Made by a program: the position numbers and the translations under genes
Virus record (IMG/VR): IMGVR_UViG_3300021387_001438
Location: 1 to 64,000 of that record
Reading direction: 5' to 3' (one strand)
Origin: a virus
Taxonomy: Duplodnaviria; Caudoviricetes
DNA: 64,000 nt
Notes under the pieces: model-generated
What the model was told of the DNA's origin: nothing
Databases searched by the model: none
Seen by the model: the letters and a program-made list of their open reading frames with translations, nothing else
Part shown: positions 1-64,000 of the stretch, piece by piece
Layout: each line of letters starts with the position of its first letter
How positions within the stretch are numbered: the stretch's first letter is position 1

Positions 1-43
1 TTTTTTGATTTTTAAAAGTTGTTTCTTATTTATTTTCAACTTT

Positions 44-371
44 ATTATATTATATTTTTATAATATTTAAAATCGCAAGATAAGATATATTTTTAAATTT
101 CAAATTTTTATCATCTAATTTATTATACAATTATATTATATCATATTTTAGATTAATTTAAAATCGCAAAATTTTATATCTTTTAAAGTTTATCTTTTTT
201 AAAAGACAACTTAATTATATAGAATTTTAATAATATTTAAAATCGCAAAATTTAATATTTATTTTAATTTTTTAAATTTTAAAATATTATTTAATTTTTA
301 ATATTTTTAAGTTTATCTAATTTAAAAGACAAGCTAATTATATAATATATTTTTCAAATTAAAAATCGCAA
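44..371 (-). promoter_or_regulatory. Four copies of a promoter-like motif TTGCGATTTT(A/T)A-N17-TATAAT facing left
   Basis: + strand ATTATA-N23-TCGCAA at 44-78, 135-169, 214-248 and 337-371; spacing is identical in all four. Confidence 0.6.
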
Positions 372-695
372 AAATTTTAAATTTAATTTTTTAATCTTTA
401 TTATATTTATATATTATATATAATTTATTAAAATCAATTTTAATATTAAAAATTTGGTCATATTTTAATTTTTATATTTTATATAATAAAATATTTATTT
501 CAAAATTTAAAATTAAAAATTTAAAGAATTTTAATATTATTATCATTTTTAGCTAAGCATAAAACAAATGAAAATAAAACCGCAAAAACAATATTTTAAT
601 TTTTTGTTAATTTACGAATCACAAATTTGCGAAAAATAAAACTGCATGTTTGGTTATTAATCCTGTCGATGAGACAGGCAAAATAACTGAATTTT

Positions 696-722
696 AAAAT
701 AGCTATATAATATAGCTATTTT
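696..722. promoter_or_regulatory. Perfect 12-bp inverted repeat enclosing a TATAAT box upstream of the structural operon
   Basis: AAAATAGCTATA-TAA-TATAGCTATTTT; TATAAT at 706-711. Confidence 0.5.
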
Positions 723-804
723 AACTGAGCAATAATTTTTGGATTCTGGCTATTTACAAAACGTCGATATCGATTTATAATGAAATAAATGAGGTGATTA
801 AATT

Positions 805-1890
805 ATGGCAGCAACTATTAAATTTGGTGTTTGGGCAAGCAACACTGTAAACTATGTAGCTTCAGATGTTCTTGCTGCAGATACAGATGGAGCAGTTTCA
901 GGTGAGTATATTTATGCTGATATTTTTAATGGAATCCTAAAGGATGTTTCTTTAGTTACTGTTTCATTAATCAGTGCATTAGCTAATATTACGACTAGTA
1001 CAGCAAGTATGACTTTTGATAATAATCAGACCTTAGCAGCTACTACAGCGAATCTCCAAACATTACTTTATAAGCATAATGTGGAATCCGCTGATAAGTG
1101 GAAAACAGCTAGAAGCTTCACGATTGTCGATTATGATAATTCTGGAGTTGGTACAACTGCTGTATCTGTAAATGGTTCTGGTGATATTATATTAAGAATG
1201 CCACAAGCATTTAAAGGTTCACTTGCTGGTGAAGCTGCTACTGCAACAAAATGGACTAGTTCAATTACTGTTGCAATATCAGATTACAGCGGAACAAATA
1301 CTGGAGCAACATCAAATATTCAAGGAGCTGAAAGTAATACAATCGTATTAAAGCTTCCAGAACAGTTAAATTGTCATTATGATAGAATTACAAGTTCATC
1401 TAGTGCAACACATTATATTACTGCGGTTCAATCTCCTGCTACAGGAAATCATGATGCTAAGGTTTTAGCTGGATTATCATATAAGCCAAATACAAATACA
1501 TTAAACTGTAATATTTCAGGTAATGCAAAATCTTTTGATATTAGCAGTGTTGAGCGATTAGTAAATACTAGTCTAGGTGTTCCAAATGCAATAATAGATA
1601 AATTTAATTATTTAGTTCCAGCTATATACTATGTTCATTATAAATATGGTGGTGTTTCTGTATCAAGCATTATGCTTATATCAGATGGACAAAATGCTTA
1701 TACTGATGCTACATATTCTAGAACTCAGCGAGCAGAAGGAATGCATGAATTTAGATTAAGATTTGCTGATACTGATAGTACTCATACATGCATATATTTA
1801 CAGTATAGCACTGACCATGGTTCAACTTGGTCAGATGAGTCATCCGGCCATAATGAGCTAATATCAGTTACTAGAATTATTTGTGGTTAG
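805..1890 (+). CDS. Tail fibre / receptor-binding protein
   Basis: RBS GAGGTG; N-terminal FNGILKDVSLVTVSLISALANI resembles myovirus fibre baseplate-anchor; T/S/A/G-rich repeats (ADKWKTARSF, ATKWTSSIT). Confidence 0.6.
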   Translation: MAATIKFGVWASNTVNYVASDVLAADTDGAVSGEYIYADIFNGILKDVSLVTVSLISALANITTSTASMTFDNNQTLAATTANLQTLLYKHNVESADKWKTARSFTIVDYDNSGVGTTAVSVNGSGDIILRMPQAFKGSLAGEAATATKWTSSITVAISDYSGTNTGATSNIQGAESNTIVLKLPEQLNCHYDRITSSSSATHYITAVQSPATGNHDAKVLAGLSYKPNTNTLNCNISGNAKSFDISSVERLVNTSLGVPNAIIDKFNYLVPAIYYVHYKYGGVSVSSIMLISDGQNAYTDATYSRTQRAEGMHEFRLRFADTDSTHTCIYLQYSTDHGSTWSDESSGHNELISVTRIICG

Positions 1891-1904
1891 GATGGTGATG
1901 TTCT

Positions 1905-3602
1905 ATGGATGATAATAAGACAGTATCCTCTGGAGATTCAATAGTTAATTTATTTAAAGATGCGGTAATCAAAGAAGATGCACAAGCAGGTTTTGATGCT
2001 TGTTCGCTGCAAGATTCTCTACAGCATACAAGAGATTCGATTATCGAAAAAGCTAAAGGTTCTGAACCATTAAAAGCCACATTAACATGTGACCATTATA
2101 GAAATACATTAACTGCAACAGGAACTGCTGATAAAGTTCAATCCTTTGCTTCTTATGGTTATAATAATGATACACTAAATTGGCCTTTGTGGTTATCGCT
2201 ATATAATGATTCTTGGGTGTTCAAAAGAGCAATAGATAAACCAGCTACTGATGAAGTCAATAGCGGATTTGTTATTTCTGGTGATAAAGACTATACTAAA
2301 ATATATAAGGCTTTCGCCAAATATAAAAAGCAAATGTCAGACCTATTAAAATGGGGTGCATTATTTGGTGGTTCAATTGCGGTTATGATGTTTGAATCTG
2401 TACCAGATGAAGAAATGCAATATCCAATTAATAAGGAAAAAATTAAAGGTTCTCGTATGAAGCTGTATGTTACAGACCGTTGGTATGGTGTTGCACCTTC
2501 TTCAGAAACTGTTTCTAATATGAAGGATTTGGATTTTGGAAAGCCTAAAAAGTATTCCGTTACATTTGCCGATGGCAAAAACCTAACTGTAGACCATTCC
2601 TATGTTTTGCGATATGAACATCGTTCTGCTCCACCATTAATTAAGAATGGACAACTTCAAGGTTGGGGTTATGCAGAAGGAGCACATATATTAAATGAGT
2701 TATCTCGTGATGACCAATTAAAATCAGCGATTACATCGCTTGTAAATAAATCTTTAATTGAAGTAATTAAAATGGCTGGTATGAAAGCTGTGTTCATGGG
2801 AACAGATACAGCAAATGAAACTCAGTTGCGCAAGCGCCTTGAAATGGTCAATTGGGGACGAAATTATAACTCACTTACTTTCCTAGATAAAGATGATGAT
2901 TATCAGGAGCATGGTTTCCAAGGAATGACTGGTTTATCCGATTTGATGGAAAAGAACATGTGGCTAATCGCATCCGCTCTAGAAATGCAAGGTATTTTAT
3001 ATGGTGAGTTAAAAGGTGGATTATCACAGGATACTGATGCGTGGAAGCATTATGCAACCACTATCGAAAACAGATGTAATGATTTCTATAGACCTGTGTT
3101 ACAGAAGTTCCTTCAAGTATTGTTTATAATGTACGATGTTGAAGGTACAGTAGATTTTGAATTTAAGAGATTAGATGAGGTTGAACAAAATGATGCAAAA
3201 ATGGGAGCAGCAGAAAAGTTAAGCCACATCTTAAATGATTTATTAGATAAAAAAATTATTAGTAAATATCAATATGCAATATCTATCCAAAATATGTTGA
3301 GCAAGAATATTCTTGCGATTAACTTCACAGATGATTTCCTTGAAGCACTTAAGATGCAAGAGGATTATGATGTTCTTGAGATTATTAAGGAAGCTGGTAA
3401 AACAAAAGCTTCGAAAGAAGAGATTGTTGGAACACAATTTGGTGGTTCTGAATTACCAGAAGAATTATCTTATTTAGACCCGAATGCTCCAGATGAAGCA
3501 GCAGAATCTATCGGTGCAGAAACACCTAAAGCTGTTGGCGAGCCAGAAGCAACAGGTCAAGAACAAGTCTATGAAGGAGAAGACATAGATGTAAATGAAT
3601 AA
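1905..3602 (+). CDS. Portal protein, DUF1073 type
   Basis: 565 aa; YNDSWVFKRAIDKPATD, LFGGS and L+G...GGL motifs typical of DUF1073 portals; acidic C-terminal tail. Confidence 0.8.
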   Translation: MDDNKTVSSGDSIVNLFKDAVIKEDAQAGFDACSLQDSLQHTRDSIIEKAKGSEPLKATLTCDHYRNTLTATGTADKVQSFASYGYNNDTLNWPLWLSLYNDSWVFKRAIDKPATDEVNSGFVISGDKDYTKIYKAFAKYKKQMSDLLKWGALFGGSIAVMMFESVPDEEMQYPINKEKIKGSRMKLYVTDRWYGVAPSSETVSNMKDLDFGKPKKYSVTFADGKNLTVDHSYVLRYEHRSAPPLIKNGQLQGWGYAEGAHILNELSRDDQLKSAITSLVNKSLIEVIKMAGMKAVFMGTDTANETQLRKRLEMVNWGRNYNSLTFLDKDDDYQEHGFQGMTGLSDLMEKNMWLIASALEMQGILYGELKGGLSQDTDAWKHYATTIENRCNDFYRPVLQKFLQVLFIMYDVEGTVDFEFKRLDEVEQNDAKMGAAEKLSHILNDLLDKKIISKYQYAISIQNMLSKNILAINFTDDFLEALKMQEDYDVLEIIKEAGKTKASKEEIVGTQFGGSELPEELSYLDPNAPDEAAESIGAETPKAVGEPEATGQEQVYEGEDIDVNE

Positions 3603-3876
3603 TCAGAAGAATCAAATAACAGACAAGCCATTTAAAGGAAGATATTGTATAGCGTTTTATGATGAGCATGGTGAAGAATTGGTTCATGTGTTTAATAATT
3701 TAAAAGAGATAATTATTTTTAGAGGTGAACCAATTACACCAAAAGCTTATAATTTTATGAAGATTGGGTTATACAAAGCATTGAAAAGAGAACACCATAC
3801 AACTAGGATGCTAGGTGGAAAATTGATGCAAGTATACTTAATTGATATTAATGAAGATGAAGACGAAACAAACTAA
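3595..3876 (+). CDS. Hypothetical protein
   Basis: 93 aa ORF overlapping the portal stop. Confidence 0.6.
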   Translation: MNNQKNQITDKPFKGRYCIAFYDEHGEELVHVFNNLKEIIIFRGEPITPKAYNFMKIGLYKALKREHHTTRMLGGKLMQVYLIDINEDEDETN

Positions 3877-3892
3877 GGAGGAAAATTAAAAA

Positions 3893-4354
3893 ATGAAAAG
3901 ATTCGTTCGAATTCAATCAAGACAAACTATCGTGGTTGCACCAGGATTACAGAGTGTAAATGTTACAAACAAGGATGCACATGTTGAAAACAGATTTAAG
4001 ATAAATTCAATGTGGCAAAATGCAAGAGTTAAAATTATGAATGGTGTTGGATATTATCCAGCATGCATCAAAACATGGGATAGTGTTAAGTCCCTTGAAA
4101 AGTTAGAAATTTTATCTATTGGTGCTGAGACAGATACTATTGAAGATGATGCATTAAGAACTGTTGCAGAAGGATTAGAAAGAAAGCTACAACAGGCTGA
4201 TGCTAAATATAAGACTCAGCTAGATAATAGCTTAAGAGACCCTCTTGCAGATGATAAGGATAAGAAGAGAAATAATGCTAAGAAGAGCCTTGGTATGTTG
4301 AAGTCTGAGCCTATCGAATTAACAAGAGATGGATTAGAACCAGCAGGTGAATAA
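3893..4354 (+). CDS. Hypothetical virion-module protein
   Basis: Strong RBS AAGGAGG; 153 aa. Confidence 0.6.
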   Translation: MKRFVRIQSRQTIVVAPGLQSVNVTNKDAHVENRFKINSMWQNARVKIMNGVGYYPACIKTWDSVKSLEKLEILSIGAETDTIEDDALRTVAEGLERKLQQADAKYKTQLDNSLRDPLADDKDKKRNNAKKSLGMLKSEPIELTRDGLEPAGE

Positions 4355-4356
4355 TT

Positions 4357-4695
4357 ATGGCGCAACAGGAATTTAATATTACAGCAAAGGAATATGCTAA
4401 TTTAAAATTTAGATTCTCGTATATGTCACCAATTGACCTTTGTGTTTTTGCATCTAACTTTGACCTAGAAAATTATAGAACATCCAGAGAGATGTTTGGG
4501 TATGCGGTTGAGCACGCTGAAGTGTGCATCAACGAGCAGTGGATAAAGGTTAAGCAAGAAAAAAGAGATGTTTACATGCCGGCTGGAATGGAAGAAAATG
4601 TTGGAGCATTACTACAGATTGTTGATAAATTTGTAGAACTTTATATTATGCCAGTTTTTCAGAAATCCAGCGAATCAACAACCAAAACATTATAA
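4357..4695 (+). CDS. Tail assembly chaperone (G-like)
   Basis: 112 aa, directly upstream of tape measure; ends PVFQKSSESTTKTL. Confidence 0.6.
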   Translation: MAQQEFNITAKEYANLKFRFSYMSPIDLCVFASNFDLENYRTSREMFGYAVEHAEVCINEQWIKVKQEKRDVYMPAGMEENVGALLQIVDKFVELYIMPVFQKSSESTTKTL

Positions 4696-4883
4696 CTACA
4701 CAAGACCAAACAGTTAGTGGTTATCATGAACCAAAACGAGTGCATCCTATCGTTTATATGTTGATAACAAATAATTTAGCAACATACAGAGAGTTGAAGT
4801 ATGAGCTGGATATTGATGATGTATTAAATTTATATGAGATATGTATGGTCAGCATATTCAATAAAAATTTATCTATGATGTAG
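4654..4883 (+). CDS. -1 frame extension of the tail chaperone (GT-like product)
   Basis: -1 frame is open from about 4629 to TAG 4881-4883, encodes HPIVYMLITNNLATYRELKYELDIDDVLNLYEI, has no RBS/start of its own; GTTTTTC run at 4654-4660. Confidence 0.55.
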
Positions 4884-4976
4884 ATTGATATCTATAAACT
4901 ATGCCTTTTGGTGAAATCACCAGAAGGTATCCTTATAGACATGAATCAAAAAATAGAATTGGAGGTAATTATTGTT

Positions 4977-6575
4977 ATGGCAGATATTGATAAGAAAATT
5001 AATTTAGTAGTCGATAGTAATGCAAAGGATAATTCAAAAGATTTTGATAAATTAAATAAAAGCATAAAAGAAGTTACCGACAATTTTAGTAAGCTAACAA
5101 AGTTAGCAAATAATAAAGGACTTGTCACAGGACTTAAAAATATTACTAAAGAAGTCAATGAGTTAAATAAGGGATTATTTAATTTAGGTGGTATGTCAAA
5201 GGTATTAAATGATGTACAAACTAAAATGGATAAATTAAATAAAGCCCTTAATAAATCTAATAGGTCTGGCTCAAGAGGTCCATATAAGAAATCCCCTCAG
5301 CAAGCAGCTAAGGAAGCAGCAAGACTTGAGAGAATAGAACAAGAAAGACTAAAAGAACAAACAGTTAAATATAATGATATCAAGGCAGAATTAGATGCTG
5401 CTAAAGAAAAAAGATATACGGATTTAAAGAATTTTGGTAGAGATGAAGCATTTAAACAATTTGGTACATCAGCACTTGATATAACAAAACAATTGTTTAA
5501 AAATAAATCTATAATTGGTACCTTAAGTGCTGTTGCAAGTTCAGTAGTTGGAGCAATGTCAACAAGAGCGACAACTAGTATTGGTAAAAGATATGCGGGT
5601 CAATATTTACCTATAGAAGATAGAATTGCAGATATGCAAGAATTTATTTCTAGACCTGGAACCTCTGCGGATACAATTAGAGCTGGTAAAGAATTTATTA
5701 AATCTCAGCAAAAAGAAAAGTTAAGGTTGCAAGGCGAAGAGGCTAAAGAAAAAGGTAAGGTTGCCGGTAAAGCGGCTGTGGCTGCAGCAGTTATATCGCT
5801 AGCAACGACAGCATTAAGTAAATTTAGCGATACTGTTAAATCTACTACTGGTATTACTGTAAGTCTAAAAGAAAACTTTGCTAACTTAATTCAATCGATT
5901 GGTTCAATAACTTCACTTCAAGGTGGAGCTGCAACATATATGGTTGGAAGTACATTATATACTAATCCAACCGCAAGAACCCAGCAGATGAAATATGGAC
6001 TTACAAATTCACAAAATTATGCATTATCAAGAACTATGACAATGATGAATCTTCAATCAGACGAAGACCTAATGTATATGAACAAAAATCAAGTTCAGTT
6101 GTTTAGCTCAATGATGCAAAAATACAGCTCTTGGTATGATAAAATGGAATCTTCTGGGGTATTGACAAGAGTCCAAGAAATGCAGATGGATTTACAGATG
6201 TTCAGAGAAGAGCTTGCAATGGACTTTATGGAATGGTTCAGTGAAAATAAGGATACTATTTTAAATGCTGTTAAGAATATTGCTAAGTTTGTTATGCAAA
6301 TTGCAGATGTTGTAGTTAAAGCAACCGGTTGGTTTGGACAAGGTATTAGCTGGTTGACTGGTCAATCTTCATCAACTTTGAGTGAAACAATGTCAAATGC
6401 AACATCATATTCTAATGCAAGCATTACAAGAGGAACCTCTAAAACAAATAACATAAATATAACTATGACAAACACTGCAACGGGAGTATTATCTGACCAA
6501 AGTCAAATGGAGAATTTCTTCAGTGAGCAGTTGGTAAATACATTCAAAGATGCTGTTGCAAGCTTAGATGAATAG
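4977..6575 (+). CDS. Tape measure protein (short, about 530 aa)
   Basis: RBS GGAGG before ATG 4977; helical K/A-rich sequence; sits between chaperone and baseplate genes; C-terminal ..NINITMTNT motif. Confidence 0.75.
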   Translation: MADIDKKINLVVDSNAKDNSKDFDKLNKSIKEVTDNFSKLTKLANNKGLVTGLKNITKEVNELNKGLFNLGGMSKVLNDVQTKMDKLNKALNKSNRSGSRGPYKKSPQQAAKEAARLERIEQERLKEQTVKYNDIKAELDAAKEKRYTDLKNFGRDEAFKQFGTSALDITKQLFKNKSIIGTLSAVASSVVGAMSTRATTSIGKRYAGQYLPIEDRIADMQEFISRPGTSADTIRAGKEFIKSQQKEKLRLQGEEAKEKGKVAGKAAVAAAVISLATTALSKFSDTVKSTTGITVSLKENFANLIQSIGSITSLQGGAATYMVGSTLYTNPTARTQQMKYGLTNSQNYALSRTMTMMNLQSDEDLMYMNKNQVQLFSSMMQKYSSWYDKMESSGVLTRVQEMQMDLQMFREELAMDFMEWFSENKDTILNAVKNIAKFVMQIADVVVKATGWFGQGISWLTGQSSSTLSETMSNATSYSNASITRGTSKTNNINITMTNTATGVLSDQSQMENFFSEQLVNTFKDAVASLDE

Positions 6576-6586
6576 GAGGATAAATT

Positions 6587-8140
6587 ATGGCAGATATAGA
6601 AAAGACATATCAATTAGTTATTGATTGTGAGCAAGAGTCAGGAGTAATTAAAAGATTATATCTTGATACTTGTAAAGAAAAAAATATAACTTCATCGGCA
6701 GAAATTGCACAGCAGCCTCTGCAAAGTGGTAAGGTAATGTCAGACCATATGTATAGTCTGCCAGATACTTATACTATTTCAGGAACATTTAGCTTATATG
6801 GAAATACCCATGATGATTATGATGATTTTGAAGGTGTTGGGTCATCAACAGATAGACTAACAAATATTGAAAATGTGTTTGAATATATAAAAGATAATGG
6901 ACTTTTATGTAATTTAATAATGCTAGATACAAGCAATGAAAAAGGAAGTGTAAGATTTAAGGAAAGAAATAATATGGCACTTAAATCAATTACATGGAAA
7001 GAAAAATTAGCAAGTGTTGATTACTCATTAAACTTCGTTGAAATACTAACAGTAGATATGCAAATGCCAGATGTAACTCTTGTGGATTATCCTGAAACAA
7101 TTATGCCAGATGCAAGAAGTCTAGGACAAATGTTGATTGATGCAAATGATGATGACATTACAAAAATGGTATTGCTAGCATTATATAATGGTGGGTATAT
7201 TAAAAAAGAAGATTGCCAATACTTTTGGTATGCTGGAACAAATGGATGGGAAGCTATGGGTAATTACTATAGTACAATAGGACAAGTAATAATTAAGACA
7301 CTTGCTATTTTCCCAGTTGCTTTAATTGGTTATGCTGTAGGTGCTGCTGCAATATCAATTATTGTAGGTACTACGGGAGCGGTTGCAACAATCTTCCCAG
7401 TCGGTACTATTGTTGCAGCAGCAGTCGCAGCTACAGTAGCAGTAATCGGAGTACTTATGTATGCTATAAATAAACATAAAGAAGATGAAAAAAGAAAAAT
7501 GACTTTTAATCTTATTAATAATATTGGAAGTCATGTATCATATGACGCAAATGGAGACCCTATTGTAGATTGTGCTGCTATTAGTAAAGATAGTGCTTGT
7601 ACAATAAATAATAATGATATTAATAAATTATTAAAATTAATTGCTGATGTTAAAACTGCAGTAGTTAATTATTCTGCAGGAGTTTCAATATATTCTATAT
7701 CAAGTGGACTTGATGATAATGCATCAAGAACTGTCTTATTAACAATTGAAGATTGGCCATATTATGTTGACTTCGTTAAAGATAGTGATGCAAAATATGG
7801 TTGGAGATTTAGTGTATCAACACTAAACTCTTCTGGAGATAAAGTATCTCTTACTGGTGGATATGGTATAGAATATAACAATTCTGCTGTTGTAACAGAT
7901 TTATATGATTGTGATATAAATTCTAATTGCTTTTTTGCAGATAAAACATTTCAATACTTTGTATACATTTTTAATCCAAATTTAAGTGAAGATATTAATC
8001 CTACACAAGAAGAATTTGATACAGTAAAACAAAATTTATGTGGATATCAAATTATTGTTTGTAAAGGAAATATGCAAGAAAAAGTTGATGGTATTAATAA
8101 AGTAATTGATGATGTCATCAAGTCAAGAGGTTACATTTAA
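6587..8140 (+). CDS. Dit-like tail-tube initiator / baseplate protein with an internal hydrophobic segment
   Basis: N-terminal SSAEIAQQPLQSGKVMSDHMYSLPDTYTISG matches the Dit/P2-gpU-like pattern; about 65-aa apolar stretch in the middle. Confidence 0.6.
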   Translation: MADIEKTYQLVIDCEQESGVIKRLYLDTCKEKNITSSAEIAQQPLQSGKVMSDHMYSLPDTYTISGTFSLYGNTHDDYDDFEGVGSSTDRLTNIENVFEYIKDNGLLCNLIMLDTSNEKGSVRFKERNNMALKSITWKEKLASVDYSLNFVEILTVDMQMPDVTLVDYPETIMPDARSLGQMLIDANDDDITKMVLLALYNGGYIKKEDCQYFWYAGTNGWEAMGNYYSTIGQVIIKTLAIFPVALIGYAVGAAAISIIVGTTGAVATIFPVGTIVAAAVAATVAVIGVLMYAINKHKEDEKRKMTFNLINNIGSHVSYDANGDPIVDCAAISKDSACTINNNDINKLLKLIADVKTAVVNYSAGVSIYSISSGLDDNASRTVLLTIEDWPYYVDFVKDSDAKYGWRFSVSTLNSSGDKVSLTGGYGIEYNNSAVVTDLYDCDINSNCFFADKTFQYFVYIFNPNLSEDINPTQEEFDTVKQNLCGYQIIVCKGNMQEKVDGINKVIDDVIKSRGYI

Positions 8141-9149
8141 AATGCCAATGAAAATAGTAAATGATATTAATGGTGGAAATCTACCAAGAACAAAAAAGTG
8201 TTGGATTAGATGTATTAAAGTAGTTTTAACAAGTAGGAAAGTTAAGAAATCAATGGTATTTGATAATTTTACACCAAAGAAAATGTTTAATATATCAATT
8301 GTTGGTTCAAAATACGTTGCAACAAATAAAGATTGTGGAACAGTAACTATCACAAACTTAGAGTATGATACAATGATGCAAATCATACTTGATGAATATT
8401 ATGATATTGAAATTTATGCTGGATATAAATCATTAACAAAAAATGATGATTATTCAATACCAAAATTCTTTAAGGGTCAAGTAAGCTTTATCAATCAAAA
8501 AATTCATTCAAAGCATGACCAAGATACATATATTCATTTTGCAAGTGAATTAGTAGCAAAATATAGTCAGTCGAGAATGAATTTTTCATTTAATTCTGGG
8601 TTTAATATTTACGGAGCAATGAATTACATGTGCCAGCTTGCTGGTATCGGTAATAGAGTGAATATTTCTCCCAAATTAAAATTTAATTTCTTAAAAGCAA
8701 TGTATACAAACTATAGTACAAACCAAACTGTGTTTGATAACTTAGCAGAGATTGGTGGAAACTATATGATAAATACAGATGGAAGCGAAGATGGTTCTGT
8801 TATAAATATTACTGATTTAAGTAATAAGAGAAGAATTACAATTGACCCTGATACAATTAATCTTCAAAAAGGAAATCCAACAGTTACTTCTTCTGGTTTA
8901 AAATTAAGTCTATTACCAACAATGAATTTTAAACCTGGAGATATTATTAAAATTGATAATGGATTAATCGATGTATCTATTGCAAATGCTGAATCAGTAA
9001 AAGAAACATTTAATACAAACTTCTTAGACCAAAATGGAGAATATATGATTCTTCAAGTTGATGGAGCTTTCCAAAACAGAGGAAAAACTTTTGAATTAAA
9101 TATTACTGCAAGAGCAATGAGTATTATTCAAAATATTCAATTATCATAA
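8106..9149 (+). CDS. Baseplate hub protein (gp27-like)
   Basis: GTVTITNL, IEIYAGY, FFKGQV and LLPTMNFKPGDIIKI motifs; position after the Dit-like gene; true start may be a downstream ATG. Confidence 0.7.
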   Translation: MMMSSSQEVTFKMPMKIVNDINGGNLPRTKKCWIRCIKVVLTSRKVKKSMVFDNFTPKKMFNISIVGSKYVATNKDCGTVTITNLEYDTMMQIILDEYYDIEIYAGYKSLTKNDDYSIPKFFKGQVSFINQKIHSKHDQDTYIHFASELVAKYSQSRMNFSFNSGFNIYGAMNYMCQLAGIGNRVNISPKLKFNFLKAMYTNYSTNQTVFDNLAEIGGNYMINTDGSEDGSVINITDLSNKRRITIDPDTINLQKGNPTVTSSGLKLSLLPTMNFKPGDIIKIDNGLIDVSIANAESVKETFNTNFLDQNGEYMILQVDGAFQNRGKTFELNITARAMSIIQNIQLS

Positions 9150-9162
9150 GAGGTGATACAAT

Positions 9163-10020
9163 ATGGCAAATGATAAAAATTATATGGATAAGTTATCAAC
9201 CAAGCTAGATTGGGTCACAGCATTTCAGGATGTCCTTTTGGTTTTTGAAAAAATGATTAATAAAAATATCCATGTTGGTGGAGTTGGAATATTTAAAAAT
9301 ATTGTTTCTGCATATGATTCTAATAAAGGATATGGTATAGCAAGTGTTTCTCCAATACCTTTAGAGAAAGGAAGAGAATCATATAATATAAATGCTTATT
9401 ATATAGCTGATTATTCTTTTAATTCTGATGAATTAGTTGTTATATTATATTCAGACCTAAGTTTTGTAGAAAACTTAAATTATGACAAAAAATCACAGAG
9501 AGAAACTGATGATAAAAATTATCATACTCAAATGAATGCAATAATTATTCCAGCAGTAAAACAAGGTGAGCCTGGAGAATCTGCATATGAAGTTGCGGTC
9601 GACAATGGATTTGTTGGAACAGAACAACAATGGTTGGATTCTTTAGTTGGTCCTGAAGGTCCAGAAGGACCTCAAGGTCCACCAGGTGTTGCACCTAATT
9701 ATTATAAACATTTTATGAAATTAGTTGGAAGTTATGGTGGTGGAGTAGATAATTTTACAGTATTTGTTGATATTCTTTTAACAGATAGTACATCATATGG
9801 TGATAATTCAACTTGGTCAACTCATAGCAAATTAGTAAATGATGCTGTATATTTTATTAAAGGATATTATAGTACAGATACATATGAAGTAATGGATTAT
9901 AAATCTTCTGGTATGGCAAAATTTTATAAAAAAGCAAGTGACTTTGGAACATCATCATACACATATATTTCACTTAATAGTTTTAAAATAACTAGCGATA
10001 CAGTATCGATGGTTAAATAG
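9163..10020 (+). CDS. Baseplate spike (Gp138-like N-terminus) with short collagen-like segment
   Basis: Position; GEPGESAYEVAVDNGFVGTEQQWLDSLVGPEGPEGPQGPPG. Confidence 0.6.
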   Translation: MANDKNYMDKLSTKLDWVTAFQDVLLVFEKMINKNIHVGGVGIFKNIVSAYDSNKGYGIASVSPIPLEKGRESYNINAYYIADYSFNSDELVVILYSDLSFVENLNYDKKSQRETDDKNYHTQMNAIIIPAVKQGEPGESAYEVAVDNGFVGTEQQWLDSLVGPEGPEGPQGPPGVAPNYYKHFMKLVGSYGGGVDNFTVFVDILLTDSTSYGDNSTWSTHSKLVNDAVYFIKGYYSTDTYEVMDYKSSGMAKFYKKASDFGTSSYTYISLNSFKITSDTVSMVK

Positions 10021-10032
10021 GAGGAATAAATC

Positions 10033-11436
10033 ATGGCAAATAATAGAAAATTTACTTATGACCAATTGGCAGAAGTAACAGGAAATGGAATTGATATTGC
10101 ACTATTTCCACAAATTAGAGAAGCAATCGCAGATAGAATGAAGGAAATTTTTGGTAATGATATTGATTTATCAACAGCTTCTGCAGATGGTCAATATATA
10201 AATATGGAATCTTTAATATTTAATAACATGTATAAATTGCTTTCATATTTATTTGATAATATAAATCCAAATACAGCAAGTGGAAAATATCTAGATGTTA
10301 TGATGTCACTAATAAATATTAAAAGAAAAGGACCTACATACTCTACTGCACAGGTTGCTGTAAAATATGTTGGAAATACTACTCTTTCAAACTGTGCACA
10401 AATTGTAGCACAAGATAGAAATGGTGTTACATGGACATGGAGAAATCCTGAAGATGTATCAAATCCAGGTCAATATCAATATACTTTTAATTCTGGTGAT
10501 GACCCTGTATATTTAGTATTTACTTGTGATAATTTAGGTCCAGTTGAAGCATATAGAGGAACTGCTGTTGGTTCTCCAAGTGACCCAGATTTCTGGACAC
10601 AAGCAAATTTCCAAGATTGTAATGGAAGTATTTATAATGAATTAACTGCTAGATTTAAATTATATCAAACAAATGATGCAATTCTTGGAACTTATAATGA
10701 ATCTGACCAATCATTAAGAGCTAGAAAAGCAAGATATCTTGGTGGTAATAGTACAACTACTCAAGAAGGATTAGAAACTGCAATTTATAATTATGCTGGT
10801 GTTGATGATGTTTGGATATTTAACAATAATACAGGAACTTCACAAACCATGTTAGATGGAGCAATTATATTAACTCATGATGTTTATGTAGTAGTTCGAT
10901 ATAAAGAAAATGTTAATGTTGTAAATGCTAATAAAGAATTGGCAACTATTATTTATGAAAAATTAACTCCAGGTGTTACTACTAGTGATGGTAGCGGAGG
11001 ACTTAATCCTGGCCCAACAATTCTAGGTGGTTCAATTCAAAATGCACAGATTGAATTAGTTAGTGGATATACAACAAATATTTATTGGAAAAAAGCAAGT
11101 TCAACAAATCCAGACATTATTATTACATTTACTAAATTAAATGGTTATATTGCTGGTTCTGGTGGAGATGCTGAAACAGATTGTGAAAAGGCAATCGTTA
11201 GCAATCTTTATAATTATCTTAATAATCTTCCAATGGGTCATTTAACAACTGCTGCTGAAATTCAAGTTGCAGCAATGGGCGGTGACTTAAAACCAAATGG
11301 AACTATTACTTTTATTCCAACTGCTGTAACAATTGATGGAACAGATAGTTATCAGCTACCACTAAATTATTTTATATATTCTTCAGAAGAATTTGATTAT
11401 ACCGCAGACCCAGTTGTAACATTGAAAATCTATTAA
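10033..11436 (+). CDS. Baseplate J-like wedge protein
   Basis: DLSTASADGQ, NPNTASGKYLD, ESDQSLRAR and AGVDDVWIFNN motifs. Confidence 0.85.
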   Translation: MANNRKFTYDQLAEVTGNGIDIALFPQIREAIADRMKEIFGNDIDLSTASADGQYINMESLIFNNMYKLLSYLFDNINPNTASGKYLDVMMSLINIKRKGPTYSTAQVAVKYVGNTTLSNCAQIVAQDRNGVTWTWRNPEDVSNPGQYQYTFNSGDDPVYLVFTCDNLGPVEAYRGTAVGSPSDPDFWTQANFQDCNGSIYNELTARFKLYQTNDAILGTYNESDQSLRARKARYLGGNSTTTQEGLETAIYNYAGVDDVWIFNNNTGTSQTMLDGAIILTHDVYVVVRYKENVNVVNANKELATIIYEKLTPGVTTSDGSGGLNPGPTILGGSIQNAQIELVSGYTTNIYWKKASSTNPDIIITFTKLNGYIAGSGGDAETDCEKAIVSNLYNYLNNLPMGHLTTAAEIQVAAMGGDLKPNGTITFIPTAVTIDGTDSYQLPLNYFIYSSEEFDYTADPVVTLKIY

Positions 11437-11444
11437 AAAGGAGA

Positions 11445-12191
11445 TTGATATTTATGTTAGATAATAAATTATTAGATAAAAATTATTATTTAAATGCAAT
11501 GTCAAAATTCTTACTTAATTCTTATGGAACAGAAGAAAGATTCGATGTTTATTTAAAAATTTTAAAAAATTTAAATGATATCTCAGAAGATATATTTAGC
11601 AGACTTGATATTTATAATGTTGTAGGTTGGGATGAACCAAGTTATTTTACTAGAAATAATATTGATAAACAGGCTACAGATGATAAATGGTTGGATATTA
11701 TTGCATCTATATATAATATAAATAGAACCATGGAAATTGAATATGATGATATAAGAGAAACTCCAGCGGTATCTACTAAAGAAGCAATTACTCTTACAAA
11801 TTGGGAATTATTTATGTATATCAAAGTTGTAATTAGTAGATTAAATTTTAAAGGTACAGCAAAAGAAATTATTGATTTATATGGTAATGGTTCTCCTTCT
11901 GGTGATACAGAAGATATTAAATATTTAGGTATTTGTTATTTATGGAACATAAGTGGTTCACCTCAATCTCTTGCATGTAATGTTATATTAAATAATAATG
12001 ATTTAATTAATGATTTTAATAATTCAACTGGATATCAAAATATTTGTAAGTTGTTTTTATCAGATAAACTTTTAATTGAAAGCTTAGGTATTGTTTATAC
12101 TAAGTCTTTAGGAAGTAGAATTGAATTTGCTAAATTTAATAGTGCTAAATTCTATGACCCTTCTGAACCAGTAGTTTATATATTTGCATAA
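11445..12191 (+). CDS. Baseplate wedge protein (DUF2612 / gpI-like)
   Basis: Follows the J-like gene; WLDIIASIYNINR and FKGTAKEI motifs. Confidence 0.6.
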   Translation: MIFMLDNKLLDKNYYLNAMSKFLLNSYGTEERFDVYLKILKNLNDISEDIFSRLDIYNVVGWDEPSYFTRNNIDKQATDDKWLDIIASIYNINRTMEIEYDDIRETPAVSTKEAITLTNWELFMYIKVVISRLNFKGTAKEIIDLYGNGSPSGDTEDIKYLGICYLWNISGSPQSLACNVILNNNDLINDFNNSTGYQNICKLFLSDKLLIESLGIVYTKSLGSRIEFAKFNSAKFYDPSEPVVYIFA

Positions 12192-12202
12192 GAGGTGATT
12201 AT

Positions 12203-12592
12203 ATGAAATATAGGAATATGATAAAAAATGCAGATGGAACATACAATATCGTTTGGTTTGGAAGTGCTGGGCTTGATGACAATGGTCACAAAATACCAGC
12301 TGAAAATTATGTCACAGGTCAAGAAGGAGTTGCTAAATCTCTTATTCAATGGTTAGCTGTTTTAAAGGGTGAACTTTGGTATAGCATAAATTTTGGATTA
12401 CCAGCTTTAGATAAAGTTAGAAATAAAGCAATTTATGATGCTTATATTATAAAAGTAATTTCTTCTCATTATGAAGTTAGAACAATTAAAGAATATACAT
12501 CTAAAGTTGAAAATGGAATTTATTCATTTGATTGTATAATTATTTCAATATTTGATGAAGAATTTAGTATTAATTCACAAGCAAATATATAA
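12203..12592 (+). CDS. Baseplate wedge / sheath initiator (gp25-like)
   Basis: LAVLKGELWYSINFGLP motif; 129 aa. Confidence 0.7.
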   Translation: MKYRNMIKNADGTYNIVWFGSAGLDDNGHKIPAENYVTGQEGVAKSLIQWLAVLKGELWYSINFGLPALDKVRNKAIYDAYIIKVISSHYEVRTIKEYTSKVENGIYSFDCIIISIFDEEFSINSQANI

Positions 12593-12623
12593 GGTAGCAA
12601 ATACCAAATATTTAAATTATAAT
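12593..12623 (+). promoter_or_regulatory. Promoter GGTAGCAA-N17-TATAAT
   Basis: TAGCAA 12595-12600, 17-bp spacer, TATAAT 12618-12623; same motif at 15153 and 44847. Confidence 0.6.
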
Positions 12624-12649
12624 AAATATTAGTAGGAGGAAATTAGTCG

Positions 12650-14656
12650 ATGAAAGTTTTAATAAAAACACAACTAAGTGCTCATAAATATAAAACACCA
12701 GAAGGCTACCTTGTTTGTCAAGATGCTATTTTAGCTAGAACTGGTGCTCAAGAATATTATAAATCTGAAATCTATGAAACATTTGAAGGAGAAGATGAAG
12801 TAATTTTGGTATATAGAAATCCAAATGAAGTTTTTGCACCAGCAACTTTGGCCTCATTTGAAGATAAACCAATTACCGTTGAACATCCTGATGAATCTGT
12901 TACACCAGAAAATTATAGTACTCTTGCTGTTGGTCATACAAGAAATGTTAGAAAAGGTAAATTTAATAATCAGGATGTAATGATTGCTGATTTAATTATT
13001 ACTGATGCCGATGCAATCAAGGATATTGAATCTGGAGTTCGTACAGATTTATCGTGTGGATATGATTGTGATATTACTGATGGTGATAAGCCTGAACAGA
13101 TTAATATCAGAGGAAACCATGTAGCACTATGTGAACAAGGTAGAGCCGGTATTGCAAAAATTATTGATAGTAAAACTATTAAGGATGAGCAATATAAAGG
13201 ATATATTATTTCAACTGGTTCATACGGAACAAAAATTATTAAAAATGATAAGAAAGTAATGGAGGTTGAAACTCCTAATGAAGCTCGTAAATGGATTGAT
13301 GAGCAATTCAAAAAAGAGAAGAGAAGAAAATATCGTGTAACTTTTGTAAATAGTGCCGATAAAACAAGCAATAAAATTGTTGAAGCAAAAGATGAAAATG
13401 AAGCCAGAAAGAAAGCTAAAGAAGATAAAGAAGTATTTAGAATTACAGATGTTACAATCGAAGACTCATTTATTGTTAAAGGCTTTCCTAAAAAATTTGA
13501 TAAATTTATACAAAAATATCCTGATATTGAATTTGAAAAAACAGGAAGAGCAAGCTTTAAAGTCACAATTCCTAATAAAGAAGACAAATGGTCTTTGTGG
13601 GAAGAATTAAAAATAATGAATCCTAGTTCAATGGAAATGTTAAAAGATGGAATTAGTCTTGAATTTGATAGTGAATCAGTTTTAGATTCTTGTCCTGTTA
13701 AAGATACTGCTACTCTTCCTTCAACAGATAAGAGTAAGATTAGTAATTATCTTTCTTCAATTTCAAAATTTACTAAAAATGATACAGATATTTTTGATGT
13801 TATTAATCCATTAAAAGAAATGGGATATGATTTAGTTAGAGAGCATATTGATGGTTGGAGACAAATGCCTGATGGAAGATATCGTAAAGATTATTTCTTT
13901 AAGGTTGATGGATATAAAGATGTTTTCATGATTTCATTCTATGTTGAGAATGATGGTAAATGGAAAGTTGATGAAATCAATGCATACTTTACAGGAAAAA
14001 CTAAATCTGTTGATGCTGCTCCATATAAATCAAATAGAAACAAATATGTTATTTTTGAAGAAAATGGAAATTTAATGGGTTCATCTTATAATAATTATTA
14101 TTTATATGGTGATAGAGATAAGTTCGATACTTATGACTCATTTAATTCTGTTGAAGAATTAACAGAATACTTAATGGATAATAAAAATATTAAAAGAGAA
14201 AATATTATTTATGTAAAAGATGCATTTAAGTATAAGAAACCAAAAGCAATTAATAAAGCTAAATTAAAAGAACTTAATAAAATGTTAAAAGCAGTCAATA
14301 CTGATACTGTTAATGATGATGAAAGAGAAGAAATGATTGCTCATCAGAAGCGTAAAATTAAGGAAAAGATTTTAGCTAATATTAAAAAGACAGAATCTGA
14401 AATTGCAGAAAATGCAGAAAATGGTTTAGATACAAATATTAATAATTGGTATAATGAAAATTTTGATGCTCTTAGCATGAATGAAGATGTTACATTTAAT
14501 GATTTATTTGATGCTCTTGATAATAAAGAATCAGTATATGATTTATTAGGAATTGATGATTATGATGCAGTTAAACAATGTTTAACAAAATTAGCAGAAT
14601 TAATTAATGCTCCATATGATTATGTTTATGAGCAATGGTCATCATATGAGGAATAA
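12650..14656 (+). CDS. DUF2213-type head maturation protease with long multidomain C-terminal extension
   Basis: TPEGYLVC, ARTGAQEY, FEDKPITVEHP, LSCGYDCD and NHVALCEQGRAG motifs in the first ~170 aa. Confidence 0.8.
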   Translation: MKVLIKTQLSAHKYKTPEGYLVCQDAILARTGAQEYYKSEIYETFEGEDEVILVYRNPNEVFAPATLASFEDKPITVEHPDESVTPENYSTLAVGHTRNVRKGKFNNQDVMIADLIITDADAIKDIESGVRTDLSCGYDCDITDGDKPEQINIRGNHVALCEQGRAGIAKIIDSKTIKDEQYKGYIISTGSYGTKIIKNDKKVMEVETPNEARKWIDEQFKKEKRRKYRVTFVNSADKTSNKIVEAKDENEARKKAKEDKEVFRITDVTIEDSFIVKGFPKKFDKFIQKYPDIEFEKTGRASFKVTIPNKEDKWSLWEELKIMNPSSMEMLKDGISLEFDSESVLDSCPVKDTATLPSTDKSKISNYLSSISKFTKNDTDIFDVINPLKEMGYDLVREHIDGWRQMPDGRYRKDYFFKVDGYKDVFMISFYVENDGKWKVDEINAYFTGKTKSVDAAPYKSNRNKYVIFEENGNLMGSSYNNYYLYGDRDKFDTYDSFNSVEELTEYLMDNKNIKRENIIYVKDAFKYKKPKAINKAKLKELNKMLKAVNTDTVNDDEREEMIAHQKRKIKEKILANIKKTESEIAENAENGLDTNINNWYNENFDALSMNEDVTFNDLFDALDNKESVYDLLGIDDYDAVKQCLTKLAELINAPYDYVYEQWSSYEE

Positions 14657-14658
14657 AA

Positions 14659-15141
14659 ATGCTTGATGATATAGTAGAAAAAGTAAAGTTAATCAGCATA
14701 CTTAATCAATACTATATTGAATTCGGTGTTTTACAAGAAGATGAATATATTAAATTAAATGTAAATATATTAAATACAGATGATACGATATCTCAAGTAG
14801 AAATGTCTGTTAAAGATATTGTATATTTTACTGAAAATGGTACAGTAACTATCCCAGGAAAGCATATCTTGTCTAAGTTGCTGTACCTAATAGATTTTAG
14901 AATCGACAAAATGTTAAATGAAATTGTCGATGGAGTATTTGAGGATAGTTGGACTGAAAATTATATAGAAGCTAAGCTACAAGAATTGGAAGCACATTTA
15001 CAAATTTATATCAGAGCAATGATAAGAAGTGAGCTTGCTGGTTCCGTTAATACATTACTTGGAACTAAAAATGAAAATGAATATTATTACAATTTTGATG
15101 TTTTAGAAAGATTCATAAAGTGTAAAATTGTGAAAAAATAA
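14659..15141 (+). CDS. Putative neck / tail-completion protein
   Basis: FTENGTVTIPGKHIL resembles the EFGT..IP.RPF motif of HK97 gp10-like proteins. Confidence 0.4.
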   Translation: MLDDIVEKVKLISILNQYYIEFGVLQEDEYIKLNVNILNTDDTISQVEMSVKDIVYFTENGTVTIPGKHILSKLLYLIDFRIDKMLNEIVDGVFEDSWTENYIEAKLQELEAHLQIYIRAMIRSELAGSVNTLLGTKNENEYYYNFDVLERFIKCKIVKK

Positions 15142-15152
15142 TTTTTAATAGC

Positions 15153-15183
15153 GGTAGCATTTATATATTTATTAGTCTATAAT
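15153..15183 (+). promoter_or_regulatory. Promoter GGTAGCAT-N17-TATAAT upstream of scaffold/capsid genes
   Basis: TAGCAT 15155-15160, 17-bp spacer, TATAAT 15178-15183. Confidence 0.6.
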
Positions 15184-15222
15184 TATCATAGAAACTGAAA
15201 TTTAGAAAATGGAGGAATAGAA

Positions 15223-15798
15223 ATGGCATTACTATTTAAAGTTACTGACACTTCTGGCAAGACTAAGATTGTTAAAGATAAGTCTTCAGTAGAAACTGAA
15301 AAGAGATTTACTAAAACACAGTCTAATGATGCTAAGGAAGAAGAAAAGGAAACTCAGTTTACTAAAGAAGAAGTAAAGGCTTTAAAGACTTTAATTGAAA
15401 AGTTAGATGACCTATTATCTTTACTTCCATCCGATGATAAGAAGGATAAGGACAAAGATAAGAAGGATAAGGATAAAAAGGAAAAAGATGATGAGTCATT
15501 TGATGAAGAGTTTGAGTTCGACGAAGAGGAAGAAGTAGCAACAAAAGATGAAAATATTGTTGACCTTCCCGATGACGAAGATGCCGAAGAGTCCGAAGAA
15601 GTTTCTGAGGAGATTACTGAGGACGGCTTAGTTGATGTCGATGATGACCTAGATGAAGTCAAGAGCACAAAAACAAATGATTCAAAGAAGTCCTTTGGTG
15701 CTATTGAATCAAAACAAGAGTCAACTACATATTCCAACGAGGATATGCAAGCTGAAATTGCAGAAGCAATGAGAAAAAGATATGGAGGAAGAAAGTAA
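15223..15798 (+). CDS. Capsid scaffolding protein
   Basis: Highly acidic, directly upstream of decoration and capsid genes; basic C-terminus AMRKRYGGRK. Confidence 0.6.
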   Translation: MALLFKVTDTSGKTKIVKDKSSVETEKRFTKTQSNDAKEEEKETQFTKEEVKALKTLIEKLDDLLSLLPSDDKKDKDKDKKDKDKKEKDDESFDEEFEFDEEEEVATKDENIVDLPDDEDAEESEEVSEEITEDGLVDVDDDLDEVKSTKTNDSKKSFGAIESKQESTTYSNEDMQAEIAEAMRKRYGGRK

Positions 15799-15800
15799 TT

Positions 15801-16301
15801 ATGGGATTAATCATTAAGAAGAAGTTACCTATGTTACTAGCTGGTTATCCTACAGTTAGTGATAAGTATGGAGTTCAGGGTGGTATCCTTGGTGGTTCTA
15901 CTGCTGCTCATTATGGAGATGTATTAGTATTCGGTTCTGAACAGGGCGAATATGAAGTAGCTGCTGCAGGTGCTACTGCTGCAGAAGTTGCTGGTATCGT
16001 ATTAGCAACAAACATTAAGTTAGTTCGTCAGTTCCCAGGTGGTTCAAATGCAGTAAATGCAACATTTGAAGTTGGTGAAGCTGTCAATGTATGTATCAAT
16101 GGTTATATTGCAGTACCTGTTGCTGTAACAGATATTACAAATTTAGTTGAAGGTGCAGATGTTTACTTAAATGCAAATGGTAAGTTAACAGAAGATTCAA
16201 CTGGTGATTTATTAGCTGGTTGGAAGTTTACTGGTATCTATGAGAATAAGGGTACAGCAGTAACTCCAGCATACGTAGCAGAAATCAAGTTCAATATTTA
16301 A
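15801..16301 (+). CDS. Capsid decoration / cement protein
   Basis: 166 aa, G/A/V-rich, immediately before the MCP as is typical in DUF2184 phages. Confidence 0.65.
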   Translation: MGLIIKKKLPMLLAGYPTVSDKYGVQGGILGGSTAAHYGDVLVFGSEQGEYEVAAAGATAAEVAGIVLATNIKLVRQFPGGSNAVNATFEVGEAVNVCINGYIAVPVAVTDITNLVEGADVYLNANGKLTEDSTGDLLAGWKFTGIYENKGTAVTPAYVAEIKFNI

Positions 16302-16320
16302 TAGATGGAGGTAAAGTAAG

Positions 16321-17421
16321 ATGGGATTTACAGAAGTTAAGGTAGAAAATAAATTTTTCGTTGATGCGGTATCTCCTGAGAAAAGAGGTACTTGTGTAAA
16401 GGTATCCGATATGTATGGCTTAAAGGCTTGCCGTACAGTTATCGGTGATGCTAAGATTCATGATATGAACTTTGGTTTCTTATCAACTGAATTAGCAAAG
16501 TTACATACTAAGGCTTATGAGCCAAAGTGGTATGTAACATGGCAGGAAGACTTACCATTCGATAATGGTGGAGGTCTTGTTGATTATGTTGAATGGTACT
16601 CTGTTGATTGGTCTGGTATTTTAAATAACAACCGTAACTTAGTATCAAACAATGCAAATTATATTCCAAGAGTAAATGCCGCTATGACTCAGAACTTAGC
16701 AAAGGTATTTACATATCAGGTTGCATATGATTTAAGATTCGTTGAATTAGAGAAGATGAAGAAGGAAAAGCTTCAGAAGTCTATTCAGGATATTTATAAT
16801 GATGCAATTCTTGCTGGTTGGGATTTATTCGTTCAGGATGTTGCTTATACTGGTATGCAGGGTGTAACTGGTTTATTCAATGATGCTAAGGTTTTAGTTA
16901 ACGTTATTGATAATAATGGTACAACTGGTTCTGGTTTTGAAGGTTTAACTGATGATGTTGTTGTTGCAGCAATCAATGGTATCTTCGCTACTTACTTATC
17001 AGAAAGTAATTTAAACGTTACAATCTTACCAGATAGAATTTTAGTTCCTATGTTCGTTATGAACGACTTAGTATCTAGATTCTCTGCATTATATTCTAAT
17101 TCATTATATGACTTCATTATTGACCATAACTTAGCTAAGGCTCAGGCAAAGGGCAAGAACTTCTCATTAGAGATTGTTGGTCGTGATGGATTAGATACAT
17201 TAGGTACTGCTGGTAAGGGCCGTATTGTAGCATACAAGAAGGATAAGGATTTCGTAAGAATCGATATCCCTTATGATATGCAGCATTATATTACATTACC
17301 AAATATCGAAAGAATGGCTTATACATCCGCATTCTTGGGTCAGGTTTCTCAGGTACAGTTACCATATAATACTGATGCAAATGAATTCGGTATTGTTTCT
17401 TACTGGGATTTCACTCACTAA
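16321..17421 (+). CDS. Major capsid protein, DUF2184 type
   Basis: GFLSTELAKLHTKAYEP, YTGMQGVTGLFN, LPDRILVP and RIVAYKKDKDFVRIDIP motifs; biased codon usage. Confidence 0.85.
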   Translation: MGFTEVKVENKFFVDAVSPEKRGTCVKVSDMYGLKACRTVIGDAKIHDMNFGFLSTELAKLHTKAYEPKWYVTWQEDLPFDNGGGLVDYVEWYSVDWSGILNNNRNLVSNNANYIPRVNAAMTQNLAKVFTYQVAYDLRFVELEKMKKEKLQKSIQDIYNDAILAGWDLFVQDVAYTGMQGVTGLFNDAKVLVNVIDNNGTTGSGFEGLTDDVVVAAINGIFATYLSESNLNVTILPDRILVPMFVMNDLVSRFSALYSNSLYDFIIDHNLAKAQAKGKNFSLEIVGRDGLDTLGTAGKGRIVAYKKDKDFVRIDIPYDMQHYITLPNIERMAYTSAFLGQVSQVQLPYNTDANEFGIVSYWDFTH

Positions 17422-17454
17422 TATAAAAATAAATAATGTATTAGCGAAATAACT

Positions 17455-17503
17455 ATGGGCTAAATTTAGACTAGCTAGTTTAGTCTAAATTTGCCCATTT
17501 TTT
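17455..17503 (+). terminator. Intrinsic terminator after the MCP
   Basis: ATGGGC-T-AAATTTAGACTA loop TAGTCTAAATTT-GCCCAT followed by a T run. Confidence 0.75.
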
Positions 17504-17529
17504 CGTTTATAGAAAAGGAGAATAAACAA

Positions 17530-18945
17530 ATGAAGGTTAAATTTAAAAATGGCTATACAGTCGAAATTGATGATGCTTATTTAAAGAATACTCCTAAGTG
17601 TGAAATCATTAAAAAGGCAAAAACAATTGTAGATGAAATGGCTTGTGATGAAGATAATGTACCAATGGTAATTATCAAAAAGATTAAAACTCCTAATGGA
17701 TTCAAGGTTGTTGTTATCAAAAATAATACAGTTTCTGGTATTAAGCGTTTTGATAAGAACAATGAATATGAAGCTCAAGATTTTTATGATAGACTTGCAG
17801 ATAAGTATAATCTTGATGAAGAAGGATATGAAGATTATGGTAACACAAGAATTGCTGCTCCTGCACAATATTTTAAAATGCAGATGCAAGATTCTGTTGC
17901 TAGAAAATCAAAGAAGGTTAAAGATGCACCAATTGCTTTTTCTGAAGAATTAGGTTTTGCTGTAACACCTACAACAATTAACAGATTAATTTCTAAGAAA
18001 AATGGTCATGCATTAGACCCTAAGGCTCTTGCAAAGGCTCTTCATTATTTAGAAACTGACTTAGATTATGATATTAATGTTAAGGGACCAAAATGGGCAG
18101 ACCCAGATAATATGGTTACTGACCCAAGAATGGTTAATAAAATCATGAAAAGATATAATGAGTTTGTTGCTGAACTAGATAAAATTGATGATGAAGCTTT
18201 CAATGATAAAGCTCAGGAAATCATTGATAAGGTAGATGTTCTAAAACAGATAGTTTATGGTATTGATGATACTGGCCCAGATGTATCTTCTGAAGAAGAT
18301 GTAGAAAGCGTTAAAACAGTTGAAGAAGAAACTCCAGTAATCGAAGAGCCAGTTAAAGAAGTAGTTAAAGAAAAGGTAGTTAAAAAGGCTGCTCCAAAGA
18401 CTGCTAAGCCAGTTGAAAAGGTTGAAACCAAAGTTGAGGTTAAGCCAGTAGAAAAAGAAATTCCTACTGCAGACCCAAATATTAATTATGCTGATGATGA
18501 AGAAGAAGTTGATTGGGAAGATTCTGTTGATGATGCATGTCATGATTCAGATTGTGAAGATGTATTTATTGAAGATGTTCCCGTTGCTGGTGCTACAGTA
18601 CATGCATCAGTAGAAGGTGCTCCTGACCACTCCTTCAACAAGACAATTCTTGTAAGAGGAAATTCAAGAGCTTTATCAGAAGATGAGACTGATGCAGAAT
18701 ATGGTCGTAGACTATTAATGGGCGAATATGAAGACGTAAAGGAAACTTTATTGTACGATATTGCACATGCAGGAGAAGTAGCAGCCGTTACTCCAAAGTA
18801 TTTATTACATATGGGTATGGAAAAGTATAAAGAAATTGTTGATTTATATAATGTTCCAGGTCTTGAAAGAGAATATGCTGAATTAGTTAGACTATATAAC
18901 AAGCTATTCTATAATGGATATTATTTAGGAGTAAGAGGAAATTAA
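17530..18945 (+). CDS. Multidomain acidic virion protein, unknown function
   Basis: RBS AAGGAG before ATG 17530; low-complexity E/K/V/P linker; several xxD-S/A sites. Confidence 0.65.
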   Translation: MKVKFKNGYTVEIDDAYLKNTPKCEIIKKAKTIVDEMACDEDNVPMVIIKKIKTPNGFKVVVIKNNTVSGIKRFDKNNEYEAQDFYDRLADKYNLDEEGYEDYGNTRIAAPAQYFKMQMQDSVARKSKKVKDAPIAFSEELGFAVTPTTINRLISKKNGHALDPKALAKALHYLETDLDYDINVKGPKWADPDNMVTDPRMVNKIMKRYNEFVAELDKIDDEAFNDKAQEIIDKVDVLKQIVYGIDDTGPDVSSEEDVESVKTVEEETPVIEEPVKEVVKEKVVKKAAPKTAKPVEKVETKVEVKPVEKEIPTADPNINYADDEEEVDWEDSVDDACHDSDCEDVFIEDVPVAGATVHASVEGAPDHSFNKTILVRGNSRALSEDETDAEYGRRLLMGEYEDVKETLLYDIAHAGEVAAVTPKYLLHMGMEKYKEIVDLYNVPGLEREYAELVRLYNKLFYNGYYLGVRGN

Positions 18946-18963
18946 AGTAAAGGAGGAAATATT

Positions 18964-19383
18964 ATGCCAAATTACCAAAATCATGTTGTAGACCCTACTT
19001 GGTTCTGGGATGCAATAGAAGAATTTTCATTTGATTTTGATTGGTTCATTGTTGGCTCCGTTACTACAGATGAATTATTTAGAGATAAATATACATATAC
19101 CAAAGATACTATTAGAGGCTCCTTGCAATCACAAGGAACTTCTATTAGTCTATCAAAAACAGGTAATACTGAAAATATGGAATATGAATTTTATTGTAAA
19201 AGTATATTCAGAATTAAAGTGGGGGATTTTATCCTATATAAAGATAGATGGTTACATGTTGAGTCAGTAAGAGATATTGATGAATATGGATGTAGAAGTG
19301 CAAGATTAAAAATGGTAAATCTTAATAATTATAATGATTTATTAGAATATGTAAAATATTTAGAAGGAGAAATACTAGTATGA
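18964..19383 (+). CDS. Head closure / head-tail joining protein
   Basis: IRGSLQSQG and GDFILYKDRWLHVESVRD motifs; position. Confidence 0.55.
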   Translation: MPNYQNHVVDPTWFWDAIEEFSFDFDWFIVGSVTTDELFRDKYTYTKDTIRGSLQSQGTSISLSKTGNTENMEYEFYCKSIFRIKVGDFILYKDRWLHVESVRDIDEYGCRSARLKMVNLNNYNDLLEYVKYLEGEILV

Positions 19384-19922
19384 TACCAGCAATTACTTTT
19401 GAAGATATTATTAAGGTCATTGGAAATGAAATCCTAGAACAAACAAACATTAGAAGAGATATGTTCAAAAATGTTACTGGTGTTCGTGGTTCTTCTCTTG
19501 CAAAGAAATTATCTGATACAGAATTAGGTTCAATCAATTTAAATGATACATTTATTGTCTTTGAATTAAATGAAGATGAAGATACTTCAAATAATGTAAC
19601 AATTAATGAAAGTGATGATACAGTAAATTTATTTACTGCATATAACTTCTTTCTTAAAATTTATGGCAATAAATGTCATACTGTAGCTCAGCAAATACTA
19701 ACTAGATTAAGGTCAAGACTAATTTCTTTTAGATTAAGAGGCCGTGGTGTTTTGTTAACGGAAATTACTTTTCCAGTTAATCAAAACGAATTTATAAATA
19801 ATACTTTGTGGCCTAGATGCGATTTAACCATCAAGCTACGAGTAAGACATAATATATCACTTGTTAAACCAGAAGGTGAATTCAGTGATGAAAATTGTCA
19901 AATTATTATTGACGAAATATAA
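19380..19922 (+). CDS. Neck / tail terminator protein
   Basis: Upstream of the sheath; LKIYGNKC and RCDLTIKL pattern. Confidence 0.55.
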   Translation: MIPAITFEDIIKVIGNEILEQTNIRRDMFKNVTGVRGSSLAKKLSDTELGSINLNDTFIVFELNEDEDTSNNVTINESDDTVNLFTAYNFFLKIYGNKCHTVAQQILTRLRSRLISFRLRGRGVLLTEITFPVNQNEFINNTLWPRCDLTIKLRVRHNISLVKPEGEFSDENCQIIIDEI

Positions 19923-19974
19923 TTATAATGATATAATTATATTATAAATAACTATACAAAGGAGAAAAATAAAT

Positions 19975-21114
19975 ATGAGTGTTAAATATACAAATTTTGT
20001 TGAAGTTAACATCAATCATCATGTAGCAAATAAACCTACTGGTTTAAGAGATGTTGCAGCAGCAATTTTCTATGATTCAACTATTGCTGACCCAAACACA
20101 GTTACAGATTTAGGAACCTTAACTAAAACTAGTACTTTACCAGCTGGATTAACTGCTTTTAAAAATTATGTTGATGCATTTTTTGCAAATGGTGGTCGTA
20201 AATTACATTGTATTGTAACAAATATTACACCAGCAACAAATACATTTGTTGATATTATTGAAGCTCTTCCAATGGAAGAAATCATGGTTGGTTATGTTGG
20301 TACTGGTGCAGATGCTAATGAATCAGATTTTAGAAATGTAGCAGAAGCATATAATGAATCAAAAGCAACTGAAAAAATTTATCAAAAGATTTTCGTTGCA
20401 GAAATTCCAGCAACCAATGGTAATACTACAGATTTGGCTGCATATATTAAGGTTGATGATAAAGTTGTTGATATTGAAAATTATGTATTAAAGTATGGTG
20501 CAATGGGTATTGGAGCTTCTGTATTAGCATATTATACTCAAATGAATGCATACTTAACAGATAGTGCTGAAGATTATTGTTATACAAAAGAAAAGTATTC
20601 TGATAAAACAGCAGATAAGTTTGTATTTAATGATAATGCTTTAGTAAAAGAAGCAATACAGTTAGATATTAATATTGATATTAATTTATCAAATGCAGTA
20701 AGAAATATTGGTGGTAATGATACTGCTGGTTATTCTTTAACAAATCAGTTTATGCTATTAGTAATGCATCAAACATTAACTAGTAGATTACTTGATTTAC
20801 TAGCTCAAAAGATTAAATATAATTCTCAAGGATTAACTGCTGTTTTGAATGTATTAACTGCTGAATTAAACAGATATGTTAATAATGGTTTCTTAACAAC
20901 AACTAAGACTTGGACTGATGGAGATTTATATTATGATGAATATCTAATTATTAAAGAAGATACATTATTATCTTTAGGTTATAAGGTAGTTATTCTTCCA
21001 TTTGAATCATTAACTCCTGATGAGCTTGAAGCTCATCAGTTACCAAAGATTTATATTTTAGTTGCAGATAGTTACTCAATCAGAAAGATTGTTGTTACTG
21101 GTGAAGTATTCTAA
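19975..21114 (+). CDS. Tail sheath protein (DUF3383-like)
   Basis: FVEVNI start, AFFANGG, LLAQKIKYNSQGLTAV, NNGFL, SIRKIVVTGEV end. Confidence 0.75.
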   Translation: MSVKYTNFVEVNINHHVANKPTGLRDVAAAIFYDSTIADPNTVTDLGTLTKTSTLPAGLTAFKNYVDAFFANGGRKLHCIVTNITPATNTFVDIIEALPMEEIMVGYVGTGADANESDFRNVAEAYNESKATEKIYQKIFVAEIPATNGNTTDLAAYIKVDDKVVDIENYVLKYGAMGIGASVLAYYTQMNAYLTDSAEDYCYTKEKYSDKTADKFVFNDNALVKEAIQLDINIDINLSNAVRNIGGNDTAGYSLTNQFMLLVMHQTLTSRLLDLLAQKIKYNSQGLTAVLNVLTAELNRYVNNGFLTTTKTWTDGDLYYDEYLIIKEDTLLSLGYKVVILPFESLTPDELEAHQLPKIYILVADSYSIRKIVVTGEVF

Positions 21115-21135
21115 TAGGTAAGGAGGAAAATAAAG

Positions 21136-21642
21136 ATGGCAAATTATCAGAAATATACAAGTGTATACTCATTAACAGATTATATTCTTGGTGTACAAAT
21201 TCCAGCAGTTGGAGATTTACAGGCTGAAACATTTACAATTGGCGGTCCTGGTGATAGTGGTAATGGTACATGTACTGGTCAAATTATAGTTTCTCGTAAC
21301 CAAAACCTATTTGAAACTGATGGTGATGTAACAGGTTCTTGGGTTCATAATAAGAGCTTAAATAGAACTGGTACAATTACAGTTGATATCAGACAGGTAT
21401 CAAATTATGTAGTTAAGTTTATTCTTACTTGTGCCGCATTTGAAAAGATTCAAACTAGAACTGGTGGTATGACAATTACATTAACTCCAGCATTTAATAA
21501 TGAATCAAATTCTCCAATTATAACTGCTATTGATTGCTTCTTCCAGAAAGTACCTGACCAGAATTATGGTCCATCTGCACAGATGCAATCTTGGATTATT
21601 ACTTGTGGTAGAATTGATTTTACTCCAACTTATACAGAATAA
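21136..21642 (+). CDS. Tail tube protein (DUF3277-like)
   Basis: DGDVTGSWVHN, RTGTITVDIRQVS and FQKVPD motifs; follows the sheath. Confidence 0.75.
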   Translation: MANYQKYTSVYSLTDYILGVQIPAVGDLQAETFTIGGPGDSGNGTCTGQIIVSRNQNLFETDGDVTGSWVHNKSLNRTGTITVDIRQVSNYVVKFILTCAAFEKIQTRTGGMTITLTPAFNNESNSPIITAIDCFFQKVPDQNYGPSAQMQSWIITCGRIDFTPTYTE

Positions 21643-21662
21643 TATTTATGGAGGATTAAAAC

Positions 21663-22037
21663 ATGGAACAATTTTGGACAATATTTTGGGGTGCAGTAGG
21701 AACTGCACTAACCGCATTAATGTCTTGGTTAACTTTTGTAATTACTAATTTCTTTAATACAAAAATTAAAGATAAGAAGATGGCAGAAATGGCTTCAGGT
21801 ATTACAACCATTATCTTTAATGCAGTTACAGCAGTAACTCAAACTTTCGTTGATACTTTAAAAAAGAATGGAAAGTTTGATGAAGCTGCTCAAGCTGAAG
21901 CTCAAGAAAGAGCATTAAAAATTATTAATTCACAATTAACTGAACCAATGATTCAGTATATCAAAGATAACTTTGGTGATGTTCAAGAATATTTAAAGAA
22001 CAGAATTGAAGCTATGATTTATTCATTAAAAAAGTAG
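21663..22037 (+). CDS. Holin-like protein (LL-H type)
   Basis: One N-terminal transmembrane helix; AVTQTFVDTLKKNGKFDEAAQAEA; RIEAMIYSLKK end. Confidence 0.6.
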   Translation: MEQFWTIFWGAVGTALTALMSWLTFVITNFFNTKIKDKKMAEMASGITTIIFNAVTAVTQTFVDTLKKNGKFDEAAQAEAQERALKIINSQLTEPMIQYIKDNFGDVQEYLKNRIEAMIYSLKK

Positions 22038-22047
22038 GTGATTATTA

Positions 22048-22530
22048 ATGGCAATTATTGGTATAAATATTGATAAAAAGAATCCAGAATATAAAATTAG
22101 TGATTTTACTTTTTGGATGCCAAATTTTAAAAACTTCATGGCTACAGAAGATGGAATAACCTATTTTAATAAATTATATCCAATTGCCAATGATAAAATA
22201 TTCTATTCAATATTTGGTACAGATTGGGAATATGCAATGTCATTATGTATTGCACATTATGCAACACTCATTGCTGAAAAAGACCAAGCTCCATCCGGTG
22301 ATACCTTAAGAGGTATTGCCGGTGGTGGTGCTTACAAAGGAGTTCTTCAATCTGCAGGTGTTGGCGGATTTAGTAAATCTTATGATTTAACAAAGACTAT
22401 GCTAGATTCACAAGAAGCATTATTTTGGAATCAAACCCCTTATGGAGTTTCATTGATGGCGTTATTAAAAACTAAGGCAATCCCATCAATTCTTGTTGTT
22501 ACATCGTACCCAGTTCCAGGTGCAAATTAA
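22048..22530 (+). CDS. Head-tail adaptor, DUF4054 type
   Basis: [21 protein letters not shown] and WNQTPYG motifs. Confidence 0.75.
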
Positions 22531-22551
22531 TGGTAAGGAGAATTAGAATTT

Positions 22552-25500
22552 ATGAAGAAAATTAAAGTAAGAAAGTCATCAATGATGGATTCAATTTTTA
22601 ATTTAAAAAATTTATATGCAAGTGATGATTTTAATAATAAATTAAAAGATAAATTTTGGGATGAAGATTTAGTATCTGAAGCCTTAGAAAGATTTTTTGA
22701 GGGAGATTATGGTAATCTCCCAGATTATATTGCAAGAGCAAATGAAAAATATTCTGCTGGTGAAGGTGATAAATTAACCGGTATTTATCAATCATCTGCT
22801 AATGGGGCTTCTTCACCAAAGACAGATTTATGTATTATGTATTCAAAGAAAGATGATAAATATTTTTTATTAACTACTGATGAATACTTATTTAAAAACA
22901 ATATTGCTGCTTTAGAAAAAGCAGAAAAGGAAGTCGCTAAGATTGAACAGAGAACTGGTGAAGTTAAAGGTGACCCTGCAAAACCAGAGTTACAAACAAA
23001 TTTCTTAAATAGAGATACAAAAATCGTTGAAGGTTATGACTATAAAAACAGTTTAAAAGATGTTATTTGGTCTGATAAAGATGTTAAATTAGCATTAGAA
23101 AAGTTCTTCCATGAAGATTATGGTAATGCTAATCCTAGATTCGTAAAAGAAAATAAAGAAAAAGTTAGAAATCAATATGGTAATATCTTTGGTATTTATC
23201 CAATTGATGAACATAATCTTAATGATTTAGTTGTTTATTATAGTCAGAATGATGATGTAATTTATTTGTTATCTGTTGGTGATTTTGAAAACTTTAAGGC
23301 TTATTGGTTAACTGGTCAATATAAAGGTAGAATGTCTGAAAAAGAAGAAGAGGTTAAAGGTGATTATGGAAAAATTTTAACTCCTCAAGAATATACAGAA
23401 CCTCTTGAAAAGGACCCAACAATTAAAAAGTTTTTAGCTCCTTTTATTAATCGTGGTGATTTATTAGATACCGATTTATTAAATCCATCTAATAAGTTAG
23501 GTTATGAAGGTGATGAAGAAGAGGACGATAAAACTAAAAATAAAAAAGGCCCAGAAATTTTAAGAAAACTTAATGACCTTAGACAAAAGGTTGCTAATAA
23601 TGCTGCACCATTTAATGTAGCTTCTCCTGAAGAAAAAGAAAAGTTGTTAGCTTTCTTAGATGAATTATTAAGAATTAAGAATATTGAAAAAGCTAATTTC
23701 TATAAGAAGGGTACAAGCTATGATATTCCTGAACATAAATTAAATAAATTCCAGAATGAAGTTATTAGAAATTTATGGGCTCCAAAGAGAAATAAGAAAG
23801 CTATTGAAGAAGAAAACAAAAATCTTAAAGAAGCTAAAAAATTCTTAGAAGAATTTGCTACAACATATAATCAATCTGATGCAAAAGCTAAAACAAAGTA
23901 TGATGAGCAGCTTAAAGAATTAATCGAAAAATTCTCTAGTAAGTTACCAAAGAGTAAAGGTCAAACAAAAAATATTGGTATTATTGGTAGAATTATTATG
24001 GTATTTAAAGATATCCTTGATAATCAAAAAGATAAAAAAGATAAAGATGGAAACATTGTTCCAGGAAAACAGATTATCTATAATTATCAAGCAAAAGATT
24101 TAGATTTATTATATTCATTAATTGATGATAAACTAGCTAAAAATGCAGAAGAAGAGGACCATTTAAAAACTTTAAATTTACCTCTTGAGTACCATGGCGT
24201 TGCTCCTAAGTCAACAATTGCTGCAGTTAAAGCATTCTTAGAGGACCCTGAAAAGATTAAGAAGTCAAATGAAAAAGCTCAGGCAGATTATGAAAGAAAT
24301 AAAAATTCTGATAAGTATAAGAAGAAAGAGCATGGCTTCCAAATTCCAGAGGATATTGTTGCTCAGCTACAACAGTTGGCAGAAGAATATAATATTTCTT
24401 ATGAAGATATTATTGAAAAGATTGCTCAATTAGTATATCTAGAAAATAGAAGTACTCCACAAGCAGTTGAAATTTTCTTTAATAGAATTAAAAAACCATA
24501 CTATTTAACGGAGGATTCAAAGAGCATGAATGATTCAATTAAATATTGTGTATATTTAAATGGTGAACCATATGTTACATGTGATACAGAAGATGAAGCA
24601 TATCAAATTGAAGCTCAAATTTATGCTGCATCAAACACAGAAGAAGACTTCCAAGAATATTATGGTTATTATCCAGAAGTTGAAATTAAACAAATCAGAG
24701 TTGCTGATTCCGTTTCTACTAATAAATTTGTTGATTTAGGTGAAGTTACAGATGAATACACTCATGAAGTTTGTGGTCATATATATAAGTATAGAGGATA
24801 TTATATTTATAATGATTTTTGTGATGATGTTATTAAAATTTCACCAATTCTTGAAGATGGAGAAGTAATTACTGAAGAAGACGAACTTAAAGAAATTATG
24901 GTTAGTAATATAAATGAAGCTCGTATGTATATTGATGAATGTGTAGATAATAATCAATTTGTCGAAGATTCAAAAGTAAATGATTTTGAATATTATAGAA
25001 AGCATAAAACTCCTACAGGTAGTGGCTGGGATATAATTAATGAAGAAAAGAATAAACCAGACCGTACAGCAGCTCATAAGCAGCATAGACAAGAAACTAA
25101 CTGGCAAGACCCAGAAGGTATTTATACAAATTGGAGAGTAAAAGGAATAAGATTTGATTTAAATGCTGCTGATGTTGATGGTATTACAGAAAAAGAAAAG
25201 AGTAAGGTTTATACTGGTAGAATCTTAATTATTGGTGAGCACTACTTTAAGAATAATGATTCTGTTATTTCTGATACATGGGATACATTTGAATTTAAGT
25301 TTGATGTTGATGCAAACAATTTTACAATCTTTGGTTGGACAGATGCATTCCCAGTTGGTGAAAGAGATAAAATTGAATCTCTTGCGGCTAATGAATTTAG
25401 AAAACAGTATTTAAAGAAAAAAGAAGTAAATCTTGTTAGTGAATTATCAGAAGAAGAATTAGATAAATTTACAAAGTCATTTGGTATTTCTAATATTATT

Positions 25501-27606
25501 CAAGGTAAAAAACAAGATGGAACAAAAGTTAATGCTGAAGGCAAACTAGCAGCAAAGGCACTTAAGGCTAAATTAAATTCTCAAGGTATTGATACTGAAC
25601 AGTATGATAAGGTATTATATATCGATGAAAATGGTAGAGTAAAAGAAGAATACTTCTCTGATGTAGCGGATAAGATTAATAATGATGGTACATTTATAGC
25701 TATCAAGATTCATGATGATAAATATAATACTGACCATTATGGTGTAATTAATTTAAAAGGAAATAAACTTGAGTTTATTCCAAGAGCCGAACGAGCAAGA
25801 TATGTTAATGAAAGAAATGAACCACTAAATAAACAAAAATTTGGTGGAGGTGAAAATACTCCAGGTGAACCAAAATCTGCAGATGAAATGGATGAAGAAA
25901 GATATCAAAAGTTTGTTGCAAGATATGGTGAAAAGGGTTCAAAGAAAATTGATTCTTTATTAGTTAAGTTAGGTGTTACAAAACCAATTGATAAGATGAC
26001 TTATATTTTATCTATCGGTGACCGTAAGAAAGCAAGTGAAATTATTGCGGCTTTAACAGCAACATTAAATGCTAAGAAATTACCAGAAAATATTGCCGCT
26101 GTCGAAGCTGCTACCACAAAAGGTGCAGCCGTTCCTGAGCCTGATAAATTTAAGACTAAGAAAATTGAAAGAGATATTATCACTCATGATTTAACTGATG
26201 AATTTGCACATGTTGTTGACCTTAAGAAAGCAACTCTTGGTGAATATAGTGCCGCAGCAATTAAAGAATATAAAGAAGGATTACAAGAATTATATAATTT
26301 AATTGGCGATAATGATTGGAAGATTGTTTTTAATGATGAAGAATTATTCAGTTATGGTAAAAACAACAAATCAATTGAAGAGTGGATTAAGCTTATTGCT
26401 ATAAATGATAATATCGATAAACTTGGTTCATTCTCAAGCATTGAGTATGTTGAAAAAGAATCTGTTACAGAAGAGACTACTGAAGAAGAGGCTACTCCAG
26501 TAACTGATTCATGGGACCGTTCAGATGATAAAGCATATATTGAAAAATTAAAGAATTATGTAAATGGATTATTATCAAAAATTAAAGACGAGTCTACACA
26601 TAAAGCATTCTTTAGAGAGCATAACCTACCAGTATATGCAGAACCTTATAATTATCTATTAAGTTTAATTGATAAGGTTGTTGCTAAAACTGAAGGCGTA
26701 GATGTAAATCCAAACCTTGCTTTATTAGATGTATTAAAGAAATTTGGTAATAAGCAATTTAATAATAGATTATATAATAATTTATTCAGATATGTTACAG
26801 ATGTATTTGATGATATGGTTCCAATGGTTAAGACTCCTGAATATGATGAAAATTTCAAAAAATCTGAAGTTTCTGATAGTCAGTATACAAATTTAAAGGA
26901 TTCATTTAATAATGAAGAATACAAAGAATTTGTAGCATTATGTAAGAAATTAAATCTTAATACAATGGCAGACATTAAGCAATTTTCTGAAAATCATGGA
27001 AATGTAAAAGATAAAGAACTTCTTGCTGCAATGAGATTAGCTACAGAAAACTTAGTTACTGATGCAACAGATAATACAAAGTATTATTTATATTATATTC
27101 CATACAATCAGGTAGATGGTAAGAAAATATATTATGTTGGTCGTGGAAAAATGACATATGTATTTAAGTCAGAAGATTCTGGTTATAAACCAAAAGAAGT
27201 TACTTTTGATGATGCTGTAAAGATTGCAAAGCAATTTAAACAGCAAGAGTCTGCTAGATTATACTTAGAAGATATTATATCTAAAGATACAATTAGTATT
27301 ACTGATGAAGTTCCTGCAAAATATAAGCTATGTTTTGAAGGTGAAGATACTTATGATATGTTTGATGAAACAGATGTTGAAGATATCTACATTAATAAAC
27401 TTCCTTCTGATGTAACAGAAGAAGCAGCAATTAAAGCTAAGCTTAAAGAAATTGCTAAAAAGATTTATAAATCTCGTCAAGGTCAGGTAAATCCAGATAA
27501 TTATGAAATTGAATTCACTGATGTATATATTACAGAAGATGGAAAGTATGTTCAAAGCATTTTAAGTGGAATGTTACCAATCAAAACAAGACTTAAAAAG
27601 AACTAA
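22552..27606 (+). CDS. Giant 1684-aa multidomain protein (putative internal/ejected polyvalent protein)
   Basis: Uninterrupted ORF with RBS AAGGAG; two tandem N-terminal repeats with a ..F.GDYG.. core; recurrent xxDS/DA boundaries. Confidence 0.7.
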   Translation: MKKIKVRKSSMMDSIFNLKNLYASDDFNNKLKDKFWDEDLVSEALERFFEGDYGNLPDYIARANEKYSAGEGDKLTGIYQSSANGASSPKTDLCIMYSKKDDKYFLLTTDEYLFKNNIAALEKAEKEVAKIEQRTGEVKGDPAKPELQTNFLNRDTKIVEGYDYKNSLKDVIWSDKDVKLALEKFFHEDYGNANPRFVKENKEKVRNQYGNIFGIYPIDEHNLNDLVVYYSQNDDVIYLLSVGDFENFKAYWLTGQYKGRMSEKEEEVKGDYGKILTPQEYTEPLEKDPTIKKFLAPFINRGDLLDTDLLNPSNKLGYEGDEEEDDKTKNKKGPEILRKLNDLRQKVANNAAPFNVASPEEKEKLLAFLDELLRIKNIEKANFYKKGTSYDIPEHKLNKFQNEVIRNLWAPKRNKKAIEEENKNLKEAKKFLEEFATTYNQSDAKAKTKYDEQLKELIEKFSSKLPKSKGQTKNIGIIGRIIMVFKDILDNQKDKKDKDGNIVPGKQIIYNYQAKDLDLLYSLIDDKLAKNAEEEDHLKTLNLPLEYHGVAPKSTIAAVKAFLEDPEKIKKSNEKAQADYERNKNSDKYKKKEHGFQIPEDIVAQLQQLAEEYNISYEDIIEKIAQLVYLENRSTPQAVEIFFNRIKKPYYLTEDSKSMNDSIKYCVYLNGEPYVTCDTEDEAYQIEAQIYAASNTEEDFQEYYGYYPEVEIKQIRVADSVSTNKFVDLGEVTDEYTHEVCGHIYKYRGYYIYNDFCDDVIKISPILEDGEVITEEDELKEIMVSNINEARMYIDECVDNNQFVEDSKVNDFEYYRKHKTPTGSGWDIINEEKNKPDRTAAHKQHRQETNWQDPEGIYTNWRVKGIRFDLNAADVDGITEKEKSKVYTGRILIIGEHYFKNNDSVISDTWDTFEFKFDVDANNFTIFGWTDAFPVGERDKIESLAANEFRKQYLKKKEVNLVSELSEEELDKFTKSFGISNIIQGKKQDGTKVNAEGKLAAKALKAKLNSQGIDTEQYDKVLYIDENGRVKEEYFSDVADKINNDGTFIAIKIHDDKYNTDHYGVINLKGNKLEFIPRAERARYVNERNEPLNKQKFGGGENTPGEPKSADEMDEERYQKFVARYGEKGSKKIDSLLVKLGVTKPIDKMTYILSIGDRKKASEIIAALTATLNAKKLPENIAAVEAATTKGAAVPEPDKFKTKKIERDIITHDLTDEFAHVVDLKKATLGEYSAAAIKEYKEGLQELYNLIGDNDWKIVFNDEELFSYGKNNKSIEEWIKLIAINDNIDKLGSFSSIEYVEKESVTEETTEEEATPVTDSWDRSDDKAYIEKLKNYVNGLLSKIKDESTHKAFFREHNLPVYAEPYNYLLSLIDKVVAKTEGVDVNPNLALLDVLKKFGNKQFNNRLYNNLFRYVTDVFDDMVPMVKTPEYDENFKKSEVSDSQYTNLKDSFNNEEYKEFVALCKKLNLNTMADIKQFSENHGNVKDKELLAAMRLATENLVTDATDNTKYYLYYIPYNQVDGKKIYYVGRGKMTYVFKSEDSGYKPKEVTFDDAVKIAKQFKQQESARLYLEDIISKDTISITDEVPAKYKLCFEGEDTYDMFDETDVEDIYINKLPSDVTEEAAIKAKLKEIAKKIYKSRQGQVNPDNYEIEFTDVYITEDGKYVQSILSGMLPIKTRLKKN

Positions 27607-27617
27607 AATCAAATAGA

Positions 27618-27650
27618 AAAAGAAGAGTATTTTAGTGATACTCTTCTTTT
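27618..27650 (+). terminator. Intrinsic terminator (possibly bidirectional)
   Basis: 13-bp stem AAAAGAAGAGTAT / ATACTCTTCTTTT. Confidence 0.8.
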
Positions 27651-27661
27651 GATATAATCAG

Positions 27662-27690
27662 TTGCATTATAAAAATTATAACGGTATAAT
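27662..27690 (+). promoter_or_regulatory. Sigma70/SigA-type promoter
   Basis: TTGCAT-N17-TATAAT. Confidence 0.7.
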
Positions 27691-27774
27691 AATTTAGAAG
27701 GGAACACTAATAAAAATTATATTAGTATCAAAGTCAGTATTGAAGAAAAATTTATAATTGTAGGAGGGCAAAAA

Positions 27775-28086
27775 ATGGGTGATAATGAGATTGAAAAGAA
27801 AGTTATTCAGCATGACGAGCATTTGAAGTCTATTGACCGCCGACTTGATAAAGTAGAAAACATATCAGAAAATTTAAATAAAGTTAGTATTAGTCTTGAA
27901 AAGTTAAATATGTCTGTTGAATCTATTGTTACAAGTCAAAAGAAACAGGAGGAAGATATTGAAATGCTTAAGCTTCAACCTGGTAAAACTGCTAAAGATA
28001 TGTGGATTGCTGTTGCCAAGGCAGCAGCCACTGCAATTATTGGTGCACTTATTGGTGCATTATTGGCATTAATTATAAAAAAATAA
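27775..28086 (+). CDS. XhlA / hemolysin-like holin-type membrane protein
   Basis: Coiled coil HDEHLKSIDRRLDKVE plus one C-terminal TM helix ending in KK. Confidence 0.6.
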   Translation: MGDNEIEKKVIQHDEHLKSIDRRLDKVENISENLNKVSISLEKLNMSVESIVTSQKKQEEDIEMLKLQPGKTAKDMWIAVAKAAATAIIGALIGALLALIIKK

Positions 28087-28105
28087 AAAAAGGAGAAAAG
28101 AAAAA

Positions 28106-28477
28106 ATGGCAAATAGAGATTTTAAAAATGTAAAAAGAATGATATCTAATATTTCAGAAGATACATATGAAGCCGCCGAATCTGGTGGTGGGGGTAGTGA
28201 GTATGTTGACCATATAACTTTGGCATACGGTACAACTGAATTAACTGAAGAGCAAATTGGGTTTTTATTACAAAATCCGTATGCTTATATTGTATATGTT
28301 GACACACCTTTTTACCCTAACAAGTTTAATGGTGCTGCACTTGGTTATGTAACACAAGTAAATAGCCATAATAATGGTGCAAGTTTATATATAGAATCTA
28401 TGGTAATTTCCACAAGAAATGGTGCTATTACTATACAAAAATGGACATTAGCAACAAATGTTACTCCTACTAATTAG
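28106..28477 (+). CDS. MANR-leader modular virion protein 1
   Basis: N-terminus MANRDFKNVKRMISNIS then a GGGG linker; leader shared with 28525 and 32576. Confidence 0.6.
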   Translation: MANRDFKNVKRMISNISEDTYEAAESGGGGSEYVDHITLAYGTTELTEEQIGFLLQNPYAYIVYVDTPFYPNKFNGAALGYVTQVNSHNNGASLYIESMVISTRNGAITIQKWTLATNVTPTN

Positions 28478-28524
28478 AAGGCTTTAAGTTTTGAAAATAA
28501 ATAAAAGAAAGGAAAATAAAAATT

Positions 28525-29676
28525 ATGGCAAATAGAGACGGAAAATTAATTTTAAGAACTTTAAAAAATATTAGTGCATCTATCGAGGTTGATGGTGGAG
28601 GAGGTACTAAGGTAGTTACTGAGTTACCTGATGTAGGTGAGGAACACACAGTGTATGAGTTACACGAGGATAAACCAGATGATTATCCTTGGTTATTAAC
28701 TAAGATAGATAAAAGTGGAGAGTATTCAGCAACAAATTATCCAATTATTGTAGTTGAAACATTGGAAGATGCTCAAGCTATGGAAAATCCAGAACACATT
28801 AATGTAGTATTCTGGGTAAGAAGCGAGTCAAAAGCATATGAATGTTTTGTTGGTAAAGGCGGAATCTGGGTTGAATTTAACGAGGTTGATGTAGTAGATA
28901 AGGTTTATGCAGGTCAACTTGGTGATTTTGCAATTCTAAAAGATTTTGATTACCATGTTACAACAGACACTGATGAGGAGGGATATACTATTTTAGATGG
29001 TACAGGACATTTCTTAGATGGTAGTGAGTTTACATATGATAATGAAGGGGATGCTGTTGCACCTTTTGTATTAACAAATGCCACAGATAAGAAATATGGG
29101 TTAGATGATAATAACTTAGTAGGTATCATAGATTTAACTAATAGTACTATACCAATTCCTGAAAGTTGTATTGTTACAAAAATTGACTTAAGTCTTCTTA
29201 ATGGGAAATTTGCAATCGGTATAGTATTTGCTCCACAACCAGCGCATACTGAAATTTCTTACTGGATTTATACTAATAACGAATGGGTAAATATGGATAA
29301 AACTGGTGGTACTTTATTAGGCGGTGTTTATACTAATGGAGATAATCCAAGTTTAAGTGCAGATTTTGATATTTATTATAATGATACTAAATTAGAAATT
29401 AATGATTATGCTACATATCCAACCACAGAATATGCTGCTCCTACTACATATGCAACAATATCTGGTTTACCAAAACTTGATAGTCAAACAAATGAATTTA
29501 AATTAATGGTTCATCCTAATGTAATTGTTGACACATCACGGGATAGATTAACTATTTCAGTAAATGGAGAAGAACAATATGAAAGTAATTGGAATGAACA
29601 AATTCCTTCTGAGATTTCTATAAATGTTTCTGGTATTTGTCAAATAAAGATTGGTATAGGTGGATTACCACATTAA
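28525..29676 (+). CDS. MANR-leader modular virion protein 2 (fibre/decoration-like)
   Basis: MANR leader, VVTELPDVGEEHTVYELH and SYWIYTNNEWVNMD modules. Confidence 0.6.
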   Translation: MANRDGKLILRTLKNISASIEVDGGGGTKVVTELPDVGEEHTVYELHEDKPDDYPWLLTKIDKSGEYSATNYPIIVVETLEDAQAMENPEHINVVFWVRSESKAYECFVGKGGIWVEFNEVDVVDKVYAGQLGDFAILKDFDYHVTTDTDEEGYTILDGTGHFLDGSEFTYDNEGDAVAPFVLTNATDKKYGLDDNNLVGIIDLTNSTIPIPESCIVTKIDLSLLNGKFAIGIVFAPQPAHTEISYWIYTNNEWVNMDKTGGTLLGGVYTNGDNPSLSADFDIYYNDTKLEINDYATYPTTEYAAPTTYATISGLPKLDSQTNEFKLMVHPNVIVDTSRDRLTISVNGEEQYESNWNEQIPSEISINVSGICQIKIGIGGLPH

Positions 29677-29826
29677 AAAAGACTGAAGTTCCTGCAAGAA
29701 TTTAAAAACTAAATAACAATATAAGACTCAAGGACAAGGAGTAGATAAACTCCGAACTCCTTGAGTTTATTATGTAGGCTGTTTATGCGATATAATCGCA
29801 ACTACAGCAGAAAGGAAAAATTAATC

Positions 29827-30603
29827 ATGAAAAGAAAAATGAAAGATAGTGACTATTATTATAACTCAGAACCAGAAGATTTTGATGTTGAAGGAGTTTT
29901 TGAAAAGGTAGTAGCAAAGCATGCTCCTACATATTTTGATACATGTGAAGTTATATATGGTTGGGCAGAAATTAATATTTCACAAATTTTAAATAAATTA
30001 GATGCAAGTACTAAATCTACAATCATTAATAAAATTATTGATGAATTAAATAATAAATTTGAGACCACTGTAGTTTATGAAGATGATGTATTTGCTGTTA
30101 GTCTTGAAGGTGCAAATATTGCAGAAGAAGAAGTTGGGTATACTGCTGATACAACTCTTGTTGAAGATTTAGAAGGTCCAGATATGTATGATGTTCTTGA
30201 AAATGAAAAGCATATCATTGATAAAAAACTTTATAATGTATTTAAGGTTCCTGCTAATGCAAAATATGATATTACTAGTGGTGATGAATATATTTATTAT
30301 GGTACATATAATTTAGATGTTCAATTTATTGAAGATGGCTTCGATTTTATTAAGTCAAAATTTGCAGATAAAGCATGGCACATTATTTATCATGTTTTAG
30401 AAGATAATGATTTAACAGGAATGCTAGTACCAGATGAAAATGATATTGAAGAAACAGAAGTAATTGAAAGCAATGTATTCGCTGGTAAGGCTGGATTATT
30501 TACTGGTAAACTTACTATTGATAATATTAGAGTTTATTGGGAATATGATTGTAATGATTTAGTTGCTGAACCTGATGAATATGATGAATATTATGATAGA
30601 TAA
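29827..30603 (+). CDS. Acidic hypothetical virion protein
   Basis: RBS AAGGA before ATG 29827; begins MKRKMKDS. Confidence 0.6.
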   Translation: MKRKMKDSDYYYNSEPEDFDVEGVFEKVVAKHAPTYFDTCEVIYGWAEINISQILNKLDASTKSTIINKIIDELNNKFETTVVYEDDVFAVSLEGANIAEEEVGYTADTTLVEDLEGPDMYDVLENEKHIIDKKLYNVFKVPANAKYDITSGDEYIYYGTYNLDVQFIEDGFDFIKSKFADKAWHIIYHVLEDNDLTGMLVPDENDIEETEVIESNVFAGKAGLFTGKLTIDNIRVYWEYDCNDLVAEPDEYDEYYDR

Positions 30604-30621
30604 AAGGAGGTATAAAATATT

Positions 30622-31275
30622 ATGCCAAATCAAATGACTTTTGCAGAAGTAGATGGATATATTGTATGCTATATTAATGGTATAGAAGTATCTAGAGCTA
30701 AGAAAGCTGCTGATGGTACATCAACAGCAGAAGTAATAGATATTATTAATGACCAGATTAAAGCGAATCCTACTCTTGAAGGTACTGAACCAGATTTAGA
30801 AGGGTTAGAAGTTTCTGGTGATAAATATGCTGTTCCTCAAGGTGGAGGAGGAGCAACTTTAGACGATATTGTAGACTCAGCAGGAAATAAAAGATTTATT
30901 GAAGGTAATTTAAATTTTGTTTTGCCTGAAGTGTATCCATTAACAAACGTATACAGTAAATGGAGTTTAAGTGGTACTCATTTAATGATTGTTGGTGTTT
31001 TAGCAAATAACACTGAAAATTCAATTACAATTGCTTCAAATATAAATATCTTTGAATTAGAATTGCCAGATTATATAATGTCAAAAATTATCCCTATTAA
31101 CGCCGGTAATGGATTAGTTAGTAATATATCCGGATTAGATGGTAATTCCGTAACCATTCCTTTTAAATTATTTAAAGGTAACATATTGGCAATAAGAGGT
31201 ATTACTAGTGGATTGTCAGCTGGTAAACAAGTTCGTTTCCAATTCGACCTATTAATAGACGCTGATTATAGCTAG
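30622..31275 (+). CDS. Fibre-like modular protein
   Basis: ANPTLEGTEPDLEGLEVSGDKYAVPQGGGG module followed by a beta-rich domain. Confidence 0.55.
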   Translation: MPNQMTFAEVDGYIVCYINGIEVSRAKKAADGTSTAEVIDIINDQIKANPTLEGTEPDLEGLEVSGDKYAVPQGGGGATLDDIVDSAGNKRFIEGNLNFVLPEVYPLTNVYSKWSLSGTHLMIVGVLANNTENSITIASNINIFELELPDYIMSKIIPINAGNGLVSNISGLDGNSVTIPFKLFKGNILAIRGITSGLSAGKQVRFQFDLLIDADYS

Positions 31276-31288
31276 GAGGTAAAAATTA

Positions 31289-32371
31289 ATGCCTGCAGAT
31301 AATAGAAAATTTTATAGATATAATGTAGAAGGAGAATATTTTGATGAGGATTCAGGAATTATCAAAGAAATAATTTATTATCCTGATACAAAAGAAATTA
31401 CTTTTACATTTTTAGATAATAGTCAAAAGACTGTTGAATTAGCTAATTTAGTTGCCAACACAGAGTTGTCAACATTGTTAGCAAGATATATTACTTCCGA
31501 TACACTTGATATTACCGAAGCAGAAGAAAGCACAAATATTGAAGTCCCAGAATCATACAAGAATTGTTACATTGTTACAAGAAATGATATTAGCGATATT
31601 ACAGTTTTATCTAATGATACTTATTCCATTACTTTGTCGGAAGAAATAGAGCAAGTCATTACTGGTTTTAAACAAAATCTTTATGTAGATTGGGTAACAG
31701 AATTTCCAGAACTTTCAAGTATATTAGGTATCATTAAATTAACTAATTGTTATCCTTCAAAGAAAATAAATGGTGATGAAGAAGTACCTACTTATTATAT
31801 TTTTAGTGCTACTGATGGTTTGAATGATTTTAGTATGGGTTTCTTTTATGAAGATGATACATGGAAAGTTACAATTACATATGGTGCTTTAGCCGATAGA
31901 GAGTATGTAAGTATGGAAGTCAGTCGATTAGAAATCCAAATCGGAGAAAAATCAACCATTATTCCTAATCCAACTTTAGTTGGTGATGAGCCAGATTTAG
32001 AGGGTGCTGAAATTGATGGTGTTAAGTACAAAGTCGGTGGTGGTGGAAAGGAATATATACATAAAATTTCTTTGTCAAGTGTAACTTTTGGAAATTACAG
32101 TTTGGTAATAAAAAACCAAAATAATACTCCTTTTACTGTCAATGTTCTCACTGCATGGCTTTTATCTAATGGATATGTACAAAATGAAAGTTATTTAAGC
32201 GTATCACTTATTACAAAAGGAACAGATGATTCTATTGTAACTGGAATTTCTGCAAGACCTAACTATTCTAATACTTTATATCTTAATACTATATATTTTA
32301 ATGTTGATAAAATTGATTTATATAAATCAAACGACAGCCCTACAATTACTGATACAGTTACGGAGGTATAA
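31289..32371 (+). CDS. Fibre-like modular protein
   Basis: PNPTLVGDEPDLEGAEIDGVKYKVGGGG module shared with 30622. Confidence 0.55.
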   Translation: MPADNRKFYRYNVEGEYFDEDSGIIKEIIYYPDTKEITFTFLDNSQKTVELANLVANTELSTLLARYITSDTLDITEAEESTNIEVPESYKNCYIVTRNDISDITVLSNDTYSITLSEEIEQVITGFKQNLYVDWVTEFPELSSILGIIKLTNCYPSKKINGDEEVPTYYIFSATDGLNDFSMGFFYEDDTWKVTITYGALADREYVSMEVSRLEIQIGEKSTIIPNPTLVGDEPDLEGAEIDGVKYKVGGGGKEYIHKISLSSVTFGNYSLVIKNQNNTPFTVNVLTAWLLSNGYVQNESYLSVSLITKGTDDSIVTGISARPNYSNTLYLNTIYFNVDKIDLYKSNDSPTITDTVTEV

Positions 32372-32373
32372 TC

Positions 32374-32550
32374 ATGAATTATTACTATAATGAAACTGAA
32401 AAATCTTTTGCAATAACAACTAATTTTGCTTACAGCCCTATTCCTAAAGGATTCAAAAAGATTTCAAAAGCAAAATATGAAGAATTGCAAGCAGAATTAA
32501 ATCAAGAAAATACTGGTACTGGCGAAGCCAATTCCAGTGAAAATAATTAA
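32374..32550 (+). CDS. Small 58-aa protein (possible fibre chaperone), not in ORF track
   Basis: RBS GGAGG; MNYYYNETEKSFAITTNFAYSPIPKGFKKISKAKYEELQAEL... Confidence 0.55.
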   Translation: MNYYYNETEKSFAITTNFAYSPIPKGFKKISKAKYEELQAELNQENTGTGEANSSENN

Positions 32551-32575
32551 AAAATAAGAAAGGAAAAATAAAATT

Positions 32576-33709
32576 ATGGCAAATAGAAGTAAAGAAAATG
32601 TAAAAAGATTCGCAGAGAACATTTCAAAGGAGATGGCAACTGATGCTTACAATGGAGGCGGCGCAGTTGTAGTTACTGAATTACCAGAAACAGGCGAACC
32701 TCATACAATTTATGAATTACATCAAACTGCTGAACCTGCATATAATTGGGTTGCGATGTGTACTCAACAGATGTATGATGATGGTGTTGCTACAGGAAGA
32801 GAAGTTATGGGAGTATTACTCATTTTTGATACATATACTCAAATGACAAATGTATTTGGTAATATCACTATTACTGGTCTACTACCAAATATTCTTGCAT
32901 ATTTAAAAAATGAAGATAAATTATATGGTGTATTTGATGACAGAGGTGAATGGGGATTTATTGAAGTTGAAAAGCACTCTGATTATAGTTTTGGACCATT
33001 TATGGAAGATGCACCACTTACATATGTTCTTAAATCTTATGAAGGGTATGATGAAGCAACTGATAAGTACTATGGTACATTATATGATGGTACTAGAGTA
33101 GAACTAGATAGCAGTAATAAAGGATTTATTCTTCATCAAACTAATCTTGGTAGTATGGAAGTAGTTATTTGTATGATGGATTTAAAAGCAATCCCGGTTG
33201 GTTCTACAGTATATACTGAAATTCCTTATAGTGATATAATTCAAAATCCAATGAACTTTCAAGAATGGGTGTTTAAACCAGACCAAGGAGGAGAAAAAGT
33301 TAGTTATTGGTATTATACTAATAATGAATGGGTTAATATGGATGAGATTCCTAGCACTAATATAGTTAAAATAGGTATTACTTGTTCTAATGGTACTTAT
33401 AGCGTACTAACGCTACCATTAAACTCTATAACAGTAACATATGATGATGTAGATTATAGAGTTACTCAATATGCTCAAACTGAAGTAGCAACTGAAGTAG
33501 TAGATACCGTTACTTATTATGGATATATTGAAGTACCAATGCCTACTCAAGACAATCTTACTCATACTATCAAAGTGTCTACTACTGAACTAGCCATTAA
33601 TTGGTGGTATGAAATGATATCTAATATAGCTTCTTCATTAAATGAAGATTATCCAACTGAGATACAAGGTATTCCAGCAATAAAGATATATTATGAATAT
33701 AATGCTTAA
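32576..33709 (+). CDS. MANR-leader modular virion protein 3
   Basis: MANR leader, VVTELPETGEPHTIYELH and SYWYYTNNEWVNMD modules; paralogue of 28525. Confidence 0.6.
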   Translation: MANRSKENVKRFAENISKEMATDAYNGGGAVVVTELPETGEPHTIYELHQTAEPAYNWVAMCTQQMYDDGVATGREVMGVLLIFDTYTQMTNVFGNITITGLLPNILAYLKNEDKLYGVFDDRGEWGFIEVEKHSDYSFGPFMEDAPLTYVLKSYEGYDEATDKYYGTLYDGTRVELDSSNKGFILHQTNLGSMEVVICMMDLKAIPVGSTVYTEIPYSDIIQNPMNFQEWVFKPDQGGEKVSYWYYTNNEWVNMDEIPSTNIVKIGITCSNGTYSVLTLPLNSITVTYDDVDYRVTQYAQTEVATEVVDTVTYYGYIEVPMPTQDNLTHTIKVSTTELAINWWYEMISNIASSLNEDYPTEIQGIPAIKIYYEYNA

Positions 33710-33744
33710 TATAGTAGCAATCAACTAATAATTAGGAAGAAAAT

Positions 33745-33775
33745 AAAAAGAACACTAGATTCTAGCGTTCTTTTT
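33745..33775. terminator. Bidirectional terminator between the converging modules
   Basis: AAAAAGAAC-A-CTAG-ATT-CTAG-C-GTTCTTTTT. Confidence 0.75.
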
Positions 33776-33778
33776 ATT

Positions 33779-34447
33779 TTATATATTTACTCTTCCTTTT
33801 GGTTTTATATGTGATTTCTTTGGTCTTCTATCATTTAAAAATGGAAATGCATCTGATTTAACTATCCAACTTATACCAAAGAAAAATAATGCGATAGCTT
33901 CTATTATCCATGTAAGATTATAACAATCAAATCCAGGAATAAAATCTAATAAAAATAATGTAAATGAGCCAATCATACCAATACCACATATACGATAAAT
34001 AATATTTTTAATTCTCTTTTGTTTAGTAGTCGTACCTCCTGTTTTTGTAAACAAGAAGAACGACATAAATGCTAAAACACTGAAAAATCCTACAGCACTT
34101 ATACAATGAAAAATATTACTTATATTTGATGGTAAATGTAAAATTCCTGTTTTGGTATCTGGATTATCTAAATAAGTCATAGGAAATAGACAAATTAAAA
34201 TACCAAATACTCCGGCAATTGTTGATGAAATATCATCCAATTTATCATATCCTTTATAATTAATAAGTAATATTCCTGCACTACCAAGAATTACCATAAA
34301 TGTTCCAACTGTAAAGTATGAATAATAAGTTATTGATATTGATTGAACCCAAGATAAACTAATTAAAACTACCATCCATGGAAGTAGTATACCAAGAATT
34401 CCAATCATAATTCTCATTCTTTTTGTATCAACAGTTACATCTCTCAT
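33779..34447 (-). CDS. Multi-pass membrane protein (DUF998-like)
   Basis: About 6 TM helices; IGILGILLP, SISITYYS, H.ISA..FF and IIEAIAL..FG.SW motifs. Confidence 0.6.
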   Translation of the reverse strand: MRDVTVDTKRMRIMIGILGILLPWMVVLISLSWVQSISITYYSYFTVGTFMVILGSAGILLINYKGYDKLDDISSTIAGVFGILICLFPMTYLDNPDTKTGILHLPSNISNIFHCISAVGFFSVLAFMSFFLFTKTGGTTTKQKRIKNIIYRICGIGMIGSFTLFLLDFIPGFDCYNLTWIIEAIALFFFGISWIVKSDAFPFLNDRRPKKSHIKPKGRVNI

Positions 34448-34459
34448 ATTTATTTCTCC

Positions 34460-36496
34460 TTAAATTATATTTCCATAGAATTTTACTGCTACTCTTATAT
34501 TAGCTACGAATCCATCGGCATGAGTTCTGAATTTTAATTCATCAGCATGATTCTTATCATACTTAAAATTATCAATATCTGCCTTTGTTAATACACAACT
34601 TGTATCAAGTAAAACCTGTTTTCTTGAGAATCCAAGATTTAAGTTTGATACCGATTTATCAAAGTCGATTCCATATGTATATCTTTCGATTGAAAGTTGG
34701 TCATTAAATATTCCACTCAAAGATTCATCCAAACTACAATCAATGAATACATTTTTATCTGGAGCAAACTCTTTTAATTTTCTTAATCCTTCATCAAAAT
34801 TTGCGATAAACATTTGTTCCCTTGTTACAATAAGCTTAGAAATTACATCATATTTAATTGCGATTTCTGATACTTTCCATACATCTCTATCTTTATAAAC
34901 AAATACATTTGTATAATCATAAAGCTCTTTAGTAACTTTAAGCATATTTGAATCATTAAATGATTTACCATAAACCGCAAATCTTTTATCCATGAAACAG
35001 AATAATACTAATTGTGAGAATGCATCAACAATATCATCGTGGTCTACAGATGGGAATGCTAAAAGTTTATTTTTTAATAATTCAAGTGCGGGTGATAATT
35101 TCCATGTGCCACTTAATTTATCAAAAACATCTTTAACAAATACAACATTTCCACCGGCTTCTAAATTCATACCAGAATTCATATAAAGTGTTGCTGATTC
35201 AAGTCTTTGATATTTAGATTGACTTCCTGGCTGGAAAGTTTTTAGACCTGCAACCTTGTCAGAAAGCTGTTGAAGAATTGGAGCACCATTTGCTTTATCT
35301 TCGACAACCTGAATAATTCCTGGGAATTTCTCTTCAAGAGTTGTTACATACTCAATAGATTTATTAAATGCTTGCTTAACTTCTAATGCATCTTTAATAT
35401 ATAATCTTGAACCAACCTTATATGCTAAAACAGAACCCAAGAAATCTGATTTTTCTTTATCTTTTACTGGGAAGTCATGAGAAGCATAAATTTCTTTTGA
35501 TTGTGAAATAGATGGACATTTTGGTAGGTCTTCCTCATAAATCATTTCTTCCTTTACAGGAGCATCATCAGAAGCAGTTGGGTCTTGAAGATACTGTGTT
35601 CTAAATACAGATTCACCAACATTATTTCTAATTTCAGAATAATCACCGAATCGTTCTGGCCAAAGAGGAGCTCCTTTACCAAAACAAATTACATCTCCTG
35701 AAATAGGACAAATAAATAAAGTAGCCTTTGAGAATAGTGCCGGAAAATTTACGAAGATGTAACTATTTCGTAGATTCTCATCATTCATAATTCTTCCTGT
35801 TATATCGTTTCTAGATAGTCTCTGTTGAATATTTATAATGATACACTTGTTGATATTATTAATACGAGATGGCATGGTATTTTGATAATAATGCCAAGCA
35901 TTAGACATTTCTTGTTTATCCTTACGAGCTTGCTCTGCATTAACTAAATCATCGTTGATGATAATATCACCACCATAGCCGGTCATGGCATCACGAGATT
36001 GAGAATAAAGTTCGCCACCTCTACTATCAACAAGAGATTCTGCAGTATCAGTAATGATTTTTATATCTGGATATAACTCTTTAAATCTAGCTGAATTAAC
36101 AATAGCTTTTCTTTTAGAGTTCATTTTTGTAGCAAGCCCACCTTTATGGGAAATAGATACTGCTTTTATTGGTGCAAATGTCCATAACCAAACAGGACCA
36201 AATACATTAAATATACTTGATTTACTGTGTCTTGGTGGAATTGTAATATTTATATTTTTCTTCTTTTTTCTGATGTCGATTACTTCGTAATCCTCAACAT
36301 TGTTAGGTAATATAACATCTGGATTTTCATAACCAATCCAATCTCTACACATATATTGAAAAGTTTCACAAAAAATTTGTACTATTTTACCATCTTCAAA
36401 TTTTGCAGGTTCACATGTTGGCCAAAAGTCCTTCACGAAATCGTAGAAGGACTTTTTATAAAGCTCTCGATAGAGTAACTTTTCTGTGGCATTCAT
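34460..36496 (-). CDS. terL: Terminase large subunit with C-terminal extension
   Basis: IPPRHSKS Walker A, IINDD Walker B, IQQRL, YLQDP coupling motif, HDDIVDA nuclease motif. Confidence 0.9.
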   Translation of the reverse strand: MNATEKLLYRELYKKSFYDFVKDFWPTCEPAKFEDGKIVQIFCETFQYMCRDWIGYENPDVILPNNVEDYEVIDIRKKKKNINITIPPRHSKSSIFNVFGPVWLWTFAPIKAVSISHKGGLATKMNSKRKAIVNSARFKELYPDIKIITDTAESLVDSRGGELYSQSRDAMTGYGGDIIINDDLVNAEQARKDKQEMSNAWHYYQNTMPSRINNINKCIIINIQQRLSRNDITGRIMNDENLRNSYIFVNFPALFSKATLFICPISGDVICFGKGAPLWPERFGDYSEIRNNVGESVFRTQYLQDPTASDDAPVKEEMIYEEDLPKCPSISQSKEIYASHDFPVKDKEKSDFLGSVLAYKVGSRLYIKDALEVKQAFNKSIEYVTTLEEKFPGIIQVVEDKANGAPILQQLSDKVAGLKTFQPGSQSKYQRLESATLYMNSGMNLEAGGNVVFVKDVFDKLSGTWKLSPALELLKNKLLAFPSVDHDDIVDAFSQLVLFCFMDKRFAVYGKSFNDSNMLKVTKELYDYTNVFVYKDRDVWKVSEIAIKYDVISKLIVTREQMFIANFDEGLRKLKEFAPDKNVFIDCSLDESLSGIFNDQLSIERYTYGIDFDKSVSNLNLGFSRKQVLLDTSCVLTKADIDNFKYDKNHADELKFRTHADGFVANIRVAVKFYGNII

Positions 36497-36499
36497 GTA

Positions 36500-36937
36500 T
36501 TAAGCCTTAGTTTCTTCAGATGGTTTTTCTTCTGTAGTCTTTTCACTAATTGCTTTAACTTTTTCTAAATATGCTTTTTCAGTTTCTCTAAACATATCAA
36601 ATGTATTGATAAGTAATGTAACAATGGATTCCGTTGTTAAATCAGAATGAGCTAAATTATTCTTTTTTTCATTTTCATAATTGTAGATTAATAAACTAAC
36701 CGCAGTTAAGCTATCATTAAATGTTAGGGCTTTTGCAGCTAAAACATTTCTGTCGGCCTTTAATGACTCAAGAAAATTCTCATTAATCTTGTCATTATCT
36801 GGACTCTTTTCAATAATGTTGATTAATACATCTTGCTGAACAAGTGCCTTTTCAACATCTTCTTTAGCCTTTGTTAGGCTCTGCTTTACCTCATAAAGCT
36901 TTGAAATTTTTGATACTAGATTTACTTGTGTTTCCAT
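36500..36937 (-). CDS. Hypothetical helical protein
   Basis: 145 aa ORF tightly packed between polymerase and terminase. Confidence 0.6.
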   Translation of the reverse strand: METQVNLVSKISKLYEVKQSLTKAKEDVEKALVQQDVLINIIEKSPDNDKINENFLESLKADRNVLAAKALTFNDSLTAVSLLIYNYENEKKNNLAHSDLTTESIVTLLINTFDMFRETEKAYLEKVKAISEKTTEEKPSEETKA

Positions 36938-36938
36938 T

Positions 36939-38714
36939 TTAAATAAATTCTCCTATTCTCTCATAAATTCTTTCTACATAGTAATCATAATCAATATTTT
37001 TTTCCAAAAAATCTTTGGCTTCATCAGTGAATAAATCACGATTATAAATAAATACTGAATTTGGTAAACTTGCAACCTTTGCAACTTTATCTTTTGCAAC
37101 ACCTTTTTTATGCTTATTTACCATACCAATACATTTTTTATTATTCCATGCAAATGCTCTACAAATCGGACCAACATTCATTGATGATGTTGAACCATCA
37201 GAATTAATTAAATCATAAGTTAAATAATTGAATGTACCTTTTTTACAAGCATATTGGAATAATCTAAAATCATCTTTTAATTCTTCAACAGTTTCTTCTG
37301 GTGTTTTATCATATATTAGTGCATTAACAATACCTTTTGCGATAATCGCGGGTTCTTTACAATTAAATATTGTTCCAGCGGAATATGCTTTATCAGAGAA
37401 ATCATAGTTTTTAAGTGCTTCACCTTTAACTTCAACATCTCCATGCTCATCTTGATAAATATAGTTATTAACATCTCGCTGAAACAAATTATAAATATAT
37501 TTTGGTTTTATAACAAAATTAGTTCGCTTTAACCAACCATCAAGAATCTCAAGAATCTTCTTTTCATCTTCATCAGAATTAGGAAGCAACATTAATCCAT
37601 CTGTATTAGTTTGGACAAATATGCAATATTTGTATATTTTTTCCATTAAATCTATAAGGAATAATTCACCTGTGACTGGTACTAAAGTACCAATTTCAGG
37701 GTCATACATTGCTGAACCTTTATATCCTTGAGCACCAAAAACTGCTAAAAGAATTGTTTTATATGATTTTCTTTTTGGACTAGATGGGTCAATTTTCTTT
37801 AAAGCTATTTGTTGGTCATACATCATTACATATCTCTTTTTTCCTTCTTCTGGAATTGCACGAGATAATAAATCATAATTAATCATAACTAAATTATAAT
37901 AGCCTGACACATCTAAATATAATAATCTTTTATAATAAACTTTTTTAAGTGCCTGATGTAATCCACCAGCACCTAAAGATAATACTGCATTACCAATAGT
38001 AATTTCTTTCATTTTAGTAGAAGTCCTAAACTCTTCATTTAAATAAAAATCAATTACTTCTTGATTTTCAATAATTAAATTTGAATACATTTTTGGTGGA
38101 ACTTTTTTATATTCTAATGATACATCTTTTTTAGCCATCAAAACTGTTGAAGCAATTTGAGCTCCTGTCATATCTAAACAATCAGCTAAATCAAGTTTCC
38201 ATTCTTTAATGATATCTAATCTTAATTCAAATCTATCATATGTTGCTCTAAAATTATATAATGTTTGATATAAGTCTGATTGATTATATTTTTCAGTCAA
38301 TCTCTTTTCTTCTTCTGTTAAAGGCCTATCCAAGTCAAAGTCAACTTCTGTTGTATCAATTGACTTACCTGCGATAAGTTCTGTAAGCTTTAATGAGATT
38401 TGTTCACCATAGCCTGTATTCATTACATCATAGTGATAAAACTTCAAATTTGAGTAAATTTTCTCACCATTAATAATTGCTTTAGAAGTCTTATAAGAAT
38501 CTTTATCTTTAGATATTGCTTCTAAAACTAGATTATCATAAAACTTACCATTCCAATTTATATAAATTGAATCTTCATAAGTACACTCAAAGAAATTTTT
38601 GATATCATTTATATCCCATATTTGATATAATTTTTGACTATTTCCATCAATTACAATACATCCAAATAATGTATCATACTTAAAAACTTCGAAGTCACAT
38701 ATAATCAACTTCAA
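36939..38714 (-). CDS. Family B DNA polymerase
   Basis: Exonuclease CDFE, NGKFYD; polymerase motifs LDVSGYY, KTILLAVFG, QTNTDG. Confidence 0.8.
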   Translation of the reverse strand: MKLIICDFEVFKYDTLFGCIVIDGNSQKLYQIWDINDIKNFFECTYEDSIYINWNGKFYDNLVLEAISKDKDSYKTSKAIINGEKIYSNLKFYHYDVMNTGYGEQISLKLTELIAGKSIDTTEVDFDLDRPLTEEEKRLTEKYNQSDLYQTLYNFRATYDRFELRLDIIKEWKLDLADCLDMTGAQIASTVLMAKKDVSLEYKKVPPKMYSNLIIENQEVIDFYLNEEFRTSTKMKEITIGNAVLSLGAGGLHQALKKVYYKRLLYLDVSGYYNLVMINYDLLSRAIPEEGKKRYVMMYDQQIALKKIDPSSPKRKSYKTILLAVFGAQGYKGSAMYDPEIGTLVPVTGELFLIDLMEKIYKYCIFVQTNTDGLMLLPNSDEDEKKILEILDGWLKRTNFVIKPKYIYNLFQRDVNNYIYQDEHGDVEVKGEALKNYDFSDKAYSAGTIFNCKEPAIIAKGIVNALIYDKTPEETVEELKDDFRLFQYACKKGTFNYLTYDLINSDGSTSSMNVGPICRAFAWNNKKCIGMVNKHKKGVAKDKVAKVASLPNSVFIYNRDLFTDEAKDFLEKNIDYDYYVERIYERIGEFI

Positions 38715-38725
38715 ATGACATCACG

Positions 38726-39136
38726 CTACTTTCCTGTTGAGCCGTTCCAACCAGCACCTCTTGCTTCACCTAAATCATCAACAAAGTCACAAATAACTAC
38801 TGGAACAATAACTAATTGACCAATTCTATCTCCACGCTTAATTTCATAATCATGATTAGATTGATTAGTAATAATCGCATGAATTGGTCCTCTATAAGAA
38901 GAATCAATTGGTGATAGTTGAGTAATAATTCCTAACTTTGATAAGCTTGACCTTGGATGAATAAATCCAGTATATCCATTTGGAATTTCAGTACCAAAAC
39001 CAAGATTGATTGCATATGTTTCATGAGCTTTAATAATAACATCTTCAGGTGAATAGCAATCTGCGCCAGCATCATCATAATGCTTTCTACATGGAGCTTG
39101 ATAGAAATTATCAAACTTAATAATTTTAATTTTCAT
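38726..39136 (-). CDS. dut: Trimeric dUTPase
   Basis: DAGAD, PRSS, IDSSYRG, RIGQLV and RGAGWNGSTG motifs. Confidence 0.92.
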   Translation of the reverse strand: MKIKIIKFDNFYQAPCRKHYDDAGADCYSPEDVIIKAHETYAINLGFGTEIPNGYTGFIHPRSSLSKLGIITQLSPIDSSYRGPIHAIITNQSNHDYEIKRGDRIGQLVIVPVVICDFVDDLGEARGAGWNGSTGK

Positions 39137-39902
39137 TTTTTACCTCTTTATATAATAATGGGAATTTTTTTCTTAATAATTCTGTTGGATTGTCAGTCTT
39201 AGCAAATGGACAGTTACATGCCATTTTGCCTTCTTGACAACCTCTTTTTTGACATGGAGCACCAGTTGTACTTATTGAAAATAAAATTGGGTCTAACTTA
39301 TATAATTCTTCCCATATTCTTAATGTAACATATTGAGTTTCTAATGTATTTCTGTTACAAATTCTTGTTGAAATCATTTGTTTAAATGCAAGTGGGTTAG
39401 CAGAAATAATTAAAACATTCCTTAATCCTTGAGGAGCCATATAACCAGCTGCATCATTATCAATTCCATTTGTTACAGCATTTCTATAATCTGTCATAGA
39501 TTTTCTGCAAGATTTTAAATAATCTTTTTCTTGATGCTTTTCCATAATATCATATGGAACAACAAAGTCTGCTTTACCAGAATAATCTGAATATTGAAGA
39601 CTTGCTGATGTAAATGTAAAGCCAGCAGTATGTCTTGTAATTTGTGCTAAGAATCTTCTTGATGCACCAACTACAACAATATTGATAGTTGCAAATCTTT
39701 GAATAGTAGTATGTGGTAATTCACACATCATTTGATAAGTTTCATCTTTTGATGACTTATTATATAAATCAATAAAATCATTCATTGATTTAATGTTATG
39801 ACCTCTTTGTGTTAATCTTGCTGCACAAACTGTCATTTTTCTTGAAGTTTCTAATACTTCTGGATTTAATACTTTTACTTCTATATTATTCATTTTGAAC
39901 AC
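39126..39902 (-). CDS. thyX: FAD-dependent thymidylate synthase
   Basis: SRRFLAQITRH, SASLQYSD, AGYMAPQG and RIC motifs. Confidence 0.85.
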   Translation of the reverse strand: MFKMNNIEVKVLNPEVLETSRKMTVCAARLTQRGHNIKSMNDFIDLYNKSSKDETYQMMCELPHTTIQRFATINIVVVGASRRFLAQITRHTAGFTFTSASLQYSDYSGKADFVVPYDIMEKHQEKDYLKSCRKSMTDYRNAVTNGIDNDAAGYMAPQGLRNVLIISANPLAFKQMISTRICNRNTLETQYVTLRIWEELYKLDPILFSISTTGAPCQKRGCQEGKMACNCPFAKTDNPTELLRKKFPLLYKEVKNEN

Positions 39903-40308
39903 CTTCCTTAGTAGGACGTTTTAAAACCATACCTGCACTAAAAAGAGTTTCTGATACAGACTTTTTATCTTTGTTAGTATCAAAATATTCTCTTACAAAT
40001 ATATTTTTTTCATCCATAAGAAGTGCTCTGAGTAAAATAAAATAGTTGATACAGTCTAAAAGCTTCTCATCCCATTTTTCCATTGTAAAATTATCATAAT
40101 TTTTAGCCATATCAAAAACTGACATAATGTGTTTTGTTAGATATCCTAATAAAGTATTTACTGAATTAGTATCTAACAATTGTGCACCAGCTTTAAAACT
40201 ATGTAATCTATCACTAGAAAAATCATATTCTTTACTTTTGGAAGCTAATAGTTCTGAACAACTATTTAAGGTATTTTGCAAAACGATATTGAATTCCTTT
40301 GGTGTCAT
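39886..40308 (-). CDS. DUF1599 / nucleotide-modification-associated (NMAD1-like) protein
   Basis: KSKEY..DRLHSFK, KHIMSVFDM and WDEKLLDCINYFILL pattern. Confidence 0.55.
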   Translation of the reverse strand: MTPKEFNIVLQNTLNSCSELLASKSKEYDFSSDRLHSFKAGAQLLDTNSVNTLLGYLTKHIMSVFDMAKNYDNFTMEKWDEKLLDCINYFILLRALLMDEKNIFVREYFDTNKDKKSVSETLFSAGMVLKRPTKEGVQNE

Positions 40309-40516
40309 GTTGTTTAATCCTTTCTGATATTTCTACTAAGTCGTCACTTGAAATTAAAATTTCAAGATTCATCTTAGTCTTAATGTATTCTTCTAAATCA
40401 ATACCAGTATTATATACAATGCCAGTTTCTAATGATTTAAAAGAATTATCATTTATTTTTTCAAATAAGTCAAATTGAGTTTTACCTAATTTAACTAAAG
40501 TATACTTGTTAATCAT
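40262..40516 (-). CDS. Hypothetical protein
   Basis: 84 aa; overlaps the next gene. Confidence 0.45.
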   Translation of the reverse strand: MINKYTLVKLGKTQFDLFEKINDNSFKSLETGIVYNTGIDLEEYIKTKMNLEILISSDDLVEISERIKQHDTKGIQYRFAKYLK

Positions 40517-40523
40517 GTAATCA

Positions 40524-41420
40524 CTATCCTTTCACATGGTCAAACATATAATTAAAATATCTATATTCACGATAGTACCATTTTCTCTTATGGTCTGAAT
40601 CTTTTGATTTAAAGAATGGACTAGATTCAATAATCTTTTTTATCATTTCTTTATCCTTTGTTACATAGCTATAAATATAACTAACAAGATAGAAATCTCT
40701 TTCAGACTCATCTGAATTAGCACCTGGAGCTTTTCCAAACCATATGTTTTGGAAATAGATATTTTGTCTATACTGAGTAGTAACTATTTTTAATAGTTCT
40801 TCTAATGTTCTAGTTTCTTCATAATCACTATAATTTTCGTCTATTTTTAGTTTTTTAGGTCTAAGCATATAAATATCTAAAAAGTCATAAAGAATTGAAT
40901 CTGGACAAATATTTATATCATTATCTGTAATTTTTTTACCTGTGACCGTAACATATCTGTAAGAATTTGACGGCTGGTAAAATTCAATTTCATTTTTAGA
41001 ATTCTTAATATAATAATATTTATTATAATCTTCAATTACTTCTTCATATTTAAATAATATTCTTAAACCCGTTCCACTAAAACTAAATTCAATGTATGCA
41101 ATATCTTTAAACAAATCAATAATCTTTTTTGCTCTCTCATCTGCAGATGATGATTCAAATGGAATACCAAAACAGTGGTCAACATCAATAGCAAATATAT
41201 TGCTGGCTTGAATTGATATTCCAAGTCCTTTATAATCAGGTAATAAATCAATGTTAATATCATAGAAATCAACAAAGTCATTTACATTATTTGGACTAGC
41301 CTTTGAACCATCTTGCTTATGAGGAATTTTATTTTCATCAACTAAGCAAAATCTTAATCCACAGTCTGTTAGTTTGTTATTTGTTAGTATTTGTTGATAT
41401 GTTTCATAAGCATTGTACAT
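40524..41420 (-). CDS. AEP primase-polymerase (PrimPol) with C-terminal helical domain
   Basis: AIDVDHC (DxD), YIEFSFSGTGLRI, RYVTVTG and DESERDF motifs. Confidence 0.8.
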   Translation of the reverse strand: MYNAYETYQQILTNNKLTDCGLRFCLVDENKIPHKQDGSKASPNNVNDFVDFYDINIDLLPDYKGLGISIQASNIFAIDVDHCFGIPFESSSADERAKKIIDLFKDIAYIEFSFSGTGLRILFKYEEVIEDYNKYYYIKNSKNEIEFYQPSNSYRYVTVTGKKITDNDINICPDSILYDFLDIYMLRPKKLKIDENYSDYEETRTLEELLKIVTTQYRQNIYFQNIWFGKAPGANSDESERDFYLVSYIYSYVTKDKEMIKKIIESSPFFKSKDSDHKRKWYYREYRYFNYMFDHVKG

Positions 41421-41441
41421 AGTTGATACCTCACTAGAAAA

Positions 41442-41987
41442 TTATTCTTCTATTAAACCAATAGCCTTAGCTCTCTTCCAAGAAATAATTGACTGCCAAG
41501 TTTTTAATTCACCAGTAGTATTATTTTTCTTAGTTGAGACATTTACATAAATATTTAAACCTTCAATAATATCTAAAGCGTCAAGTAATGTTGCACTTGA
41601 TAAGAAAGCCTCTTTATCAAGAATTGGCTTACCAATTTCATCGCCTTCAAACTTAACCATATCATTGGCAAATCTGTAACACTTCTGCTCATCACTTAAT
41701 ACAAAGTTAATAAATATCTTTCTACCTTTTGTCTTATTGATTAATTCAAATGTAGAATAACCCTTTTCATCAACAACTAAACCTAAACCATCTTCAACAA
41801 CCTTCATAGTTAAACTAACCATTGGTTCACCAGAAGACTTAGTTGTCTTTAGCTCTGCCTTTTCAACTTCACATAAATAATATCCATCAGGTAAATCACT
41901 ATACGAATCATTACCTTCTGGGTCGATTTTATCGACGTCTAACTTTCCTAATAAACTATCTAACTTATCAAAATTAAAATTTTCCAT
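41442..41987 (-). CDS. DUF669-type ssDNA-binding protein
   Basis: LPDGYYLCEVEKAELKTTKSSGEPMVSLTMKV; adjacent to the Sak4-like gene. Confidence 0.7.
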   Translation of the reverse strand: MENFNFDKLDSLLGKLDVDKIDPEGNDSYSDLPDGYYLCEVEKAELKTTKSSGEPMVSLTMKVVEDGLGLVVDEKGYSTFELINKTKGRKIFINFVLSDEQKCYRFANDMVKFEGDEIGKPILDKEAFLSSATLLDALDIIEGLNIYVNVSTKKNNTTGELKTWQSIISWKRAKAIGLIEE

Positions 41988-42005
41988 GTTTTATACCTTC
42001 CTTAA

Positions 42006-43124
42006 TTATTGTTTTGCTGCTTTTGCAGCGGCTAATTTTCTTTTGATTTCAGCAATTTTTTCTTCTTTAGTCATTGCTGTAGTTGGCTTTGGAGTATCAG
42101 CAGGTTTAGCTTCAACTTTAACTGGTTCTTCAACTAGCTGTCTAGCTGGTTCACTTGCAACCTCAGTTGCAGGAGTTGCAGCTCTTCTACCTCTTGTTGA
42201 TTTTGGTTTTACTTCTTTTACAGGTTCTTCTTGCTTTTCATCAGTCTGTTCAATCTGTTGAGTCATAGCTTCAACTTCTGCAACTTTGTCAATCTGTTGA
42301 GTCATGGCTTCAATTTCTGGGTCTTGTTCTTGAACTTCAACAACGACCTTTGGTGGTTCAACAACCTTTGGAGTAGAAATTACTGTAGGTTTTTGTGTAC
42401 TAATAGTTCTAACATTCATATTTGGAGCAGTTAAACCAACTGTTTCAATAAATGTCTTCCAATCTAGTGGAATTTTAGCTGGGAAATTAGTATCAGGAAT
42501 ACCACGAATGACACCATATTCAGTAGTTCCATCTGGAGATAAACTTAAATATCTCTTAATAGTTAAATTTCCATTTTCATCTTCTTCTGGAGTTGCATAG
42601 CAACGAAGACAATATCTAACGCAACCAACGATGTCTGTCCATAGCTTTTCAGAAATTTTATCTGATGGTGCAAACTTTAAATATTCTACACCACGCTTGT
42701 CTTTATTCTTGATTGTTACACCATGAGTAAGTAGTATAATGTTCTTTGATTTATTGATTAAAGATTTAATAGTCAAGAAGAAATCCTTTCTAACTTGCTT
42801 ATAACCTTTACCATAACCTAAATCTGATAAGTCTGTTATCTTATTTGCTCTAATATATTCTTCTTCACACCATAAATATAGGTCTTCAATTAGGTCAACA
42901 ACAATTGTATCATAATCATCAAAGCTTCTATTAAATACATCTTTAGCTTCTTTCCAAGATTCAACCTTAATATGGTCTTCTTCTTTAGCTCCCCAATCTT
43001 CTAGGTAAGCATAATTATCATCAGTACAAATAAAGAATGGTTTACTTATACCATTTGCATAGGCGAATACTGATTTACCAACACCAGGTTCACCATAAAA
43101 AATAGCCTTAATTGTTTTATTCAT
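42006..43124 (-). CDS. AAA_24 / Sak4-like ATPase with low-complexity C-terminal tail
   Basis: FYGEPGVGKS Walker A, TIVVD Walker B, LGYGKGY motif. Confidence 0.8.
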   Translation of the reverse strand: MNKTIKAIFYGEPGVGKSVFAYANGISKPFFICTDDNYAYLEDWGAKEEDHIKVESWKEAKDVFNRSFDDYDTIVVDLIEDLYLWCEEEYIRANKITDLSDLGYGKGYKQVRKDFFLTIKSLINKSKNIILLTHGVTIKNKDKRGVEYLKFAPSDKISEKLWTDIVGCVRYCLRCYATPEEDENGNLTIKRYLSLSPDGTTEYGVIRGIPDTNFPAKIPLDWKTFIETVGLTAPNMNVRTISTQKPTVISTPKVVEPPKVVVEVQEQDPEIEAMTQQIDKVAEVEAMTQQIEQTDEKQEEPVKEVKPKSTRGRRAATPATEVASEPARQLVEEPVKVEAKPADTPKPTTAMTKEEKIAEIKRKLAAAKAAKQ

Positions 43125-43136
43125 TTTAATCTCCTT

Positions 43137-43484
43137 TTATTTTTCAATAATTTGTGTTGAATTCTTTTTAATTTGTTTTAAAATTGCATTCTCAGAAATA
43201 TCTTGATATGTAATCATCAAAACATTTATTGCGTTTTGTACTGCAATCAAATGAGCCTTATCTCCTAATTTAATCCAATAGTTAATTGCCATTGGAGTAA
43301 TTGTAATTCTTTTGATTGGAGTATTAATTGTAAAGCTTTCAAGTATAGAATGAATATTTTCTCTTGCACAACTTGATGTTTTTACTCCTAACACAGTTGG
43401 ATTTAACATTCTAAATGAATACTTTTCAACTAAATAATCAAGTTCTTCTTTCGAAAGAATTTTAATATTTTTTGGATTTGACAT
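43137..43484 (-). CDS. Hypothetical protein
   Basis: 115 aa; RBS AAGGAG. Confidence 0.6.
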   Translation of the reverse strand: MSNPKNIKILSKEELDYLVEKYSFRMLNPTVLGVKTSSCARENIHSILESFTINTPIKRITITPMAINYWIKLGDKAHLIAVQNAINVLMITYQDISENAILKQIKKNSTQIIEK

Positions 43485-43541
43485 TTATATCTCCTTTCAT
43501 CAAAATTTTATTACTTACATTTTAACTTACTTACATTTATA

Positions 43542-43569
43542 ATTATATCACAAACTTATAATAAGTAAA
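43542..43569 (-). promoter_or_regulatory. Promoter TTTACT-N16-TATAAT with extended -10
   Basis: - strand TTTACT...TGATATAAT. Confidence 0.55.
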
Positions 43570-43580
43570 TAGCTAAATGA

Positions 43581-44726
43581 TTATTTTTTCAAAATATCTT
43601 CTTTACCTTTATAATAATTATAAGTTAGAAAATATTTATCAAGTAATTCATCATTACAAATATATTCTTGTTTTAAAGCCTCTTTAATATCTTCCCAATT
43701 ATCAACTGGCTCAAAATCAACACTTCTGAATCCATCAAGAAGTTCTTTAAAATCAGAATAGTGATTCAATACATTTTTATGGTCTATTGTCATCATATCG
43801 ATATCAACACAGTCTCTGACTTTTAATTCACCTAAATCTTCATCATAAAGTGTGTCTTCAATTTCATACAATAAAAATGCATTTTCAGTATGATAGAAAA
43901 TATCATAATACTCTGATGGTCCATAAATTCCATTTGCATTAGAATAATTGATAAAATAGCATTCATTTTCTTCTAAAATCTGTGCTGTATCTGCCATAAC
44001 AGATAAATTATTAATATAATCATCAATAACAGATTGAGAAAATTCATTAGGAGAATATGTATGATGATAAAGTAATCCTTCATTAATATCATATTCTGTC
44101 TTTAATCTCATCATAAAACTATCCAAATTCTCATTTTTCTTTTGTTTTATTTTTGACTTGATTAAACTTATTATACCAATCTTATAAACTGGAACATCTG
44201 GAAAATTATGCTTTAATAAAAATATATATCTATAAATCTGTTCCAAATATTTATTCCAATCTGGAGCTTCACTTGCTGTTTTATAATCTATAATAATAAA
44301 TCCTTTATCAGTAAGTAATAGTAAATCAATAATTCCCATGAAAGTATGGTCTTTATCAAATCTAAATGATTTAAGTGGAGCATACAAAGTTAATTCATGC
44401 ATTTCTTCATAGCATTCTAACTGTTCTCCAGTTTCTTCATCTTTTAAAATCTCTGATAAAATTTCATTTTTATGGATTAAATATCCATGTACCATTGATT
44501 CTGCTAAACACTGTTGTGGTGTATACTGTCCTTTATCATAAAAACTTCCGTGTTCATTAAAGTATTCTAATAAATCTTCAGTATTATTTTCAATTCCCCA
44601 ATGTACAGCAGAACCAATAGCTAGGGCCGGTTTTGTAACTTTTAAATGTATTTTTTGTTTATAATTTAAATAAAATGACATTGGACATTCAAACATTTTA
44701 TTTAATTTAGAATGTGATAAAAACAT
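43581..44726 (-). CDS. PD-(D/E)XK exonuclease (Cas4/RecB-like)
   Basis: LSHSKLNKMFECP, GSAVH, GIIDLL, IIDYKT, Q..RY; RBS GGAGG before ATG 44726. Confidence 0.8.
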   Translation of the reverse strand: MFLSHSKLNKMFECPMSFYLNYKQKIHLKVTKPALAIGSAVHWGIENNTEDLLEYFNEHGSFYDKGQYTPQQCLAESMVHGYLIHKNEILSEILKDEETGEQLECYEEMHELTLYAPLKSFRFDKDHTFMGIIDLLLLTDKGFIIIDYKTASEAPDWNKYLEQIYRYIFLLKHNFPDVPVYKIGIISLIKSKIKQKKNENLDSFMMRLKTEYDINEGLLYHHTYSPNEFSQSVIDDYINNLSVMADTAQILEENECYFINYSNANGIYGPSEYYDIFYHTENAFLLYEIEDTLYDEDLGELKVRDCVDIDMMTIDHKNVLNHYSDFKELLDGFRSVDFEPVDNWEDIKEALKQEYICNDELLDKYFLTYNYYKGKEDILKK

Positions 44727-44846
44727 ATAATTCCTCCTAATTTTTGGTAAATAAAAATGTATACCATAATTTCTTATGGTATACATCAATCAGAAGATTA
44801 AAACAAATAACAAACTAGTAACAAACTTATCATGTTTGTCAAGATT

Positions 44847-44877
44847 ATTATATAGTCAATCTTTTTGAAATGCTACC
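44847..44877 (-). promoter_or_regulatory. Promoter GGTAGCAT-N17-TATAAT
   Basis: Reverse complement of ATTATA (44847-44852) - N17 - ATGCTACC (44870-44877). Confidence 0.6.
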
Positions 44878-44887
44878 AAAAGATAAC

Positions 44888-45100
44888 TTAATCGTTTAAA
44901 ATAATATAATCAATTTCTGTTTTATCGATTATAATATTTTCAGTTAGCTTAACATATCTTTGTGGAGAATTTAATGTTTCTTGTAATTCATCAAAAAATT
45001 CAACTGGGTCACCATTGACCTTTATTTTACAAAATAATTTTTTGTTTTTCTTTTTATATACGCTAATTGATTTTTCTGGATTAATCGTTGTCGTTATCAT
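44888..45100 (-). CDS. Hypothetical protein
   Basis: 70 aa ORF in a packed operon. Confidence 0.5.
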   Translation of the reverse strand: MITTTINPEKSISVYKKKNKKLFCKIKVNGDPVEFFDELQETLNSPQRYVKLTENIIIDKTEIDYIILND

Positions 45101-45290
45101 CTAGCACATCTCCTTCATAAATAACATGACCAGTTTCTTTATCTCTATAAATTTTTCCTTTTTTAATTAGTCTAAAGAATTCTTTTTTAGAATCAGTTTT
45201 TGATGGTTTTCTATTGGTAATCTTACACCAATTTATATAATCAATCGAACTAACTCCAGTAATTCTTAGACTTTCTTCATTAATATACAC
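45081..45290 (-). CDS. Hypothetical protein
   Basis: 69 aa; RBS GGAGG. Confidence 0.5.
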   Translation of the reverse strand: MYINEESLRITGVSSIDYINWCKITNRKPSKTDSKKEFFRLIKKGKIYRDKETGHVIYEGDVLDDNDND

Positions 45291-45291
45291 T

Positions 45292-45843
45292 TTATTTACC
45301 TCCTTGTATTACATCTAGCATTGCTCTTAATTCTTCAGCAGAGCAGTTTTTAACATCTGTAACTGTATTTTCTGGAACAATATCTAATACTTCAGGACTG
45401 TCAATTACCTTTGATTGAGCATCATGAATTTTTAATATCATATCCATATATCTTAATTTAAGTTTACCGTCAACTCTTTCATGTTCAGGACATTCATCCA
45501 TAACTATACTTGATGCATAACCGCCAAGTTCACTTAAAGTTAACATTTTTCTTGAAAGCTGTTGATGTTTTATTGCCGAGTTTATTCTTACAATTTCTTC
45601 TCTAATACCATATTTAAAATAAATTTTTTGAAGCTCTACTTCTGGAATTTTCAAAATTTTACCAACAACCTTAATATCATTATATTCTACCATATATTTT
45701 ACAAATAATTTTTCTTTGTTTGTAAATCCATATTCACCAATTGGGTCCGCTTCTAATGAATAGGTTGGTTCTGTTGATAATTTATTGTCATATTCTTTTT
45801 GGATTTTACCTAAATCCATATCTTCATTTTTATCATTTCCCAT
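45292..45843 (-). CDS. Putative terminase small subunit
   Basis: FTNKEKLFVKYMVEY HTH-like start, LTLSELGGYASSIVMD and KLRYMDMILK resemble the Terminase_2 layout. Confidence 0.45.
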   Translation of the reverse strand: MGNDKNEDMDLGKIQKEYDNKLSTEPTYSLEADPIGEYGFTNKEKLFVKYMVEYNDIKVVGKILKIPEVELQKIYFKYGIREEIVRINSAIKHQQLSRKMLTLSELGGYASSIVMDECPEHERVDGKLKLRYMDMILKIHDAQSKVIDSPEVLDIVPENTVTDVKNCSAEELRAMLDVIQGGK

Positions 45844-45849
45844 TATTTA

Positions 45850-47571
45850 TCAGCTCCCTAAAATTTTTATTTTTCCATTTATAAACGCTACTTTAATATA
45901 GGCCGCATTCATACCCATCTTTTTTGGTTCAACATTATATATCTTCTTTAATCCTTGAGAAAATGATATAGCTGAACCAGTATATCTTACAATTTGTCTT
46001 AATAATTGAAGATTAATATAAACATCATTTTCTAGGAAATAACTAATATAATCTTCTTCAGAAACAAGGAATTTATCAATCATATCTTCATAACTAAATA
46101 TACCCATTTTCTTAATAGTTGGAGAAGCGTGCAATTTTTTACAGTTCATATCATAAAATAATTCTTTACAATTTTCTTTGTTATTTGCATTCTCATGAAT
46201 AAATGAGTTAATTCTATCAATTGTTATACAATCAATAGCATCTTTTAATGTGAAGTCGATATCACTATAAGACATCTTCCAATCATTTTCAGTAAATTCA
46301 AAATTTCTTTTGAAACAGTTTGTTCCTAACATGATACCATACATAGCAAAATAAATATATATTATTGTGTTACTAACATCATCTTTTAATTCTTTTAAAC
46401 TATCTGAGAATGTTGTATCATAATAATCTCCTTTTTTAAGAAATCTTTTTTCTTTATCATATGTATAATAAATTTCAAATATATTTATTCTTCTTCTAAA
46501 ACCATTTGTTGTATCACTAAATTTAATTTTTTCTTGGTCATTACCAGCAAAAATAAATTTACAATTAAGAATTGTTGAATACTTATCAACACCTTTATGT
46601 TCAGCAAATTGTAGCATTGAACCTGTCAAAGCTTTAATCATTTTAGATTCTGTATATGTTTTTGCTGAAGTTTCAAGGAAAATATTATGTGAATGATTTT
46701 CAAGTGAACCAACTATGAATCTATCTGCTTCGATATCATCAAGGCTGTTTGCAGCTACTCTTGGAATAACCCTATTCGAAAAGCAACCATCAAACAATGA
46801 ATTTTTACCATTTTGGCCAGCACCAATTAGCATAACGAAATACTGACTAAATGATTGTAATACTGTATATCCTAATATCTCACATAAATGTTTGAATCTT
46901 TGCATACTAAACTTATGACAATCATTAAATGACATATTATATAGAAGCTCAAAGCAATAATTCTTTTGAGTTTCATTTAATTCTCTTAATAAATCAACAA
47001 ATTCTTCAAGTGAAAAATCCTTGATATTAATATCTAATGGTTCAAATTCAAAATTAAAATACCAATGAATGATATATTTGCTATCATAAATATAAATTTT
47101 ATTTGCACATTGTGGAACAGAAATTATTTTATATTTAAATAGCCAATCATTTTTATCAAAATCAAATACACCATTTCTAAATGCAACTTGACTATCTGAT
47201 AATTCATAGACTCTTACTGCATCCGTTTCATCATCGATACCAACTTTAATAAGAGAAGTTTTAATATTTTTTGTGAATGATGCAACAATATCAGCAATTC
47301 TATCTTCACCTTCATCTGAAGGAGTTGTAAAATATTTGTATCTTAGTAAAGCATAAAGATTATCAATTAAGATTTCTTTTGCTTCTTTTAAACCACAAAA
47401 TTTATAATTTATTTGGTCAAATCTTTTTGCCAAATAATTTTCATCATATACATAAACTTGACACTCTTGAGCTAATAATGGTCGCCAATCAACAAGACTC
47501 ATTTTCATATAAATTTGTTTTTGTTGAACATTGTTTGCCAAGTTTGCAACACTGTTTTGCAAATTTACCAC
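45850..47571 (-). CDS. D5-like SF3 helicase (primase-associated)
   Basis: VAFRNGVFD, GAGQNGKNS Walker A, IKALTG, KFIFAGN, GFRRRI. Confidence 0.8.
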   Translation of the reverse strand: MVNLQNSVANLANNVQQKQIYMKMSLVDWRPLLAQECQVYVYDENYLAKRFDQINYKFCGLKEAKEILIDNLYALLRYKYFTTPSDEGEDRIADIVASFTKNIKTSLIKVGIDDETDAVRVYELSDSQVAFRNGVFDFDKNDWLFKYKIISVPQCANKIYIYDSKYIIHWYFNFEFEPLDINIKDFSLEEFVDLLRELNETQKNYCFELLYNMSFNDCHKFSMQRFKHLCEILGYTVLQSFSQYFVMLIGAGQNGKNSLFDGCFSNRVIPRVAANSLDDIEADRFIVGSLENHSHNIFLETSAKTYTESKMIKALTGSMLQFAEHKGVDKYSTILNCKFIFAGNDQEKIKFSDTTNGFRRRINIFEIYYTYDKEKRFLKKGDYYDTTFSDSLKELKDDVSNTIIYIYFAMYGIMLGTNCFKRNFEFTENDWKMSYSDIDFTLKDAIDCITIDRINSFIHENANNKENCKELFYDMNCKKLHASPTIKKMGIFSYEDMIDKFLVSEEDYISYFLENDVYINLQLLRQIVRYTGSAISFSQGLKKIYNVEPKKMGMNAAYIKVAFINGKIKILGS

Positions 47572-47578
47572 CTACTTT

Positions 47579-47872
47579 TTAAATACTTAAAATATAACCT
47601 ATTGTACCATATGTCATATTGGTACTAATATTTTCACTTTCATGAATAGTGATTTCTTCAACCTTTAATATTCTTTTTAAAGTCTCAAGATTAATTTTAT
47701 TTAATGTGTTATCATTAATAAAACAATTTCCATAAGTTGATAGATTTCTACAAATCCACTTATATTTTGTTTCCAATTCTGATGGAAGTTTCTTTTTAGT
47801 TTCTTTACTAATTTCTTTTAACTCTTCATCAATCCCATAAAACTTAATTTTATCACTTACACTTTGTCTCAT
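47579..47872 (-). CDS. Hypothetical protein
   Basis: 97 aa ORF. Confidence 0.55.
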   Translation of the reverse strand: MRQSVSDKIKFYGIDEELKEISKETKKKLPSELETKYKWICRNLSTYGNCFINDNTLNKINLETLKRILKVEEITIHESENISTNMTYGTIGYILSI

Positions 47873-47873
47873 A

Positions 47874-48470
47874 TTATCTTGGCCAATCCTTAATATTATA
47901 ATTATTTTTTATAATCCATTTTCTTGTTGTAATAATTATTTCTGTAAAAAGCTTGTTTGTTATGTTTGGTAAATTTTCTAGTGTTGAATAATTGTATGTT
48001 AATAGTTCATTAATTGTTTTAATCTTATTGGTTTTTAAAAATTTAATTATTTTATTTGATGTATTTAGTTTTTCAATTGGAATATTCTCTTCAATAAAAT
48101 ATTCATCAATAATATTTCCTGCTACAATAGTTCCATTTTTAGTATTAATTTCTAATGGTTTTATTTCAGTTCTTTTTGGTAATAAAAATTTTTCTCTTAT
48201 TTCATCTGTTTTTAATACTTTAAATGTTGCTGCTAAATTTTCTTGAACTTCTCTTATACTGATTTTATATTTATTTGAGATTTCTTCATAAGATTTATTA
48301 TTTTTATAAATGTCTAATAAAATATTTATTGCATTATCTTTAAATAAATTTTTATGTGAACTATATACATTATATAAAATTTTTTCAAAATTGTTAATAT
48401 CAAATTTATCTAATTCATTATAATCTTTTGCAATGGCACCAAGTATAAAAATTTTATATGGATACATCAT
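47874..48470 (-). CDS. Sigma-region-4-like HTH fused to an RNA polymerase alpha-CTD-like domain
   Basis: KSYEEISNKYKISIREVQENL (HTH) and IPIEKLNTSNKIIKFLKTNKIKTINELLTYNYSTLENLPNI (alpha-CTD pattern). Confidence 0.6.
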   Translation of the reverse strand: MMYPYKIFILGAIAKDYNELDKFDINNFEKILYNVYSSHKNLFKDNAINILLDIYKNNKSYEEISNKYKISIREVQENLAATFKVLKTDEIREKFLLPKRTEIKPLEINTKNGTIVAGNIIDEYFIEENIPIEKLNTSNKIIKFLKTNKIKTINELLTYNYSTLENLPNITNKLFTEIIITTRKWIIKNNYNIKDWPR

Positions 48471-48760
48471 ACTCCTCCATGATAAATTTTGATATCACCA
48501 TTAGGAGACATTACTACTTTTTTAACATCACCAATTCTACTTCCTCTAACTACAACGGATTTATCTGCTGCACAACCAGATTCTTTTGAATCCTTAAAAA
48601 GTTCTTGTGGATTTACATCAATACCAATATTATCTGGTTCTGATTGCTTGTTAAGCACATCTCTACCAGGACCCATAATAGTATTAATTATATGATTTCT
48701 GTAAGCTTCATCATCATTAATATCAAATCCATAAAGCATAATTGATAATCTTTTATCCAT
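48467..48760 (-). CDS. Hypothetical protein
   Basis: 97 aa; TGA stop overlaps next ATG. Confidence 0.55.
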   Translation of the reverse strand: MDKRLSIMLYGFDINDDEAYRNHIINTIMGPGRDVLNKQSEPDNIGIDVNPQELFKDSKESGCAADKSVVVRGSRIGDVKKVVMSPNGDIKIYHGGV

Positions 48761-48774
48761 AATTATTCTCCTTT

Positions 48775-49098
48775 CTATTCTTTAATAAGCTTAATTAAAA
48801 TTTTCCAATATTTTCCGTTTTCATCAAAGTCTGGGTCTTTGAAAAGGGTATTCTCAAAAAGTTGAAATTTACTTAAAATTATTTCTTCTATGACCTTTTC
48901 AGGTACTTGTGCTTCTCGTAATGATGAAACGATATCTGGTTTTGAGTTAATTACATATTCTACATCATTTATAACAAGAGACATACCAAGTGGTGGCTTA
49001 CCTGTTATCGCTTTTCCAACAGCATCTCTTAACTCTAAAGAGTCATAGAATCCTTCAATATATCTATATGAGTCATCAAAATTCTGGTACATTGGCAT
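48775..49098 (-). CDS. Hypothetical protein
   Basis: 107 aa ORF. Confidence 0.55.
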   Translation of the reverse strand: MPMYQNFDDSYRYIEGFYDSLELRDAVGKAITGKPPLGMSLVINDVEYVINSKPDIVSSLREAQVPEKVIEEIILSKFQLFENTLFKDPDFDENGKYWKILIKLIKE

Positions 49099-49505
49099 TA
49101 TGCGACACCATCACATTCTGATGAGGTAAAGAAATCATCATCTGATTTATTTGTAAGTCCCATAAGTTCTGGCAAATTTGACATTGTATACTCAAGAGCT
49201 TCAGGAATTGCTGCATTTAACATTGTATTAAATAGCTTTGTTAATAGATTTATACTTTCAATTTCTTCTTTTGTTTTACCTTTTATACTGTTAAACTGTA
49301 AATCATTTAATTCATCAACTAATTTTCCAGTATATGCTTGTAAAATATCAACTACCATGCTGGCAAATTCAGTCATACCAATTGGTTTTATTTCTGCATC
49401 ATCAGGAATATTATTATCTTCAATTATCTTTTTGATTTTTTCATCAACCATATTATCACCTTCCATATAAATATAAATCAAATTCTTCATTCGGTTGATA
49501 CACAA
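49098..49505 (-). CDS. Hypothetical protein
   Basis: Acidic ORF; true start likely MVDEK. Confidence 0.55.
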   Translation of the reverse strand: MCINRMKNLIYIYMEGDNMVDEKIKKIIEDNNIPDDAEIKPIGMTEFASMVVDILQAYTGKLVDELNDLQFNSIKGKTKEEIESINLLTKLFNTMLNAAIPEALEYTMSNLPELMGLTNKSDDDFFTSSECDGVA

Positions 49506-49734
49506 ATCCAGGTAAATCCCAACGAGATTTTACAACTTTTCTTTTAGATTTTGCATATCGACCTTCAAGTCCATCTGTTGTAGAATTTATAGTTTTACTA
49601 ATTTTTGTGCAATTACATCTGTCACATTTTTGGTCTTTATCTTTTAATCCTATAACAATATGACCACATTCCATTAAATACATTTTATTTGTCTTTCTCA
49701 ATAACAACCACGCTCCAATTATAGACTGTACCAC
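49456..49734 (-). CDS. Small Cys-rich (zinc-ribbon-like) protein
   Basis: ECGH...CDRCNC; true start likely MYLMECG. Confidence 0.45.
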   Translation of the reverse strand: MVQSIIGAWLLLRKTNKMYLMECGHIVIGLKDKDQKCDRCNCTKISKTINSTTDGLEGRYAKSKRKVVKSRWDLPGFVYQPNEEFDLYLYGR

Positions 49735-50227
49735 CTCTTTTAAGTGCTGTACTTAATGCTGTTTTAATAGTATTGATTGATGCTCTAGTTTGTTTTACCG
49801 ATTTTAAATACATTGCAGCATCTGCCATAGACTTAAATTCTACTTCAGTACATTCTAGTCTATTAATTAATTTAATCTTTTTTCTATGCTTTTCTCTTAA
49901 CTTATCATAAGCTCCTAATTTATTTTGTCGATTTATAAATGATTTCTTTGTTAACCAAATTAAATTATCTGCAGAATTATCTTTTGTATCTAAATTAATA
50001 TGACCAACAATTAGCGGTTCATCAGTATCTGGTTTTTCAAGAAAAGCTTCAGCAACTAATCTTGCAACACTTGCACTAATTACTTTTCCATTATGGAACA
50101 GGGTTACAAAATATTGATTACAATCTTTACGAATAAACTGTGATAATATTTTTTTTGATTTACGACTATATATTATTCCATTATCATATACTTCATAATT
50201 ATCATATACTAATTTAAATCTTGCCAT
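49685..50227 (-). CDS. NUMOD4-HNH-NUMOD1-type homing endonuclease-like protein (possibly degenerate)
   Basis: YEVYDNG, VARLVAEAF, VGHINLDTKDNSADNLIW and EFKSMADAA motifs. Confidence 0.75.
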   Translation of the reverse strand: MARFKLVYDNYEVYDNGIIYSRKSKKILSQFIRKDCNQYFVTLFHNGKVISASVARLVAEAFLEKPDTDEPLIVGHINLDTKDNSADNLIWLTKKSFINRQNKLGAYDKLREKHRKKIKLINRLECTEVEFKSMADAAMYLKSVKQTRASINTIKTALSTALKRGGTVYNWSVVVIEKDK

Positions 50228-50230
50228 AGA

Positions 50231-51778
50231 TTAATCTCCTTTATATTTTGATAAATCCATTTTAAACATTTCATCAGTATACTCAACACCTTGTTCAAGA
50301 GATTCTTTCATTCTTCTCTCAACCCAATTTTCTTGATAAAATACATGATAGAATACAGGTTCTTTTGAACCAATTCGATGAACTCTTTTTAATGACTGTG
50401 CCCAGTTTTTATATACTGGAGTAGAGAAGATTATACAATGATTCCATAACTGATAATTTCCACCAGCTGAGCCACTATCAAAATTCATAAGAATTATATT
50501 CTTTTTATTTGTTAATCTTTCTTCTTTTGTTTGACTTACAAATCTATCATAGAAAAAAGTTGATTTAATCTGACCACACATTATATCTATATTGTATTCT
50601 AATTCTTCACAAAGATTATATAATTCAAATAATTCTGGAGTGTAATTATAAAACAGTACATAATTGTCCTCATTATTTTCTAATAAATTTCTTAATTGAT
50701 TTAATCTATCTTTGTTATACCAAATTGAATCTTCTGCATTTCCTTGAAATCCTATTGAAATTTGTCTTGCTCTTAAATACATTCCAGCAGCAGTTTGACA
50801 TAAATAATTAAAATCAGGATAATCAAGGTTTCTATAAAATGGATTATTTACTTTTGATTTTGTTTTATAAATTGAAATATCTTCTACTTCAATATTTCTT
50901 TTAGCTAAATAGCTTTCTATTATATTTCCTCTTACCTGTTCTGATACTAACATATTAAAATCAATTGTTGCAGGAAGAGTATGATTTATAAAAATTTGTT
51001 CTGGTAGGTCAACAACCTCATCTGATTTTATTGTTAATCCATATTGATGAACTAAATCATAAAATTCATCTTCATTTTTATATCCAACAATTGGTTGTTC
51101 CCAGTCTTTTAAACTTGGAACGTGTCCCATGATACAAAACTTATCTTTAAATTTTGTTTTACTCATTGTACAACCAAGAAGAGATAATTGATTATGCATA
51201 TCAATAAATCCAACTGAAAATGGAGTACCACTTAATAAATATAAATATGATTTCTTAGCATAAATTTTACAATAATCATTTAACATTTTGATACATTTTG
51301 AACGAGCAGAATCCGCATTTTTAATCATATGAGATTCATCAATTATTAATGCAATATTATCTCCTTTAGAATTTTTAATAAAGTCCATAAATGTATCTTT
51401 GATTTTAATAATCTTCTTTGGTTTTGAATGCATGTATTCTTCAGTTCTTGCAGTAAATAATGCTTGATAATTAACCACAATAATCTGACCATTTTCAGTA
51501 TTATAATCTATCTTTTTAACGGTTTTAACATTATATTTATCAAGTGGAATATCATATTCTTTTGACCAATATAGCCACGAACCATTAGTATTTTCTGTTT
51601 CTAATGCTTTATCTTTAAGTGTAACAACAATGATTTTTGTACAATTATTTGCTTCAGCTAATGCAAGAGCTGTAATTGTTTTTCCAAGTCCCATATCTAA
51701 GAATAATCCATATGATTGTTTTGATTTTAAATCATCAACTATTTTCTTTTGAAATGGAAATAACTTGTCATAAATCAT
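50231..51778 (-). CDS. SNF2-family helicase
   Basis: LFPFQ, DMGLGKT, IIDESH, LSGTP, GSAGGNYQ, KRVHRIG. Confidence 0.88.
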   Translation of the reverse strand: MIYDKLFPFQKKIVDDLKSKQSYGLFLDMGLGKTITALALAEANNCTKIIVVTLKDKALETENTNGSWLYWSKEYDIPLDKYNVKTVKKIDYNTENGQIIVVNYQALFTARTEEYMHSKPKKIIKIKDTFMDFIKNSKGDNIALIIDESHMIKNADSARSKCIKMLNDYCKIYAKKSYLYLLSGTPFSVGFIDMHNQLSLLGCTMSKTKFKDKFCIMGHVPSLKDWEQPIVGYKNEDEFYDLVHQYGLTIKSDEVVDLPEQIFINHTLPATIDFNMLVSEQVRGNIIESYLAKRNIEVEDISIYKTKSKVNNPFYRNLDYPDFNYLCQTAAGMYLRARQISIGFQGNAEDSIWYNKDRLNQLRNLLENNEDNYVLFYNYTPELFELYNLCEELEYNIDIMCGQIKSTFFYDRFVSQTKEERLTNKKNIILMNFDSGSAGGNYQLWNHCIIFSTPVYKNWAQSLKRVHRIGSKEPVFYHVFYQENWVERRMKESLEQGVEYTDEMFKMDLSKYKGD

Positions 51779-51802
51779 GCTATCATCACCTCATCTTTCT
51801 AT

Positions 51803-51840
51803 ATTATATCATAAATTTAATGTAATGTAAATATTTACAT
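51803..51840 (-). promoter_or_regulatory. Promoter TTTACA-N17-TATAAT overlapped by a perfect 16-bp palindrome
   Basis: ATTATA 51803-51808, TGTAAA 51826-51831; ATGTAAATATTTACAT 51825-51840. Confidence 0.65.
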
Positions 51841-52035
51841 TTTAGAAATTTTATGTAATTTTTTAAATTGTGATTCTGTTAAAAAGAATATGTCATATGC
51901 ATTATTCATTGATAAGAACTTTTTGTATGATTCATAATCCTTTTCATCGTACTTTAATGCAAATTCAATATCAAATGTTGACATTCTTTTTATTAACTCA
52001 ATCATATTTTCCATATTATTTATCCAACCAATCAT
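51835..52035 (-). CDS. Hypothetical protein
   Basis: 66 aa ORF. Confidence 0.45.
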   Translation of the reverse strand: MIGWINNMENMIELIKRMSTFDIEFALKYDEKDYESYKKFLSMNNAYDIFFLTESQFKKLHKISKM

Positions 52036-52348
52036 ATAAATTTTTGATATTTAATTTTCCATTAACAGAAAAATTGTTATTTGCACAATCTATACAAATT
52101 AACTTATTTCCGTTATTTGAATAACTACTGTCAATAGATACTGCTTTACCACAAATACAACAGTTATATCTATTTTTTAAAGTTTCTTTTTTAAAATATT
52201 TATCAAAGTTATTTTTATTATTGGCATCAATTTCTTTATCATACCATAATTCTACTTTTGATTCTTTTACTGGAGTTTTCTTTGATACACCAGTTATTCT
52301 TTTTCTTGGAGTAAATTTTTCATCACTCATTTTCATTCTCCTCATCAA
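52016..52348 (-). CDS. Hypothetical zinc-finger protein
   Basis: CCICG...LICIDC. Confidence 0.55.
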   Translation of the reverse strand: MMRRMKMSDEKFTPRKRITGVSKKTPVKESKVELWYDKEIDANNKNNFDKYFKKETLKNRYNCCICGKAVSIDSSYSNNGNKLICIDCANNNFSVNGKLNIKNLYDWLDK

Positions 52349-53264
52349 TTTGTTTTAATACTTGTTTAGCAGATTCCTCAATTGATTTAATATCTTCATC
52401 AGAAATTATAACTTCATCATCTACCGGTATAATTAATGGTTTATATAAACCACCTACATATGATGGAAAACTATTTATTTCTTTAACAGCCGTTGGGTCA
52501 CAATATACTTGGGGCAGTGGAGCAGTATTAAATGTTATATTATTTGATAGATTTATATATGGACCTATTGCTGTATTTCCTGCACCATAAGTATTATTAA
52601 GTGTTTGTGTTATATAAGTATGAAATTCATATTTAGTTTCATAGATTGATGTAGTAAAATCAAAATCACTAAACACAATCCAATAAGTAACACATGGACC
52701 ACCTTTATCTATAATACTATTGATTATAAAACAAATATCTGTTGTAAAGTTTTGAGGATTGTATGTTCCAAATGGAGTAAATTTTATATCCTGATAGCTA
52801 ATTCCACTTTCAAACCATTTAGGACATTCTATATCAATGTAATGTATTTCAATTTGATTTTTATTTAGTTTAACATTATTTTTAACTTTCATAACAATGT
52901 ATTCAATTAATTCATTTAAATACATTTTTGAAGCTTTTGCTAAATCATAATTTATAAACGTAGAATCAAAATCTATTAATAATCTTTTTACTTCTTCATC
53001 AGAAGAACTATATATTGGAATAATATCACCATTATCTAATTCTTCATTTAAGTATACTTCAAAGCAGTCAAAGAATTTTTCTTTTGCAGTTACCCAACCA
53101 TTATTTTTTGGTTGAATTGTTATCTCTTTAGCAATTTCTGTTGATACTATACAATATATTTTATATAGCAGTTCATCAATGTCTGGAGCATTATATTCAA
53201 TTTTAAACGGAAAAGAAATTCTATTTGTATCACTATATAAATCTATAGTAAATTTTCTTTTCAT
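52323..53264 (-). CDS. Hypothetical protein
   Basis: 313 aa ORF. Confidence 0.6.
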   Translation of the reverse strand: MKRKFTIDLYSDTNRISFPFKIEYNAPDIDELLYKIYCIVSTEIAKEITIQPKNNGWVTAKEKFFDCFEVYLNEELDNGDIIPIYSSSDEEVKRLLIDFDSTFINYDLAKASKMYLNELIEYIVMKVKNNVKLNKNQIEIHYIDIECPKWFESGISYQDIKFTPFGTYNPQNFTTDICFIINSIIDKGGPCVTYWIVFSDFDFTTSIYETKYEFHTYITQTLNNTYGAGNTAIGPYINLSNNITFNTAPLPQVYCDPTAVKEINSFPSYVGGLYKPLIIPVDDEVIISDEDIKSIEESAKQVLKQIDEENENE

Positions 53265-54010
53265 TTATCATCACCTCCAAGAATACTATTAAGAGTATCA
53301 AATGCAATATCTGTGAAAATCATATCTTGATTATCCTGTTCATCATGCAATCCATATGGATTATCAGTATCAATATAACATGTACTAATAATAAATTTTT
53401 TCCAATTTTTAAGAAATCCTTCCCAATCAATACTTGGAAACATACTGTTTGGAAATATTCCACCTAGTGATTTAAGATTTTTATGAGTTCCTCTAGCAGG
53501 AATAATAGTTACTCCCGTTTTATCTGGTTCATTTGATAAATCTACGGTTTCAACTAAATCACTTCTATTTACTGACCAATCATATTTATATCCATCAAGA
53601 TAAATTCCATCATTATCATCTAGTAAAACAAATATACCAGCAGGTTGATTAAATCTAATACGACCAGACTCTTCAATAATTATTTTATCAATATTAATTG
53701 AAGCAGCTCTAATACTTGTGCCATCTTTTAAAAATATTAAAGTAGTTTTATTTTTGAAATACTGATTTTTATTATCTTTATATTTATTATTTAATTTAAG
53801 AATATCTTTAAAATCATTAAGAGTAATATCAATAGAATAAAGATAATTAATAATATTATTAAATTTTTTTCTATTTGCAATTTCTACCTGTTTTGGATTT
53901 CTTTTAATCCAATTTACAATCCATTCAATTTCTTTTTCTTTCATATTAATCATCTCATTTCTGACATATTGTATAATGTATATAATTAAGAGTCCAAATC
54001 CAACTATCAA
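53261..54010 (-). CDS. Hypothetical protein
   Basis: Long ORF; true start likely near 53952-53940. Confidence 0.55.
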   Translation of the reverse strand: MIVGFGLLIIYIIQYVRNEMINMKEKEIEWIVNWIKRNPKQVEIANRKKFNNIINYLYSIDITLNDFKDILKLNNKYKDNKNQYFKNKTTLIFLKDGTSIRAASINIDKIIIEESGRIRFNQPAGIFVLLDDNDGIYLDGYKYDWSVNRSDLVETVDLSNEPDKTGVTIIPARGTHKNLKSLGGIFPNSMFPSIDWEGFLKNWKKFIISTCYIDTDNPYGLHDEQDNQDMIFTDIAFDTLNSILGGDDK

Positions 54011-54527
54011 AATCTAATAATACTCTAAACTCATTTTTACATTCAATGTTTATATAACTTTTATTTGTTTTAGCATCTATCATAACATCAAATGTTAATG
54101 CTCTTTTAAGTTTTGCAACGCTCCAATAATAAACAACTTTTGGATAATAAACAACTTTTGATTTATTTAATATTCTTTTTGAAAAGATATCAGTTAAAAA
54201 TATTTGTATTCCTTTCGGGTCAAAAAATTTGTGCTCATTTATTTCTGTATCTTTATCTTCATCATATGTAATAACATTACAAATTTCTGTTGAGCTACTG
54301 TTAACTTTGTTACAGTATACATCAAAATAATTAAGGAAATCTGATAAATTACCATGAAAATATTTACGACAAAATTCATAAATAAACATGGAATGAATTA
54401 CTTTTAACCAAAGATTTTTATTAATTATTCCAATTCCAGCATCAAGTTTAAATTCTATTTTACTTGATACTCTATATTTATTAAATAATTCAATTTCATA
54501 GGAGTCTCCTACAAGTCCCATTCCCAT
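53955..54527 (-). CDS. Hypothetical protein
   Basis: 190 aa ORF. Confidence 0.55.
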   Translation of the reverse strand: MGMGLVGDSYEIELFNKYRVSSKIEFKLDAGIGIINKNLWLKVIHSMFIYEFCRKYFHGNLSDFLNYFDVYCNKVNSSSTEICNVITYDEDKDTEINEHKFFDPKGIQIFLTDIFSKRILNKSKVVYYPKVVYYWSVAKLKRALTFDVMIDAKTNKSYINIECKNEFRVLLDFDSWIWTLNYIHYTICQK

Positions 54528-54553
54528 AAATTATCACTTCCTTAATTTATTAT

Positions 54554-55021
54554 TTATTTTCTTTCTTTTCCTTCAGGGTCTAATCTAGTAATTGTAAAAG
54601 CATAATCATTTGAAATCTTATGTAAATATCTTGCATGAGTTCTAGCCGCAGTATCACCAGTATTATACCAAACAAAATATTCATTAGTAGGATAATACTC
54701 ACTATCAAGAATTACTGTTTTTATAATACCAAGTTCAAACTTATCTCCATTTTGATATAAAACTGTTTCACCAACTTTATATTCTGGATATTCAACTTCT
54801 TCTTGTTCATATGAATATGGATTAGCTGATGTATCTTCAGTATTGCGAAGCTCATTTTCAACTTCTTCAACATGTCCTATTGCTTTTGCTAATCCTTTTA
54901 AATAGCCAATATTAACATTATATGTTTCATTATCTGAATCTTTATAAACTCCTCGAAGTTGTTCAATAGAATTTTTAATAGTATCATTTATATATGTTTT
55001 TACTTTTTCTAAATCTGTCAT
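54554..55021 (-). CDS. Hypothetical protein with SH3/KOW-like C-terminus
   Basis: EYKVGETVLYQNGDKFELGIIKTV. Confidence 0.55.
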   Translation of the reverse strand: MTDLEKVKTYINDTIKNSIEQLRGVYKDSDNETYNVNIGYLKGLAKAIGHVEEVENELRNTEDTSANPYSYEQEEVEYPEYKVGETVLYQNGDKFELGIIKTVILDSEYYPTNEYFVWYNTGDTAARTHARYLHKISNDYAFTITRLDPEGKERK

Positions 55022-55024
55022 ATT

Positions 55025-55426
55025 TTATTCCTCCAAAACATTTAAAATATCAATGGCTGCTTTAACCTCACTTAAGATTTCTTCAGTAGTCCACTTCTTA
55101 CCGCCAGTTCGTAAATTAGGTGGAAACATAAAATTAATACCACTAAAGTCATCGATGTGAGCATAATCCCAACCTAGATAAAATCCTTTCTTGGCATTTA
55201 ACTTTGGTGGAAGTGGTCCAGCCCAAGTTAAGCCTCCATTAACAACATCAGATATTTCATCTGGGGCATCAGAACAGTCTACATTATAAAATTTACTAGT
55301 TTCAGGAATTCTGATATATGCACAAGGATGAGTTCCGTAAGATACAACAATATAATCAATTCCATTATAAGTTCCCTTATCAAGACATTCAATTTCTAAT
55401 TTTGGTTTATAAATCATTTCTTTCAT
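55025..55426 (-). CDS. Conserved phage hypothetical protein
   Basis: THPCAYIRIP, VNGGLTW and LGWDYAH motifs of a common phage family. Confidence 0.65.
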   Translation of the reverse strand: MKEMIYKPKLEIECLDKGTYNGIDYIVVSYGTHPCAYIRIPETSKFYNVDCSDAPDEISDVVNGGLTWAGPLPPKLNAKKGFYLGWDYAHIDDFSGINFMFPPNLRTGGKKWTTEEILSEVKAAIDILNVLEE

Positions 55427-55439
55427 TTCTATTTACCTC

Positions 55440-55715
55440 TTATTCAACTTGACTTCCAAAACCTTCATCATAATCTTTTGATATATACAATCTAACAATA
55501 TTATCTTTTTTGTAACAAGATAATTTAGTTTCAATTTCATAAGTGTACTTTTGTAAAACAGGAATAATTTCATTAAAAGAATTAACACTCAAAGAAAAAT
55601 CTATATACCAATCATTTTGCTCATCAATAATTGAATTTTTATTTTTTAAATCATCAACTAAATTTCTCAATACATTATGTTCTTTATAATCATATATTTT
55701 AATTTTAATTATCAT
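55440..55715 (-). CDS. Hypothetical protein
   Basis: 91 aa ORF. Confidence 0.5.
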   Translation of the reverse strand: MIIKIKIYDYKEHNVLRNLVDDLKNKNSIIDEQNDWYIDFSLSVNSFNEIIPVLQKYTYEIETKLSCYKKDNIVRLYISKDYDEGFGSQVE

Positions 55716-55734
55716 AAGTTATTCACTCTTATCC

Positions 55735-55944
55735 TTAAATAATATCGATTCTGTGAACACCATCACCACGAATGATATGATACTTACCATACAACTCTTT
55801 ACAAGATGTGAACACCTCATCATAAATTTCATATAGATTTGATAATTCTAATGTTCCATATTTACCAATATTTTTTGCAATTTCTTTCATGGTCTTATTA
55901 TATAATTTTTCTGTTTCTTTATTTTTAAAAATAAATTTAGTCAT
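55735..55944 (-). CDS. Hypothetical protein
   Basis: 69 aa; RBS AAGGAG. Confidence 0.5.
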   Translation of the reverse strand: MTKFIFKNKETEKLYNKTMKEIAKNIGKYGTLELSNLYEIYDEVFTSCKELYGKYHIIRGDGVHRIDII

Positions 55945-56078
55945 ATATTATTCTAACTCCTTATTCTTTTCTTAATATTTATCTATATCTTTATATTTTA
56001 TACACATATATATTCTTCCACCTATAACAAATAATAACATTAGTAAAAACATACATAACACAATAATATCTCCTATGC

Positions 56079-56696
56079 TCATTCTAACATCTCCTTTAGC
56101 ACTTTATTTCTTACATCAATAGTCTTTTCTCCATTTAAAATTTTGCATAACCATTCAGGATGAATTGAGATTAAAACATTTATATCATTTGGTTCATAAG
56201 CTGCATAATCCCAATGATTAATACTAACTCTCATCATATTTTGAGGTGCATTAATTAATTGTTTAGTAAACAACATTCCACCAACATCTTCGATTTTATA
56301 GACTTCGCTCAATTCCTTTGGCTTATCAAAAATATGCAAGTTCTTAATGTGGATTGCATAACCTTTACTATCCCAAGTAGTTCCGAGATATTCACACATT
56401 TGTTCACAAGTTAAACAACTTTCTTTTGAAATTCTATCTATGTTGTCATTATAGTAATCATCATATACATGCTCAGATAAAGCCATAGTATCTATTTCTT
56501 CAACATCAAAATCACATTCAGCAACGATTTTGCCATTTAAAATTTTAGAGTAACCAAACAATTGGATTTCTTCTTTTAAAGTAGTAATTCCATATTGTTG
56601 ATACCATGTTATTTCTCCATTATCAACATTAACTTCTGAATATTCCATTTTAGCTAAATAAGGCTTTGCCTTTGTACAATATAATAAAAGTTTCAT
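56079..56696 (-). CDS. ASCH/PUA-like domain protein, circularly permuted
   Basis: LYCTK...GKIVAEC...GYAIHIKNLHIFDKPKELSE first; VLISIHPEWLCKILNGEKTIDVR at the C-terminus. Confidence 0.7.
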   Translation of the reverse strand: MKLLLYCTKAKPYLAKMEYSEVNVDNGEITWYQQYGITTLKEEIQLFGYSKILNGKIVAECDFDVEEIDTMALSEHVYDDYYNDNIDRISKESCLTCEQMCEYLGTTWDSKGYAIHIKNLHIFDKPKELSEVYKIEDVGGMLFTKQLINAPQNMMRVSINHWDYAAYEPNDINVLISIHPEWLCKILNGEKTIDVRNKVLKEMLE

Positions 56697-56962
56697 TCTA
56701 GCACCTCTCTTAATAAGTTAAACTCTTCTTCAGTAAGTATTTGATAACTAAACATAATTTCAGAATTATATTCTTCTAAACTACCAACATCCCATAATAG
56801 GTCCACATCCACATACTTTTCTTTTATAATCTCTAAAGCCTTTAGGGATTTTTCAACCTGCTCACATTTATAAGGAAGTAAACCCTCAACTGTAAGTCCC
56901 TGTTCATCTGCAACTTCAAATTCTTTTATATCTTGAAAATGCTCTAGTGGTGTTTTGTTCAT
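56693..56962 (-). CDS. Hypothetical protein
   Basis: 89 aa, 4-nt overlaps with neighbours. Confidence 0.55.
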   Translation of the reverse strand: MNKTPLEHFQDIKEFEVADEQGLTVEGLLPYKCEQVEKSLKALEIIKEKYVDVDLLWDVGSLEEYNSEIMFSYQILTEEEFNLLREVLE

Positions 56963-57216
56963 TCTTCCACCACCTTAATGCTTTGTAAATGAACTACTTT
57001 AAATGCCTTATGTTGCTCAACATACATTACAGCACAAATTTCATTTTTGTATTTTATAAAATCACCATCACTTATAAGATATGGTCCTTTTTCTTCATGC
57101 AAGGTAAATTCATAAGAATAAAAATTCTTTACTTCTCGGAAAACCCCACGCAGTTTTAAAATGCTAAATGTTTCCAAATGAAACCATTCACACGTTTCTA
57201 ACATTTCTTTTTCCAT
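56959..57216 (-). CDS. Hypothetical protein
   Basis: 85 aa ORF. Confidence 0.55.
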   Translation of the reverse strand: MEKEMLETCEWFHLETFSILKLRGVFREVKNFYSYEFTLHEEKGPYLISDGDFIKYKNEICAVMYVEQHKAFKVVHLQSIKVVEE

Positions 57217-57218
57217 AT

Positions 57219-57719
57219 CTATTCCACCACCTCTAAATGTAAGTCATTGAAAATTTGTTTTTCTTTCTCAAATAAATGTAAAATTGGTTTTAAGTTATTA
57301 TCTCTCAATACTACTGATTTAACATCAGAAAAACTTATTCTTAAGCATAAACAATATTGGGTATCACCCATTTTAACTTTGATTGTTGGTGGAAGACTTT
57401 CTGGAACACCGAACTCTAAATCTTCCCATTTTAAGTAGTGCTTTGGTTCTTGTGCCTTTAGTAAGACTTGTTCTATAACATCGCATTGATAGTCAATATT
57501 TTTTTTGTTATGTACATAAAATTTATAATTGTTTTTTATATCTAAAATACATCTCATCGCTTCACTAGGGTTTGCATTGTCGATTGCTTCTAAACGTTCT
57601 AATGCTTCTTTGATTTTATAAAAATTGTAATCAATATTGCCTACATCATATCTATTTAACCAATCATCAAGAAACTTCAACAATAAACTAATATCTAAAA
57701 CTTCTTGTTCTTTACTCAT
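57219..57719 (-). CDS. Hypothetical protein
   Basis: 166 aa ORF. Confidence 0.55.
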   Translation of the reverse strand: MSKEQEVLDISLLLKFLDDWLNRYDVGNIDYNFYKIKEALERLEAIDNANPSEAMRCILDIKNNYKFYVHNKKNIDYQCDVIEQVLLKAQEPKHYLKWEDLEFGVPESLPPTIKVKMGDTQYCLCLRISFSDVKSVVLRDNNLKPILHLFEKEKQIFNDLHLEVVE

Positions 57720-58101
57720 TTTTAAGTTCCTTTCTTGTTAAGGCCCACCAATTTCCATAATCTTTTAAAGGAAAGTCATAATACATTCCTCTACTGCATA
57801 CATATAATCTATTGTTAAAAAACTCATAGTCTAAATCATCAAAGAATTTTTCTTTTATTATTCCATAAGTTTCTTTGATATACACATACTTTTGCTCATT
57901 TGCTTTCTTACATATTTCAATAGTATTGTTGATGGATTCCAATTGTTGGAGTGCTTGTTCAATAATTGATAAATCGTTTAATGATTTTTCAAAATTTATA
58001 TAATCCCTACTATCTTTAGAACCTTGTAAAACAAGCCCACACATTTCATGCTTTATAACAGTTTTTATTTTACTTAATGCTTCTAAATATTCTTTACTCA
58101 T
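57712..58101 (-). CDS. Hypothetical protein
   Basis: 129 aa ORF. Confidence 0.55.
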   Translation of the reverse strand: MSKEYLEALSKIKTVIKHEMCGLVLQGSKDSRDYINFEKSLNDLSIIEQALQQLESINNTIEICKKANEQKYVYIKETYGIIKEKFFDDLDYEFFNNRLYVCSRGMYYDFPLKDYGNWWALTRKELKNE

Positions 58102-58114
58102 TCTAACACCTCGA

Positions 58115-58381
58115 TTACTTCCCTAATTTTTTTATTTTCTTTACTTTTACAAGTCTATATTGATAAGCTTCGTCCTCTTCATTAATTAAGCAATCAGTTC
58201 TTGAATTATAAGATGTATTATTCCAAATACTAGCACAATGATACACAAATCTTTTTAAATTTTCTCCAAAGCAATTTCGTGCTTCTTTTCCATCATCTCT
58301 TGCAATAACTACCCTAGGGTCTTCTTCGCCTTTACTAGCAACAATATAAATTCTTCCGTCTTTATCTTTAAATAGTTTCAT
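58115..58381 (-). CDS. Hypothetical protein
   Basis: 88 aa; RBS AAGGAG. Confidence 0.55.
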   Translation of the reverse strand: MKLFKDKDGRIYIVASKGEEDPRVVIARDDGKEARNCFGENLKRFVYHCASIWNNTSYNSRTDCLINEEDEAYQYRLVKVKKIKKLGK

Positions 58382-58393
58382 TCTTCTTTCTCC

Positions 58394-58636
58394 TTATTTC
58401 AAAAATTCTTTATTACACTTTGGACAATAATCTAAATCAGGTTTTTCAATCAATCTAGGATTATCTTCCACCAATAGCTCATTGCAATATGGACAATGAT
58501 ACTCTGCTCTTAAGGTTGTTCTATTGATAACCAGTTCTAACTTCTTAAGCTCAGGTTGCTTTTCTTTTTTCTTTCCAAATAATCCCATCAAAATCACCTT
58601 CTTAATATCCTTCAAAATAAAGTTCAATTCCTTCAT
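58394..58636 (-). CDS. Small zinc-ribbon protein
   Basis: HCPYCNE...YCPKCNK; true start likely MGLFG. Confidence 0.55.
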   Translation of the reverse strand: MKELNFILKDIKKVILMGLFGKKKEKQPELKKLELVINRTTLRAEYHCPYCNELLVEDNPRLIEKPDLDYCPKCNKEFLK

Positions 58637-59144
58637 TTAATTCAAGGCAAGCTTTACTAAACTTACCTTCATAATGTAGATTTTTAAATCCTATCAAATT
58701 AATTAATCTTACTCCAATAAATAAATATGAGCGAGTATATACATCTATCATACAAGACGTTACTTCATTTATGCTTTTTCCTTGTATATACTGACGTGTG
58801 AAATTTGCAGTAGGAATACATCCTGGATTAACAACTGTTAATAGAGAATCCCATTTACTACAATCATAATCACTATCTTTTGGTTCACGCTTTAAATATT
58901 TTAGAGTAAATTCATTATCTTTTTTAGCCTTTTTTGTAAAGTATTCCTCAGTTTCAATAATATATTTATCTATTGCTTCAAGTATAGGAGCTAATTCCTT
59001 AATTTTAAACTTTTCAAAACAACTCTCTTCATCAACAATACATCCTTGTCTTTTTAATTCTTCTAGAAATTGCTTAGGACACTCATTGTTACCAAATAAT
59101 TGTTCTTTATGTTCTCCACATATTGCATAAATTCTATAACTCAT
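58602..59144 (-). CDS. Hypothetical protein
   Basis: 180 aa ORF. Confidence 0.55.
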   Translation of the reverse strand: MSYRIYAICGEHKEQLFGNNECPKQFLEELKRQGCIVDEESCFEKFKIKELAPILEAIDKYIIETEEYFTKKAKKDNEFTLKYLKREPKDSDYDCSKWDSLLTVVNPGCIPTANFTRQYIQGKSINEVTSCMIDVYTRSYLFIGVRLINLIGFKNLHYEGKFSKACLELNEGIELYFEGY

Positions 59145-59305
59145 ATTTACTTCACCTTCTTTATTCTAGTTTCTTATTGTTAAAATATTCTTCATCAAGT
59201 TCTGTTCTTTTTGATGCTACTAGCATACACCAAATTATTAACAATAAAGTTATTAATATTAAAAATCCTAAAATACATAATGTCCATATAACCCATAGTT
59301 GCATA

Positions 59306-59722
59306 TTATCGCCACTCTCTTATATTAAAATTTTCACCATTATCAAAATCTAATACATGAATTCTTACAGCTTTATTATCATACCTAGAAGTCTTATATG
59401 ATATTTCTCTACAGAAGAATTCTTTAATATACTTATCATAATCTTGACATATAATAAACAGGTTATCAAAATTATTACGATATTCAAATATTAAATCTGT
59501 AAATTCTGGATAATTTATTTTACCCATATGAGGAAAATCATCAACAATTAAATTCTTATAGTAGAATTGTTCACCAGTATATTTTTCTATAAAGTCAAAT
59601 TCAGTAACCTTTGACCAACAATATTTATCTATATTTTCATCATAGATAACATTTTGTGCAAACCAAGTTTTACCACATGGTCCTTTTCCATGAATTATAT
59701 AGATATCTTTCATATCAATCAC
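59306..59722 (-). CDS. Small P-loop NTPase (SF3/Rep-helicase-like fragment)
   Basis: YIIHGKGPCGKTWFA Walker A; LIVDDF Walker B. Confidence 0.6.
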   Translation of the reverse strand: MIDMKDIYIIHGKGPCGKTWFAQNVIYDENIDKYCWSKVTEFDFIEKYTGEQFYYKNLIVDDFPHMGKINYPEFTDLIFEYRNNFDNLFIICQDYDKYIKEFFCREISYKTSRYDNKAVRIHVLDFDNGENFNIREWR

Positions 59723-60036
59723 TCCTTTTTATCAGGATTATTTTCTTCTTTATTTTCTAATTTATTTAATAATTCTGTTAATGCTTTTTCATCACCAAGA
59801 GGAATTTTAAATACTTCAACATCTGGATTATCTCCAGGAAGTATCTTATCAATTCTAGCATTCATTTCTTTTAAGTGAGCTTCTTTTAATTTTAAATCCA
59901 ACTCACATGCTTTTATTTTTACTCTCATTGCTGCATTTTGAATTCTTGTACAAGAGTAATAATATCCAAGAAAGAAAGATAAAATCGGTAAAAGGCAACA
60001 AATAATTACTAATGCTACAACAATATTTGTGTTCAT
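59719..60036 (-). CDS. Single-pass membrane protein
   Basis: N-terminal TM helix, then coiled coil. Confidence 0.55.
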   Translation of the reverse strand: MNTNIVVALVIICCLLPILSFFLGYYYSCTRIQNAAMRVKIKACELDLKLKEAHLKEMNARIDKILPGDNPDVEVFKIPLGDEKALTELLNKLENKEENNPDKKE

Positions 60037-60050
60037 ATAATCAACTCCTT

Positions 60051-60791
60051 TTATAAATTCTCACAAATCCAATTATGACAGATAGTTGTATCAACAATTA
60101 CCTCTGATTCATTACGAGCTTCATAGCATGCCAAGATAGCATCTGGATTTGTAATGACCATTTTATATAATTTTGGATTTGTATTATTTCCAGCTTTATT
60201 AAATCTTTCAGCAAACCATCTTGCTTTTTCTTTATCAACAGTCCATGATAAACCTTCAGGCTTTCCATTATGACTTACTCCTCGATAGACAGTTACTCCT
60301 GCTGGAAGTGAAGCAAGTCTTTTTAGAGTATTAAATGTATCAATCTCTTTTTTATCCATCAAGAAATCTTTATTTGCTTTTTTGAAATATCTTATTAGTT
60401 CTCTTCTATTTACATTATTATCTTGATTTGGCCATTCTTCCATTACATAGAATTCAGATAATAGCTTTGAAAAATCTTCATTAGATAAATAGATATTAAC
60501 ATATTTGAAGAAAGTCAAGTAATAACTTTTATTTAACAACATGACAATTCCAAACAAATCTTTTGCATTATCAATCTTTTCAAATGTTTCAGACTTAAAG
60601 ATTTCATAATCCTCTTTTTTATATAAATCTAAAATTTTTGGATTATCTTGATTTTCTTTTACTGATACATATAAATTATTACTTGTAAACGGATGTTGAA
60701 TTATAAAAGGAATTTTTGTTGCTTTAATTGGCACTGCCAAAAATAGCAACTTACTCATTTCTTTAATCTTATCTAAATTAGTTTGTTTCAT
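60051..60791 (-). CDS. ADP-ribosyltransferase-fold protein (R-S-E type), putative
   Basis: VTVYRG, GLSWT and RNESEVIV motifs in the C-terminal ~90 aa. Confidence 0.55.
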   Translation of the reverse strand: MKQTNLDKIKEMSKLLFLAVPIKATKIPFIIQHPFTSNNLYVSVKENQDNPKILDLYKKEDYEIFKSETFEKIDNAKDLFGIVMLLNKSYYLTFFKYVNIYLSNEDFSKLLSEFYVMEEWPNQDNNVNRRELIRYFKKANKDFLMDKKEIDTFNTLKRLASLPAGVTVYRGVSHNGKPEGLSWTVDKEKARWFAERFNKAGNNTNPKLYKMVITNPDAILACYEARNESEVIVDTTICHNWICENL

Positions 60792-60819
60792 ATTTCATAC
60801 TCCTTAATTTTATTTTTTT

Positions 60820-61442
60820 TTGCCTCTACCATACACTAGCTCACTTTGCCTACACACTACCATACTCGACTCTACCATAACATGACTGCCTGTTACTTTA
60901 CCATAACTGGTCTACTCCTCGCTTTGCCGAAACTTCACTTTACTAAACCTTACCTTTGCATTTCAAATCTTGACTTCGCCCATACGATATTATGCTGGAC
61001 CCAACGTCACCGATACATTGTTACACCAATCTTTGCCTAAACTAGGATGTACTATACAATTCCAAAACGGTACCATAAATTGCTTTGCCTAAGCTCCACG
61101 ATGCAAGACTTTACCAATACTCTACCTTACGTCACTAGACTTCACCTTGACAATACCATGTCTTACTTTACCACAACTAAACACTAATTAACTTCGGTCC
61201 ACTTTGCCTTGACTAAACTTATCTACACCGATACTGTTTATTAGTCTACTATACTGTACCTCTACCTTACCAAACTTTACCATAGCACGACCAATCCTTA
61301 CATCACCTTCACTAAACTTAATGGCACTTTACTTTTCCGTAACATAACCTTTCAAGACTATGCCAATGCACAACTTCTCTTTAATACACTTTGCCAAAAC
61401 GCCACCCTACCAATCTTGACTTATCCATTACAAGACGAGGCC
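60820..61442 (-). repeat. Pentamer-periodic array 1 (NGY-NN units in about 23 blocks); candidate guide-RNA array
   Basis: - strand reads e.g. GGC aa AGT gt ATT aa AGA ga AGT tg TGC a tt GGC at AGT ct...; no - strand ORF of 60 aa or more in 620 nt; C-rich + strand unlike the rest of the genome. Confidence 0.9.
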
Positions 61443-61478
61443 TATACTTTATTTAATATATATTAATATAGGATTGAA

Positions 61479-61501
61479 GGAGAGAGACTAAATCTCTCTC
61501 C
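61479..61501 (-). terminator. 9-bp hairpin centred on the RAMP stop codon (terminator or processing site)
   Basis: GGAGAGAGA-CTAAA-TCTCTCTCC; the loop contains the TAG stop. Confidence 0.55.
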
Positions 61502-62078
61502 AACTGAATGAACCCTTACCGGAATTACGCCACTGAAGAAGTCCATTGAATTTTCCATAATCTAACCATTCTTTAATTAATGGTAGGTCTTCATCACACA
61601 ACATAACAATCTTAAATTTACATGTTGCACCGGCAGCAATTTCTTCAGAAATAGCAAGCGAGATTCTTTCACCCTGCATTGTTTGACATCTTAGAGGTCT
61701 CTGACATTCTGTGATTTCAGAATAATTCTCAATCACATTTTCTCTTCCTTCAACAAATACTCTTAGGTCAATATGCTTCTTGAAGGCTTTTAATTGACTA
61801 GATAGAGTACCTTTAACTTTTGATAGTGCTGAACATGCAGACTTGAAGAATCCTTTTAACTGATAGTCATAAATAAATGGCTTACCATCTTTGGTTCTTG
61901 GAAAGAATGTTTTACCTTTATCAACAACATTATCTTTTCCAATGGCTTCAATCTCTTCTTCTAGCTTCTGAGCATCTGGAGCCTTACTACCGATGAATGA
62001 ACGATATACATCTTTATCTCCTGTTTGAGTTCCTAATAAACCCTGTAAAAAAGTTACTTCAATATTTAATGTTTTCAT
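61488..62078 (-). CDS. Stand-alone RAMP / Cas7-like protein (196 aa)
   Basis: RBS AAGGAGA at 62091-62097 before ATG 62078; first strand LNIEVTFLQGLLG, PFIYDYQLKGFFKSAC, C-terminal glycine loop YGKFNGLLQWRNSGKGSF. Confidence 0.75.
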   Translation of the reverse strand: MKTLNIEVTFLQGLLGTQTGDKDVYRSFIGSKAPDAQKLEEEIEAIGKDNVVDKGKTFFPRTKDGKPFIYDYQLKGFFKSACSALSKVKGTLSSQLKAFKKHIDLRVFVEGRENVIENYSEITECQRPLRCQTMQGERISLAISEEIAAGATCKFKIVMLCDEDLPLIKEWLDYGKFNGLLQWRNSGKGSFSWREI

Positions 62079-62152
62079 AATTTGTTTTAATCTCCTTAAT
62101 TTATTATTTGTTTTAATCTTCTGAATTTTTTGGTCTTCACATCTTGGATAAT

Positions 62153-62461
62153 CTACATCTTTTGCCAATGCCATACAAAACCACACTTTACCATTACCGG
62201 ACCGGACAATACTTTTCCATTGCACTTTTGGACAATACTTTACCAACACGACAGCCAACTATTCTATGCTGGTACTTTACCAACACTGTTCCAAGCTATT
62301 CCATTACAGTACCATACCAAACCTTACCAACACTCCACTGAACAAGGCCTTGCCGTCACAAATCTTTTCTTGGTATCACATCACCATCACAAAACCACGC
62401 TTTACCATTACCGTCACAACGCCACACCTCACCGTCACAACGCCACACATCACCGATACTT
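62153..62461 (-). repeat. Pentamer-periodic array 2 (same grammar, about 13 blocks)
   Basis: - strand e.g. GGT aa AGT at TGT cc AAA ag TGC a at GGA aa AGT at TGT cc GGT cc GGT a at GGT aa AGT; 21-nt block duplicated at 62410-62451. Confidence 0.88.
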
Positions 62462-62465
62462 TTAG

Positions 62466-62783
62466 TTACAAGAAATCTACGATGAAGTTTGTGATATATG
62501 CCATAAACAATACTTTATCTTTGGTATAGAACGACATATAGGTTTCTCCTGTCGACTTGTCACAGGTGTAGCAAGAATATAATCCGGAAGAATTTGTATC
62601 TGACGATGGATAGTCAAACACTAGTTTAACTTCTCTTGAATTACCATCAAGATTAAATTTAGTTGGCAAATCTTTTTCTTTTAATTTTTCTGACAAAACC
62701 CGTTTGATAAACTGAACTGCCAAATTATCTTGTAGGTCTGGAGAATTAACTAATTCCGTCAAATTCTTAATTTCTTTCTGCAT
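62466..62783 (-). CDS. Hypothetical early protein
   Basis: 105 aa; RBS GAGGTG. Confidence 0.6.
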   Translation of the reverse strand: MQKEIKNLTELVNSPDLQDNLAVQFIKRVLSEKLKEKDLPTKFNLDGNSREVKLVFDYPSSDTNSSGLYSCYTCDKSTGETYMSFYTKDKVLFMAYITNFIVDFL

Positions 62784-62821
62784 CTTCTCACCTCACTTTC
62801 TTTTTTGATTTTGGTAATACA

Positions 62822-63043
62822 TTAGGTCCAAATGAAATCTACTACATTTACTGTGATATCATTATGCTTGTAGACTTCAACTAATTTATCAAGTGTAGAT
62901 AACCTTATATCACCTGCAATATCTAGATTCTTTTCTAATCCAGATTGGTACACTAATTTTGCTTTCATGATTAATTTTTTATTATCACTTGACACATCTT
63001 TTAATGAATCTTTTACATTGATAATCATATTGATAACCTCCAA
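62822..63043 (-). CDS. Hypothetical early protein
   Basis: RBS GGAGG; true start likely MIINVKD. Confidence 0.55.
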   Translation of the reverse strand: MEVINMIINVKDSLKDVSSDNKKLIMKAKLVYQSGLEKNLDIAGDIRLSTLDKLVEVYKHNDITVNVVDFIWT

Positions 63044-63085
63044 AATGTAAATATTAATTCTTTGAACTTCTAAACTTACATACTT

Positions 63086-63114
63086 ATTATATAATACTTT
63101 TTATACTTTGTACA
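63086..63114 (-). promoter_or_regulatory. Early promoter TGTACA-N17-TATAAT
   Basis: Directly upstream of the first early gene. Confidence 0.55.
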
Positions 63115-63472
63115 CATATTTTTAATAAAATTTTATTTTTTTTCTTCTTATAAAAATACGTGTGTGCACATATGCACACGTAATAAAAAATAAAATATAA
63201 ATAAGATATGAACATGAATAAAATAAAAAATATTTATATTCATAATGATGCACCCAAAATATTTTGAATATATGACTGTTCAGAAATATTTATTATGTTT
63301 TATGGATTTTTAGTATACCTAAAATTTGAATACGATTATAGCTTGATTGTTTTGATTTTGGATTGTGTGTTTAACGATTTATAGGAGAATATTTTAGGCA
63401 CATCATTATAAATATAAATATTAAATTTGATTGATTTGAATATTAAATTTGATTGATTTATTTTCTATATTT

Positions 63473-63501
63473 ATTATATATCATAACTTGTAAAACGTAA
63501 A
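63473..63501 (-). promoter_or_regulatory. Early promoter TTTACG-N17-TATAAT
   Basis: ATTATA 63473-63478, CGTAAA 63496-63501. Confidence 0.55.
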
Positions 63502-63795
63502 TAAGTTAATGTAAAAACAATAAATTTTATTGGTTACGATGAAACAAAAAACAGCGAAAATGCTATACTGGCGAAGCAGAATAGCTGGAAAATTAGGAAC
63601 AATAAAAAGGAAAAGAGAATGAAAATTACTTAAAAAGTTACTTAAAAACAACTTAAAAACTTTTTTTGAGATGAAAATTAGAGTAATGAAAATGATTCAA
63701 AAATGCTGATTTAAAATGTAAATATTCCGTAACTGGAACTAAGGACTGGTAATTTAAACTTTCAATTGGAAGTTTTAAACTATTAAATAAATTTG

Positions 63796-63922
63796 TGTAA
63801 AAATGTGTAAAGAACTGTAAAAAATTGTAAATCAAAAATTTTATTAAATAAGTGTGTAAGTTTAGATGAAAAACAGAGCAAAGCTCTTACACTTTTTTTA
63901 CACTTTTTTACAAAACTTTACA
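63796..63922. repeat. Helically phased inverted iteron clusters (TGTAAA x4 / TTTACA-like x4)
   Basis: TGTAAA at 63796, 63806, 63816, 63826; CTTACA 63886, TTTACA 63897, 63907, 63917. Confidence 0.7.
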
Positions 63923-64000
63923 AATTTTGGATTTAAACTCACAGATACAAATTTATTTTAAATCTATAAAGTGGGTACGGAATACTTACGTTTCAATTTT

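What the first reader, a model, noticed from the sequence alone, without database searches (positions are those of the whole stretch)
60820..62461. Solo Cas7-like (RAMP) gene sandwiched between two pentamer-coded non-coding arrays: candidate RNA-guided system
Seen: a 196-aa ORF with RAMP hallmarks (first beta strand, P.I...QLKG.FK.A helix, terminal G..QWRNSGKG.F glycine loop). About 620 nt downstream and about 310 nt upstream consist of NGY-NN pentamers on the same strand. There is no cas1/2/3/5/6/10 and no repeat-spacer CRISPR. The module lies third in the first early operon. Established: Cas7 RAMPs polymerise on guide RNA with a fixed nucleotide period per subunit. Inference: each subunit grips the conserved (N)GY and presents the variable nucleotides as a gapped guide, used to silence or block host genes or competing phages. 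From memory, this resembles the recently reported VIPR systems (Cas7-ancestral Vipr plus GGY/NN repeat RNAs); I cannot verify that here, and this locus deviates from that grammar.
Basis: partly seen in the sequence, partly recalled or inferred. Interest (0 to 1): 0.97.

Follow-up and report, generated by a model that had tools for sequence, protein, structure and literature searches.

The report
Phage VIPR system, single-G short-module arrays
A 75-kb gut phage carries a lone Cas7-like protein gene between two long RNA-guide arrays written in five-base steps. It is a genuine example of the VIPR RNA-guided DNA-silencing systems first published in 2026, with an unusual guide format, and is not a new kind of system.

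Summary

VIPR systems (a Vipr RAMP plus pentamer vrRNAs) are published in bioRxiv 10.64898/2026.04.26.720920 and .720927. A profile of this protein family aligns end to end with the Escherichia phage SUSP1 Vipr family (E 6e-5; reversed controls 0.6). In 76 of 80 homologous loci from bacterial genomes, mostly gut Clostridia MAGs, a same-strand period-5 array lies next to the gene.

The grammar departs from GGY/NN. Units are G-Y-N-N-N. They are grouped into 21/26/31-nt modules by one extra base, and each module opens with GGYAAA. There is no 3' tail and no conserved accessory gene. The paper's Methods list YNNNG repeats, so this is a new member of a known kind.

Arrays change by whole-unit and whole-module indels between phages with identical or near-identical Vipr.

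No target was found under any reading rule.

This scan has already reported VIPR-like loci in at least 168 other genomes.

The parts
62161..62462 (-). Upstream vrRNA-like array: about 57 G-Y-N-N-N units in about 12 modules. It contains a 21-nt module duplication at 62406-62455.
   Evidence: Lag-5 G autocorrelation 0.41. Segmentation. TRF finds period 21 x 2.4 copies. Identical in the near-identical phage L020 except for one exact 5-nt unit indel.
62079..62160 (-). Non-periodic leader of the vipr gene, with AAGGAG at 62092-62097.
   Evidence: Read directly from the sequence. The units lose G/Y phasing here.
61488..62078 (-). vipr-like gene: a 196-aa Cas7-fold RAMP (P0001).
61479..61501 (.). 9-bp inverted repeat (GGAGAGAGA / TCTCTCTCC, 5-nt loop) overlapping the vipr stop codon. 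Role unknown.
60822..61445 (-). Downstream vrRNA-like array: about 119 units in 23 modules of 21/26/31 nt. It runs up to the ribosome-binding site of the next gene.
   Evidence: Lag-5 G autocorrelation 0.36. Module list. Junction statistics. The RNA is no more structured than shuffles (z +1.09).
62466..62783 (-). 105-aa ORF just upstream of the array. It is an ORFan and not a conserved partner.
   Evidence: No Pfam, PHROG or PADLOC match. Only 2 database relatives. A 49%-identical copy sits next to vipr in L021 only.
60051..60791 (-). 246-aa gene after the downstream array (phrog_4776, function unknown). It is not conserved next to vipr elsewhere.

Best explanation
This is a phage-encoded VIPR system: a Vipr-family RAMP plus two arrays that encode its guide RNAs.

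Inferred mechanism, by analogy with the published SUSP1 system. The arrays are transcribed with the minus-strand operon. Vipr protomers polymerise on the RNA, one per 5-nt unit. The conserved G and Y of each unit are held by the glycine loop, where W183 and R184 align with SUSP1 W178 and R179. The variable bases are displayed to pair discontinuously with double-stranded DNA. Binding then silences transcription of a competitor, such as a resident prophage, a satellite or a superinfecting phage in a gut Clostridia-type host.

Particular to this branch. Only G-Y is fixed. The two residues that read the first G in SUSP1 are changed: D177 aligns with Q182, and the loop carrying H17 is absent. The array is cut into modules of 4-7 units by a +1 step. 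Each module opens with GGYAAA, which I take to be the start, processing or nucleation signal of one short guide.

Shown: the fold, the remote homology, the periodic grammar, the gene-array linkage and the module-wise turnover. Inferred: transcription, binding, the pairing rule and the targets.
For: Fold. All top PDB matches are Cas7-type RAMPs covering residues 1-196. The model has a long beta-hairpin thumb at 122-147 and an unstructured glycine loop at 175-190.

Homology. The family profile A3 against the SUSP1-Vipr profile A2 gives E 6e-5 locally over 183 collinear columns and 5e-6 globally. Reversed controls give E about 0.6. PDB entry 36pp confirms that the SUSP1 protein used is the solved Vipr.

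Same locus plan as SUSP1: array, vipr, array on one strand.

Linkage. All 16 viral or metagenomic relatives and 76 of 80 genome-contig relatives have a same-strand period-5 array next to the gene. The background is 0 of 6000 windows.

Guide-like evolution. In homologous array blocks, position 1 (G) changes at 2.9%. Positions 3-5 change at 8-11%, and position 2 changes mostly C<->T. The arrays differ by one exact 5-nt unit between near-identical phages. Two phages with identical Vipr differ by 21/26/31/46-nt module indels. At 83% vipr nucleotide identity the array is about 62% identical.

Grammar precedent. The published Methods list YNNNG and NNNNG repeats, and later work lists WGT/NN-type cores.

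Setting. The locus is on a complete 75-kb phage with terminal repeats.
Against: There are no expression or binding data.

Sequence similarity to a validated Vipr is remote. Pairwise BLAST finds nothing and the hhalign probability is only 64-70%.

The arrays lack three features of the characterised type II vrRNAs. The first G of GGY is absent (G is only 16-26% at that position). Runs of 9-16 units are absent. The structured 3' tail is absent.

Modules of 4-7 units would specify only 8-14 bp under the published NN rule. Perfect matches of that size occur by chance even in the phage's own genome.

No target was found under any rule. No conserved vap gene is present.
Confidence: 0.85

Rival explanations
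1. The parts are the same, but the complex acts on RNA, as type III and type VII Cas7 filaments do. It would bind or block transcripts rather than double-stranded DNA.
For: The closest solved folds are RNA-targeting Csm3, Cmr4 and type VII Cas7. No DNA target was found.
Against: The only characterised relatives (SUSP1 and P. fulva Vipr) bind dsDNA on either strand. The profile alignment to that family is end to end. Fold resemblance to Csm3 is expected for any RAMP.
Confidence: 0.07
2. The periodic tracts are not guides. They would be DNA-level elements (protein-binding iterons, curved DNA or a recombination substrate) or translated repeats that merely sit beside a RAMP-fold gene.
For: No transcription data exist. 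Plus-strand ORFs of 64-111 aa overlap the tracts.
Against: A 5-nt period cannot keep a reading frame. Indels of 5, 21, 26 and 31 nt occur between near-identical phages. The G phasing is on the gene's strand in nearly all of about 96 related loci, which points to a transcript. The plus-strand ORFs follow from the low G content of that strand.
Confidence: 0.04
3. It is a decayed remnant of a phage-borne type III or type VII CRISPR-Cas locus, with a lone cas7 and a degenerate array.
For: The weak sequence hit is to the type VII Cas7 glycine loop (E 0.47 with the single sequence, 4e-6 with the profile).
Against: There are no repeat-spacer units. No Cas1 or Pfam RAMP match exists in the genome. The family comprises 1,970 clusters at 50% identity and keeps the same solo-gene-plus-pentamer layout, so it is a maintained system and not debris.
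Confidence: 0.02

Closest known systems
Type II VIPR of Escherichia phage SUSP1 (vipr KT454805.2 28474-29061, vap1, four vrRNAs; bioRxiv 10.64898/2026.04.26.720920 and .720927; PDB 36pp)
   Same: A RAMP of about 195 aa encoded on a phage. Pentamer arrays lie upstream and downstream on the gene's strand. The profile alignment is collinear, and the G-loop W-R pair that holds G2 and Y3 is conserved.
   Different: SUSP1 units are GGT-NN, in runs of 10-12, each followed by a structured tail of about 40 nt, and a vap1 gene is present. Here the units are GY-NNN and run continuously for 300 and 620 nt. They form 21-31-nt modules set off by a +1 step with GGYAAA, with no tail and no conserved vap. The residues that read the first G (D177, H17) are not conserved.
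VIPR systems with alternative repeats (NNNGG, YNNNG, NNNNG) and 'staggered' arrays (same preprint, Methods and fig. S17/S18 legends); non-canonical cores such as WGT/NN (bioRxiv 10.64898/2026.10.21.760802)
   Same: The YNNNG grammar is the same as G-Y-N-N-N here. Arrays are continuous, with no tails between guides. A 57%-identical relative (L004) has an upstream array of canonical GGY-NN guides. They are joined by a shared G (GGTATGGCAG|G), which fits the legend's '1 nt overlapping' description.
   Different: Here the phase step is +1 (a 6-mer), not -1, and it recurs every 4-7 units. The figures are not held in the library, so I could not check whether this +1 short-module form is among those drawn. 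The non-canonical clusters of the second preprint are said to repeat 10 times.
Csm3, Cmr4 and Cas7 backbone subunits of type III and type VII CRISPR-Cas
   Different: Those subunits bind 6-nt steps of a repeat-spacer crRNA inside multi-protein complexes, and many cleave RNA. This protein stands alone, has a helical insertion at residues 20-55, and is paired with 5-nt repeats.

Membership tests
VIPR (Vipr + vrRNA) | Sequence homology to an experimentally characterised Vipr (SUSP1). | tested here: met
   The homology is remote. hhalign of A3 against A2 gives E 6e-5 locally and 5e-6 globally over 183-202 collinear columns, with probability 64-70%. Reversed controls give E 0.6. Pairwise BLAST finds nothing, and a narrow profile did not hit the SUSP1 genome.
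VIPR (Vipr + vrRNA) | Non-CRISPR context: no CRISPR array and no other cas genes. | tested here: met
   No repeat-spacer array. No Pfam Cas1 or RAMP hit in the whole genome. The neighbours have no Pfam or PADLOC match. The other cas families were not each searched.
VIPR (Vipr + vrRNA) | Tandem pentanucleotide repeats beside vipr on its strand. | tested here: met
   The linkage holds in 16 of 16 and 76 of 80 related loci.
VIPR (Vipr + vrRNA) | Canonical GGY/NN unit. | tested here: not met
   The position of the first G is G in only 16-26% of units. The units fit the alternative YNNNG grammar that the same paper assigns to VIPR.
VIPR (Vipr + vrRNA) | Conserved core with hypervariable N positions among relatives. 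| tested here: met
   Substitution rates are 2.9% at G against 8-11% at positions 3-5. Changes at Y are mostly C<->T. Arrays diverge faster than vipr.
VIPR type II (SUSP1-like) | vrRNAs of 9-16 repeats capped by a conserved structured 3' tail, plus vap1. | tested here: not met
   Modules have 4-7 units with no tails. The fold z-score is +1.09 and there is no Rfam hit. No conserved neighbouring gene.
VIPR (Vipr + vrRNA) | Array RNAs are expressed and co-purify with Vipr. | not testable with these tools
   Needs small-RNA sequencing and a pull-down.
VIPR (Vipr + vrRNA) | Targets are recognised by the 1-nt skip rule (xNN). | tested here: inconclusive
   No match above shuffled controls in the phage's own genome or in relatives' loci. 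Exact scans of viral and metagenome contigs gave 0 hits. The power of these tests is low.
Type III / type VII CRISPR-Cas | A repeat-spacer CRISPR array and partner subunits (Cas10/Cas5/Cas6, or Cas14-type). | tested here: not met
   Not every Cas family was searched.

The most novel reading that the evidence does not exclude
The +1-phased short-module array may be a distinct guide architecture with its own reading rule. It is typical of this very large gut-phage branch: 105 of 107 arrays have it, and the modal module is 6 units. Under this reading each 21-36-nt module that opens with GGYAAA is one guide. Because the pocket for the first G is lost, all three variable bases of a unit would pair. 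The target would then be read as contiguous triplets, or with a different skip, and not by the published xNN code. The module size of 5-7 units would match one turn of the Vipr filament, which has 5-6 subunits per turn in the SUSP1 structures. My data show that positions 3, 4 and 5 evolve alike. They neither support nor exclude this reading.
Probability: 0.15. Interest if true: 0.6.

Novelty: new member of a known kind. Interest (0 to 1): 0.35.

Why it matters
VIPR is a recently described RNA-guided DNA-recognition system, proposed by its discoverers to be older than CRISPR. This locus adds a clean, complete-genome example from a very large branch of gut Clostridia phages (1,970 protein clusters at 50% identity).

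The guides in this branch are written differently. One fixed G plus a pyrimidine is followed by three free bases, and short modules are delimited by an extra base and GGYAAA. If the branch is characterised experimentally, it could show how guide length is set without a 3' tail, a Cas6 or a ribozyme. It could also show whether loss of the first-G pocket changes the recognition code. Both would bear on using Vipr proteins as compact programmable DNA binders. As a discovery in itself it is not new.

Tried and rejected
1. Translated repeats: rejected, because of the 5-nt period and non-triplet indels.

2. Structured RNA, ribozyme-interspersed array or riboswitch: no Rfam hit, and the fold is no better than shuffles.

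3. Self-targeting: the best matches of every module under six pairing rules equal the shuffled controls.

4. Targeting of relatives' vipr loci: no excess.

5. Coding imprint: stop-like triplets at the three variable positions looked depleted (42 observed against 65 expected). This is explained by general TA depletion and AAA excess, so it was dropped.

6. Using substitution patterns to tell whether position 5 is read: positions 3, 4 and 5 evolve at similar rates, so the test is uninformative.

7. Database scans.
- A canonical 11-unit guide from L004 under the xNN rule gave 0 hits.
- An 18-nt contiguous reading of one window module gave 1 hit. Its flanks do not continue the match, so I take it as chance.
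- A two-module in-phase xNN pattern gave 0 hits in viral and in metagenome contigs.

8. A conserved accessory gene: none found.

9. A weak period-5 signal at genome position 74.4 kb is not an array.

10. The SUSP1 Vipr structure (36pp) is not in the structure-search libraries, so no direct structural superposition was possible.

11. MEGABLAST of window 58000-63000 against the phage collection found nothing. tblastn found four unannotated human-faecal phage records at 49-58% identity.

Full report
**What the window is.** The window is the first 64 kb of a complete 75,358-bp virus record with direct terminal repeats, at 29.5% G+C. Structural genes lie on the plus strand up to about 33.7 kb. A long block of small genes runs on the minus strand from about 63.0 kb down. 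The finding sits at the head of that block. After promoter-like sites at 63114-63086 and 63051-63024 come a 73-aa ORF, a 105-aa ORF, a periodic tract, the 196-aa ORF, a second periodic tract and then a 246-aa gene.

On the minus strand, G recurs with a lag-5 autocorrelation of 0.41 upstream and 0.36 downstream. Secondary peaks drift to lags 10-11 and 15-16. In 200-nt windows along the whole 64 kb this statistic averages -0.015 (sd 0.083). It exceeds 0.3 only at 60.8-61.5 kb and 62.1-62.5 kb.

- A dynamic-programming segmentation gives 5-nt units with G at position 1 in 81-83% and a pyrimidine at position 2 in 74-87%. Three compositionally similar variable positions follow.
- About one unit in six is a 6-mer, and its sixth base is G in 83%.
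- The unit after each 6-mer is always G-Y. It is GYAAA in 15 of 35 cases, against 1 of 104 internal units (Fisher p = 3e-8).
- The arrays are therefore strings of modules of 21 nt (8 modules), 26 nt (13) and 31 nt (9). Each module opens with GGYAAA.

**The protein.** The protein (P0001) has no Pfam, PHROG or PADLOC match.

- An AlphaFold2 model built on 35 homologues has mean pLDDT 82.7.
- Foldseek against the PDB gives 140 matches at E <= 1e-3. They are headed by type VII Cas7 and type III-A Csm3 at E about 1e-7.
- The model has the RAMP hallmarks: a long beta-hairpin thumb (122-147) and a C-terminal glycine loop.
- A profile of the family hits the glycine loop of type VII Cas7 at E 4e-6.
- In BFVD the best match is a 55%-identical phage protein already labelled 'Cas system-associated RAMP superfamily protein'.

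VIPR systems are described in three 2026 preprints.

- A Vipr protein of about 20 kDa is a minimal RAMP found mostly in phages and proviruses.
- It polymerises one protomer per pentamer on vrRNAs made of GGY/NN repeats.
- It sequesters GGY and presents NN to pair with dsDNA, skipping every third target base. The outcome is transcriptional silencing of competing mobile elements.
- The Methods state that some loci use NNNGG, YNNNG or NNNNG repeats. 'Staggered' arrays and ribozyme-interspersed arrays are also reported.
- A later preprint reports further non-canonical cores such as WGT/NN.

**Direct comparison with SUSP1.** I located the characterised SUSP1 locus by its own lag-5 signal. It has the same plan: array, vipr (195 aa), vap1 and array, all on one strand. 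Its units are GGT-NN in runs of 10-12, each followed by a tail of about 40 nt. PDB entry 36pp confirms that this protein is the solved Vipr.

- Pairwise BLAST between the two proteins finds nothing.
- With a diverse profile of this family (A3, 62 sequences drawn from 50%-identity representatives) against a SUSP1-family profile (A2), hhalign gives a collinear alignment of 183 columns. E is 6e-5 locally and 5e-6 globally, with probability 64-70%. Reversed-sequence controls give E about 0.6.
- In that alignment the SUSP1 G-loop GDWRPRFGRF pairs with GQWRNSGKGSF here.
- W178 and R179 hold the second G and the pyrimidine in the cryo-EM structure. They correspond to the near-invariant W183 and R184 here.
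- The two residues that read the first G are not kept. D177 aligns with the near-invariant Q182, and the loop bearing H17 falls in a gap.
- This matches the array grammar, in which the first G of GGY is not conserved. The mapping rests on a remote alignment, so it is inference.

**Gene and array travel together.** The family is very large: 3,927 hits in the 90%-clustered collection and 1,970 clusters at 50% identity.

- All 16 viral or metagenomic relatives examined have a same-strand period-5 array beside the gene.
- So do 76 of 80 loci from bacterial genome assemblies, with three more just under the threshold and one on a truncated contig. None of 6,000 background windows reaches the threshold.
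- Those assemblies are mostly gut Clostridia MAGs: Oscillospiraceae, Ruminococcaceae and Lachnospiraceae from human, rabbit and ruminant samples.
- Of 107 arrays in 92 loci, 105 are of the single-G type seen here. On average 12% of their units are 6-mers and almost none are 4-mers.
- The second base is clade-specific: Y here, C in L011, A/C in L005.
- Over 1,167 modules the size distribution peaks at 6 units. The shares are 18% at 5 units, 22% at 6 and 15% at 7.
- Neighbouring genes are not conserved. The 105-aa ORF is an ORFan. The small genes after vipr in a sister clade have no family match. In this branch the system is therefore 'solo'.

**The arrays evolve like guide arrays.**

- A near-identical phage (L020, vipr 98% identical at nucleotide level) has an identical upstream array except for one exact 5-nt unit.
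- Two phages with identical Vipr protein (L022 and L024) differ by indels of 21, 26, 26, 26, 31 and 46 nt, that is by whole modules.
- At 83% vipr nucleotide identity (L021) the array is about 62% identical apart from its first module.
- Across 12 pairs with homologous blocks, substitutions hit position 1 at 2.9%. Position 2 changes at 11.0% (22 of 38 changes are C<->T), and positions 3, 4 and 5 at 7.7%, 10.9% and 10.9%.
- These indel sizes exclude translation.
- The array RNA is no more structured than shuffled sequence (z +1.09) and matches no Rfam family. That suits a protein-coated single strand.

**What remains open.** The reading rule and the targets are unknown. Under the published NN rule a module specifies only 8-14 bp, and perfect matches of that size arise by chance even in the phage's own 75 kb.

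Either guides span several modules, or all three variable bases are read, or many short filaments act together. Six pairing rules gave no excess over shuffled controls in the phage's own genome or in relatives' loci. A few exact-pattern scans of viral and metagenome contigs found nothing beyond one chance hit. These tests have low power and do not count against the model.

**A relative with two array types.** The relative L004 (57% identity) carries two kinds of array around one vipr gene. Upstream are canonical GGY-NN guides of 13-20 units, joined by a shared G at GGTATGGCAG|G. This fits the preprint's description of staggered, 1-nt-overlapping vrRNAs. Downstream is a short-module array like the one here.

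**Verdict.** The locus is a real VIPR system of a published kind. It belongs to a very large gut-phage branch with YNNNG-type units and a +1-delimited short-module layout. I could not see the preprint's figures, so I cannot say whether that layout has been drawn before. I therefore file it as a new member of a known kind and keep the distinct-code possibility as the novel case. Earlier notes of this scan report the same kind in at least 168 other genomes. I did not use them as evidence.

Noticed in passing
L004:2081-2490 and L004:3588-3908: One vipr gene (57% identical to P0001) is flanked by two different array types. Upstream are canonical GGY-NN guides of 13-20 units joined by a shared G (GGTATGGCAG|G, a -1 step). 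Downstream is a short-module single-G array with +1 steps. One protein may therefore serve both grammars.
   Followed up: partly
L022:3381-3425 and L022:3096-3380 (also L024): In a sister clade (75% identity) a 90-94-aa gene abuts the vipr stop codon. A GC-rich hairpin with a T-run follows it, before the array starts. The small gene has no Pfam match and differs about 29% at nucleotide level between two phages with identical Vipr. It is a possible clade-specific accessory gene.
   Followed up: partly
L095 and L096 (contig JAGCAN010000001.1, 23954-27571 and 71847-75464): Two copies of the vipr-plus-array locus, with arrays that share essentially all seeds, lie about 48 kb apart on one 86-kb contig. 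This could be a concatemer, an assembly artefact or two copies of one phage.
   Followed up: no
window 62406-62455: A 21-nt module is duplicated in tandem (2.4 copies, 89% matches) inside the upstream array, that is, duplication in units of whole modules.
   Followed up: partly
window 63417-63459 and 127-307: A perfect 22-nt direct repeat (x2) lies in the AT-rich region upstream of the minus-strand operon. A 79-nt repeat (2.3 copies) lies near the left genome end. They may be regulatory or packaging-related.
   Followed up: no
window 61479-61501: A perfect 9-bp inverted repeat overlaps the vipr stop codon. No T-run follows it, so it is not a typical terminator.
   Followed up: no

Follow-up and report, generated by a model that had tools for sequence, protein, structure and literature searches.

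The pentamer tract on the minus strand at positions 60826-61442 of the phage sequence analysed here (a window of 64,000 nucleotides, taken from a virus record of 75 kb; the phage has 29% GC) is probably the downstream guide-RNA array of a VIPR system of the staggered type, in which each block of pentamers most likely represents a separate guide. VIPR, made known in preprints of 2026, consists of a RAMP protein, Vipr, and of vrRNAs built from GGY/NN pentamers. One Vipr protomer is bound per repeat, the GGY triplet is flipped into pockets of the protein and the NN dinucleotides pair with double-stranded DNA, every third target base being skipped; competing phages and satellites are silenced in this way (bioRxiv 10.64898/2026.04.26.720920). 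The systems are divided into types I-VII, the filament has 5 (ternary) to 6 (binary) protomers per turn with a protomer footprint of YNNGG, the characterised vrRNAs contain 9-16 repeats, and NNNGG, YNNNG and NNNNG are named in the Methods as alternative repeats (bioRxiv 10.64898/2026.04.26.720920). The legend of fig. S18 speaks of 'staggered vrRNA arrays' and, as far as that legend goes, presents the staggered junctions as borders of processed vrRNAs; staggered arrays are not among the architectures confirmed by small-RNA sequencing (bioRxiv 10.64898/2026.04.26.720920). A second group has reported WGT/NN motif clusters next to Vipr-like folds (bioRxiv 10.64898/2026.10.21.760802). The staggered layout is already described in these preprints, and the present locus is a further example of it and no new kind of system. 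Bench work on VIPR has so far dealt only with type II, whose guides are long and tailed, and the locus together with about 130 relatives gives a quantitative description of the staggered architecture in terms of guide starts, lengths, fixed letters and cassette turnover. The units per block, the conserved end units, the slip ratio and the block polymorphism were computed here, and may also be contained in the preprint.

Autocorrelation of G along the minus strand of 60820-61442, which is C-poor (10% C), has a peak at lag 5 (0.36); the later peaks drift to 5n+1 and are found at 21 (0.32), 26 (0.46), 31 (0.43), 52 (0.43) and 57 (0.41). Both peaks expected in a preliminary description of the tract, at 5 and 26, are present. 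The strand was parsed with a Viterbi model of xGYNN units, which scores the G and the Y only and gives equal penalties to +1 and -1 slips. The parse yields 23 blocks of 3-7 pentamers with a score of 188, against -16 ± 11 in 200 shuffles, so that the five-base rhythm with one extra base per block is real. The earlier figure of about 23 blocks stands, whereas their size has to be narrowed from mostly 4-7 pentamers to mostly 5-6. All the internal junctions (22/22) are +1 insertions, and GG opens every one of the 23 blocks although the parser does not score that letter; the preliminary description was right about the nature of this opening and slightly low in its count (22 of 23 junctions). The third letter of the blocks is T in 11, C in nine and A in three cases. 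With the extra base included, 12 blocks measure 26 nt, six 31 nt, two 21 nt, one 16 nt and one 36 nt, and one end block was tallied as 32 by the script. Seven blocks open with GGYAAAGT, which had been noticed as a frequent start, and 15 with the looser GG-H-R-A-N-G-Y. Within the blocks it is indeed the middle G that is near-invariant, being kept in 84 of 97 units, and the commonest triplets are AGT (34), GGT (14), TGT (10), CGT (7) and AGA (6), with sporadic broken units (ATT, CAT, TAA, ACC).

Array 1 is not coding, in agreement with the first reading of the tract. There are 9, 22 and 23 stops in the minus frames and 7, 14 and 4 in the plus frames, and all six frames are closed, the longest open stretch being 66 codons. 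The end of the array abuts the ribosome-binding site of the next gene with no gap. A search of the array against Rfam returned no family and no hammerhead, and its predicted RNA fold is not significant (z -0.8).

The gene vipr (61488-62078, minus strand) is localised between array 1 and a second array and encodes a protein of 196 aa with a C-terminal glycine-rich loop (GLLQWRNSGKGSF). Pfam and PHROG searches with this protein gave no match, and its 3927 homologues are all unnamed. An AlphaFold (AF2) model built on 30 homologues, with a pLDDT of 81, predicts a single-RRM RAMP of Cas7/Csm3 type. The best Foldseek matches of the model in the PDB are type VII Cas7 and Csm3 (E 1.7e-8), VIA-align gives Z scores of 12.8-12.0 with a Csm complex chain, Cmr-beta, Csm3, gRAMP and type VII Cas7, and the profile of the family matches the G-loop of Csm4 and Cas7. 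On the basis of this model the protein is a Cas7/Csm3-type RAMP. The backbone proteins of class 1 CRISPR systems (Csm3, Cmr4 and Cas7 of types III, VII and IV) share with it the RAMP fold, at the Z of up to 12.8 given above, as well as the thumb, the G-loop and a periodic grip on the guide RNA; however, the grip of Cas7, which works as part of a multi-subunit complex, falls on each sixth base of a repeat-spacer crRNA, and the period here is five.

The closest characterised system for comparison is the type II VIPR of Escherichia phage SUSP1 (Vipr ALH47069.1, whose sequence matches PDB 36pp; vrRNA1-4 and vap1). Its Vipr protein has a similar length, about 195 aa, and the same order of elements, that is an N-terminal strand MKxLNI, the thumb and a G-loop of the form G..G.WR..G.F; arrays lie likewise on both sides of the gene, and their repeat measures 5 nt and takes up one protomer. 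BLASTP detected no similarity between the two proteins. An hhalign comparison is colinear over 170 columns with 24% identity, though weak (E 0.036, low probability), and PDB 36pp is absent among the fold-library matches listed for our model. On this weak alignment the G-loop reads QWR here and DWR in SUSP1, and the residues H17 and D177 of SUSP1, reported to read G1 (bioRxiv 10.64898/2026.04.26.720920), correspond to T17 and Q182. These substitutions may be a lead toward the reason why position 1 of the unit is free in the present clade. The guides of the two systems differ in their construction. Parsed with the same model, the SUSP1 arrays consist of 12-15 in-phase GGYNN units and a tail, with no stagger; their tail is structured and of about 40 nt, whereas the present blocks, of 5-6 units, are staggered by +1 and lack both tail and structure. 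Position 1 is free in them, and a neighbour similar to vap1 was not found at the present locus. With the staggered VIPR arrays, on the other hand, the locus shares a small RAMP gene that stands alone between long non-coding pentamer tracts on the coding strand in a viral context, a GGY triplet of which only part is fixed, and tail-less abutting guides that each stand one base out of step with the previous one; the identity of that layout with array 1 is judged from what the fig. S18 legend says.

The association between gene and array was followed in 84 loci from IMG/VR and phage records and in 49 loci from GTDB genomes, the latter mostly gut MAGs, animal and human, of Clostridia such as Oscillospiraceae and Ruminococcaceae. 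Directly next to the vipr homologue, on its coding strand, a period-5 G array is present in 83 of the 84 viral and 47 of the 49 GTDB loci (130/133 together), usually downstream of the gene, and such arrays occur almost nowhere else in the flanks. The pairing spans genomes of very different GC, the unit becoming xGCNN in GC-rich phages. Slips are strongly biased, with 1013 +1 against 96 -1 junctions in the viral loci and 617 against 64 in the genome loci. After a +1 junction, 92% of the blocks in viral loci and 90% in genome loci open with GG, again at a letter that the parser leaves unscored. Sizes of 5, 6 and 7 units dominate within a range of 3-9. Within the unit the fixed G has an entropy of 0.44 bits, and the four remaining positions reach 1.7-1.96 bits. 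Block logos of the clade show a conserved first unit, GG-[A/C/T]-A-[A/T], which in the present phage takes the form GGYAA-AGT; in the GC-rich clade the last unit is conserved too (xGCAA). The base inserted at the junctions is seldom G. A conserved vap gene was not found, and no neighbour family is common to the loci of the clade. The largest guide set among the loci compared belongs to a 155-kb IMG/VR contig (L077), where an upstream array of 1.4 kb with about 47 blocks (1958-3395) and a downstream array of about 11 blocks (4747-5110) flank one vipr gene. In many IMG/VR loci of temperate, GC-rich phages, as at 2181-2976 of locus L001, vipr is located directly 3' of a cro-like HTH gene and a divergent repressor-like gene, which would place the vipr of these temperate relatives in an early, immunity-region operon.

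Natural relatives show how the blocks change. In loci L085 and L086, whose Vipr proteins are 88-90% identical to the present one, nearly every block is different while the grammar is intact, and only a few homologous blocks are still recognisable. Contigs of four other sequencing runs also differ from the window: indels of 5, 36 and 62 nt and one net change of +31 nt are present, and these sizes coincide with units and blocks. The 5-nt indel, found in three runs, lengthens a block by one unit. The 36-nt deletion coincides precisely with the block at 61173-61208 of the minus strand (seven units and the extra base), in register between two neighbouring GGYAAAGT starts; in run X5 the joint 61164->61201 skips these 36 nt. 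In runs X5 and X6 the joints 61143/61144->61206/61207 skip 62 nt, which correspond to the 36-nt block and the next 26-nt block. The same or near-identical blocks are also found in different arrays with different neighbours. Gain and loss of blocks among related phages, proposed at the outset as a check, is found as whole-block deletions, a net gain of 31 nt and replaced contents. The turnover is similar to that of spacers in CRISPR arrays, and unequal recombination between the conserved starts may underlie it. The preliminary description had taken the blocks for individual guides or processing units. The guide reading fits the RAMP gene, its nearly constant pairing with an array, the conserved starts and ends of the blocks and the modular turnover, and comparison of the sequences supports modular guides; cutting at the junctions would be a further, inferred step.

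The second array, upstream of vipr (about 62160-62454, minus strand), has the same grammar by autocorrelation and Viterbi parse and contains about 13 blocks of 1-6 units. Two adjacent 4-unit blocks, 62454-62435 and 62433-62414, are copies that differ at a single position-1 base (TGTGT versus GGTGT). The pair looks like a recent tandem duplication, which would be one way for new blocks to arise. Array 2 is missing from the closest relatives, L085-L087, and in two other runs 205-212 nt, most of the array, are replaced by 47-49 other letters.

We propose, by analogy with type II VIPR, that the lone Cas7-like Vipr would form a polymer along the array transcript, each protomer covering five bases. 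The near-invariant G and the pyrimidine after it would be gripped by the protein, and the two variable bases would stay exposed and read double-stranded DNA, every third target base being skipped; this would presumably be directed against competing mobile elements. At its second level the grammar may be understood as punctuation. Since the published footprint is YNNGG, the corresponding footprint here would be YNNxG, and the 'extra base' and the 'GG' merge into a single added G. In this notation the array is [G(YNNxG)n]m, with 5-6 footprints per run and one extra G between runs, which puts each block out of register with its neighbours and so would give the one-base stagger. Most likely each block would give rise to its own short guide, about one filament turn long and with a conserved start (GGYAAAGT here), and the blocks may be gained, lost and exchanged as cassettes, probably via recombination between these starts.

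The same VIPR system could also be imagined to build one long Vipr filament over many blocks, the extra base forming a bulge at each helical turn that is anchored by the full GG. The 5-6 units of a block do equal the published five (ternary) to six (binary) protomers per turn, and single blocks have low specificity, with no depletion of single-block matches in the phage's own genome. A fixed geometry, however, would forbid both the variation of blocks from 3 to 9 units and the one-unit indels in relatives. The deletion, insertion and reshuffling of blocks between close relatives would break a long contiguous target, so that whole-block turnover argues against such a filament; moreover, the conserved block starts and ends look like termini, and the VIPR authors present the junctions, in the fig. 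S18 legend at least, as borders of processed vrRNAs (bioRxiv 10.64898/2026.04.26.720920). We therefore hold the long filament to be unlikely. Far less probable still is that the array is no guide at all and serves as a TRAP- or CsrA-like sponge RNA, as a DNA structural repeat with a 5.2-bp phase or as an odd coding sequence. Triplets two bases apart recall TRAP sites and a mean period of 5.2 corresponds to half a turn of the DNA helix, but the closed reading frames speak against coding, the link to a Cas7-fold gene is tight and strand-specific in hosts of very different GC, the variable positions turn over very fast while the grammar is kept, and the published VIPR biochemistry explains every feature. 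The sponge and the DNA phasing were both dropped because of the Cas7/Csm3 fold predicted for the neighbouring protein and the VIPR literature.

The letters that are read have to be considered too. The preliminary description had suggested a code of GY+NNN. In such a code position 1 (x) would be read in the clade together with N4 and N5, and a block of 5-6 units would specify 14-17 bases. Position 1 is as variable as the two other letters (1.96 bits against 1.86 and 1.95), and in 123 independent near-identical block pairs it changes in 7.6% of cases against 4.4% and 7.0% for N4 and N5 (p 0.16). The substitution of the two G1-reading residues of SUSP1 by T17 and Q182, on the weak alignment, points in the same direction, x depends on the preceding NN, and a third letter would ease the problem of specificity. 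In the solved type II complex, however, position 1 is flipped into a protein pocket (bioRxiv 10.64898/2026.04.26.720920), and the local search brought up no conspicuous NNN matches, contiguous or gapped. The N4N5x triplets were also tried as codons and rejected: stop triplets are depleted (176 versus 238 ± 10.5, dereplicated and stratified), yet x does not follow wobble usage. The correlation of P(x|NN) with codon third-position usage is -0.08, at -0.49 bits per triplet relative to independence, and P(x|NN) resembles instead generic out-of-frame trinucleotide biases such as TAG/CTA avoidance (correlation 0.49-0.65). As x does not track wobble usage, the spelling of one block, similar to a ribosome-binding site plus ATG, is read as a coincidence. 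The three-letter code is not supported by these results, in which no target decides the reading rule, and we regard it as quite unlikely. The published two-letter NN rule is kept as the default, and the variable position 1 agrees with the published YNNNG repeat variant. Among the frames compared, codon positions 1-2 in sense orientation match the composition of NN best, by a small margin; this marginal fit agrees with the published wobble-skip logic and is confounded by the C-poor composition.

By the two-letter rule no more than 10-12 bases are specified by a block of 5-6 units, a number that falls if the conserved units at its two ends go unread; this raises the question of how so few specified bases give useful targeting. 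The phage's own 75-kb genome contains 13 perfect NNx matches to 26 guides, against 16.4 ± 4.1 by chance. Self-matches are no fewer than expected, and such sites may therefore be harmless, or single blocks insufficient. In a search of 1.4 Mb of related loci with NN and NNN codes and skips of 0-3, no model rose above the unit-shuffled controls; skip-3 and NNx-skip-2 matches have a 5-nt step and probably lie in unmasked array remnants. Longer blocks with 0-2 mismatches gave 6 matches versus 4 in the control. The only 7-unit guide of the window had more than 113 scattered matches in an IMG/VR scan, as by chance, and the other guides were not clustered on the contigs concerned (75 versus 78-88). 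The guides are too short for single matches to be significant. A VIPR with mini-guides of 5-6 repeats, each of one turn, could have its specificity rescued by the third letter or by several blocks acting on one element; we consider this rather improbable, but if true it would represent a decoding rule unlike the published GGY/NN one-base-skip rule in a widespread clade of Clostridia phages.

The six adjacent ORFs gave no match in a search for cas families (Pfam), neither the two arrays nor the rest of the locus showed a repeat-spacer organisation of CRISPR type, and BLASTN of the locus against phage records found no match. Directly after array 1 lies a gene of 246 aa (60051-60791, minus strand), whose only match is phrog_4776, a family with no known function; an ADP-ribosyltransferase had been suggested for it earlier as a possibility. 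It stands beside vipr in none of the approximately 130 related loci and is thus probably not a VIPR accessory gene. An upstream gene of 105 aa is common only to L085 and L086.

Between vipr and array 1 a perfect 9-bp hairpin (GGAGAGAGA-TTTAG-TCTCTCTCC) can be read directly from the minus strand at 61479-61501, with the vipr stop codon TAG in its loop. A consensus terminator scan did not call this hairpin, which may protect the 3' end of the mRNA or act as an attenuator. L085 and L086 carry a similar TCTCT..CC stretch 3' of vipr. At 63024-63114 on the minus strand, 5' of the small genes that come before array 2, two consensus matches resemble sigma-70 promoters and are candidates for the operon promoters from which the VIPR locus would be transcribed. 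The end of the window (63100-64000) is non-coding and very AT-rich (21% GC); TGTAAA and ACTTAAAAA are repeated there with a phase of 10-11 bp, and this region had been suggested earlier as a possible origin or packaging site.
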